Source: a virus. From it: a stretch of DNA of 39,036 nucleotides. The notes under the pieces are model-generated. The model saw only the letters and a list, made by a program, of their open reading frames with translations, searched no databases and was not told where the DNA came from. The DNA lies in IMG/VR virus record IMGVR_UViG_3300045988_121799, positions 1 to 39,036 of that record. One strand, given 5' to 3'. This document shows positions 1-39,036 of this stretch, piece after piece (positions within the stretch are counted from its first letter, which is position 1; every line of letters begins with the position of its first letter). The translations under genes were made by a program, and so were the position numbers.

Positions 1-119
1 GTTTTTTTTTACTTCGCTAAAGTCTGCTTTTAGTTAATTTTATATCGTATATTACAGACCAGAGTTTACTGATTATTTTCAGCTTTGTCATTCTTCTTTA
101 GTTCCATCCATTGAGATAA
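1..119. repeat. Terminal direct repeat, copy 1 (identical to 38918..39036)
   Basis: Base-by-base comparison: g + 9 t + acttcgctaaagtctgc ... ccattgagataa is present at both window ends. Confidence 0.97.
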
Positions 120-201
120 GCTTCTGGTATTCTTTATCTGTAAGTTTTCCGCGTTCCTTTGCCTGTTCTACCATTTTCAGCCAATCGTCATGGTTATACA
201 T
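88..201 (-). CDS. Small XkdX-like protein, 37 aa (MYNHDDWLKMVEQAKERGKLTDKEYQKLISMDGTKEE)
   Basis: Hand translation; too short for the ORF track. The G-K-L-T-x-x-E-Y-x-x-L pattern resembles XkdX-family small proteins found between tail fibre and holin. Its ATG overlaps the stop of the 67-aa ORF (ATGTATAA). Upstream in-frame ATGs would allow up to 58 aa. Confidence 0.35.
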   Translation of the reverse strand: MYNHDDWLKMVEQAKERGKLTDKEYQKLISMDGTKEE

Positions 202-397
202 TTTCTTCATTTTCAGTAAAATTCTGTACATCTTCCTCTTCCTCCTCTTCAGGAATATAAACATCTGTCATCGCCGCCAGATACTGGATCGTTACTTTTT
301 GATTTTCGATTGTTTCACGCTGTTTTTCCACTTTTGCCTTGAGGATTTCCATTTCCTTTTCCTGTCTTACAGACAGGATCCTTTTTATGAAGAACAT
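194..397 (-). CDS. Hypothetical coiled-coil protein with acidic tail, 67 aa
   Basis: ORF track. AAGGAG lies 9 nt upstream of the ATG at 397. Located in the post-tail-fibre position. Confidence 0.55.
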   Translation of the reverse strand: MFFIKRILSVRQEKEMEILKAKVEKQRETIENQKVTIQYLAAMTDVYIPEEEEEEDVQNFTENEENV

Positions 398-626
398 TTT
401 TATTTGCTCCTTTCCACAGTTCTTTGTAATATTTATTCATACTTCGTAACAGCATGTATGAATTGCCTCTTGACGCATGGTTTTTCCATGATCTGTAACA
501 TTCGTCAACTTTTGACCGTTCCATTTCTCCACGCTTTGTTTTCGCTACCATAGCTTTAGTACACGCCTGCAATTGCTGATTCTGCGGCGTATCCGGGACG
601 TTTCTCTGTCCTACATTTACCGCCAT
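315..626 (-). CDS. Hypothetical protein, 103 aa
   Basis: The ATG overlaps the tail-fibre stop by 1 nt (TAATG), suggesting translational coupling. The last 83 nt overlap the 67-aa ORF, so the C-terminal extent is uncertain. Confidence 0.45.
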   Translation of the reverse strand: MAVNVGQRNVPDTPQNQQLQACTKAMVAKTKRGEMERSKVDECYRSWKNHASRGNSYMLLRSMNKYYKELWKGANKNVLHKKDPVCKTGKGNGNPQGKSGKTA

Positions 627-3016
627 TATGCTACTGTCTCCTGGGTTTTGTCTTTCTGTGCGCTCTCCGCATCCGTGGGTGCGGAGATGGTATCTGATGG
701 GGCTGCGCCGATGAACATAAGCGGGGCTGGTCTAAACGCGCCGCTGGCGTTGTTGTCGCCGACGTAGCCGATGGAGTACACAAACCCGGTGGTGTGCGCG
801 CCGGTGCGATTCGCCGAACGCAGGCGGATACTCTGATGGCTTGTTGGACTTTCAACAGCGAATGTTTTTAAAATTTCGTAGGTATGCCACCATTTGAATT
901 TTGCATCCGTCCCATTGAGTTCCTTGTAGTATTCGTGGGCTTCTCCCTCTCCTGCGGCCTGTGATTCTATGTACATCTGTTCCAGAGATATCAATGTAAC
1001 TTTATCGTATGTTATATCCTTAACCTGTTTCTTTCCGGTTGCTGTAACTGTGTTGCAGTATGTTACAACTTTTACTGGTTTAAGTACTGTCAGCAGCTCT
1101 GGAGCTATTCCACAGAGATATCCGTCAATCTGGTTTAACTGGTCTGGTGCAATGTCCCACTTGGTCTGTGCTGTCCACCATTCGCCTTTTGGTTTGTCGC
1201 TGTTCAGGTACTGTCTTATTGCACTTGTGGCATATCGGTTGTCACCATATGCCATCTGCTGGATACCGTTCAGATTTTCGTCGCCATATGTGGTCATGAC
1301 TCCCAGCAGGTTTCCTTCCTGTCCTTTGTTTACGGCGGAAACTGTTTCAAGGACTGTCTTGCCGTCTGCGGAATATATGTAAATTCTCCAGTTCTTCGGA
1401 TCTGTATCTGGGGCGCCATAGTATCCTGCAAGTTTTCCTCCTGCCGGGACATCCTTGGTTAATGTAAAATTCCAGTAATCACCTTTGTTTACATAACCGT
1501 TATTTCCCCATGTGTAGTCGAATCCAATGCAGTAGGTACCTGCTGTCATTCCCTCATCAGAAACATAAAATGCCTGCTGATGTGAGAACTGCACGCCTTT
1601 TAAATGAGCGTATACTGTCTGGAGCCACATTCCATTGACAGTAGTTCCATCCTCCAGCTCTAATCCATCCTCGAAATGACTGATTCTAAGAGGATTGTCG
1701 TATTCTTTATTTGAATTGTTCGTGTCTTTCCAGATGTTGCTGAACTTGTCTCCTACTGCATACATTTCCTTGTGGAGTTTTGATTTGATCGCAAGTGCAA
1801 CCTGCTCCCATGTTTTAGGGATGTTTGTACCTTTTACATATTCTTTCAGGAGATTTAAATCTTCCTTTAGCGAAGTAACATCAGTCTTGTTTTTCTCAAT
1901 CTGTTCTGCGCTCGCCTTGATTTTCTCCGCCTGCTCCTGCGCGGTCTGTGCTGCCTCTTCTGCCGCCGTCTCAGACGTTTTCGCGGCACTGGCGGAATCT
2001 CCTGCGGCTGTGGCTGACTTTGCCGCTTCCGTCTCCGATTCTGCGGCGCTACCTGCCGCTGTCTCCGCTGCGGTAGCCTTCTGCCCCGCGTTCTCGGCCG
2101 ACTGACTGGCTGACGTTGCCGACCCAGCTGCTTTTCCCGCCGCGGTGGTGGCCGTCTGGGCCGCTGCTGTTGCTGTGGACGCACTCTCCGACGCTGACCC
2201 GGCTGCCTGCTGTGCGGCTGAGCCTGATTTGCTCGCGGCGTCTGCGGCGGTTTTGGCAGTCTCAGCGGACTGGCTGGCGGATTCGGCTGAACCGGATGCG
2301 TTCGTGGCAGACCGCGTGGCGTTCTCAGCCAGCTGGGCGGCGGTGGTGGCGGATTCAGCCGCGGCCGTGGCGCTCTTTGCGGCCTGATCGGCAGCTGAAC
2401 TGGCGATAGCGGCGGACTCCCGGGACTGGCTGGCGGACTCGGCGGCGGCCGTGGCTGACGTTGCGGCAGCCTTTTCCGATTCTGCCGCAGACTCGGCTGA
2501 TTTCTGAGACTCCACGGCGGATTTTTCTGCCCGCGCGGCGGACTCGGATGCTGATTTTTCAGATTCTGCTGCAGCTTCAGCGGACGCTCTTGCACTCTCC
2601 ATAGCCTTATTGACCACTTCAACAGTTTCTCCGAAAGGATCTTTCTTCGGATCTTCTGGCGTTTCCGGGTCTTTCGGTTTCGGCCGGGACTGTACATGCA
2701 TTGTGATTTTATACTCCGTGTTGCCGGATTTTCCGTCTGAGATGTACAGGAACGCATAGATACTGTAATCCCGGCTTGTCCCGGCGTTCTCCAGGTATGA
2801 GTTCGGAATAGAAACCTCCGTCACTCCGTCCCTGGTCACGCCAACCTGCCGTTCCGACTCTCCACCCTTCTCCTGCAGGGAAAAATGGATTTCTATCGTA
2901 TCCGGAAGCTCCAGACCCTGGATTCTGAGAATCTGGCCGTAGTCGTACTGCCACAGGCCCAGAACTTTTGCCGTCGTATATCCCGGCTGGAACGTTGCTG
3001 CTACTATGTTTTTCAC
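626..3016 (-). CDS. Tail fibre / receptor-binding protein (BppU-like N-terminus, Ala/Ser/Glu-rich stalk, globular C-terminal domain)
   Basis: 796-aa ORF and the last large tail gene. The N-terminal ~110 aa resemble the baseplate upper protein (BppU) N domain. This is followed by ~237 aa of low-complexity helical repeats and a ~420-aa C-terminal domain. Confidence 0.8.
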   Translation of the reverse strand: MKNIVAATFQPGYTTAKVLGLWQYDYGQILRIQGLELPDTIEIHFSLQEKGGESERQVGVTRDGVTEVSIPNSYLENAGTSRDYSIYAFLYISDGKSGNTEYKITMHVQSRPKPKDPETPEDPKKDPFGETVEVVNKAMESARASAEAAAESEKSASESAARAEKSAVESQKSAESAAESEKAAATSATAAAESASQSRESAAIASSAADQAAKSATAAAESATTAAQLAENATRSATNASGSAESASQSAETAKTAADAASKSGSAAQQAAGSASESASTATAAAQTATTAAGKAAGSATSASQSAENAGQKATAAETAAGSAAESETEAAKSATAAGDSASAAKTSETAAEEAAQTAQEQAEKIKASAEQIEKNKTDVTSLKEDLNLLKEYVKGTNIPKTWEQVALAIKSKLHKEMYAVGDKFSNIWKDTNNSNKEYDNPLRISHFEDGLELEDGTTVNGMWLQTVYAHLKGVQFSHQQAFYVSDEGMTAGTYCIGFDYTWGNNGYVNKGDYWNFTLTKDVPAGGKLAGYYGAPDTDPKNWRIYIYSADGKTVLETVSAVNKGQEGNLLGVMTTYGDENLNGIQQMAYGDNRYATSAIRQYLNSDKPKGEWWTAQTKWDIAPDQLNQIDGYLCGIAPELLTVLKPVKVVTYCNTVTATGKKQVKDITYDKVTLISLEQMYIESQAAGEGEAHEYYKELNGTDAKFKWWHTYEILKTFAVESPTSHQSIRLRSANRTGAHTTGFVYSIGYVGDNNASGAFRPAPLMFIGAAPSDTISAPTDAESAQKDKTQETVA
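1886..2596 (-). repeat. Low-complexity GC-rich coding repeats (A/S/E/T/K/Q-rich stalk, ~237 aa)
   Basis: Protein segment SARASAEAAAESEKSASESAARAEKS ... EQAEKIKASAEQIEKNK. It generates long spurious ORFs in other frames. Confidence 0.8.
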
Positions 3017-3035
3017 CTGTCAGTCCTCCTTCTTT

Positions 3036-5648
3036 CTATGAAATCTTCAAGGAATCAATCTCTGATCTTAAAGCTTTGACCTCTTCCTTTAACAGTTCAA
3101 TTCCTTTCTGCTGATCCTGGACTACCTTTACAAGTGCCGGGAACATGGTATTGATATTCCACATCTCTGGGAGGTCATTTTCGTACTGTACGGCCTCCGG
3201 AAAGCTCTCCTGAAGCTGTTCAACAACGAAACCAATTTTCAGATCGTGATCATCAACATAATCTTTGCGGTAACGGTACTGATATACTTCTGCATCCAAA
3301 ATCTGACGGTAATCAAAATCCTTTACTTTCTCGATCTCTTCTTTGTAACGTTTTGATGAGGATGTAACACGCCAGAAATTTCCTGATCCATCAATATATA
3401 AATTTGCAGCTCTGGTTGTTTTATTGTCATACGCACCCGTAGAGTTTATGCCTCCAGTCAGGTATGCTTTTTCATCTGCATATATCTGTTTATAGAAGTG
3501 TGATACACCATGAATATTTGTTCCGCCATAGGTGTGGAAGGCACCCCAAAAATTTGTTGCGCCACCAAAATTCGCCGGAATAGTGCAATACAGCTGTTCG
3601 TCACTGCCTATTGATACTTTAAACACCAGGTCCCATTTGCCTGATGAACTATTATGCCTATGCAAGTAGTAGGCATTTGCTTCTACACTTGTCTTATACA
3701 GACCATTTTCTACGGAAAGTCCTGACACGTATTTTGCCGAGCTGTCATCTTTAAGGTATATCCATGGTCCCAGAATACGGCATTTCCCGCCATTACCCTT
3801 GCTGAGAAATTCACCATTCGGGCCTATGGCGATATTACCATCAGACGTTTTAATATTTATTCCCACCAGTTCCCCCGCGTTAATATACGACGCGTTAATA
3901 TATAACTGATACTGTCCATTCACCTTCTGCAAGCTGATTCCCTGCACTTTTCCATCGGCAAACAGTCTATTGAAAATTTCTTCCTGATTGATCGCACTTC
4001 CCACACTGTCAGCGTATGATTTTCCATTCGCAAGTGCGGCATTCGCTTTCTCATCGGCATATGACTTTCCATTCGCAAGTGCGGCATTCGCCTTTTCATT
4101 TGCCTGCGATTCTGCATATCCCCGCGTAGCAACCTGATTCCCGACTATACTGAGCGATTTTGCATTGATCCTGACCTCTCCGGTATCCACATCCGCATAC
4201 AGGATCTCATTTCCACTTCTGTCAGCAATCTTGAGCACACCGCTATTGATCCAGGAAGCGTTGACTCCTTCGACTGCCAGCAGTTTGGCCACCATCTCGC
4301 CTGTCACCTGGAACCCGAAAGGGTAGGTCTTTCCTCCATCCGTGGAAATTCCGAAGGCCTCTGCCGTAATCTTCCAGACGATATCTGATTCCTTTAAGGT
4401 CGGCTTATTATGCATGTAATAGATAGAGCTGCCATCTGCCTGCGTTTCCGTCGTGATATACAATCCGGAAGAGTTTGTCAGGACGTGAGCCAGATCTTCA
4501 ATTGCCTTTTCCCTTGCCGTCTTTTCAGCGGCTACCTGTTTCCGCAGCTTTACATAGTTTTTTGTCTGCTGTGAGAACCGGTCGGTACTGTTCCGGCTCG
4601 GCGTCTCTGCGGAACACTCCGTTTTCTGATTGTTTCCAAACTGGAAATTTGTACCTGTAACCAGGGTCTTGTAGGTACGGCCCCGCCAGTCCGTGACTTT
4701 GCATAGATCTCCCGCTTCCATGGACGGATCACTCTTATGCGTCACAGAAAGTTTCCGGAAACGGAGTCCGATTAACTTCTCCCCCAAGCTATCCGCAACC
4801 GTCCGGCCATTCTGTCCCTGGATCAGGTCATTTCCTTCTATAGACAGTATGTATCCCTCTGTCCCGGACAGGTACTCTGTTTTCACGGTTTCATCGTCCC
4901 TCTCGGTCTCCTGGATAACCTTTACACCTGTAATCACCACGTCATCCGTAGAAATAGATGACGACGTCAGATCTTCGATCTCAAAGAAGTGCCCTGTTTC
5001 ATCCTCGTAGCCTTTCAGATCATACCATCCAAGTTCCAAGGCTCCACGCACATTACAGCGGCACCACAGGCATGCAATCTGACCTACCCAGGTAAGAACC
5101 TCACGGAAGGTCAGAGCTTCATCTGTCGGTCGGGTCTGCACCACAAAGCTGTCAAGAGGGAAGCTCGTTGTCGAAAGGCTCACACCACAGACACTGCAGG
5201 CATCACGCACAATAGAGCCCAGTGTCGCCGGATAAACCAGCTTACTTTCTGAATACTTCCGGTCGAACTTTTTCATATTGTCGTAGGCCTTGACCGTAAT
5301 GGTATCGCCGGTATATTCCCCGGGATCTGCCGTAAAGACTCCTTTGTTCAGCCATTCCACCGTCTTACTCAGCTGCAGGCCGATCTTCACCGTGATCTTG
5401 GCCCCGTCAAAATTGTAGGCGTTGTACCGTTCATCTGTATTGTCAAGCTTCAATGTCAGCTGGTTGATGATAGCTGAGCCAACGTCAAAACTGTCTGTCC
5501 CAGACACATTATCTTCAATTGAAAGGCCCCAGAGACCGTCCTGATCCACAGAAAGTTTTGTGCCATCCCTGAACACTATGGACACGTCCGCACACATATT
5601 CCGGGCGCCTTTTATCACTGTTTTATATTCATTACTTGTATTGATCAT
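3036..5648 (-). CDS. Tail-associated (Tal-like) minor structural protein with C-terminal intramolecular-chaperone (peptidase S74-like) domain
   Basis: 870-aa ORF following the TMP and the small tail protein. The C-terminal ~109 aa (TSSSKRYKEEIEKV ... IGFVVEQLQESFPEAV ... coiled coil) match the pattern of the auto-cleaving tail-fibre chaperone domain. Confidence 0.75.
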   Translation of the reverse strand: MINTSNEYKTVIKGARNMCADVSIVFRDGTKLSVDQDGLWGLSIEDNVSGTDSFDVGSAIINQLTLKLDNTDERYNAYNFDGAKITVKIGLQLSKTVEWLNKGVFTADPGEYTGDTITVKAYDNMKKFDRKYSESKLVYPATLGSIVRDACSVCGVSLSTTSFPLDSFVVQTRPTDEALTFREVLTWVGQIACLWCRCNVRGALELGWYDLKGYEDETGHFFEIEDLTSSSISTDDVVITGVKVIQETERDDETVKTEYLSGTEGYILSIEGNDLIQGQNGRTVADSLGEKLIGLRFRKLSVTHKSDPSMEAGDLCKVTDWRGRTYKTLVTGTNFQFGNNQKTECSAETPSRNSTDRFSQQTKNYVKLRKQVAAEKTAREKAIEDLAHVLTNSSGLYITTETQADGSSIYYMHNKPTLKESDIVWKITAEAFGISTDGGKTYPFGFQVTGEMVAKLLAVEGVNASWINSGVLKIADRSGNEILYADVDTGEVRINAKSLSIVGNQVATRGYAESQANEKANAALANGKSYADEKANAALANGKSYADSVGSAINQEEIFNRLFADGKVQGISLQKVNGQYQLYINASYINAGELVGINIKTSDGNIAIGPNGEFLSKGNGGKCRILGPWIYLKDDSSAKYVSGLSVENGLYKTSVEANAYYLHRHNSSSGKWDLVFKVSIGSDEQLYCTIPANFGGATNFWGAFHTYGGTNIHGVSHFYKQIYADEKAYLTGGINSTGAYDNKTTRAANLYIDGSGNFWRVTSSSKRYKEEIEKVKDFDYRQILDAEVYQYRYRKDYVDDHDLKIGFVVEQLQESFPEAVQYENDLPEMWNINTMFPALVKVVQDQQKGIELLKEEVKALRSEIDSLKIS
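4008..4097 (-). repeat. Tandem 45-bp duplication encoding EKANAALANGKSYAD x2
   Basis: Two adjacent 45-nt units (4008..4052 and 4053..4097) differ at 6 positions. All 6 are synonymous third-codon positions. Confidence 0.9.
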
Positions 5649-5654
5649 CTTCCA

Positions 5655-6017
5655 TCACCTTTGAATAATATCTACCGTGGCGCTCTTATAATAGTAAGTC
5701 CCGTCCCCGATGTACCCCAGATGCTCTTTACTCAGAGTACCACGGTAGGACTCTATCGTCAGATCTGTGCCATCATCATGAAAGGAAATGGGGAAATACC
5801 CTTTTGTCAGGGTATTCTTGATCAAGAGTATTTCTGTTTCTGTCAGGATCCCCCATTTTACACTTACTGTTTTCTTCTCCGCTACCGGATCACCGACCAT
5901 TTTTCCGGAAAGGGTACGCCCGGTATCGGAAGTCCAGATGATCTCATCGTTCACGGATATGGACACCGGGGATGGTAAAACCACCGCCCCGGACCACAAT
6001 ATTTTCTTTGCCATCAT
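5655..6017 (-). CDS. Small tail component in the distal-tail-protein position, 120 aa
   Basis: Lies between the TMP and the Tal-like gene, and its start overlaps the TMP stop. No recognisable motif; the call rests on synteny alone. Confidence 0.5.
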   Translation of the reverse strand: MMAKKILWSGAVVLPSPVSISVNDEIIWTSDTGRTLSGKMVGDPVAEKKTVSVKWGILTETEILLIKNTLTKGYFPISFHDDGTDLTIESYRGTLSKEHLGYIGDGTYYYKSATVDIIQR

Positions 6018-9000
6018 CCTACCTCCACCGGATTAAAACGTGCATCTACGGCCTGTGCGGCTGACCGCTGCACCCGCGCCATCTGCTCACCGTCAACATA
6101 GAATCCCATTCCCATCAGTGCGGATACAATCCGCATCACCGCGCTGTTGATGATCTGCTCCAGCTCTGCCCGGCTTATGCCACCAGTGCCGGCTGCTTTG
6201 ACTGCTTCCATTGCCATCTCGCGGAGTTTGTCCTCAGGAGCCACGACCTCGCCCTGGTGCCGGTTATCACCGATCATGGCCAGCTGTGGGGTGTTCTTTC
6301 GTACGAAACCACCTTCAGCAAGCTGAGGGATCTGTGGAACACTGATCGTGGGCATCCAAGAGAATGGATAGTGATCAAGAATACTGATATTTTTCAAACC
6401 ACTTAAGGCACTGTTGATCCCATTAAACGGAATTGTAATTACGGAGTTAATTCCTCTGATCAGGGCGTTGATAACTGCTTTCAGCCCGTCCAAGATACCA
6501 TCCTTGATTCCCTCGAACACAGCACCACCAGATGAGAACACATCCTTGACAGCTTTCCAGGCGGCTGAGAACTCACTCTTAAACCAGTCAGAAATATTCC
6601 CAAATGCACTTTTAATACCCGACCATACGCTACCAAAGAACGTTTTTGTATTTTTAAAAGCATCCGTGACTTTCTTATAGGCTTTTGTAAAAGCAGTATC
6701 AAACCAGGTACCTACATTTTTGAAAGCATCGGTGACATTCTTATACCGGTCTTTAAACCAGGTACCTATACTTTTGAAAGCACCTGTGATCCCCTCATAC
6801 GCTTCCGTAAACTTATTCTTAAACCAAGTATTTACTGGTTCAAAAACTTTCGTGATAGCTGTCCATATTCCTTTCAGGAAGGTCACTATCGCATTCCAGG
6901 TACTTTTTAGAAAGGTTTCCACACCGCTCCAGGCAAGTTTCCAGTTCCCTGTGAAAACGCCAGTCAGGAAAGTAATGATTCCTCCAACAGCATCGATAAT
7001 GTCTGACACTGTGTCTGCAATCACTCCCAGCACATCAATAAATAAAGTGCCTATCTTTTTAATAATAGGAGCTAATGTAGGAGCAAATTTCTGCGCGCAC
7101 CATTGTAAAAATGGCTGCAAAGATTCATCCCAGACTGTTTTCACAGCATCCGCCAGTTTTCCAAACAATTCAACAAACTTGCTGAGAGCTGGCTGTACAT
7201 GTTCCGACCACATAGTTGAAAACTGATTAGCCAGCTCCTGCAGTACTGGAGCAATATAAGTGTTAAACCCATCCAATACCGTTCCAACCAGACTGCTGAT
7301 TCCTGCGGCGAAGCTGTCTACCATCGGCTTCACATGCGCGTTATAAACAGTTCCGATCTCTGCAAACGTCGTCTTTAAGGAGGTATACAGAGTATCTAAA
7401 ACCGTTTGAATTGGGGCCAAAATATTCTCAAATGCCTGTTTGATCTTATCAACGTTATTGACAATCGGTGTAATGATTACAGAGGCCACATCCCTCACAA
7501 AGGCCAGGCCTGCGATCTTTACACCCAGGAAGCCATCTGTGAAGAGACCAATCAGGTCTGCCGTGATTTGTTTCGCTGTCGGAGTCGTAAATATGTCAAA
7601 GATACCCGCCACGGCCACAGCAATATCTCCGGCAAGGTTCACAAGATCTGATGAAATATTGAAAATTGCAATGATTTTCTGTTTCAGTCCTGCGCCGTTC
7701 TGCTGTAGGTAACGCTCCAATCCACCAAACAGGTTATCCGTGATAGAAAGGCCGATGCTTACCACCGAACCCGTGATTTTACCCAGGTTCAATGCTACGG
7801 AATTGGCCAGGTTGTTGGCCGCCTGCTCCACATTTTTGTCCATAAAAATATCCAGAAGAGATTCCTTGATACTTTGAATACTCTTCTGGATAGATTTGAT
7901 TTTCTTCTCACTGTCTCCGAAACCGATCTGGAAGCCTTTCTTAAACAGAGCAGCCAGCTCCTTACACCGCTCGATCAGTGCCTGGAGGCGCTTGTCCATT
8001 TTATCGACTTCCGTGTCGCCCTGAGCCAGATTTCCAAAATCAACAGCACTTCCCAGACTGCCGCCACCACCGGAGGCCCCGCCGCCTCCAGAAGAGCCTC
8101 CTCCGGAGGAATCGGTCTGTTCTGTCAGCTTATTGATGGAATCAAACCCCATCAGGGAACGCATCTCTTTGGCTGCTTTCTTTGCGGCCTTTCCTACTCC
8201 GTTTGTAGAATCCGAAAGACCATTTGCAGCATTTGAGGCGTCCGTGAGCCCGCCGGTTGCGGTATCTGCAGCTGAGCCCAGATCGGACACCGGGGCAGAT
8301 ATGGTACTGCTTCCACTGCTCTTATTACCAGTTATCAGCTCCGTAAACGCTTTGAAGGCATTGGCCAATGTGGCAATCTTACCGATCACCACATTGACGA
8401 TCTTGATGATCGGAGTGAACAGGTTGATGAGTCCCTGTCCTACGGTAGCCATTGTGGACTGTATCTGCAGGCTCAGAATCCTACACTGGTTTGCCCAGGA
8501 ATCAGACGTCCTGGCGAAATCCCCGGTAGCTGCCGCCAGCTGGTTCTGAACGAACTGATACCGGAGAGATACCTTTTCCGCTTCTGTCATCGCAGAGGTG
8601 GTCTTTCCGAAGCCATTGGCAAGTGCATAGCTGTCCAGAGCCGTCTGGGTCATTACCACTCCAAGATCTTTCAAGGACTCTGTCTCGCCGGTAAACACGG
8701 ACTTGATTTTTGTGTAGGCCTCATCCTGACTCAGGTTATAGAAAGACGCCGCATCACCAGCCAGACCAGTCAGCGTAGTGCCCATGTCATAGGCTGCTTT
8801 CTCTGTGAATCCAAAAGCCTTTGCCATCGCCCCATAGGTACCGGTGTACCGCTTCGCCATTGTCTCCGACAATCCGAAGCTCTGAGCGGCCTTCTTGGCA
8901 AACTCGTCCACCTGGGCAGTCATATGTGGGAAGGTTACGTCCACAACGTTCTGTACTTCTGTAAGATCAGAACCAAGCTCCAGGCATTGCTTCCCAAAGT

Positions 9001-9145
9001 CTACGATCTTCTTGACCGCGAACGCACCTGCAAGAGCCGCGCCCGCTTTTCTCGCCAGATTCTGAATCCCTGCCATCTGTCTCTGGAAAGAGCCTTCATT
9101 AACAACTAGATCAAGACCAATCTGACCTATACTATCTTCTGCCAT
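6014..9145 (-). CDS. Tail tape measure protein
   Basis: 1043-aa ORF directly after the G/T chaperone genes. It is helical and Gly-rich (SSGGGSSGGGGASGGGGS) and has C-terminal tandem WF(K/D)xxF..A(F/Y)K..TDAFKN repeats typical of TMPs. Confidence 0.92.
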   Translation of the reverse strand: MAEDSIGQIGLDLVVNEGSFQRQMAGIQNLARKAGAALAGAFAVKKIVDFGKQCLELGSDLTEVQNVVDVTFPHMTAQVDEFAKKAAQSFGLSETMAKRYTGTYGAMAKAFGFTEKAAYDMGTTLTGLAGDAASFYNLSQDEAYTKIKSVFTGETESLKDLGVVMTQTALDSYALANGFGKTTSAMTEAEKVSLRYQFVQNQLAAATGDFARTSDSWANQCRILSLQIQSTMATVGQGLINLFTPIIKIVNVVIGKIATLANAFKAFTELITGNKSSGSSTISAPVSDLGSAADTATGGLTDASNAANGLSDSTNGVGKAAKKAAKEMRSLMGFDSINKLTEQTDSSGGGSSGGGGASGGGGSLGSAVDFGNLAQGDTEVDKMDKRLQALIERCKELAALFKKGFQIGFGDSEKKIKSIQKSIQSIKESLLDIFMDKNVEQAANNLANSVALNLGKITGSVVSIGLSITDNLFGGLERYLQQNGAGLKQKIIAIFNISSDLVNLAGDIAVAVAGIFDIFTTPTAKQITADLIGLFTDGFLGVKIAGLAFVRDVASVIITPIVNNVDKIKQAFENILAPIQTVLDTLYTSLKTTFAEIGTVYNAHVKPMVDSFAAGISSLVGTVLDGFNTYIAPVLQELANQFSTMWSEHVQPALSKFVELFGKLADAVKTVWDESLQPFLQWCAQKFAPTLAPIIKKIGTLFIDVLGVIADTVSDIIDAVGGIITFLTGVFTGNWKLAWSGVETFLKSTWNAIVTFLKGIWTAITKVFEPVNTWFKNKFTEAYEGITGAFKSIGTWFKDRYKNVTDAFKNVGTWFDTAFTKAYKKVTDAFKNTKTFFGSVWSGIKSAFGNISDWFKSEFSAAWKAVKDVFSSGGAVFEGIKDGILDGLKAVINALIRGINSVITIPFNGINSALSGLKNISILDHYPFSWMPTISVPQIPQLAEGGFVRKNTPQLAMIGDNRHQGEVVAPEDKLREMAMEAVKAAGTGGISRAELEQIINSAVMRIVSALMGMGFYVDGEQMARVQRSAAQAVDARFNPVEVG

Positions 9146-9494
9146 CTTCCCACCCCTCTGCCATTTTTATAAACGCCTGTTTCAGCTGCTCTGCAATATC
9201 ATCTACCTGTGCCTGCGTCACCATCTTTGCCCGCCTGTTCCGCCACTCTGCACAGATCCGGCGCTGATCCGGCGTGAAGTTCTTGAGAACATCCTTGTCC
9301 TCCTCGCGCCGGATTGCAACAATACGCCCCAGCGGGGTGTCTGGGCCGATACCGGTAAGCAGCTGCTTAAACTCCTGCCAGGGCATTTCGTGAATTTCTT
9401 TCGATAATCGAAGCCCATACTGGGCCTGAAACGATGATACGATCAGATCGTAATCATCAATCAGGTCGTAGCATGGGTCCGAGTTTCCCCCGCC
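9132..9494 (-). CDS. Tail assembly chaperone, -1 frame extension (gpT-like part of a G-T fusion)
   Basis: The -1 frame relative to 9461..9775 is open from 9494 to 9132 (GGGNSDPCYDLIDDYDLIVSSFQAQYGLRLSKEIHEMPWQEFKQLL...). It has no convincing independent start or RBS. The position before the TMP is canonical. Confidence 0.6.
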   Translation of the reverse strand, partial: GGGNSDPCYDLIDDYDLIVSSFQAQYGLRLSKEIHEMPWQEFKQLLTGIGPDTPLGRIVAIRREEDKDVLKNFTPDQRRICAEWRNRRAKMVTQAQVDDIAEQLKQAFIKMAEGWEDGRR

Positions 9495-9775
9495 TCACCA
9501 TCGTCTGTAATCAGTGTAATAGCTGCCTCCACGAGGATCTGGAAATCTCCAAAACTCAGTTTCATGTCCTTGATCTCTTTCTTTGCATCGTCAGTAAAAA
9601 TCTGATCATACATTTCCGCCACCTGTTTCGGAGTCCCTTCTCCCTCACCCAGTATCCCCATGATCTCCAGGACGGTGGCTGCATCTGCATTTACTTCCAG
9701 TTCTTTTCCTTTTACAACAAGTCTCGGATTCTCCTCAAAGCTCAGTTTTTCAGTAATATCAATCTTTTTCGCCAT
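9461..9775 (-). CDS. Tail assembly chaperone (gpG-like)
   Basis: 104-aa acidic ORF between the major tail protein and the TMP. Its 3' end overlaps the -1 frame ORF. Confidence 0.75.
   Translation of the reverse strand: MAKKIDITEKLSFEENPRLVVKGKELEVNADAATVLEIMGILGEGEGTPKQVAEMYDQIFTDDAKKEIKDMKLSFGDFQILVEAAITLITDDGEAGETRTHATT
9484..9491 (-). other. Candidate -1 frameshift slippery run GGGGGAAA
   Basis: The minus strand reads GCG GGG GAA ACT in the zero frame. The run of five G lets a P-site tRNA-Gly re-pair one nt back, after which reading continues GGA AAC in the gpT frame. Confidence 0.4.
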
Positions 9776-9809
9776 ATTTTTCTCCTTAATTTAAAAAAGC
9801 CGGCAGCCA

Positions 9810-10259
9810 TCAGACTGCCGGGGTAACTGTCGGTTTTCCGTTGCTCATGACATCAAATTCCAGGGGTGCTACATTTGTAGAATCTCCTGCTCCGATGTTC
9901 GTTACATTGATGACTGATTTCGGGAACAGCACTTTCGTACCATCCGGGAAAGTCCACTGGGTGTCTTTCTCTGTGTCCCTGCCATTCAGCCAGGCAAGTG
10001 CTGCCACGGCATCATTTCCGGCATCGCCTACATTACGCTTTGCAGTTACGGAAAAGGTGATGCCTTTCGCAGTCATCAGTCTGCGGATCCATCCTTCTGT
10101 CTCAAACGGGGTCCATTCCTCAACTCCGTTATCGAAACTGATAGAAAAAGACTCACAGTCTGCGATGTCTTTCATCGAAGCCTCGGATCCGGACGCCGCC
10201 GTGTCAATCTGAAACTGATTTTTCCAACAGGGATATACGCCTGTAGTTTTTGCCGCCAT
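9810..10259 (-). CDS. Major tail protein
   Basis: 149-aa ORF immediately upstream of the chaperone pair. Its beta-rich composition resembles phi13/TP901-type major tail proteins. Confidence 0.75.
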   Translation of the reverse strand: MAAKTTGVYPCWKNQFQIDTAASGSEASMKDIADCESFSISFDNGVEEWTPFETEGWIRRLMTAKGITFSVTAKRNVGDAGNDAVAALAWLNGRDTEKDTQWTFPDGTKVLFPKSVINVTNIGAGDSTNVAPLEFDVMSNGKPTVTPAV

Positions 10260-10265
10260 ATCTTA

Positions 10266-10661
10266 TCATCCTTTCTTTTCAAAAATAACAGCCACTTCAA
10301 TCACCATCTCAAAGATACCGGCCTCATCCGGGCCAACATCCTGTGGTTCATAAAGCGGCTGAATCCATTTTATTTTCTTATTGTTTACTGCTGTACCCCA
10401 GGTTTCACAGAGGGCTTTAAACAGCTTCCGGGCGGCTTCTTCTGTCTCTCCGGGAGATTGATTCCAGTGAACCAAAAGAGTCGCATATTTTGTCCCATAA
10501 GATTCCAGCTCAGGGCCACCAATGGGAACCCGGTAAGAATGCTGCTGCCTGTCGTTATATACACCGATTGCCCGATCAGGTTTGTTTGGTAACATTCCCA
10601 TGTAAACCCGGTCCGCGATACCCAGGGATGCAACATAATCCCTCACATCTTTCAGTGTCAT
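10266..10661 (-). CDS. Head-tail joining / tail terminator-like protein
   Basis: 131-aa ORF. Called from its synteny between the gp10-like gene and the major tail protein, and from ATGA-type coupling with the upstream gene. Confidence 0.55.
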   Translation of the reverse strand: MTLKDVRDYVASLGIADRVYMGMLPNKPDRAIGVYNDRQQHSYRVPIGGPELESYGTKYATLLVHWNQSPGETEEAARKLFKALCETWGTAVNNKKIKWIQPLYEPQDVGPDEAGIFEMVIEVAVIFEKKG

Positions 10662-11038
10662 TTCACCAGCCCCCTGTAGATTCTTTTGTAGGTGTCGATG
10701 GCAAAATCAGATTTTTTGCCACCAGGGAGCCAGTCAGTATACCATTTTCCCCTGGCGTTGGGATTTTCTTTGGTCTTGAAATGGTATTCCGGGTGGAAAT
10801 ACAGCCGCCGGGCATATGGAGTATTGGATATGATGCTGACTTTTCCCTGTCGGCTCTCTGAATAGTCCACAAAGGTACCCTCATTCTGGAGCGCTCCGGT
10901 GTCAAACGGCATCACCTGCGCCTGTACTACTTCCGTATGCAGTGCTTCCGCAGTCTGTTCCAACGCCGTAACCTGCGCCTGCTCCAGCTGCCTGATCCGG
11001 GGAAAATTCATCTTTACTGTGGATTTTACCTTTATCAT
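10658..11038 (-). CDS. HK97 gp10-like head-tail joining protein, 126 aa
   Basis: The internal ATG at 11038 overlaps the upstream stop (ATGA). The longer 198-aa track ORF is an Arg-rich N-terminal extension that overlaps the previous gene. Confidence 0.6.
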   Translation of the reverse strand: MIKVKSTVKMNFPRIRQLEQAQVTALEQTAEALHTEVVQAQVMPFDTGALQNEGTFVDYSESRQGKVSIISNTPYARRLYFHPEYHFKTKENPNARGKWYTDWLPGGKKSDFAIDTYKRIYRGLVK

Positions 11039-11373
11039 ATCAACAGCACCTCCGTATAATTCACGGTACCATCCGGATTTCTCGCCTTCCTGCCTTCCAG
11101 GATCCGGCGCTTTACGCCGAAGATATAAGCTTCTCCGCCGGAAATAACCGGTAATTCCGGGCAGATATCGCCGGGGAACAGAGCCGTTCCCGTGACCTGC
11201 ACGGTCTTTTTCTGAGATGTCAGTACCGTCTTGGCTTTGTCCTGGTAGTTGCATTTCCCATCATGTTTCACCGGTGGAAGCGGCTCCCCATATTCTGTCA
11301 GACCTTCCTGGTCCATGGACAGCTGGATATCTGTCTGGCACCACTGTGGAAGGACTAATGTCGGCCATCCCAT
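11035..11373 (-). CDS. Head closure / head-tail adaptor protein
   Basis: 112-aa ORF; the call rests on synteny. Confidence 0.55.
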   Translation of the reverse strand: MGWPTLVLPQWCQTDIQLSMDQEGLTEYGEPLPPVKHDGKCNYQDKAKTVLTSQKKTVQVTGTALFPGDICPELPVISGGEAYIFGVKRRILEGRKARNPDGTVNYTEVLLI

Positions 11374-11384
11374 TACACATCACC

Positions 11385-11774
11385 TCACACAAGCAGCCGG
11401 CAGCACAAGCCTGTCTGGCACAGCTGTTCGTATACATCCCGTCTCATCGGGATTCCCTTCTGTGTCGTTACGTTCCAGCTTTCTCCGAACTGCATTGACA
11501 CCCCATTGATGGAGTAGCCAGACAGGATCATGTCAAAGATATCTTTGTTCTGATATTCGAATTCTGCCTGTTTACAGCAGATCTCCTGGACCAGTTCCCG
11601 CTGAAACGGTGTCAAACCGGAAATTCCCTGACTTATAATCCGATTATAGGTCAGAGAATCGATGTGTCGGGATGCCTGCACCAGGTATCTGCGGGCTTCG
11701 TCCGGATCCTGGAAGGCTCCACCCTGGTAAATGCTCTGGTAATAATCCGCATCCGCATAAGGTTCGTAAGCCAT
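11385..11774 (-). CDS. Head-tail connector (gp6-like) protein
   Basis: The ATG at 11774 (MAYEPYADADYYQSIYQGG...) is preferred over the TTG at 11792. It lies directly after the capsid gene. Confidence 0.6.
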   Translation of the reverse strand: MAYEPYADADYYQSIYQGGAFQDPDEARRYLVQASRHIDSLTYNRIISQGISGLTPFQRELVQEICCKQAEFEYQNKDIFDMILSGYSINGVSMQFGESWNVTTQKGIPMRRDVYEQLCQTGLCCRLLV

Positions 11775-11788
11775 CAGATCATCCCCTA

Positions 11789-12766
11789 TCAAGCAGTTTC
11801 TGTTGTATCTACATCAACATAGATACTATCGATTTTGCCATCACGTCCATTCGGGAATACAAACACATCGGAAAGAGATCTGTTCTGATACAAATAGCCG
11901 TCCCCTTCTGTGTGCTGGCCCGGATTGAAATAGTAAATACTGGAAATCTTCGGCACAATCTTACAAGTCTGGCCACATGCCACAAGCACGTTAATTTTAT
12001 GGGCACCGGTTACAGCGTCACCCGCGCCTGTGGTAGATTCAGCTTTTTTCTTTCTGGGCTCAAAGCCACCGCCCTCAGGCTCCCAGTCAAACGCGTCGTA
12101 GAACCTCTCATCGTCGATGACTTCCATAACCGGTACTCCATCGATATCAGTCACTCTTGTCTCGATGCCCAGGCCACCTTCTGCGATCTGAGTCATCTCG
12201 ATCTTTCTGGTGAACTCTGTAGACTGCTCCAGGGCATCCATGATCACACTGGTCACATACATGACAAGGGAACCATTTGCCTTATACCGTCTCAGTTTTC
12301 CTTTCGCCAGGATATCTTTCAGCATACTAAACACCTTTGCTTTGGTATAACCTGATGCGGCAGTTTCGGAATGATATCCGTCAGTCTCCTGTGCTTTCTG
12401 TGCCACTTTGGAGAAAAACAGAGCGTCTGTCTCCGGCGCTACCTGGGTCTCCTCAAAAGTCCGGGAAATATTCTGGATGGAAGCGGTCGCATTGGTTTCA
12501 TCCACATCGGCCTGATCCACGAGGAAGGAAATGTCACGGTCATGGGTCAGAGTGAACGGAACATCTTTCTGAACGTAGTCGCCCTTATTCCATCCGCCGG
12601 TACGTTTATGGTTCTTATATCCAGATACACTCATCTGAGTGAAATGGAAAGTCTTTGCATCCAGCCACCTTACATTGCTGGTCACAAACGGGGAAGTTAA
12701 AGTTCCCTGAATCAGAATATCCAGGAGCTCGGGGCTCCACTGTTCTGCATAGTTTAAATTCGGCAT
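11789..12766 (-). CDS. Major capsid protein
   Basis: 325-aa ORF following the scaffold gene. Size and position are typical of SPP1-like / HK97-fold capsid proteins. Confidence 0.85.
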   Translation of the reverse strand: MPNLNYAEQWSPELLDILIQGTLTSPFVTSNVRWLDAKTFHFTQMSVSGYKNHKRTGGWNKGDYVQKDVPFTLTHDRDISFLVDQADVDETNATASIQNISRTFEETQVAPETDALFFSKVAQKAQETDGYHSETAASGYTKAKVFSMLKDILAKGKLRRYKANGSLVMYVTSVIMDALEQSTEFTRKIEMTQIAEGGLGIETRVTDIDGVPVMEVIDDERFYDAFDWEPEGGGFEPRKKKAESTTGAGDAVTGAHKINVLVACGQTCKIVPKISSIYYFNPGQHTEGDGYLYQNRSLSDVFVFPNGRDGKIDSIYVDVDTTETA

Positions 12767-12785
12767 AGCTTATGCACTCCTTTCT

Positions 12786-13439
12786 TTAATTCCAGCGGTT
12801 CCAGCGTTTTGTGGGAACTGCTGGCTGATTTGCTGTAGTCTGCTGCGGATGCTGTGCAGGATTTCCACCAGTCCCGATCTGTGTAAAACCGGTCTTGCCA
12901 TCCGTCTGGGGTTTCAGCGCCGGGATAGCTTCCAGAACTTTATTGATGGCTTCTTTTACCGCGTCGTCGCTGATATTGCCATCCTGTCCAACCACCTGGC
13001 TGAGATCTGCCATTTTCAAAACATAAGGAACCGTCTTAGCATCAATTCCCAATGATACAGCGGTCAGTGTGGCCGAAGTCTCGATTCTGGCCTGCTGGGC
13101 CATTGCCTGGGCGGCAGTAAGCTGACTCTGTGTCTCTGTGATCTGGTTCTGCATGCCCGCCACATCCGGCTGGTTGGCTGCCTGCTGCTGTTTAAATGCG
13201 GCGATTGCCTGTTCCATCTGTTCCTTCGAAAGCCCCTGTTGCTTAAAATAACCCTTCAGCACAGATTCCTCTGTTACCGTCTGCTTTCCTGCGATCAGAC
13301 TGGCCAGTTTATCATAATCGAACTGCGGGGCCTGTCCTGCTCCTGCCTGCGAGGTATTGGGTTCCTGGTTACTCCCGGTCTGAGAATCAGGATCATCTGC
13401 AAAGATCTGCAGCTTCATCGGAATTTTTCTGTTATTCAT
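12786..13439 (-). CDS. Scaffolding protein (DUF4355-like)
   Basis: N-terminal MKLQIFAD motif, and a Q/A-rich helical protein immediately upstream of the capsid gene. Confidence 0.8.
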   Translation of the reverse strand: MNNRKIPMKLQIFADDPDSQTGSNQEPNTSQAGAGQAPQFDYDKLASLIAGKQTVTEESVLKGYFKQQGLSKEQMEQAIAAFKQQQAANQPDVAGMQNQITETQSQLTAAQAMAQQARIETSATLTAVSLGIDAKTVPYVLKMADLSQVVGQDGNISDDAVKEAINKVLEAIPALKPQTDGKTGFTQIGTGGNPAQHPQQTTANQPAVPTKRWNRWN

Positions 13440-13563
13440 TTATCTGTGTCTCCTTTACAGTTTTTTCAGTGCTGTCTGCACCAGAACAGTTTTATGTGTG
13501 TCTCACAAAACAGTTGGTAACCCGGTGTCTCCGTGTAGTTTTACGCCTTCGGGCCAGAAGTAC

Positions 13564-13752
13564 TTAACCCGGTACTTCTTCGGGAGATACCGGATCACCG
13601 CCTTTCTGATGTTTCTCAGGTACGATCTCAACAAACCCAAGGACTCGGAGCTGTACTGCTCTCTCCTTACCAGTCTCGTAAGTCTCTCCCACTTTCCGGG
13701 TCACTAAATTAGCCTCCCGATCTCGGAAAGTTCTGGTTACTTTCACAATCAT
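13564..13752 (-). CDS. Hypothetical small protein, 62 aa
   Basis: ATG at 13752 preceded by AAAGGAGGTGAGCGC. The track ORF has an unsupported N-terminal extension. Confidence 0.5.
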   Translation of the reverse strand: MIVKVTRTFRDREANLVTRKVGETYETGKERAVQLRVLGFVEIVPEKHQKGGDPVSPEEVPG

Positions 13753-13820
13753 GCGCTCACCTCCTTTCTGGGTAAAAATGGGTATAAAAATACCACCGGC
13801 CATTTTTTTGACTGGTGGTA

Positions 13821-13994
13821 TTAAATATCTTTCCGGATAACTTTTTCGATATCATCAATGGTTATGCTGATTGTTTCCCAATCTGCGGGGGAATCTCCCA
13901 CATCTGCGATAAATGCTTTATTCTCAAACGCTTCCACAATAACTGCTTTTCTTCCATCCTTCAGGAGGACCGTATCATACTGTTTAATTTTCAT
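13821..13994 (-). CDS. DUF4926-like small protein, 57 aa (MKIKQYDTVLLKDGRKAVIVEAFENKAFIADVGDSPADWETISITIDDIEKVIRKDI)
   Basis: Hand translation; below the ORF-track size cut-off. GGAGG lies 7 nt upstream, and the ATG overlaps the MuF stop as ATGA. The sequence pattern (short hydrophobic beta-strands, D-x-V-x-L ... G-x-x-x-x-I-V-E) resembles DUF4926. Confidence 0.6.
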   Translation of the reverse strand: MKIKQYDTVLLKDGRKAVIVEAFENKAFIADVGDSPADWETISITIDDIEKVIRKDI

Positions 13995-15412
13995 TTCGTG
14001 ACCTCCTTATTTGTAACATATACACTCGTGAGCCGTTTATCATCCTTATCCTGAATCCAGCTCGTCAGTACGTTTGCTTCTTTCCCATTAGGACCTTTCA
14101 GTCTTATTACATACTCATACCGCATACCATATCCATTATCACCTTTTTCTACAAACTTGCTTTCGTCAAGATGTTCTTTAATATTTTCGATCAGATCTGA
14201 GTAATTATCGAGCGTGTAGCCCAGGGCTTTTTCAAAGGCCGTAGCCTTATCCGGAGCTTTTGAAAAATTCAACGCATATTCCGTGAATTTTCCTTCTGGC
14301 ATCGTGGCAAATTTCTGCAATTCCATTTTCATTATACCAGAGCCGGTGCCTTTTGCAACATTTTTCCATTTTTCTTGCTTCACCGCATATCGCTTCTGGT
14401 TCTCCGGATCCAGTGAGAAATCTGCCAGACGCCCAAACCTTTTCTCCTGCCGTTCCGCATATTGCTGTCGGGCTTCCTGTATGGCCTGATCTTCCAGGTT
14501 TCTGATTTCATCCGGATTGTACTTCGGATCAACGGTTGTAATCCCAGGGAAGTAGGTGGTATGGGAGTCTTTGCATCGTGGGTGGTACAACCCCGCTTCA
14601 ATAGCTTCACTCATAAGCGGATATAGGCCGTCTTTCCGGCTACCACCGCTCCAAACATCATCAATCATGATCTTCCCAACAAATGGCAGGCACTGCGGAC
14701 AGGGGCTTCCCCGTTTGTTCATGATAACCAGATGTAGGCCCCATTCCTGGCGTTTCATACCCTCCCCTTGCAAGTACGCCCGCTTGCTGGCTGTCCGGAT
14801 AGCCATATCGGCATAATCAGCAAGCGTATGGCGGGCTCCATTGGCATACACCACACAGTTTAAGCCCGCGGAAAGAAAATCCTTTGTGGCCATATCCACG
14901 GCTTTCTCATAAGTGCCCGCCCCGGTATTCGCATACACCTGAGTGTTATAAATCACCTTCCGGTACTGGTCATTTGCCCGCCGGAGAACTGCCGTCTCGG
15001 CCTTCTCCATATCGTCTGTGGTGGCCTTGACCAGGGCTTCCAGCTTCCGGTCATTCAGCTTGAAAAACTCCGCTGTACCACCTCTTGAGACTTTCTCCGC
15101 TGGAAAGCCTTTCTTGATAGCCCGGAGAATCGCTTCTTCCTGGGCCATCCCACCTTCGGTTCTGGCCGCCTGGATCAGGGCCTCAATTTTCGCATTGATA
15201 TCCCGGAACTGTTTTCCATACTTCTTCCGGTTCTTCTGCTTATATTTCTCTAGGGCTTTCAGCTGCAGGGCCTGCCACTGCTCCCACTGCATATCCTCAT
15301 TAACTTCCTCAAGCTTATGATGCTTCATGTTCCGGATCATGGAAGCAATCAGCTCATTTTCCACAGCTTCAAAGGCCGCCCCGATATCATAAACGTCATT
15401 TATCTTTGTCAT
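13991..15412 (-). CDS. Head morphogenesis protein (SPP1 gp7 / Mu F-like) fused to a C-terminal DUF6883-like domain
   Basis: 473 aa, directly after the portal gene (ATGA coupling). It has a MuF-type core including the HPRCKDS motif. The C-terminal ~112 aa read KFTEYALNFSKAPDKATAFEKALGY ... YGMRYEYVIRLKGPNGKEANVLTSWI ... RLTSVYV. Confidence 0.85.
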   Translation of the reverse strand: MTKINDVYDIGAAFEAVENELIASMIRNMKHHKLEEVNEDMQWEQWQALQLKALEKYKQKNRKKYGKQFRDINAKIEALIQAARTEGGMAQEEAILRAIKKGFPAEKVSRGGTAEFFKLNDRKLEALVKATTDDMEKAETAVLRRANDQYRKVIYNTQVYANTGAGTYEKAVDMATKDFLSAGLNCVVYANGARHTLADYADMAIRTASKRAYLQGEGMKRQEWGLHLVIMNKRGSPCPQCLPFVGKIMIDDVWSGGSRKDGLYPLMSEAIEAGLYHPRCKDSHTTYFPGITTVDPKYNPDEIRNLEDQAIQEARQQYAERQEKRFGRLADFSLDPENQKRYAVKQEKWKNVAKGTGSGIMKMELQKFATMPEGKFTEYALNFSKAPDKATAFEKALGYTLDNYSDLIENIKEHLDESKFVEKGDNGYGMRYEYVIRLKGPNGKEANVLTSWIQDKDDKRLTSVYVTNKEVTK

Positions 15413-16932
15413 TCATTCGCTGCACCTCCTGTGTCAAAACCCTGTACCGTAAAACCACCGCTCTCAAGATTTACAGCCGGTTCTTCCAGCTCCTGGATGC
15501 CCTGCTCTGCTTTCAACCTTGCGACTTCTTCCTGCTTACAATGTTCATCCAAGGAATCCCCATAGAGCTCTTCTACGCAGCGTTCAATACTCATAATACC
15601 GCTCTGTTTTGCTTTTGCCACAGTCTCCACCTGACTTTCAAAAGAAGGATTGGCGTATTCCCCGAACGGGATATTAACCTTCACTTCTTCTAAAGCCTGA
15701 TTGTGAAGGATGTTATTCGCGTTGATGCAGGCGGATACCACAGCCGGGAGCGTATTCTGCAATGCTTGCACAATAGCATTCCTGGTATATAACGTAGTCT
15801 TTTCCTTTTCGCGCTGTGCTTCTGCGTTGTCCAGTTTTTTTACGTCAATCCCAAGGGTGCTCGGGCTGATTACTCCCTGCAGGCAGAGATCCAACGCTGT
15901 ACAATAAGATGCCAGGTAACTCTCATGTGGAATCACAGGCTGATCTGTAACAACCTGATTTTTCTGTCCCTCACGCATGTCACCGTCGGCCGCAAAATAC
16001 CGATTATCAAACGGATTCGGTTGGATCAGGCCGCCAGTCTCGGGATCTTTAGGAATCAGGCATTCCGGAATATAGGTCTTCGCCCGCCCAGCCCTCAGAG
16101 CGTCCATCCACTGTGACCAAGTCTCGTCCAGAGCATCGTAGTTGTCCAATTTTCCATCGTAAATACTTCCACCTCTTGCTTCATATTTTGCAGATTCAAA
16201 AATCATAAACGGTACAGCCAGCATCACACTTTCATCAAAGGTGGTGTCCTTAAGCTGTTCCGTAGCTTTCAAAACCTTGAGATCAACCATTTTGTTCCCC
16301 TGATACAGTTCATTGATGACGTAGCCATATCCATACCGTTCATTCAAGACGTATATCCTACCTTTTTCCTTGTACGGTGTTTTAAAGATAATCTCGCGGA
16401 TTCTGTCCCGGTGCGTTACAAATTCCACCCGGTCCCCTGGGTACCATTCCAGTATCGGATAGGCACTTACCTGCGTGTCTATAGTCACTTTAAAGGCTCC
16501 ATCACCGATATACAGTGCCTCTTTTAATGCGCTCTCAATCTTCTGTGAAAACTTATTGTCTTCAGCAATTTTCTGCCAGACAGCCTCCTGCCCCGGGGAT
16601 TCAAACTCAAAATCATCCATATCCGGCAGTACCACGAAAGACAGCGTGCGGACAATCAGCCCCGGCAGCCCCGTGTGGATTTTCCGCATATCCATTCCCT
16701 GAGTTGATTTGCTAGACCAGAAGTTATTTTTGTCCACTAATTCTCGATTCTGCTGGTAAATCTGCTCCAGTTCATTTCCATCCCCACGGTACCAGATCCG
16801 GTTACGGATCGCGTTTCCCTCAAAGTCCAGTGTTTCATTGATCTGGAAGTTATAAGGACTTGCCGGAAGTATATTCAACCAGCTTCTCACACTGTTTTTA
16901 ATATTTTCGTTCAACTTTTCCATCCACTTCAC
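15409..16932 (-). CDS. Portal protein (SPP1 gp6-like)
   Basis: 507-aa ORF between TerL and the MuF-like gene, with overlapping start and stop codons on both sides. Confidence 0.9.
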   Translation of the reverse strand: MKWMEKLNENIKNSVRSWLNILPASPYNFQINETLDFEGNAIRNRIWYRGDGNELEQIYQQNRELVDKNNFWSSKSTQGMDMRKIHTGLPGLIVRTLSFVVLPDMDDFEFESPGQEAVWQKIAEDNKFSQKIESALKEALYIGDGAFKVTIDTQVSAYPILEWYPGDRVEFVTHRDRIREIIFKTPYKEKGRIYVLNERYGYGYVINELYQGNKMVDLKVLKATEQLKDTTFDESVMLAVPFMIFESAKYEARGGSIYDGKLDNYDALDETWSQWMDALRAGRAKTYIPECLIPKDPETGGLIQPNPFDNRYFAADGDMREGQKNQVVTDQPVIPHESYLASYCTALDLCLQGVISPSTLGIDVKKLDNAEAQREKEKTTLYTRNAIVQALQNTLPAVVSACINANNILHNQALEEVKVNIPFGEYANPSFESQVETVAKAKQSGIMSIERCVEELYGDSLDEHCKQEEVARLKAEQGIQELEEPAVNLESGGFTVQGFDTGGAANE

Positions 16933-18299
16933 CTTCTCTGTTCCTCCGTTTCAAATCCAATCATCTGCCGGTACGGAATCCAGCCATATTGCTGGGCATT
17001 GATTGTATGATCATTCCGGTCTTCCGGAACGTCCTTGTCCTCATTCCAGCTGTATTTTTCCATCTCTGCCAGGTGGTTTGTACAGGTATCCACAACCAGG
17101 TAGCATCTCTGCTGTATCCATCCGAGCTGCAGCTTGATCCGGTCTAAAATTTCAACCTTCTTGTATGACTCAATGAAATTATACAGACAGCCTTTCAGGC
17201 GTTTGTACTTTCTCAGTTCTGTAATCGTAGCCGCGTCCGCTGAGTCCACGAATACATCCTTCGCAAAGCCCCATTCCTGTCGGCACTGTTCCAAGAAATC
17301 AACAAGCTTCACGGCCGTATCTGAAGGTGCTAACGGCTGATCCAGCTCCGCGTTGCTATAAACCTTCTCAGCTAAAGTAAGCAGCTTCCTGTCCTCTGTG
17401 ATTCCCTGGAACAACATTGCGATAGTATCCGGAGACTTTGAAGAGTATGACGTATCCACGCCGCAAGTAAACTTCCGGAACCGGATTCTGCCCGCCTGCA
17501 TCTCTTTTTTTACCCACGCAGCAGTAACAACATGTTTCTTTCTGTTGAAATTTGGAAAAATCAATCCAGTTGCTTTTCCCCTGAGACCCTGGATCTTATT
17601 CTTCCAGATCTTCGTGCCCTTTGGGGTGTTCTGGATGATACGCCGCTTCTTCTCTTCCGGAAGGCCCGCGTTATCATCAAAAGAAAAGAACCAGTGAACC
17701 CAGCCGGGTTTTGGTTCTTCTTGTAATTCATCTATGATTTCCTGCGGCGTTCCGTCTCTCCATCTGGGGAGCGGCCTGCTGCAGTTGATATATTCCTTGT
17801 AGACGTCCAGCGACGGATCATCGGGGTTCAGCGTGGCCATGAAGTAATCACAGCGCATGGAAGCCTCGCGGACAAAATCTATATCCGCCGTGTTGATCTC
17901 ATCGATGTACAGACAGCCGTACTGACCACCCAGGGCGTCTTTCCACTTCCGCTTATTGCCATAACCAACGACAAAAATGATCTTGTCCCCGTCGCCCGTA
18001 TGGAACAACAGGTGCGGCATCTTATACTCTCCCGATCCGTTGCCGTTGTACTGAACCAGGATGCCGAAATCATCCAGGATACCAAGATCTTTCTGGATGA
18101 TGTTCTTCTCTGCGGCTCCGGTATCATCCGCCGCAAGGATGTGCAGCTTCTTCGGGCTCTGGGCAACTTTCAGCATGAACTTGAATAGCCCCACCGTCGT
18201 TTTGCCGGCCGCTGTCGTGCCTTCCAGGAACTCCACAGGAGCATTACACCGAAGAAACGCTTTATATTTTTCTGACAGCAGCAGTCTTTCTGTACTCAC
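16929..18299 (-). CDS. terL: Terminase large subunit (PBSX/Terminase_3-like)
   Basis: Walker A motif GTTAAGKTT and a Walker B-like LYIDE. 456 aa. GTG start overlaps the terS stop by 1 nt. Confidence 0.92.
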   Translation of the reverse strand: MSTERLLLSEKYKAFLRCNAPVEFLEGTTAAGKTTVGLFKFMLKVAQSPKKLHILAADDTGAAEKNIIQKDLGILDDFGILVQYNGNGSGEYKMPHLLFHTGDGDKIIFVVGYGNKRKWKDALGGQYGCLYIDEINTADIDFVREASMRCDYFMATLNPDDPSLDVYKEYINCSRPLPRWRDGTPQEIIDELQEEPKPGWVHWFFSFDDNAGLPEEKKRRIIQNTPKGTKIWKNKIQGLRGKATGLIFPNFNRKKHVVTAAWVKKEMQAGRIRFRKFTCGVDTSYSSKSPDTIAMLFQGITEDRKLLTLAEKVYSNAELDQPLAPSDTAVKLVDFLEQCRQEWGFAKDVFVDSADAATITELRKYKRLKGCLYNFIESYKKVEILDRIKLQLGWIQQRCYLVVDTCTNHLAEMEKYSWNEDKDVPEDRNDHTINAQQYGWIPYRQMIGFETEEQRR

Positions 18300-18802
18300 T
18301 ATCCATCACCACGCATCTGCTCTATCAGGTCGGAAAGCTTCGTCTTCTCTTCCTCCAGGCCGGATACTTCCACCCGGTCTTTGAACATGCCAAGGTGCCG
18401 GCCAAGAAGCTCCAGGGCTTTCTCTTTATCGCTCAGTTTAACCTCTATCCCGAACTTTCCCTGCTTGATCCCGGCGATCGCCTTGATCTGGTTCTCAGAA
18501 AGTCCGGCGGTATCTTTTATGAACACCTGATCATCTTTCACTTCCGCATAATCCGTAGCCCTGGCAAAGGCTATAGCCGCAAGCTCCTCCAGAACCCTGT
18601 CCTGGGTAATCTCCGTGCGCTCCTGCCGGACCTGCATGCGCTCTGCGATATATTCCGCGACGTTAGCATTTGTTAGCATTCTACTACCATTTGCCCTCGC
18701 CACCTCATCCTTCTTCACCGACGGATACGCCTTCCGGTAAGCCCGTGTGGCATTTAAGTCGATGAGGTACTCATCTGCAAAAATCTTCTGTTTTTCTGTC
18801 AC
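18299..18802 (-). CDS. terS: Terminase small subunit (Terminase_2/P27-like)
   Basis: The N-terminus KQKIFADEYLIDLNATRAYRKAYPS is the typical HTH signature of this family. GTG start with an upstream GAAGGTGAG. Confidence 0.85.
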   Translation of the reverse strand: MTEKQKIFADEYLIDLNATRAYRKAYPSVKKDEVARANGSRMLTNANVAEYIAERMQVRQERTEITQDRVLEELAAIAFARATDYAEVKDDQVFIKDTAGLSENQIKAIAGIKQGKFGIEVKLSDKEKALELLGRHLGMFKDRVEVSGLEEEKTKLSDLIEQMRGDG

Positions 18803-18828
18803 TGGAACTCACCTTCTTTCTGGTACAG

Positions 18829-18851
18829 AAAAAGCAGCCTCGGAGGACTGC
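18829..18851 (-). terminator. Rho-independent terminator after the 140-aa gene
   Basis: Minus strand: GCAG(u)CC - uccga - GGCUGC followed by UUUUU. Confidence 0.6.
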
Positions 18852-18863
18852 TCTATTTTTACA

Positions 18864-19286
18864 TCATAGACTGGTTATATAAATTGGCTTTTCTTTTACT
18901 GTAAAGGTATCTCCCTTTATTTCACTCATTTCGATACTTAAATCTTTTTCCTTCCTGCTTAACCTGTGAAGCATATATTTTACCAAAAGATCACCATTGG
19001 AATATTTGTCAAGTTCTAACTTTTCAGTCAGTTCTCGGATGCTCTGTTCTTCACACATTTTCTTGCAGATCTCAGACCTAATCTCGTTTTCATATCTTTC
19101 GACAAATGGTCTTAAAAATTGTTTGCCATTTTCCGTGGCAATATGACACTCTTCATCTTCAAAATATCCGGCTTCATAAAATTCTTTCAGCTCGCTATCA
19201 ATGGTAACATCTCCACACTTTCTAAACATAGGCGCTGTATGATCTAATGCAAGAAGAATCATATCAATAATTTTTTCATCTGTCAT
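18864..19286 (-). CDS. Hypothetical protein, 140 aa (moron; AT-rich)
   Basis: ORF with a GGGAGGA RBS and visibly lower GC than its neighbours. It is flanked by terminators on both sides. No recognisable motif. Confidence 0.7.
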   Translation of the reverse strand: MTDEKIIDMILLALDHTAPMFRKCGDVTIDSELKEFYEAGYFEDEECHIATENGKQFLRPFVERYENEIRSEICKKMCEEQSIRELTEKLELDKYSNGDLLVKYMLHRLSRKEKDLSIEMSEIKGDTFTVKEKPIYITSL

Positions 19287-19324
19287 TTTTCAATCCTCCC
19301 ATATACATTTTCTTTTATCATACT

Positions 19325-19353
19325 ACAAAACGCCCTGCATTTCTACAGGACGT
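19325..19353 (-). terminator. Rho-independent terminator after the tRNA pair
   Basis: Minus strand: ACGUCCUG - uagaaaug - CAGGGCGU (8 bp including one G-U) followed by UUUUG. Confidence 0.6.
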
Positions 19354-19405
19354 TTCAAAAATATATTATGAGGGATTTGGGATTATCTTCTCCGTCACGG
19401 AGAAA

Positions 19406-19479
19406 TCGGAACAGAAGGACTTGAACCTACGTTTCACCGGACTATATCCAGCTGCTCTGCCCAACTAAGCTATGTTCCG
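19406..19479 (-). tRNA. tRNA-like gene, degenerate paralogue of the adjacent tRNA; anticodon loop AUAUAGU (formal anticodon AUA)
   Basis: Hand-folded cloverleaf:
- Acceptor CGGAACA/UGUUCCG, U8, D stem GCUU/GAGC with GG in the loop.
- Anticodon stem GCUGG/CCGGU with two G-U pairs.
- 5-nt variable loop.
- T arm GUAGG-UUCAAGU-CCUUC with a U-U mismatch.
- Discriminator A; no encoded CCA. Confidence 0.6.
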
Positions 19480-19600
19480 TTGCGATGGCACTTGAGGATT
19501 GCTCCCACGGCGGCCATCGTGCCGTTCTGCCAACTACTTTTACGAAGGAAAGAATGAAAACTTTGAGGGATCCAGCAAAGCTGCTCTCTTGCCTTGCTGA

Positions 19601-19672
19601 TCGGAACAGAAGGACTCGAACCTCCACCACGCTGGATATAAGCCAGCTGCTCTCCCGCTGAGCTATGTTCCG
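19601..19672 (-). tRNA. tRNA with anticodon UAU (reads AUA, Ile-type by anticodon)
   Basis: Hand-folded cloverleaf:
- Acceptor CGGAACA/UGUUCCG.
- D stem GCUC/GAGC.
- Anticodon stem GCUGG/CCAGC with loop CUUAUAU.
- Variable loop GUGGU.
- T arm GGAGG-UUCGAGU-CCUUC.
- Discriminator A; no encoded CCA. Confidence 0.8.
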
Positions 19673-19675
19673 AAG

Positions 19676-19705
19676 TCCATCAGGCCGCGCACTTGGCCTG
19701 ATGGA
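19676..19705 (-). other. Perfect 11-bp stem-loop 3 nt upstream of the first tRNA
   Basis: tccatcaggcc - gcgcactt - ggcctgatgga. There is no U-tract on the transcribed (minus) strand. Confidence 0.6.
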
Positions 19706-19823
19706 TATTTAGTTTTTTGAAAAATCACGGTTCATGGCAATCCGCAATCAAAGCCGCCGCCCCGGTGGGCCTTTGGCTTCATTTTTATTATATAACGGCA
19801 CTTCCGGCATAAACGGCCTTTTT

Positions 19824-20240
19824 TTATAATATTTTGTGCTCTTCAAGATATTTATCTCGAATGTGTCTCCTCGGATAGTCCGGATTATCATATCCCACTT
19901 TCATAGCAACCTGATCCCAGTTCATACCATCCGTATAATATGCTCTGAATACAGCCCGGGTACAAACATCCTCAATATCTTCAATCCACTGTCCGATAGC
20001 CTTGGCTTTTTCTTTTTTGTTCTGTAATGCCTGCTTTCTTCGATTGTACCGTTCCTGATCAAAACCTACTACCGTCTCGGGCTTCTTTGTTCCGTTTTTC
20101 CCATTCAAAATTACCGAATTTCCCATGCCCTTTTCTGTCATCCACATTTCTTCCAGCTCATACTCCAGGAGCGGTATATCTCTTTTTAACATTTTCCGAT
20201 ATTCTTCTAGGAGTTTTCTTGTAATTTTTATCTTTCCCAT
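19824..20240 (-). CDS. Putative late-gene transcriptional activator (sigma-70 region-4 / RinA-ArpU-like)
   Basis: The C-terminal segment RAVFRAYYTDGMNWDQVAMKVGYDNPDYPRRHIRDKY resembles sigma r4-type HTH late regulators. It is the last gene before the tRNAs and terS. The ATG at 20240 is preceded by GGAAGGTGAGG. Confidence 0.55.
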   Translation of the reverse strand: MGKIKITRKLLEEYRKMLKRDIPLLEYELEEMWMTEKGMGNSVILNGKNGTKKPETVVGFDQERYNRRKQALQNKKEKAKAIGQWIEDIEDVCTRAVFRAYYTDGMNWDQVAMKVGYDNPDYPRRHIRDKYLEEHKIL

Positions 20241-20562
20241 CGGCCTCACCTTCCTTTCCTTCTACCCAATGTTTCATGCGTGCCAGAATTTCCCTCTTGG
20301 CAGCCTCATATCCTGCTTGATAACCACGGTCATACTCATCACTTTTTACTGTTCCATTTTCAAACAATGTATCAATCGGAACATTCAACGCAGTGCTAAT
20401 TTTAGTCAACATTTTTGAACTGGGATTCATTCTATTATTTTCATATGCACTAATCAGTTGCTGGTTACTTCCGAGAATATCGCCGAGTTTTTCCTGTGTC
20501 ATTCCCGCCGCTTCTCTTATTCTTTTTATATTTTTTCCGATGCTGTTTTCATCCCTACTCAT
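20158..20562 (-). CDS. XRE-family HTH DNA-binding protein
   Basis: IGKNIKRIREAAGMTQEKLGDILGSNQQLISAYENNR is a classic HTH_3 motif. The ATG at 20562 has a GGTGGA RBS. The 3' 83 nt overlap the next gene. Confidence 0.75.
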   Translation of the reverse strand: MSRDENSIGKNIKRIREAAGMTQEKLGDILGSNQQLISAYENNRMNPSSKMLTKISTALNVPIDTLFENGTVKSDEYDRGYQAGYEAAKREILARMKHWVEGKEGEADGKDKNYKKTPRRISENVKKRYTAPGV

Positions 20563-20609
20563 ACACTTTCCACCCTTTCCTGGTCTTCCCACCGGCTCTC
20601 CTGCCATAT

Positions 20610-20975
20610 TCAAATCTCCTTTCGCATGTACTCCTGATTCTTTTTCAGGCGTTCGATAATCCGATCCGCTTTCTGGCTTTCCCTCCTGAAGAATCGCCAG
20701 AAAGTTTCATGCCGGCGGTACTGCTCCGTGCCAGGCAGGCCTTTATCCATAGCTTCTTTGTGTTTTGTGACCTGCTCTGAACAATATTCCACATAATATT
20801 TCATCTCTTTCAGATTCTCGTCAAGCCATGTGATGATCTCTTTCATATGTGCTTCCTGACAATTGCTCATTCGGATCACGTCCTTTAACTTTTTCATATC
20901 CTGCTGCGTTGCCGGAAAAAATGCATCCAGTTCCACGGTCATACGACCGTTTGGATATTTGATTATCATCGTCAT
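20610..20975 (-). CDS. Hypothetical protein, 121 aa
   Basis: ORF track; contiguous with the SNF2 gene. No motif recognised. Confidence 0.6.
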   Translation of the reverse strand: MTMIIKYPNGRMTVELDAFFPATQQDMKKLKDVIRMSNCQEAHMKEIITWLDENLKEMKYYVEYCSEQVTKHKEAMDKGLPGTEQYRRHETFWRFFRRESQKADRIIERLKKNQEYMRKEI

Positions 20976-22361
20976 TTATTTTCCCTCCCGTATCGCTTTG
21001 ATTCTTGCTTTCAGGCTCTGCATGACCCAGTTCTGAACGTCATCCTTTCGTTCCAAGGCCTGCATGACATCCTCGTCCCGTGTCTCACTGCAGATCAGAT
21101 GATGTATGATCACCTTTTCCGTCTGACCTTGCCGGTGGAGACGCTTATTCGCCTGCGTGTATAATTCATAATTCCAGGTAAGGCCGAACCAGATCACATG
21201 GTTTCCGCCATGCTGCAGGTTTAACCCATATGCCGCGCTTGCCGGATGAGCCAGAAGGATATCGATCTTCCCGTTATTCCAGTCATCCTCATCTGCCGGC
21301 TTTTTCAGTTCCCGGACCCGGAGCCTTGTCTTCTGCAATGCCGCCAGGATCCTTTCCCGATCATGCTGGAAATTGTAAAATACCAGTGCCGGCTTTCCCT
21401 GGAGACTTTCTATCAGCTCCATGAAAGCCTCGATCTTACAGTTATGTATCTCATGCGCCTGATGGTCATCGTCATACAATGCCCCGTTGGCCAGCTGTAA
21501 GAGCTTATTGCTCAATGCCGCCTCACTTGTCACACTGATATCCTCCTCGTCGTCCGGGAGTTCCAGGATCATCTTCCGTTCCAGATCGGTATAGGCCTTC
21601 TGTGCCTTCGGATCCAGAACGACGGGGATCTCGTGGTAAATGATATCCGGAAGCTGCAGGTAATCTTCTGCCTTCATGCTTATGCAGATGTCTGATATCT
21701 GCTGAAGAATGCTGCCTTCACTTCCCGGTTTTGCTTTGTAATCATAAACCATCCCATCTGCGCCTCGACGGCCAGGATCAAAATAGCGCTCCCGGAACTG
21801 GGTGTATCTCCTTCCCAGGCGTTCGCCTCCATCAAGAAGAAATACCTGCGCCCAGAGATCATCCAGGCCATTGGGTGACGGTGTACCCGTAAGTTCCACC
21901 ATCCGGGTGATGTGAGGTCCGACACTCGCCAAAGCCTTGAACCGTTTGGAGCTGTGGCTCTTAAAGCTGCTGGACTCATCGACCACGACCATATCAAAGG
22001 GCCAGCTGTTCCGGTAATAGTCCACCAGCCAACAGACGTTCTCCCGGTTAGTGATGTAAATATCGGCTGGTGTATTCAGTGCCCGGATTCGTTTCGTCTG
22101 GCTTCCCAGGACGGGTGAAACCCTGAGGATCTGCGTGTGATCCCATTTGTCCTTCTCTCTGGTCCAGGTTCCCTCGGCCACTTTCTTCGGGGCGATCACC
22201 AGAACTTTCCGGACAAGAAACCGGTCATACTTCAGAATCCGGATAGCCGTCAGCGTCGTAATGGTCTTACCTAAACCCATATCCAGAAAAAGCCCCAGTT
22301 TTTCAATTTCCAAGATTTTGCTGATGCAGTGCTGCTGGTAAGCATGTGGTTTAAAAATCAT
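20976..22361 (-). CDS. SNF2/DEAD-like helicase
   Basis: Motif I LDMGLGKT, motif II VVDESSSFKS and LTGTPSPNGLDDLW, plus C-terminal helicase motifs (RLHRQGQ). Confidence 0.9.
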   Translation of the reverse strand: MIFKPHAYQQHCISKILEIEKLGLFLDMGLGKTITTLTAIRILKYDRFLVRKVLVIAPKKVAEGTWTREKDKWDHTQILRVSPVLGSQTKRIRALNTPADIYITNRENVCWLVDYYRNSWPFDMVVVDESSSFKSHSSKRFKALASVGPHITRMVELTGTPSPNGLDDLWAQVFLLDGGERLGRRYTQFRERYFDPGRRGADGMVYDYKAKPGSEGSILQQISDICISMKAEDYLQLPDIIYHEIPVVLDPKAQKAYTDLERKMILELPDDEEDISVTSEAALSNKLLQLANGALYDDDHQAHEIHNCKIEAFMELIESLQGKPALVFYNFQHDRERILAALQKTRLRVRELKKPADEDDWNNGKIDILLAHPASAAYGLNLQHGGNHVIWFGLTWNYELYTQANKRLHRQGQTEKVIIHHLICSETRDEDVMQALERKDDVQNWVMQSLKARIKAIREGK

Positions 22362-22372
22362 TTTCCTGCCCC

Positions 22373-22693
22373 TTACTCCAGGTCATACCTTGCGGCTATC
22401 CTCGACGCCGTATCCATATAGCCCAGGTCCTGGAAAAACATTTTTACTCCCTGGATGCCTTTCACCACTTCCACCCACTGACCTAATTTTTTCAGACGGT
22501 CAATCTGAATCTTCTGTAGCGGGCTCAGCCGTCCGGTATCCGTTTTCAGTTCCACAAAGATCACCCTGGTGTCCGGCAGGAATACGATCCGGTCCGGTAC
22601 CCCGTCATTGCCGGGGCTTGTCCACTTATAGGCTCTTCCGCCCAAGCGTTTAACCTCTTCCACGAGGACTCGCTCAATTTCGCTCTCTTTCAT
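22373..22693 (-). CDS. VRR-NUC domain nuclease
   Basis: GVPDRIVFLP ... FVELK ... LSPLQKIQI pattern (PD-(D/E)XK of the VRR-NUC type). The ATG at 22693 follows AGGGAGG. Confidence 0.85.
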   Translation of the reverse strand: MKESEIERVLVEEVKRLGGRAYKWTSPGNDGVPDRIVFLPDTRVIFVELKTDTGRLSPLQKIQIDRLKKLGQWVEVVKGIQGVKMFFQDLGYMDTASRIAARYDLE

Positions 22694-22819
22694 TCTGCAT
22701 ACCTCCCTTTCGTTTATTTTGTGCAACAAACTCGCGCGCGTATGTGTTACTTTTAATTAGGCGCGTTAGGCGCGCACAGGCTATTGTTTATCACCTATTT
22801 TTTCTTTATATTAGATATT

Positions 22820-22977
22820 TTGTTGACATTGTTGACATATATTAGATTTTATTGGATTTCTGCGTGTTTCACATGTCTACAAACGCGTCAACATTAAAAA
22901 AGAAATTGTTGACATTGTTGACGCCCTTAATTTTTGTCTGTTGACATTGTTGACGATTCTGAGCCCATTTGTTGACA
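22820..22977 (+). repeat. Iteron array: seven direct copies of (T/C)TGTTGAC(A/G) plus one inverted GTTGAC
   Basis: Direct copies are at 22820-28, 22829-37, 22906-14, 22915-23, 22938-46, 22947-55 and 22969-77. The inverted hexamer is at 22887-92. The last three copies lie inside the primase 3' coding end. Confidence 0.85.
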
Positions 22978-25374
22978 TCTAAGAAATCCTCTTTGTGTCC
23001 CGTGTGGGCCATATCTTCCTGACGACTTTTCCCGTTTCCATCCTCGTAATCCCCCTAGTATACTGTTGATCTCCACACTATCCCTTCTTTGCATAAACCG
23101 TGGATCTCCGCCAAAACATTCCGCCCAGATCTCCATCGCACACACTCTCTGACGTTCCGCCATCGGTTCCTGGATTCCGTGTAGCTGGCCATTCCAGAAC
23201 ATCCTTCGCTTCGTCAGGTCATAAGTGTTCCAGCTTGCAGGAATCTTCTTTTCCAGAAAATCCCGGATGATCCCCTCTTTTGCTGAGGTCTCCCGGTGTT
23301 CCTCCTGTGCCTCCAACGCAATCGCTTCCTCTTCCTTCGTAAGATACAGTTTTTCGCCCAGCTGCCAGTACACATACGCCTCTGCCCAGATTTGATCCAC
23401 TTCCTTCGGAAGATCTTCCCATACGGATTTCTTTACCGGATGCAACCCTACATCCACGGGCCAGAAGCGCCGGTTTCCGGTTATATCCTTCAAAAATTCC
23501 TGCTCATTTGACGTTCCGAAAAATACGCACCGTCTGGGATATTTCTCCGTTCTCCTGCCGTATGCCGCCCGGTAGATATCACCTGTTTTACTCAAAAACT
23601 GTTTGATCACCTGGGTCTCCTGCTTCGTAAATGCCGTCAGTTCCCCGACCTCGTTGATCCACGTCCCCTGGATCAGCTCTGCTGCTTCCTTCCCTTCGAA
23701 AGTCGTCAGTGAATCGGAAAACCAATCTTTGCCCAGAATTGACAGAAAGGTACTCTTTCCTATTCCCTGGGCGCCCACCAGGATCGTCATGGTATCGAAT
23801 TTCACACCACCGATGATAGCGCGGGCCACAGCGGCGCACAGAGCCTTTCTCATGACTGCACGGGTATAGATATTGTCCTCGGATCCCAGATAGTCTATCA
23901 GAAGCCTATCCAGGCGTTTCTGGCCGTCCCAGACAAGCCCCTGCAGGTATCTTTTCACGTCATTGATCCGGTTCTGGGCACTGCAGATCAGAAGCGCATT
24001 ATCCAGTTTCTCACGACCCGTTAGCCCGTAATAGGTTTCCATATACCGGTAATATCCAGCGTCGTCTACATCCTTCCACCGCCGTTTTTCATCCCGCTGA
24101 TCCCAGGGAAGCTTCCCAAGCACCATCCCACAGCTGGCAAATTCATCGGTTACGATTCTGCCCTTCAAAAGAGGATCATTCTCCAGGATAATCACCATGT
24201 TGTTTATGGTCTTTTCAAAACGTCCATTTCCGTCTTTTGCCAGGCTTGCGATCCAGCTGAGGTCATAATCGTCCTGCCGTGCATCATCCGTCACAGGACC
24301 TTCAAAGGCTTCTCTGGCCTGTTCATAATGCTCCCGGACCATCAGGTCGGACACCGCCTTATCATCCAGTGCCAGCCGACTCATGGACAGGAAGGACGAC
24401 AGCTTATTTACCGGGGTCCCCTCTTTTGCGTCCTTATCTTGATCCCCGTATTTGTGGATCCGGACAAGATCGAAAGCATTGACCAGCTGGCCGGAGCAGG
24501 GATCCGTTGCATGGTGACTGTAAAGGAATAAGTCTCCGTCGTAGACCACCGCCCCGCCTGTCGTAGAGCCTCCTGTATAGGTGTAACGGCCAGGCACCGC
24601 CGTTTCCTCGTAAAGCCCCGGCAGGAACTTGTTCATGGCTTCTACGATGCCATAGGTCCGGCAGAAGGCGCCAATTATGCCACGTTTCGCTGTCGGATCT
24701 TCCTGCTTTGCCAGGCGCCGTTTCTCAATCGCCTCATTTCCTGGTACCTGTGGCCATTGGGAAATATCTGTCCAGTCCCCATACATGCCAAGGATTCCGT
24801 CCAGACTGCAGAACGGGGCATCGTATACCTGATACACATACTCCCCATCACGGGAACAGCTTGGCCAGTACATCAGACGGGTATTTTCAAAAGTAGTCGG
24901 GTCGCACAGCTCTATCCCGATCATAGACGCCAGCTTTCTGGCTACCGGTTCATACTGATCCGCTGTGGAGGTCTTATCCAGCGGGATGATAATACGCAGC
25001 CGTGGCGCATACCCGGCATGTTTCCTCGTGCTGTAGACTACGGCCGCACATCCCAGGCCATTGACCCTTTTCAGCACATCATCCGTCTGCCCGGCGGGGA
25101 TATTGTCCAGATCCAGTGTGACCAGATCTCTGCCTTCCACCTGTCCGGCTTTACGACGGTCATTTAAAAAGGTGCCGCCTACAAATCCGCCCACGTCTTT
25201 CAGTTCCGCCTGCTGTGGCTTACTCATTTTCAAGTAGGCTTCATATGTTTCCGTACTCCGGACAGGAGTTTTCAGCCGGTCCACAAATTCCGACCAGAGG
25301 AGGGAATTTTTCGGCCAATGCGTGGCCTTACGGCTCCCTGCCGTACAGATCCTGATTTCTCTGTTATTCTGCAT
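22927..25374 (-). CDS. DNA primase / helicase (VirE / D5-type, P-loop)
   Basis: 815 aa. Walker A motif GAQGIGKST in the C-terminal half and a primase-polymerase-like N-terminal half. Sits in the canonical position next to the family A polymerase. Confidence 0.85.
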   Translation of the reverse strand: MQNNREIRICTAGSRKATHWPKNSLLWSEFVDRLKTPVRSTETYEAYLKMSKPQQAELKDVGGFVGGTFLNDRRKAGQVEGRDLVTLDLDNIPAGQTDDVLKRVNGLGCAAVVYSTRKHAGYAPRLRIIIPLDKTSTADQYEPVARKLASMIGIELCDPTTFENTRLMYWPSCSRDGEYVYQVYDAPFCSLDGILGMYGDWTDISQWPQVPGNEAIEKRRLAKQEDPTAKRGIIGAFCRTYGIVEAMNKFLPGLYEETAVPGRYTYTGGSTTGGAVVYDGDLFLYSHHATDPCSGQLVNAFDLVRIHKYGDQDKDAKEGTPVNKLSSFLSMSRLALDDKAVSDLMVREHYEQAREAFEGPVTDDARQDDYDLSWIASLAKDGNGRFEKTINNMVIILENDPLLKGRIVTDEFASCGMVLGKLPWDQRDEKRRWKDVDDAGYYRYMETYYGLTGREKLDNALLICSAQNRINDVKRYLQGLVWDGQKRLDRLLIDYLGSEDNIYTRAVMRKALCAAVARAIIGGVKFDTMTILVGAQGIGKSTFLSILGKDWFSDSLTTFEGKEAAELIQGTWINEVGELTAFTKQETQVIKQFLSKTGDIYRAAYGRRTEKYPRRCVFFGTSNEQEFLKDITGNRRFWPVDVGLHPVKKSVWEDLPKEVDQIWAEAYVYWQLGEKLYLTKEEEAIALEAQEEHRETSAKEGIIRDFLEKKIPASWNTYDLTKRRMFWNGQLHGIQEPMAERQRVCAMEIWAECFGGDPRFMQRRDSVEINSILGGLRGWKREKSSGRYGPHGTQRGFLRCQQMGSESSTMSTDKN

Positions 25375-25387
25375 CCTGTTCCTCCTC

Positions 25388-27358
25388 TTAGTCCTTCATG
25401 TAATACTGGCTCTCGAATCCGGCACCCCGGAGCACAAGCCCCGGTGCCCAGGGTATTGGCTCTGCCATCAGGCCACAGATCTCATCCACAGTGACGTCCT
25501 CCGGTGCGTCAATGATCACTTCATCATGCACATGGAATACAACCTGCAATCCCTTCTGATCTATTCTTCTTAGCGTCTCTGCCAGGCAGTCCCTGGCGAT
25601 AGCCTGGACGATATTCTCCGTCATCTTTCCGCCGTAGGTGCTGGCCACGGACCATTTATGGCTCTGCTGTCCAACCGTGTAATAATGCAGGGCCATTTTT
25701 CCAAACTGGTTCTCCTGCAGGAACGGCTTCGGGTAATAGAGCTTCCGCTCGCTCGGCAGCCTTACCGTCAGAAAGCACTGCCCAAAAATGACGTCTCCCT
25801 CCAGCGCAAAAATTAGCCCGTTAATCGCCTGTGGCTGTGCCGTCTGCATCACTGTCAAAGCCGCCTGTTCCACGGCATACCAGAGATCACAGATCCTCCT
25901 GTTTGCCCTCCGCCATCTGGCCACGATATCCGGAAGTTCCTCTTCTGTCAGCCCCATGTTCAGGGCTCCCATCGCAATCAGGGCATTGCTCCCGCCCTGA
26001 TATCCCAGCGCCAGTGTAGCGACCTTTCCCTTCTGGCGCAGGCTGTATTCCGGGTTTCCCTTTTTGATCCGTTCTTTCGGCACACCGAACATCTGTGAGG
26101 CTGTGGCTTCATAGATCTTACCGTCGCCGGCGAATACTTCATTGACCCACTGCTCTCCCGCCAGCCAGGCAATTACCCGGGCCTCAATAGCCGAGAAGTC
26201 GGCAACCACAAACTTGTGACCCTCTGACGGTATGAAGGCTGTCCGGATCAGCTGGGAAAGTGTATCCTGAACGTTCCCGTAGATGATTTTCAGCCCTTCA
26301 TAGTTTCCTGTTTTTACAAGATGCCTTGCCTCGTCCAGAGTTTTCAGATAGTTCCGGGGAAGGTTCTGCATCTGGACCATACGCCCGGCCCACCTGCCCG
26401 TCCTGTTTGCACCATAATACTGGGTCAGGCCTCTTACCCGCTCGTCCTTGCATTTTGCATTATCCATGGCCGTATATTTCTTGACCGACGTTTTCCCCAG
26501 CTGCTGGCGGATCTCCAGAACCCTGTTTACATTTTCCGGATTCTGCCCGCCCAAAATGGCAGTTACAGTCTCTTTCTTGACGTTATCCGCCTCAATTCCG
26601 TTGCCCTGCAACCAGCCCAGAAGCTGGCTCGTACTGTTTGGATTATTCAACCCTGTAATCCGGACCGCATCTTCCGTCAGCTCCTGCCGGCACACATCGT
26701 CGATGTACAGAGCCCCCTTAATGAGATCAGTGTCTACCCGGACTCCGAAAGCATTCATCCGGACGTCCAGCTGCCAGAGTCGCTCCTCCTCTTCGGGCAT
26801 CGGGAACTGATTCAGCCGCCGCAGGATCTCATACTCAGAAACTACGTCCTGGGCATTGTATTCCTTAAACAGGTTCCATTTTTCCGGAGCATGCTTTGGG
26901 AGGTTCCAGGTACGGCCGCCGTTGGACTTAGTTGGTTGGCACGGAACGCAGAAATACCGGATGAGCGCCCTGCCCACGGACAGCTTTTTCTTGTCCTCTG
27001 GAAGCCCGATTGCGTTTCCTGTGGCCGCAAGTCCTGCAGCATAGCCGCAGTACAGGGCATGGGCCATTGTACATTTCCACTGATCCAGCGGGGTTTTATA
27101 GCCTGCCCTATTCAGACAGTACCACTCAAATGCCGCATTATACGCGTGTTTGACTACTCTCGGGTCCTGCAGCATATTTATGACATGTTCCGGGATCTGT
27201 TCACCCTGCGCTAGGTCAATGACCCGGACAGAACCTTTTTCCATGTAAGCAAACAGCAGGATTTCAAAGTCATCCGACTGGGCATATTTATAAAGGCCGG
27301 CGGAGCCAATATCCACACTTGACCGTGTTTCGATGTCAATACTCAGATGTTTTTTCAT
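25388..27358 (-). CDS. Family A DNA polymerase with 3'-5' exonuclease domain
   Basis: Exo I motif SIDIETRS, motif A VADFSAIEARV, motif B RQKGKVATLALGYQGG and motif C VHDEVI. The ATG at 27358 follows AGGAGGG. Confidence 0.92.
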   Translation of the reverse strand: MKKHLSIDIETRSSVDIGSAGLYKYAQSDDFEILLFAYMEKGSVRVIDLAQGEQIPEHVINMLQDPRVVKHAYNAAFEWYCLNRAGYKTPLDQWKCTMAHALYCGYAAGLAATGNAIGLPEDKKKLSVGRALIRYFCVPCQPTKSNGGRTWNLPKHAPEKWNLFKEYNAQDVVSEYEILRRLNQFPMPEEEERLWQLDVRMNAFGVRVDTDLIKGALYIDDVCRQELTEDAVRITGLNNPNSTSQLLGWLQGNGIEADNVKKETVTAILGGQNPENVNRVLEIRQQLGKTSVKKYTAMDNAKCKDERVRGLTQYYGANRTGRWAGRMVQMQNLPRNYLKTLDEARHLVKTGNYEGLKIIYGNVQDTLSQLIRTAFIPSEGHKFVVADFSAIEARVIAWLAGEQWVNEVFAGDGKIYEATASQMFGVPKERIKKGNPEYSLRQKGKVATLALGYQGGSNALIAMGALNMGLTEEELPDIVARWRRANRRICDLWYAVEQAALTVMQTAQPQAINGLIFALEGDVIFGQCFLTVRLPSERKLYYPKPFLQENQFGKMALHYYTVGQQSHKWSVASTYGGKMTENIVQAIARDCLAETLRRIDQKGLQVVFHVHDEVIIDAPEDVTVDEICGLMAEPIPWAPGLVLRGAGFESQYYMKD

Positions 27359-27403
27359 CTGGTTTCCCTCCTGTAGCAAGAGGGGCTCTATAGCCCCTCT
27401 CAT

Positions 27404-28069
27404 TTAATAAGGCAGTCCAGTGATCGGGTTGATCTGCGGCCGAACCTGCTGACCATATACTGGCTGCTGGCTGTACGCAGGAGCCGCCTGCCCATATGCC
27501 GGCTGCTGTGTCTGTGGCTGTGGTGCTGGTGTTCCAAAGACCTGCGCTGCTGTCGGTGCAGACCCACCCAGGGGCTCTCCGTCGCGCAGCTTCTGCACTG
27601 GGCCCAGTCCGGCACCGATACCTTTCTTTCCTCCAAACATGTAAGGATAGAAGCTTACATTCACCCGGCCATAGATGCCGCTGTATACCTCAGACTGGTT
27701 AATGATCGGGTTTCCCATCTGATCTACGATCTCCGGCGGATAATCCGCCTTCGCACTTGCGGTAAATACCCAGTGGCCTTTACATTCTGCGCCGAAGGGC
27801 ATGCCGTCAGACGGCCTTACCCCGTCTCCATCGTAGACGGGCACTGCAAGCGCAGGAGGGCACTGTCCGCCCCATTTGTCCGCGGTTCCTTTCTGCTTTG
27901 CTGCTTCGATAGCCGCATTGATCCGGCTCATAGTGTCGGTATCCGTTTTGGGAACCAGAATGGTCACACTGTACTTCTCTTCCTGTCCTGGCATAGCCGC
28001 ATAAGGCTTAAACAGATGCGCATAGCTGAATCTTACTTCTCCTGTTGTTACGTTCGTTAATTCGTTCAT
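27404..28069 (-). CDS. DUF2815-like single-stranded DNA-binding protein with Q/P/Y-rich tail
   Basis: The N-terminus GEVRFSYAHLFKPYA and the GGKKGIGAGL segment are typical of DUF2815. It lies between the DUF2800-like nuclease and PolA. The ATG at 28069 is 8 nt after AGGAGG. Confidence 0.7.
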   Translation of the reverse strand: MNELTNVTTGEVRFSYAHLFKPYAAMPGQEEKYSVTILVPKTDTDTMSRINAAIEAAKQKGTADKWGGQCPPALAVPVYDGDGVRPSDGMPFGAECKGHWVFTASAKADYPPEIVDQMGNPIINQSEVYSGIYGRVNVSFYPYMFGGKKGIGAGLGPVQKLRDGEPLGGSAPTAAQVFGTPAPQPQTQQPAYGQAAPAYSQQPVYGQQVRPQINPITGLPY

Positions 28070-28082
28070 GGTCATTTCCTCC

Positions 28083-29294
28083 TTATTTCGCATCCTGCAT
28101 GGGATACACATCTTTAAATGCTTCTTTCGCCGTTACTTTATTGGTGATTGCCGGACGATTGTCTGATTCTTTTACAAGGGCCGGCTTTCCGGGATTCTTC
28201 TTAACAAAATCTCCCACAAGTTCTTTGAATTCCTGCTTGCCGATAGCTTTTTCCACCTGCGCCAGTGTCAGGGGGTGCTCCTCGTACAGCAAAGCGCGCG
28301 GAATGCTGTTATTCTGCAGTACGGCAAAGGCCTGTTCCATATCCGTCCAGTCTCTGGATCCGCGGCCTTCCACAGCTTTCCATCCCGGTATCTCCTTTCC
28401 CGCCAGACACTCGCCAAGTGCCCACTCCTGCAGGTCTTTCTGGTATTTCGCCACGCTTTCCAGCGCAAGAAGGCGCTTTCCGGCTTCTTCTGCGCTGATC
28501 AATGGCGGCAGCTCTCCAATCTGAAATGTCTGTTTTACATTATGATCTGACCAGGCGCGGCACTGTTTTCTTGCCCGGCAGAACCGGCACTGGGCTTCTC
28601 CCGGTGCAAATGGCCCTTTGCCTTCCCAGGCTAGCGCTGCCCTCATCTTCACATAACCCCCAAATTTCAGAAGATCTTCCAGGCTACAGTCCCATTCATC
28701 GATATTATTCAGCCTTGGCTGCACAATAGGAAGTTTCACCCGATGGATATCATACAGAAGCCGGCACCTTTCATACGCTCCCAGGGCATACAGCATAAGC
28801 TGTGGATTATGATCCGCACTGACAGGAACACCTTTTCCATATTTGAAATCAATCACCTGGAGCAGATCACCGCTGATCAGGATACAGTCAGCAATCCCCG
28901 TACCTTCGACTGGGTCTTCTTCTCTTGAACAGGTATACTTTGAAAAATCCACTCTCTCCTCGATTCTTACTGTGGGTGGTGCCGAAAAACCCATAGCGCA
29001 GGATTTTATGTAATCCAGATACTCATCGGTATACCCTTCCATCTCATCCTTCCAGAGCGGGTCCTTTTTCAGTTTATTTACCGCCCGGGTGTACTTCGCT
29101 TTTGTAAAATCCGGTGTAAAAAAGTAATGCCGCAGCTTCAGTTCGCACAACTCATGGGCCAGAGTCCCTTCTGCTGCTGCTTCTGATCTTTCATCTGGAA
29201 ACTGGTCTTCCAGTCTTGCACTGGGCGTGCAGGTCAGCCACCGCTGGGCGCTGGACGCGCTCAGCAGGGCATGCTGTCTTTCTGAGTGATTCAA
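28083..29294 (-). CDS. DUF2800-like PD-(D/E)XK (Cas4/RecB-like) nuclease
   Basis: SASSAQRWLTCTPS ... GTLAHE at the N-terminus, a DFKYGKG core and a C-terminal Cys cluster CRFCRARKQC. Confidence 0.75.
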   Translation of the reverse strand: MNHSERQHALLSASSAQRWLTCTPSARLEDQFPDERSEAAAEGTLAHELCELKLRHYFFTPDFTKAKYTRAVNKLKKDPLWKDEMEGYTDEYLDYIKSCAMGFSAPPTVRIEERVDFSKYTCSREEDPVEGTGIADCILISGDLLQVIDFKYGKGVPVSADHNPQLMLYALGAYERCRLLYDIHRVKLPIVQPRLNNIDEWDCSLEDLLKFGGYVKMRAALAWEGKGPFAPGEAQCRFCRARKQCRAWSDHNVKQTFQIGELPPLISAEEAGKRLLALESVAKYQKDLQEWALGECLAGKEIPGWKAVEGRGSRDWTDMEQAFAVLQNNSIPRALLYEEHPLTLAQVEKAIGKQEFKELVGDFVKKNPGKPALVKESDNRPAITNKVTAKEAFKDVYPMQDAK

Positions 29295-29764
29295 ATCTTC
29301 GCCCCCATTCCTCTTAATGCCGTTGCAAAAGCACCTCTCTGGGACTCCGGAAGCTCCGGAAGAGAGTTGATGCCAAACTGGGCAAGCAGCGCCTGCAGGT
29401 CATTCATCCGCCCAGCGTCCATCAGAGTCATAGCAGCTCTTGCCAGATCATCCGCGCTGTAGCTCTGCGCCGTTGTTGGTACCGCTGTCTGGACCAGAGC
29501 CTGTCCCTGTGACGGTGAAGAAGCTTGAGTAGGTACTACAGCCGGCTGCTGGGTCACAATCGGCTGTGTTGGCATAGACTGCGCAGGAGCGGCAGCGGCC
29601 TGTGATAACGCGGATTCGCTCTGAACCGGAACGGAAATTGTTAATGCTGGAACATCTCCCGGCACGGGTGTTGCAGGCTCCGCTTTCTTCCCCCCTGCAC
29701 CTACGATGCTTTTGCAAAACTCTTCCATTTCTCTGAAGTCCTGAAATGTTACATTGATGTTCAT
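29291..29764 (-). CDS. Hypothetical protein with Pro/Gln/Ala-rich linker
   Basis: 157-aa ORF with an AAGGAGG RBS. Coupled (ATGA-type overlap) to the DUF2800-like gene. Confidence 0.6.
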   Translation of the reverse strand: MNINVTFQDFREMEEFCKSIVGAGGKKAEPATPVPGDVPALTISVPVQSESALSQAAAAPAQSMPTQPIVTQQPAVVPTQASSPSQGQALVQTAVPTTAQSYSADDLARAAMTLMDAGRMNDLQALLAQFGINSLPELPESQRGAFATALRGMGAKI

Positions 29765-29789
29765 ACTGATATCCTCCTTAATTTTTAAT

Positions 29790-29818
29790 TTGACTTTTCT
29801 TTTTATCTGTTACATAAT
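29790..29818 (+). promoter_or_regulatory. Sigma-70-type promoter on the antisense strand (TTGACT-17-CATAAT)
   Basis: -35 at 29790-95 and -10 at 29813-18, with an exact 17-nt spacer. It shares the TTGACTTTT context of the repressor promoter. Confidence 0.5.
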
Positions 29819-29824
29819 GGGCTT

Positions 29825-29877
29825 GTAACGCTATCGCTATGTGCCCTTTCGGAGTTGCCGCTCCGGGGGCATTTTTT
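29825..29877 (+). ncRNA. Candidate ~50-nt small RNA (promoter plus intrinsic terminator, no ORF)
   Basis: Lies between the promoter above and the hairpin UGCCC-uuu-CGGAG-uugccg-CUCCG-g-GGGCA followed by UUUUUU (29842..29877). It is intergenic between two minus-strand genes. Confidence 0.35.
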
Positions 29878-29917
29878 AATTCCTCCGGAGTCGCCTTTCG
29901 GCATCCTACAATTTCGA

Positions 29918-30097
29918 TCATTTTCCTTCCCGCCTCCGAAGCTCTTCATCTACCAAGGGCCTTAACTCTGCCAGTTCCTTATTGGCCTCCTCAAGCATCT
30001 GCTCATACCCCGGTTTCCAGTCAATACCAGAGTGGAGCAATATATACATTTTCATATGTACCGCATTGATATAACGGCTTACTTCTGCATCTGTCAT
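29918..30097 (-). CDS. Hypothetical protein, 59 aa
   Basis: The ATG at 30097 is 8 nt after GAAGGAGG and overlaps the upstream stop (ATGA). Confidence 0.55.
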   Translation of the reverse strand: MTDAEVSRYINAVHMKMYILLHSGIDWKPGYEQMLEEANKELAELRPLVDEELRRREGK

Positions 30098-30345
30098 CCC
30101 CATCGCCTCCTTCCCGCAATCAGTTGCCGGATATAATCCCAGGTGTCCAGTGACAGCCACTTCATGAAAATATACAGTAAAATCGCATCAACAATCCGCT
30201 GACCGGTTCTCACTTCTCCCTGGGCCGTAATGCCTATGGCTACCGCAATCGAAATAAAGGTCGTTGCGGTATTCCGGATGACATAAATTGTTTTTATGAC
30301 CTTTTCGTGGGCTCCCACGTCATAAATTGTTTTTATGCCTTTCAT
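30094..30345 (-). CDS. Small membrane protein, 83 aa
   Basis: MKGIKTIYDVGAHEKVIKTIYVIRNTATTFISIAVAIGITA... has one clear TM segment. It contains the 17-bp direct repeat. Confidence 0.55.
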   Translation of the reverse strand: MKGIKTIYDVGAHEKVIKTIYVIRNTATTFISIAVAIGITAQGEVRTGQRIVDAILLYIFMKWLSLDTWDYIRQLIAGRRRWG

Positions 30346-30406
30346 TTCTTCGCCTTCTTTCCTTATGCTTGTCCTTCCAACCGCCTTAAGGCGGTTTCCG
30401 CAGGCG

Positions 30407-30505
30407 TTATGCACTTTCTTTCTTCTCCAGCGTGTAGGAAATGTTCACGCCTTCCTGTTCCTCGATCAGTTTGATCAGCACGTTGATAATCTTCTCCATA
30501 TCCAT
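30407..30505 (-). CDS. Possible 32-aa ORF (MDMEKIINVLIKLIEEQEGVNISYTLEKKESA)
   Basis: Hand translation. GGGAGGTGAGCGT lies upstream of the ATG. Confidence 0.3.
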   Translation of the reverse strand: MDMEKIINVLIKLIEEQEGVNISYTLEKKESA

Positions 30506-30571
30506 ACGCTCACCTCCCGTTACAATGGTATGTGGGACGGATTGTCTCTGTTTCCATTATTCTTCTTGTTT

Positions 30572-30742
30572 TTACAGCATAATCTGAATTGTGGCATTGA
30601 CTATCATAACAATCCAAGATACGATCATCGGCCAAAACACCACTTCTTCTGATCTCTTAGCTGACCAAATCACAAAACCTAAAAGTACCAGATTGATCAC
30701 CAACGCTGTACAGGCTAACATCAGTTTGATTATCGTTCGCAC
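30572..30742 (-). CDS. Possible 56-aa two-TM membrane protein
   Basis: Hand translation from the GTG at 30742 (AGGAGG 9 nt upstream): VRTIIKLMLACTALVINLVLLGFVIWSAKRSEEVVFWPMIVSWIVMIVNATIQIML. Confidence 0.4.
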   Translation of the reverse strand: MRTIIKLMLACTALVINLVLLGFVIWSAKRSEEVVFWPMIVSWIVMIVNATIQIML

Positions 30743-30747
30743 TACTC

Positions 30748-32085
30748 TTATTCCTCCTGTTCCTCACTTTCCAAATTTGCCTTTGCAATCTTCATTGCCA
30801 TAATGGGAACCACACTGTTCCCGATCTTTGCCACCTGATCCTTCACCGGGTATCTGTGGCCTTCAGTGTCATGGTCAATCACATAGTCCTTGGGGAAACC
30901 CTGTGCAAGTTTCAGTTCTTCAGGCTTCAGCATTCTGAACCAGATGTCACCGATCACATAATGTTCACCCTTCTGGGTCAGAATTGTGCTGACCATTCCA
31001 AACCTGTCCTTGGTAGTAATGGTTGCAAGTGGTTCACCAACCGTCTGTCCACAGCCTGTGCCATAGTATTTGATCAGGAACACAGACACTAGTCCGAAAT
31101 GACCGGGTGAAGTGGTGATTGTGTGAAGCGGTTCAGTGACTTCCTGTCCTGTGCCGGTCTTATAGAACTCGGTGATGAATAGCGTTACAAGTGCGTACCG
31201 GTTGGACGTATCAAGGGTCTGAATAGGTTCAGTCACTGTCTGACCTCTTGCATCACCGGTTTTGGTTTCGCTGTGATACTGAATCAGGAAGGGCATTGCA
31301 AACTTGTCAGGTAGTATGTACGGATCTGGATTCTTGATGATGAACTTGTCAATGCCATTAGCAATACGCTTCAGCGTAGCTTCTGCCAGGGGTTTCTTTC
31401 TCTCAAAGATCGAAGAACCCAGATCTGTGAAGTCCAACTTGTCAGCAACCGGAACCCACTTCTTCAGACCGTCCGTTCCATAACGGTTGTGTGACGGAAC
31501 CGGAAAGCGGATGGGCTTTCCATCACTTCTGAACACCGCATACCAGCGTTTCCGGGTTGTGGGTGCGCCGTAGTCAGCAGCAACCAGCGTCCGGCAATCG
31601 AAGGTGAAGCCCAGGTCTTTCATTGCCTGAATGAACTTCTGGTAGTCCTCGCCCTTCTTTTCCGGGATTGGATGCCCTTTGTCATCCAGTGCGCCCCAAT
31701 CCTGGATTTCTTCCACGTTCTCCATGAACAGCATCTTGGGAAGATGACCGGTCGCGGTCAGGATCTGCTTACACAGTTTATGAACTGCCCACGGCAGAAT
31801 CCGCAAACCAGCTTCCCTAGGCTGTCCGCCCTTTGCCTTGCTGTGACTGGTGCAGTCCGGGCTTGCCCACATGACATCAACCACGTCATCCGGCTTCAGG
31901 TACTTGGATAAATCCACCTGAAAAATATCTTCTGTCAGGTGCAGGGTCTTGGGATGGTTGACAGTGTGCATCCGAATAGCAGCCGGATCATGGTTGATTG
32001 CAATGCTGACTTCCACGCCAGCCATCCGCAACCCTTCAGAAGCACCACCGCCACCAGCGAACCCATCAATAGACAAGTGGCTCAT
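30748..32085 (-). CDS. DNA (cytosine-5)-methyltransferase
   Basis: Motif I DGFAGGGG, motif IV catalytic Cys in ASPDCTSHS, motif VI FMENV, then QGFP and GNSVVP near the C-terminus. Confidence 0.9.
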   Translation of the reverse strand: MSHLSIDGFAGGGGASEGLRMAGVEVSIAINHDPAAIRMHTVNHPKTLHLTEDIFQVDLSKYLKPDDVVDVMWASPDCTSHSKAKGGQPREAGLRILPWAVHKLCKQILTATGHLPKMLFMENVEEIQDWGALDDKGHPIPEKKGEDYQKFIQAMKDLGFTFDCRTLVAADYGAPTTRKRWYAVFRSDGKPIRFPVPSHNRYGTDGLKKWVPVADKLDFTDLGSSIFERKKPLAEATLKRIANGIDKFIIKNPDPYILPDKFAMPFLIQYHSETKTGDARGQTVTEPIQTLDTSNRYALVTLFITEFYKTGTGQEVTEPLHTITTSPGHFGLVSVFLIKYYGTGCGQTVGEPLATITTKDRFGMVSTILTQKGEHYVIGDIWFRMLKPEELKLAQGFPKDYVIDHDTEGHRYPVKDQVAKIGNSVVPIMAMKIAKANLESEEQEE

Positions 32086-32282
32086 ACCTTTTGGCCCTCC
32101 TTTATCCGGCTTTCTGAGTCTGCCAATTCCTCTTCACCGGCCGGATTCTTCTGGCTCATATCCTTCATGATTGACATTCCCTCGGCGATGCCAAGGAACC
32201 GGGCCTTTTCGGCTTCTGTCATTCCGGAAACGGCTTTTGAAATTTCGTGTAAGGTCTGTTTTTCTTTTTCTGACATACTCAT
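32082..32282 (-). CDS. Hypothetical protein, 66 aa
   Basis: ORF track; overlaps both neighbours by 4 nt (coupled). Confidence 0.55.
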   Translation of the reverse strand: MSMSEKEKQTLHEISKAVSGMTEAEKARFLGIAEGMSIMKDMSQKNPAGEEELADSESRIKEGQKV

Positions 32283-33022
32283 GCTCCTTTCTCTGTAATA
32301 TCTGTGGTTCCCAGGAATTTATTGATAAAATACTGCTGGCCTTTCCCGGTTACCTTCGTCGTTTTATTGATTCGTACAGAACCATCCGGATTATTGACCG
32401 TGGATTCTTTCACCTCAAACAATCCCATCTCCATCGCTTTCTGTGTTGGCATATTCCAGTCGCTTCCCTGCCGGCGAATCAGATAACCGTTTTCTCTCAG
32501 CCAGCAGAATAATCTTTTCTGGCCGGTGTCTACGCCGTTCTGTTTCAACAATTTGGCCAGATCACCGATCAGGATGGATGTGTGACTGGTAGAGACTGCA
32601 TCAGCAAAGATCTCCTTCGGACGCATGCGCTGAACATCTTCTATCAGGCCTGCGTTACTGGATTTCAGCCTTTCGATTTCCCGATCTGCCATCTTCAAGG
32701 CTCTTGCAAACACCTGCTCCGGTGTATTCCAGGCTTTTTCCAGATCAAGGAAATACTGGCGGTACTGCCGGCCCTTCTCGGTGCGCTGAATCATGCAGAT
32801 CTGTTTTGCCATATCCACGGAAATCTGGTAATCCATCGCCGGACGACCGCCTGTACTTTCGGACATTTTTGTCCAAAAGTCTTTTTCACACTCAAAACCA
32901 TAGTCACACATACGATCAATCCATTTCTTGAAGGGTGTTTCGATATGTAACCCCTCATGCAATTCCCTTGCCGACACGGTGGGATTTTCTGTTTCGTAGC
33001 TGATTTTAATTAACTCATTCAT
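32279..33022 (-). CDS. Phage antirepressor (AntA-like N-terminal domain plus KilAC-like C-terminal domain)
   Basis: The N-terminus VSARELHEGLHIETPFKKWIDRM and the C-terminus ILIGDLAKLLKQNGVDTGQKRLFCWLRENGYL are typical of the Ant and KilAC domains. Confidence 0.85.
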   Translation of the reverse strand: MNELIKISYETENPTVSARELHEGLHIETPFKKWIDRMCDYGFECEKDFWTKMSESTGGRPAMDYQISVDMAKQICMIQRTEKGRQYRQYFLDLEKAWNTPEQVFARALKMADREIERLKSSNAGLIEDVQRMRPKEIFADAVSTSHTSILIGDLAKLLKQNGVDTGQKRLFCWLRENGYLIRRQGSDWNMPTQKAMEMGLFEVKESTVNNPDGSVRINKTTKVTGKGQQYFINKFLGTTDITEKGA

Positions 33023-33041
33023 CTAACCACTTCCTTTCTTA

Positions 33042-33070
33042 TTGACTTTTCCTTGCCACTCTCCTATGCT
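33042..33070 (+). promoter_or_regulatory. Sigma-70-type promoter TTGACT-17-TATGCT for the 66-aa plus-strand gene
   Basis: -35 at 33042-47 and -10 at 33065-70. Confidence 0.5.
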
Positions 33071-33122
33071 TGTTGTACAGGCTCCCGCCAGAGCCGAGTA
33101 CAAAAGAAAGGAGAAAAAACGC

Positions 33123-33323
33123 ATGGATGAAAAATTATTTTTCCATACTGTCGCTACAGAATCTGCAAAAGCCTATGTAAATTGTAATCTGCCGGAATAT
33201 CAAAAAACCGGAACCAAAGGCTATGCGAAAGACTTCGCCCAGAAATATCTGGAAGCGTATAAAGTTGCTATGGATGTATACAGTGACCAGTCAGTAAAAC
33301 TTAAAGTCAATCGCGCCATTTAA
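33123..33323 (+). CDS. Hypothetical 66-aa protein (plus-strand moron)
   Basis: The ATG at 33123 follows AAAGGAGAAAAAACGC. It is the only plus-strand gene inside the early minus-strand block. Its 3' end overlaps the convergent gene by 4 nt. Confidence 0.55.
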   Translation: MDEKLFFHTVATESAKAYVNCNLPEYQKTGTKGYAKDFAQKYLEAYKVAMDVYSDQSVKLKVNRAI

Positions 33324-33706
33324 ACCTTTGTTATCGCTTTTATAATTTTGGGCACATCCTTTGAGATGGACTCCACTTCCTCGATTGAAGCCTTTCCATT
33401 TACAAAAGCATTCACAACTTCAAGAAGAAGTGGAGCTCCGCTCATCGGTGTAGCAAACCCACGAAATCTTTCTGAAAAAACATCAAGAATTTCTTTCTCA
33501 TGGCTTACAGGTTCTTTCTGTACGGTACTTTCTTGGGTAACGGGAAAACTTACCAGCATTTTCAGTGTGAGTTCCGCTTTGCACCCAAAAGTGGAACTCT
33601 TCAATTCATAATCTTCTACATGGTGGATTCTTTTTCCATCAAGGTAGAGATTATATCCGCCGCCGGCCTTGCTCTTAATCTCTAATCCCATCGGCTGTTC
33701 TACCAT
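33320..33706 (-). CDS. Hypothetical protein, 128 aa (first gene of the leftward early operon)
   Basis: ORF track with a GGAGGGCAAG RBS region. No HTH recognised. Confidence 0.65.
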   Translation of the reverse strand: MVEQPMGLEIKSKAGGGYNLYLDGKRIHHVEDYELKSSTFGCKAELTLKMLVSFPVTQESTVQKEPVSHEKEILDVFSERFRGFATPMSGAPLLLEVVNAFVNGKASIEEVESISKDVPKIIKAITKV

Positions 33707-33741
33707 TTTCTTGCCCTCCTTTTCATGTTCCTTGCAAGAAC

Positions 33742-33770
33742 ACTATAGTTCATTTCAAGAACTTTGTCAA
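33742..33770 (-). promoter_or_regulatory. Leftward early promoter TTGACA-17-TATAGT
   Basis: -35 at 33770..33765 and -10 at 33747..33742 on the minus strand. Confidence 0.55.
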
Positions 33771-33802
33771 GTACTTTTTGTTCTTTTAAAGAACTTTTTT
33801 CA

Positions 33803-33831
33803 TTGACTTTTTTGCTCATAAGTGCTATTCT
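33803..33831 (+). promoter_or_regulatory. Rightward repressor promoter TTGACT-17-(TGc)TATTCT
   Basis: -35 at 33803-08 and extended -10 at 33823-31. Confidence 0.55.

Positions 33832-39036: not shown

Follow-up and report, generated by a model that had tools for sequence, protein, structure and literature searches.

In nuclease colicin operons of the ColE3/E9 type, the immunity gene lies directly downstream of the toxin gene; it is transcribed together with the toxin and, in addition, from a separate promoter in the 3′ part of the toxin gene. MuF toxins with small downstream immunity ORFs were described in temperate Firmicutes phages in 2017 (Jamet et al., PMC5576092); the MuF superfamily takes in PF06152 as well as PF04233, MuF3 and MuF4 (PMC5576092). 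The available text of an August 2026 preprint reports an association of DUF6883, DUF4926 and Phage_Mu_F with a toxin–immunity organisation (bioRxiv 10.64898/2026.08.28.747851). CdiA-CT of Klebsiella pneumoniae 342 (Kp342) is a tRNase of the BECR fold with the active site K157/Y160/H170/R252/T255 (PMC9086364).

The window analysed here is the whole stretch of 39,036 nucleotides of IMG/VR record IMGVR_UViG_3300045988_121799. The locus listed in Table 1 is quite likely to be a MuF-family polymorphic toxin with its immunity gene, carried by a temperate siphophage of gut Firmicutes. Both the MuF toxin class and the DUF6883/DUF4926/MuF link are already known, and the locus is a new example. The phage is judged to be temperate because it carries a serine integrase gene (35703..37088; PHROG 95, 1e-93) and a repressor-like gene (33855..34256), and because relatives were found in bacterial genome contigs. 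Region 12700–17000 gave no megablast match to INPHARED phage records, so the phage is one without an annotated isolate record; the toxin domain likewise gave no tblastn match in INPHARED phage records.

Table 1. Features of the MuF::toxin locus and the basis on which each was assigned.
Feature	Position in the window	Strand	Basis
MuF::toxin gene, 473 aa	13991..15412	minus	ORF list, Pfam PF06152 + PF21814, PHROG 581
MuF-superfamily N-terminal domain, Phage_min_cap2 / 'MuF2', aa 12–325	14438..15379	minus	Pfam PF06152
Charged helical linker, aa 326–362, ending in pre-toxin motif SGIMKMELQKFA	14327..14437	minus	sequence
Predicted promoter in the linker-coding stretch, immediately 5′ of the toxin domain	14331..14358	minus	consensus scan
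C-terminal DUF6883 / BECR-fold domain, aa 363–473, putative RNase toxin	13994..14326	minus	Pfam, AlphaFold2, Foldseek
Shine–Dalgarno AAGGAGG of the small ORF, located in the 3′-terminal part of the toxin gene	14002..14008	minus	sequence
57-aa acidic partner, putative immunity protein	13821..13994	minus	ORF sequence, PHROG, homologues
Intrinsic-terminator-like hairpin and U-tract; the hairpin begins within the small ORF's stop codon	13782..13822	minus	RNA fold

The MuF::toxin gene is preceded by terminase genes and, directly upstream, by the portal gene (15409..16932; PHROG 533, 3e-101), which overlaps the MuF start by 4 nt; a scaffold gene lies downstream. Its product matches the minor head protein family PHROG 581 (2e-77). 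The initial annotation had described a MuF-type head protein with a DUF6883-like C-terminal extension, and both domains were found above the Pfam cut-offs: PF06152 with E 9.5e-35 and 120.6 bits (cut-off 26.3), PF21814 at aa 369–467 of the full protein with E 9.2e-15 and 55.3 bits (cut-off 27). The hmmscan check proposed for the extension was likewise positive, the isolated 111-aa C-terminus scoring 60 bits on DUF6883, above the gathering threshold (27), and the match covers model positions 8–109 of 110. NCBIfam and PADLOC returned nothing meaningful for the MuF fusion, the 57-aa ORF or the next ORF.

The MuF2 N-terminal domain is presumed to be the carrier for portal binding and capsid targeting. 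Gene calls on eight near-identical metagenome contigs show the same architecture in seven; one of the eight (L004) has a 448-aa variant of the fusion. The MuF protein of Anaerostipes phages AC844P1-3 is 64% identical over aa 8–346 and differs at the C-terminus. The closest isolates thus pair the same MuF with another C-terminus and another small ORF, which indicates that the cargo on this carrier is swappable. At a further locus (L009) the MuF gene is split by a 1.39-kb insertion, in which Rfam found no group I or group II intron. On different carriers, the DUF6883 domain is repeatedly preceded by SG[IT]I[KE] and NLQxFA motifs in the linker region; LQxF[A/G] is present in 22 of 96 proteins.

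The C-terminal domain was modelled with AlphaFold2 from a 41-sequence alignment (pLDDT 92.6); a model of the full 473 aa, made without an alignment, was unusable (pLDDT 44.8). The domain model has three helices and a four-stranded sheet (H12–18, H25–35, H39–52, E59–63, E68–77, E83–93, E96–105), and the modelled fold is that of the BECR group, with a four-stranded antiparallel sheet and N-terminal helices. The top Foldseek matches in the PDB were chains A/C/E/G of 6CP9 (CdiA-CT Kp342), with TM 0.64 and probability 1.00 at a modest E-value (1e-3) and 16–17% identity; weak, lower matches were of RelE/HigB type and included HigB2 and RelE-like HP0894. PDB sequence searches with the toxin profile and the partner profile gave nothing significant, the only matches being weak ones of KOW/SH3-type ribosomal proteins. 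Judging from the model, the domain is probably an RNA-cutting RNase, and its substrate is probably tRNA; the available text of the preprint likewise infers an RNase for DUF6883, there BECR-Tox3 (bioRxiv 10.64898/2026.08.28.747851). The initial view that the pair had no known function thus gave way to that of a domain modelling as a BECR-fold RNase nearest to a CDI tRNase.

Conserved residues of the DUF6883 domain are K375, Y379, K389, R460 and T462, with no conserved His, Glu or Asp. Our guess is that these five form a Lys/Tyr/Arg/Thr site like that of CdiA-CT Kp342. The dN/dS of the domain is 0.017. Its pI is 5.47 here, i.e. not basic, with a family median of 6.81.

The 57-aa ORF was recovered in the sequence as first proposed, with AAGGAGG 7 nt upstream of its ATG (13994–13992), which overlaps the MuF stop TGA (13993–13991) as ATGA. 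By this arrangement the partner is translationally coupled to the MuF::toxin gene; of 80 related loci, 76 have an SD-like motif ahead of the partner's start. The ORF is a real gene: 194 contigs carry the exact protein, 381 close homologues were found, its dN/dS against a relative is 0.175 (purifying selection) and it matches PHROG 34731 (4e-17). It had been called hidden; it is in fact predicted by metagenome gene callers and is present in nr as a hypothetical protein. The partner is acidic (pI 4.69; family median 4.51).

Its suggested likeness to DUF4926 held in part. Pfam gave no match for the 57-aa ORF even at E ≤ 10, and by the Pfam criterion it is not a DUF4926 member. It is 56% identical (pairwise E 2e-15) to P0315, which itself scores 28.7 bits on DUF4926 (PF16277; cut-off 29.1, E 8.5e-7, positions 16–56 of 57), and through this protein the partner is assigned as a remote relative of DUF4926, an SH3-like family. 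The cut-off of 29.1 bits was reached by none of the individually scanned homologues, among which P0315 alone came near, and two family-wide DUF4926 scans (best E-values 8.5e-7 and 6.1e-6) likewise stayed below it. At E ≤ 0.01, DUF4926 was matched by 27 of 81 partners of DUF6883 genes and by 18 of 139 family representatives; the other recurring matches of the partner family were to SH3/KOW-type domains only. The best 120 matches of a partner-profile search in a 5.8-billion-protein set were all close relatives without Pfam labels.

Toxin and partner together make a conserved module of two genes that occurs on many carriers as well as alone. Among 138 DUF6883 loci drawn from phage contigs and bacterial genomes, 132 have this partner downstream, 87 of them with the same 4-nt overlap. 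This neighbourhood survey, which includes stand-alone chromosomal pairs such as one in Oscillospiraceae, shows the two genes to be near-obligate neighbours, in line with the initial annotation, and the partner is kept in relatives. The carriers among 96 distinct proteins were Phage_Mu_F (35), Phage_min_cap2 (9), VG15 (3), and DUF5662 (24) and DUF7211 (27), these last two overlapping; the remainder stand alone. DUF5662/DUF7211 carriers, about a quarter of all, sit in replication-type rather than head modules, so the function of the domain does not depend on virion delivery. Partner genes without a DUF6883 domain were also observed in Streptococcus satellite phages.

The terminator-like hairpin behind the partner gene has a folding energy of −16.9 kcal/mol (z = −3.97) and is followed by UUUUUAUA. 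Equivalent hairpins lie 3′ of the partner gene in L024, L026, L028, L034, L035, L040, L049, L105 and L132. In AC844P2 a hairpin is also found 3′ of the small ORF downstream of the non-DUF6883 MuF. Since it follows a locus with different cargo there, the terminator is assigned to the phage backbone, and its inclusion in a mobile cassette was rejected.

The predicted promoter consists of TTGCAA (14358–14353), a 16-nt spacer, TG (14339–14338) and TATAAT (14336–14331); it scores 10/12 to consensus, plus the TG, and is of sigma-70-like, extended −10 type. Canonical TTGACA-17-TATAAT promoters occur at stand-alone DUF6883 genes. The element was considered as a relic of such a promoter and this was rejected, as the −10 of the fused genes overlaps the ancestral start codon position, whereas the promoter, SD and ATG of the stand-alone genes sit further upstream.

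It is possible, though somewhat short of probable, that the DUF6883 cassette holds its own extended −10 promoter in the linker coding sequence, kept by synonymous-site selection across unrelated carriers. On the transcript made in a lysogen, the immunity gene would then be the one conserved ORF preceded by a ribosome-binding site of its own, and the transcript would end at the terminator; cells with the prophage would have standing immunity to an RNase that the capsid delivers and that disables non-lysogenic competitors. Such an embedded promoter would apparently be new.

An unlikely but serious alternative is that the element is not a promoter, that it reflects a conserved peptide (VAK...SGII) or a cassette recombination junction, and that translational coupling in the late operon is the sole source of immunity. 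In its favour stand the homology of the loci and the element's overlap with the recurring peptide motif, but the third codon positions of the element at the −35, TG and −10 are nearly invariant (T at −21, −3 and 0; A at +3), while the second base of the middle −10 codon, which changes the amino acid, varies freely (ATA, AAA or ACA, giving Ile, Lys or Thr). The promoter profile was built from related loci with rows chosen by match score, which favours the alternative; the TG motif, however, lies outside that score and is present in about 90% of the profiled genes. A scan of the window alone gave 3 promoter-like sites, as against 3.2 expected by chance. Across fused genes, in contrast, the same element was found in the same place at 10/12 or better in 38 of 60, as compared with 0–5 of 60 for control windows of the same genes, and the related MuF with a different cargo has no promoter element at the MuF–cargo junction.

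In the preferred explanation, which sees here a MuF polymorphic toxin and its immunity gene, the 57-aa protein would bind the toxin domain 1:1 and neutralise it in the producing cell. At a few copies per head, in the manner of SPP1 gp7, the MuF domain would carry the toxin through the portal into the procapsid. Along with the DNA the toxin would then enter the next cell and cut RNA transiently where the partner is absent. Linker promoter, partner SD and terminator would make up a small transcription unit, from which lysogens could produce the immunity protein without full-length toxin and so be shielded from the toxin of sibling virions. Packaging in the virion and delivery on infection are inferred by analogy with SPP1 gp7 (summarised in PMC5576092). 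Points that weigh against this explanation are the modest Foldseek E-value at low identity, the lack of a conserved His, Glu or Asp, the non-basic toxin domain, the partner scores below the DUF4926 cut-off and the DUF5662/DUF7211 carriers in replication-type modules.

Several features of the locus are those of MuF polymorphic toxins: the MuF-superfamily N-domain, the position after the portal gene, the small downstream ORF, the temperate phage, and a C-terminal domain that also occurs in other contexts (MuF1, MuF2, VG15 and DUF5662/DUF7211 carriers, and alone) and whose fold matches a CDI tRNase. The reading of an injected effector plus neutraliser, put forward in the initial annotation, agrees with the published model of these toxins (PMC5576092).

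It is improbable that the module acts mainly inside the lysogen, as a toxin–antitoxin, abortive-infection or prophage-addiction unit to which the MuF fusion is secondary, with the embedded promoter giving a leaderless or short-leader mRNA for free toxin, started at M363, together with antitoxin. The M363 ATG (14326–14324) lies 5 nt after the −10, and a Met at leaderless-start distance is found here and in L024, L025, L031, L035 and L049; the Met is not conserved, however (Q, E, S or I in L040, L050, L028, L019 and L026), no SD precedes the toxin domain, and many fused genes have their ancestral start codon overlapping the −10, where it would stay untranscribed. Promoter and terminator do bracket exactly the toxin domain and the partner, and stand-alone pairs with TTGACA-17-TATAAT occur in bacterial chromosomes outside prophage head modules. 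Against this, PADLOC gave no match, and 47 of the 96 carriers are MuF-type or VG15, which indicates selection for capsid delivery.

Highly improbable is a non-toxic injected effector for host takeover or counter-defence (RNA-binding, or cutting RNA very specifically) that aids the incoming phage or biases lysis–lysogeny, with the small protein as chaperone or packaging adaptor: Iyer et al. 2017 (as cited in bioRxiv 10.64898/2026.08.28.747851) suggested that MuF-linked BECR domains serve phages as effectors directed at host systems, a lysis–lysogeny role has been proposed for mildly toxic MuF cargo and the one or two MuF copies expected per capsid are consistent with a subtle effect (PMC5576092), and the toxin domain is not basic, but the partner accompanies the domain in non-phage chromosomal loci and on non-capsid carriers, which ties its role to the domain and not to packaging, the tight 4-nt coupling to a small acidic partner is a classic toxin–immunity signature, and orphan partner genes in satellite phages are as expected of protective immunity genes.

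MuF toxins are common in human-gut prophages, and a delivery route or ecological role has been demonstrated for none. The present locus offers a tractable example: its phage is found in many gut metagenomes, the BECR domain is small and confidently modelled, the partner has 57 aa, and close relatives isolated on Anaerostipes caccae allow genetics. The embedded promoter, if real, would account for the immunity of lysogens to the injected toxin of their own phage and would open to testing whether such toxins act in kin discrimination between lysogens and non-lysogens; in a phage it would parallel the immunity promoter of colicins, and it would be the first regulatory mechanism to be proposed for MuF toxins. 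If the promoter is not real, the finding mainly confirms a recently published annotation.

With the MuF toxins (PMC5576092) the locus shares a gene right after the portal, the PF06152 'MuF2' N-domain with a variable C-terminal toxin-type domain, an ORF of <150 aa directly downstream, a temperate human-gut phage and same-MuF relatives with other cargo. DUF6883 is not found in the available text of that article, and an embedded immunity-gene promoter is not described in the same text. From BECR-Tox3 of the preprint (bioRxiv 10.64898/2026.08.28.747851), which has the same domain, the same downstream partner family and frequent Phage_Mu_F fusion, it differs in that the carrier is Phage_min_cap2 and not PF04233 and that the partner has diverged beyond what the Pfam DUF4926 model recognises; the available text of the preprint makes no mention of an internal promoter, a terminator or DUF5662/DUF7211 carriers.

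CdiA-CT/CdiI of Kp342 (6CP9) is the best structural match, with helices followed by a four-stranded sheet. It too forms the C-terminal toxin part of a polymorphic toxin and is followed by an immunity gene, and the Lys/Tyr...Arg/Thr residues occur in similar order. Identity is 16–17%, however, His170 of Kp342 is replaced here by Lys, and the Kp342 toxin is delivered by the CDI (type V secretion) route of Gram-negative bacteria; its immunity protein CdiI-Kp342 is also larger, with one helix and nine strands, whereas the partner here is a 57-aa SH3-like protein. Colicins of the ColE3/E9 type are unrelated proteins, plasmid-borne, SOS-regulated and released as bacteriocins of Enterobacteria, but their operons have the same plan, with the immunity gene right after the toxin and a promoter of its own, which at the present locus is a predicted one.

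The 473-aa product of the MuF fusion gene matched Phage_min_cap2 (PF06152) over aa 12-325 (E 9.5e-35) and DUF6883 (PF21814) over aa 369-467 (55.3 bits; cut-off 27) in Pfam, and its 111-aa C-terminus taken alone scored 60 bits on DUF6883. Its PHROGs class was minor head protein, and those of the neighbouring genes were portal and scaffold. The initial annotation had described a MuF-type head protein with a DUF6883 C-terminus and an overlapping 57-aa ORF, and both were recovered at its coordinates.

Features of the MuF fusion locus and of the surrounding phage genes in the window
Feature	Coordinates	Strand	Remarks
MuF fusion ORF	13991..15412	-	473 aa
Portal gene	15409..16932	-	adjoins the MuF fusion, whose start lies 4 nt inside the portal end
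57-aa ORF (partner)	13821..13994	-	ATG overlaps the MuF stop (ATGA); AAGGAGG 7 nt upstream
Promoter-like element, TTGCAA-16-TGgTATAAT	14358-14331	-	consensus scan; just 5' of the toxin domain
Hairpin and U-tract		-	starts in the partner stop codon; RNA fold -16.9 kcal/mol
62-aa ORF	13564-13752	-	own SD; between terminator and scaffold gene
Serine integrase	35703..37088	+	

The closest cultured relatives were the Anaerostipes caccae phages AC844P1-3, with a MuF protein 64% identical to that of the window over aa 8-346 only; the C-terminus was unlike the window's, with an HNHP motif and then a different, 45-aa acidic ORF. Because these phages share the MuF protein but differ in C-terminus and small ORF, the cargo is exchangeable on a conserved MuF carrier. 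In AC844P2 (L023:225-1988; L-numbers denote fetched relative loci) the other C-terminus spans ~190 aa with an HNHPxxxxxxSxxD motif and may be read as JAB/MPN-like; this C-terminus, the 45-aa acidic ORF and the terminator hairpin are all annotated as hypothetical. Proteins of 715-870 aa (L035:823-3321, L040, L050, L042, L098) had 350-400 additional aa separating the MuF domain from the toxin domain and may be polyvalent, multi-cargo head proteins. In L009 (L009:4444-5829; also L010-L013) the MuF::DUF6883 gene was interrupted exactly between window residues 277 and 278 by a 1386-nt insertion whose three ORFs include one for an HNH homing endonuclease (NUMOD4/HNH_3/NUMOD1). The two MuF halves keep the same frame and the insertion looks like an intron; no group I or II intron was found in it with Rfam.

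The small ORF was confirmed as a genuine gene. The exact protein was present on 194 contigs, had 381 close homologues and 311 cluster representatives (profile search, 1.84 billion proteins) and matched PHROG 34731; in comparison with the relative L024 its dN/dS was 0.175, that of the toxin domain being 0.017. Nor is it hidden, as had been stated: gene callers annotated it in 8/8 related contigs examined, and it appears in nr under the name hypothetical protein.

The likeness to DUF4926 held as remote homology and failed as a direct match, Pfam giving none for the window ORF even at E<=10; its close homologues had no precomputed Pfam domain. DUF4926 was matched at E<=0.01 by 18 of 139 diverse partner-family representatives, in which the only other recurring matches were to SH3/KOW-type domains, and by 27/81 distinct partners adjoining DUF6883 genes. 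The bridging partner-family protein P0315, 56% identical to the window ORF, scored 28.7 bits on DUF4926 (model positions 16-56 of 57; cut-off 29.1 bits) and lies after a DUF6883 C-terminus, with which it overlaps by 4 nt; a scaffold gene comes next. Remote homology is supported, and we conclude that the small ORF represents a divergent branch related to DUF4926, outside the family by its Pfam score. The partner domain was duplicated in tandem in P0187 (246 aa) and embedded in a larger protein in P0306 (423 aa). Homologues of 55-62% identity were carried by five Streptococcus satellite phages (Javan344, L022:957-1325; Javan321, 323, 325 and 339) and may be orphan immunity genes; tblastn with the window toxin domain against 50,697 phage records gave no match.

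The C-terminal domain was modelled with AlphaFold2 from a 41-sequence alignment (pLDDT 92.6) as three helices and then a sheet of four strands. The best Foldseek matches in the PDB were four toxin-length chains of 6CP9 (TM 0.64, probability 1.00, E about 1e-3); those that followed, RelE/HigB-type toxins among them, were far weaker. In 6CP9, CdiA-CT of K. pneumoniae 342 is in complex with CdiI; this toxin, a BECR-fold tRNase, has helices followed by four strands and the active site K157, Y160, H170, R252 and T255 (PMC9086364). Polar residues conserved over 96 distinct DUF6883 proteins were K375, Y379, K389, Y399, N403, K423, Y432, N442, K444, T450, W452, R460 and T462; they follow one another much as in the Kp342 active site, to which we infer they may be equivalent. 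DUF6883 is equated with 'BECR-Tox3' in a preprint dated 29 August 2026 (bioRxiv 10.64898/2026.08.28.747851), which describes DUF4926 as its common downstream neighbour and Phage_Mu_F as a frequent fusion partner; that assignment was reached independently and agrees with ours.

Loci encoding relatives of the domain (80 from phage contigs and 45 from bacterial genomes, plus loci fetched earlier) were scanned with HMMs of toxin and of partner. The partner was near-obligate: it was encoded in the same orientation -100 to +200 nt downstream of 132/138 toxin ORFs, with an exact 4-nt overlap in 87 of these pairs, bearing out the common adjacency stated in the initial annotation. An SD-like motif preceded the partner in 76/80 loci. 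Partners were acidic (median pI 4.51) and toxin domains near neutral (median pI 6.81; window 5.47). The carriers of 96 distinct toxin proteins, in overlapping counts, were Phage_Mu_F (35), Phage_min_cap2 (9), VG15 (3), DUF5662 (24), DUF7211 (27) and Peptidase_Mx (3), the last three often together in one protein; the remainder, stand-alone or with a short N-terminal extension, had no carrier domain found. Stand-alone pairs lay between housekeeping genes on Oscillospiraceae chromosomes, and DUF5662/DUF7211 versions near replication genes. Because pairs occur on varied carriers and stand-alone, the role of the partner goes with the DUF6883 domain rather than with capsid packaging; the module behaves as a polymorphic-toxin C-terminal module with an immunity gene.

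About a quarter of the DUF6883 proteins (L016:3648-4582, L019:4001-4570, L075:2377-3324 and similar) had DUF5662 and a 25-aa DUF7211 motif (HHGxKGxKWGVRNGPPYP) instead of MuF, apparently a second type of carrier, as yet uncharacterised, for the same toxin; one, of 316 aa, is named zinc metallopeptidase in BFVD. An IS110-family transposase (L016:4695-5906) lay between one DUF6883 gene and its 58-aa partner, ~1.6 kb apart.

The promoter-like element was not significant within the window alone. In 60 fused genes, the 120 nt 5' of the domain held an element scoring at least 9/12 in 51, at least 10/12 in 38 and at least 11/12 in 16, versus 3-12, 0-5 and 0 for control 120-nt windows of the same genes. 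Its position just upstream of the domain was the same across relatives, with a common codon phase in 47/51 elements and a 16-nt spacer in 42/51. The -35 T, T and G, the TG (left out of the selection score) and -10 T1, A2, A4, A5 and T6 were conserved at 88-100%. The conserved T(-21), T(-3), T1 and A4 are third codon positions, flanking third positions holding only 0.1-0.4 bits, and the middle -10 codon varies in its second base (ATA/AAA/ACA; Ile/Lys/Thr). This information profile, drawn from related loci and from rows partly chosen by score, reads as that of a promoter rather than of a peptide. A non-functional element is the competing reading, favoured by the single-window result and disfavoured by the control counts. 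The AC844P2 MuF, with its different cargo, was without the element at the MuF-cargo junction; stand-alone toxin genes had a canonical TTGACA-17-TATAAT promoter, then SD and ATG. Pre-toxin peptide motifs (SG[IT]I[KE], NLQxFA, LPRYxxAVIP) stood directly 5' of DUF6883 on different carriers, LQxF[A/G] in 22/96; their region (window 14327-14365, minus strand; equivalent in L024-L147) overlaps the predicted promoter and may mark a recombination junction or processing site.

Downstream of the predicted start the partner retains its own SD, and no SD or conserved start codon was found for the toxin domain. In a rival reading the module would act inside the lysogen, in toxin-antitoxin or abortive-infection fashion, with the toxin domain made from a leaderless mRNA; Met363 of the window would suit it, and the Q, E, S or I at that place in other loci would not. 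Equivalent hairpins followed the partner in most MuF-fused loci. A hairpin as part of the cassette was ruled out because in AC844P2, where the MuF gene has other cargo, the same hairpin comes after the small ORF that succeeds this gene, making it a backbone feature. The predicted promoter, partner SD and hairpin would form a small transcription unit from which, in lysogens for instance, immunity could be expressed and toxin not.

The window is a temperate phage, with a repressor-like gene, endolysin, DNA polymerase, primase-helicase and terminase subunits besides the integrase, and near-identical contigs of 18-41 kb came from many metagenomes. The 62-aa ORF was called in all related contigs and had weak Arc-like repressor PHROG matches only (E 0.002).

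From the literature on SPP1 gp7 and MuF toxins (PMC5576092), the MuF part would bind the portal, be packaged in one or two copies and leave the capsid with the DNA. The domain would be an RNase that the partner neutralises 1:1 where the phage is produced and that is active in newly infected cells without it, the predicted embedded promoter giving lysogens their protection. A further, less likely rival is that the injected domain is an effector without toxicity and the small protein its chaperone.

The initial observation is confirmed and its interpretation supported: every defining feature of MuF polymorphic toxins that sequence analysis can address is present at the locus, as are DUF6883 membership and a BECR fold. 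That toxin class dates from 2017, and a 2026 report covers the specific DUF6883/DUF4926/MuF association. The predicted embedded promoter and the carrier range, with no mention in the text examined of the 2017 paper or the preprint, appear to be additional details. Only the predicted immunity promoter sets the locus apart from what is usual in the field. In nuclease colicin operons a comparable promoter for the immunity gene lies within the colicin gene, and the locus, with its predicted one inside the toxin gene, is like them in this respect.
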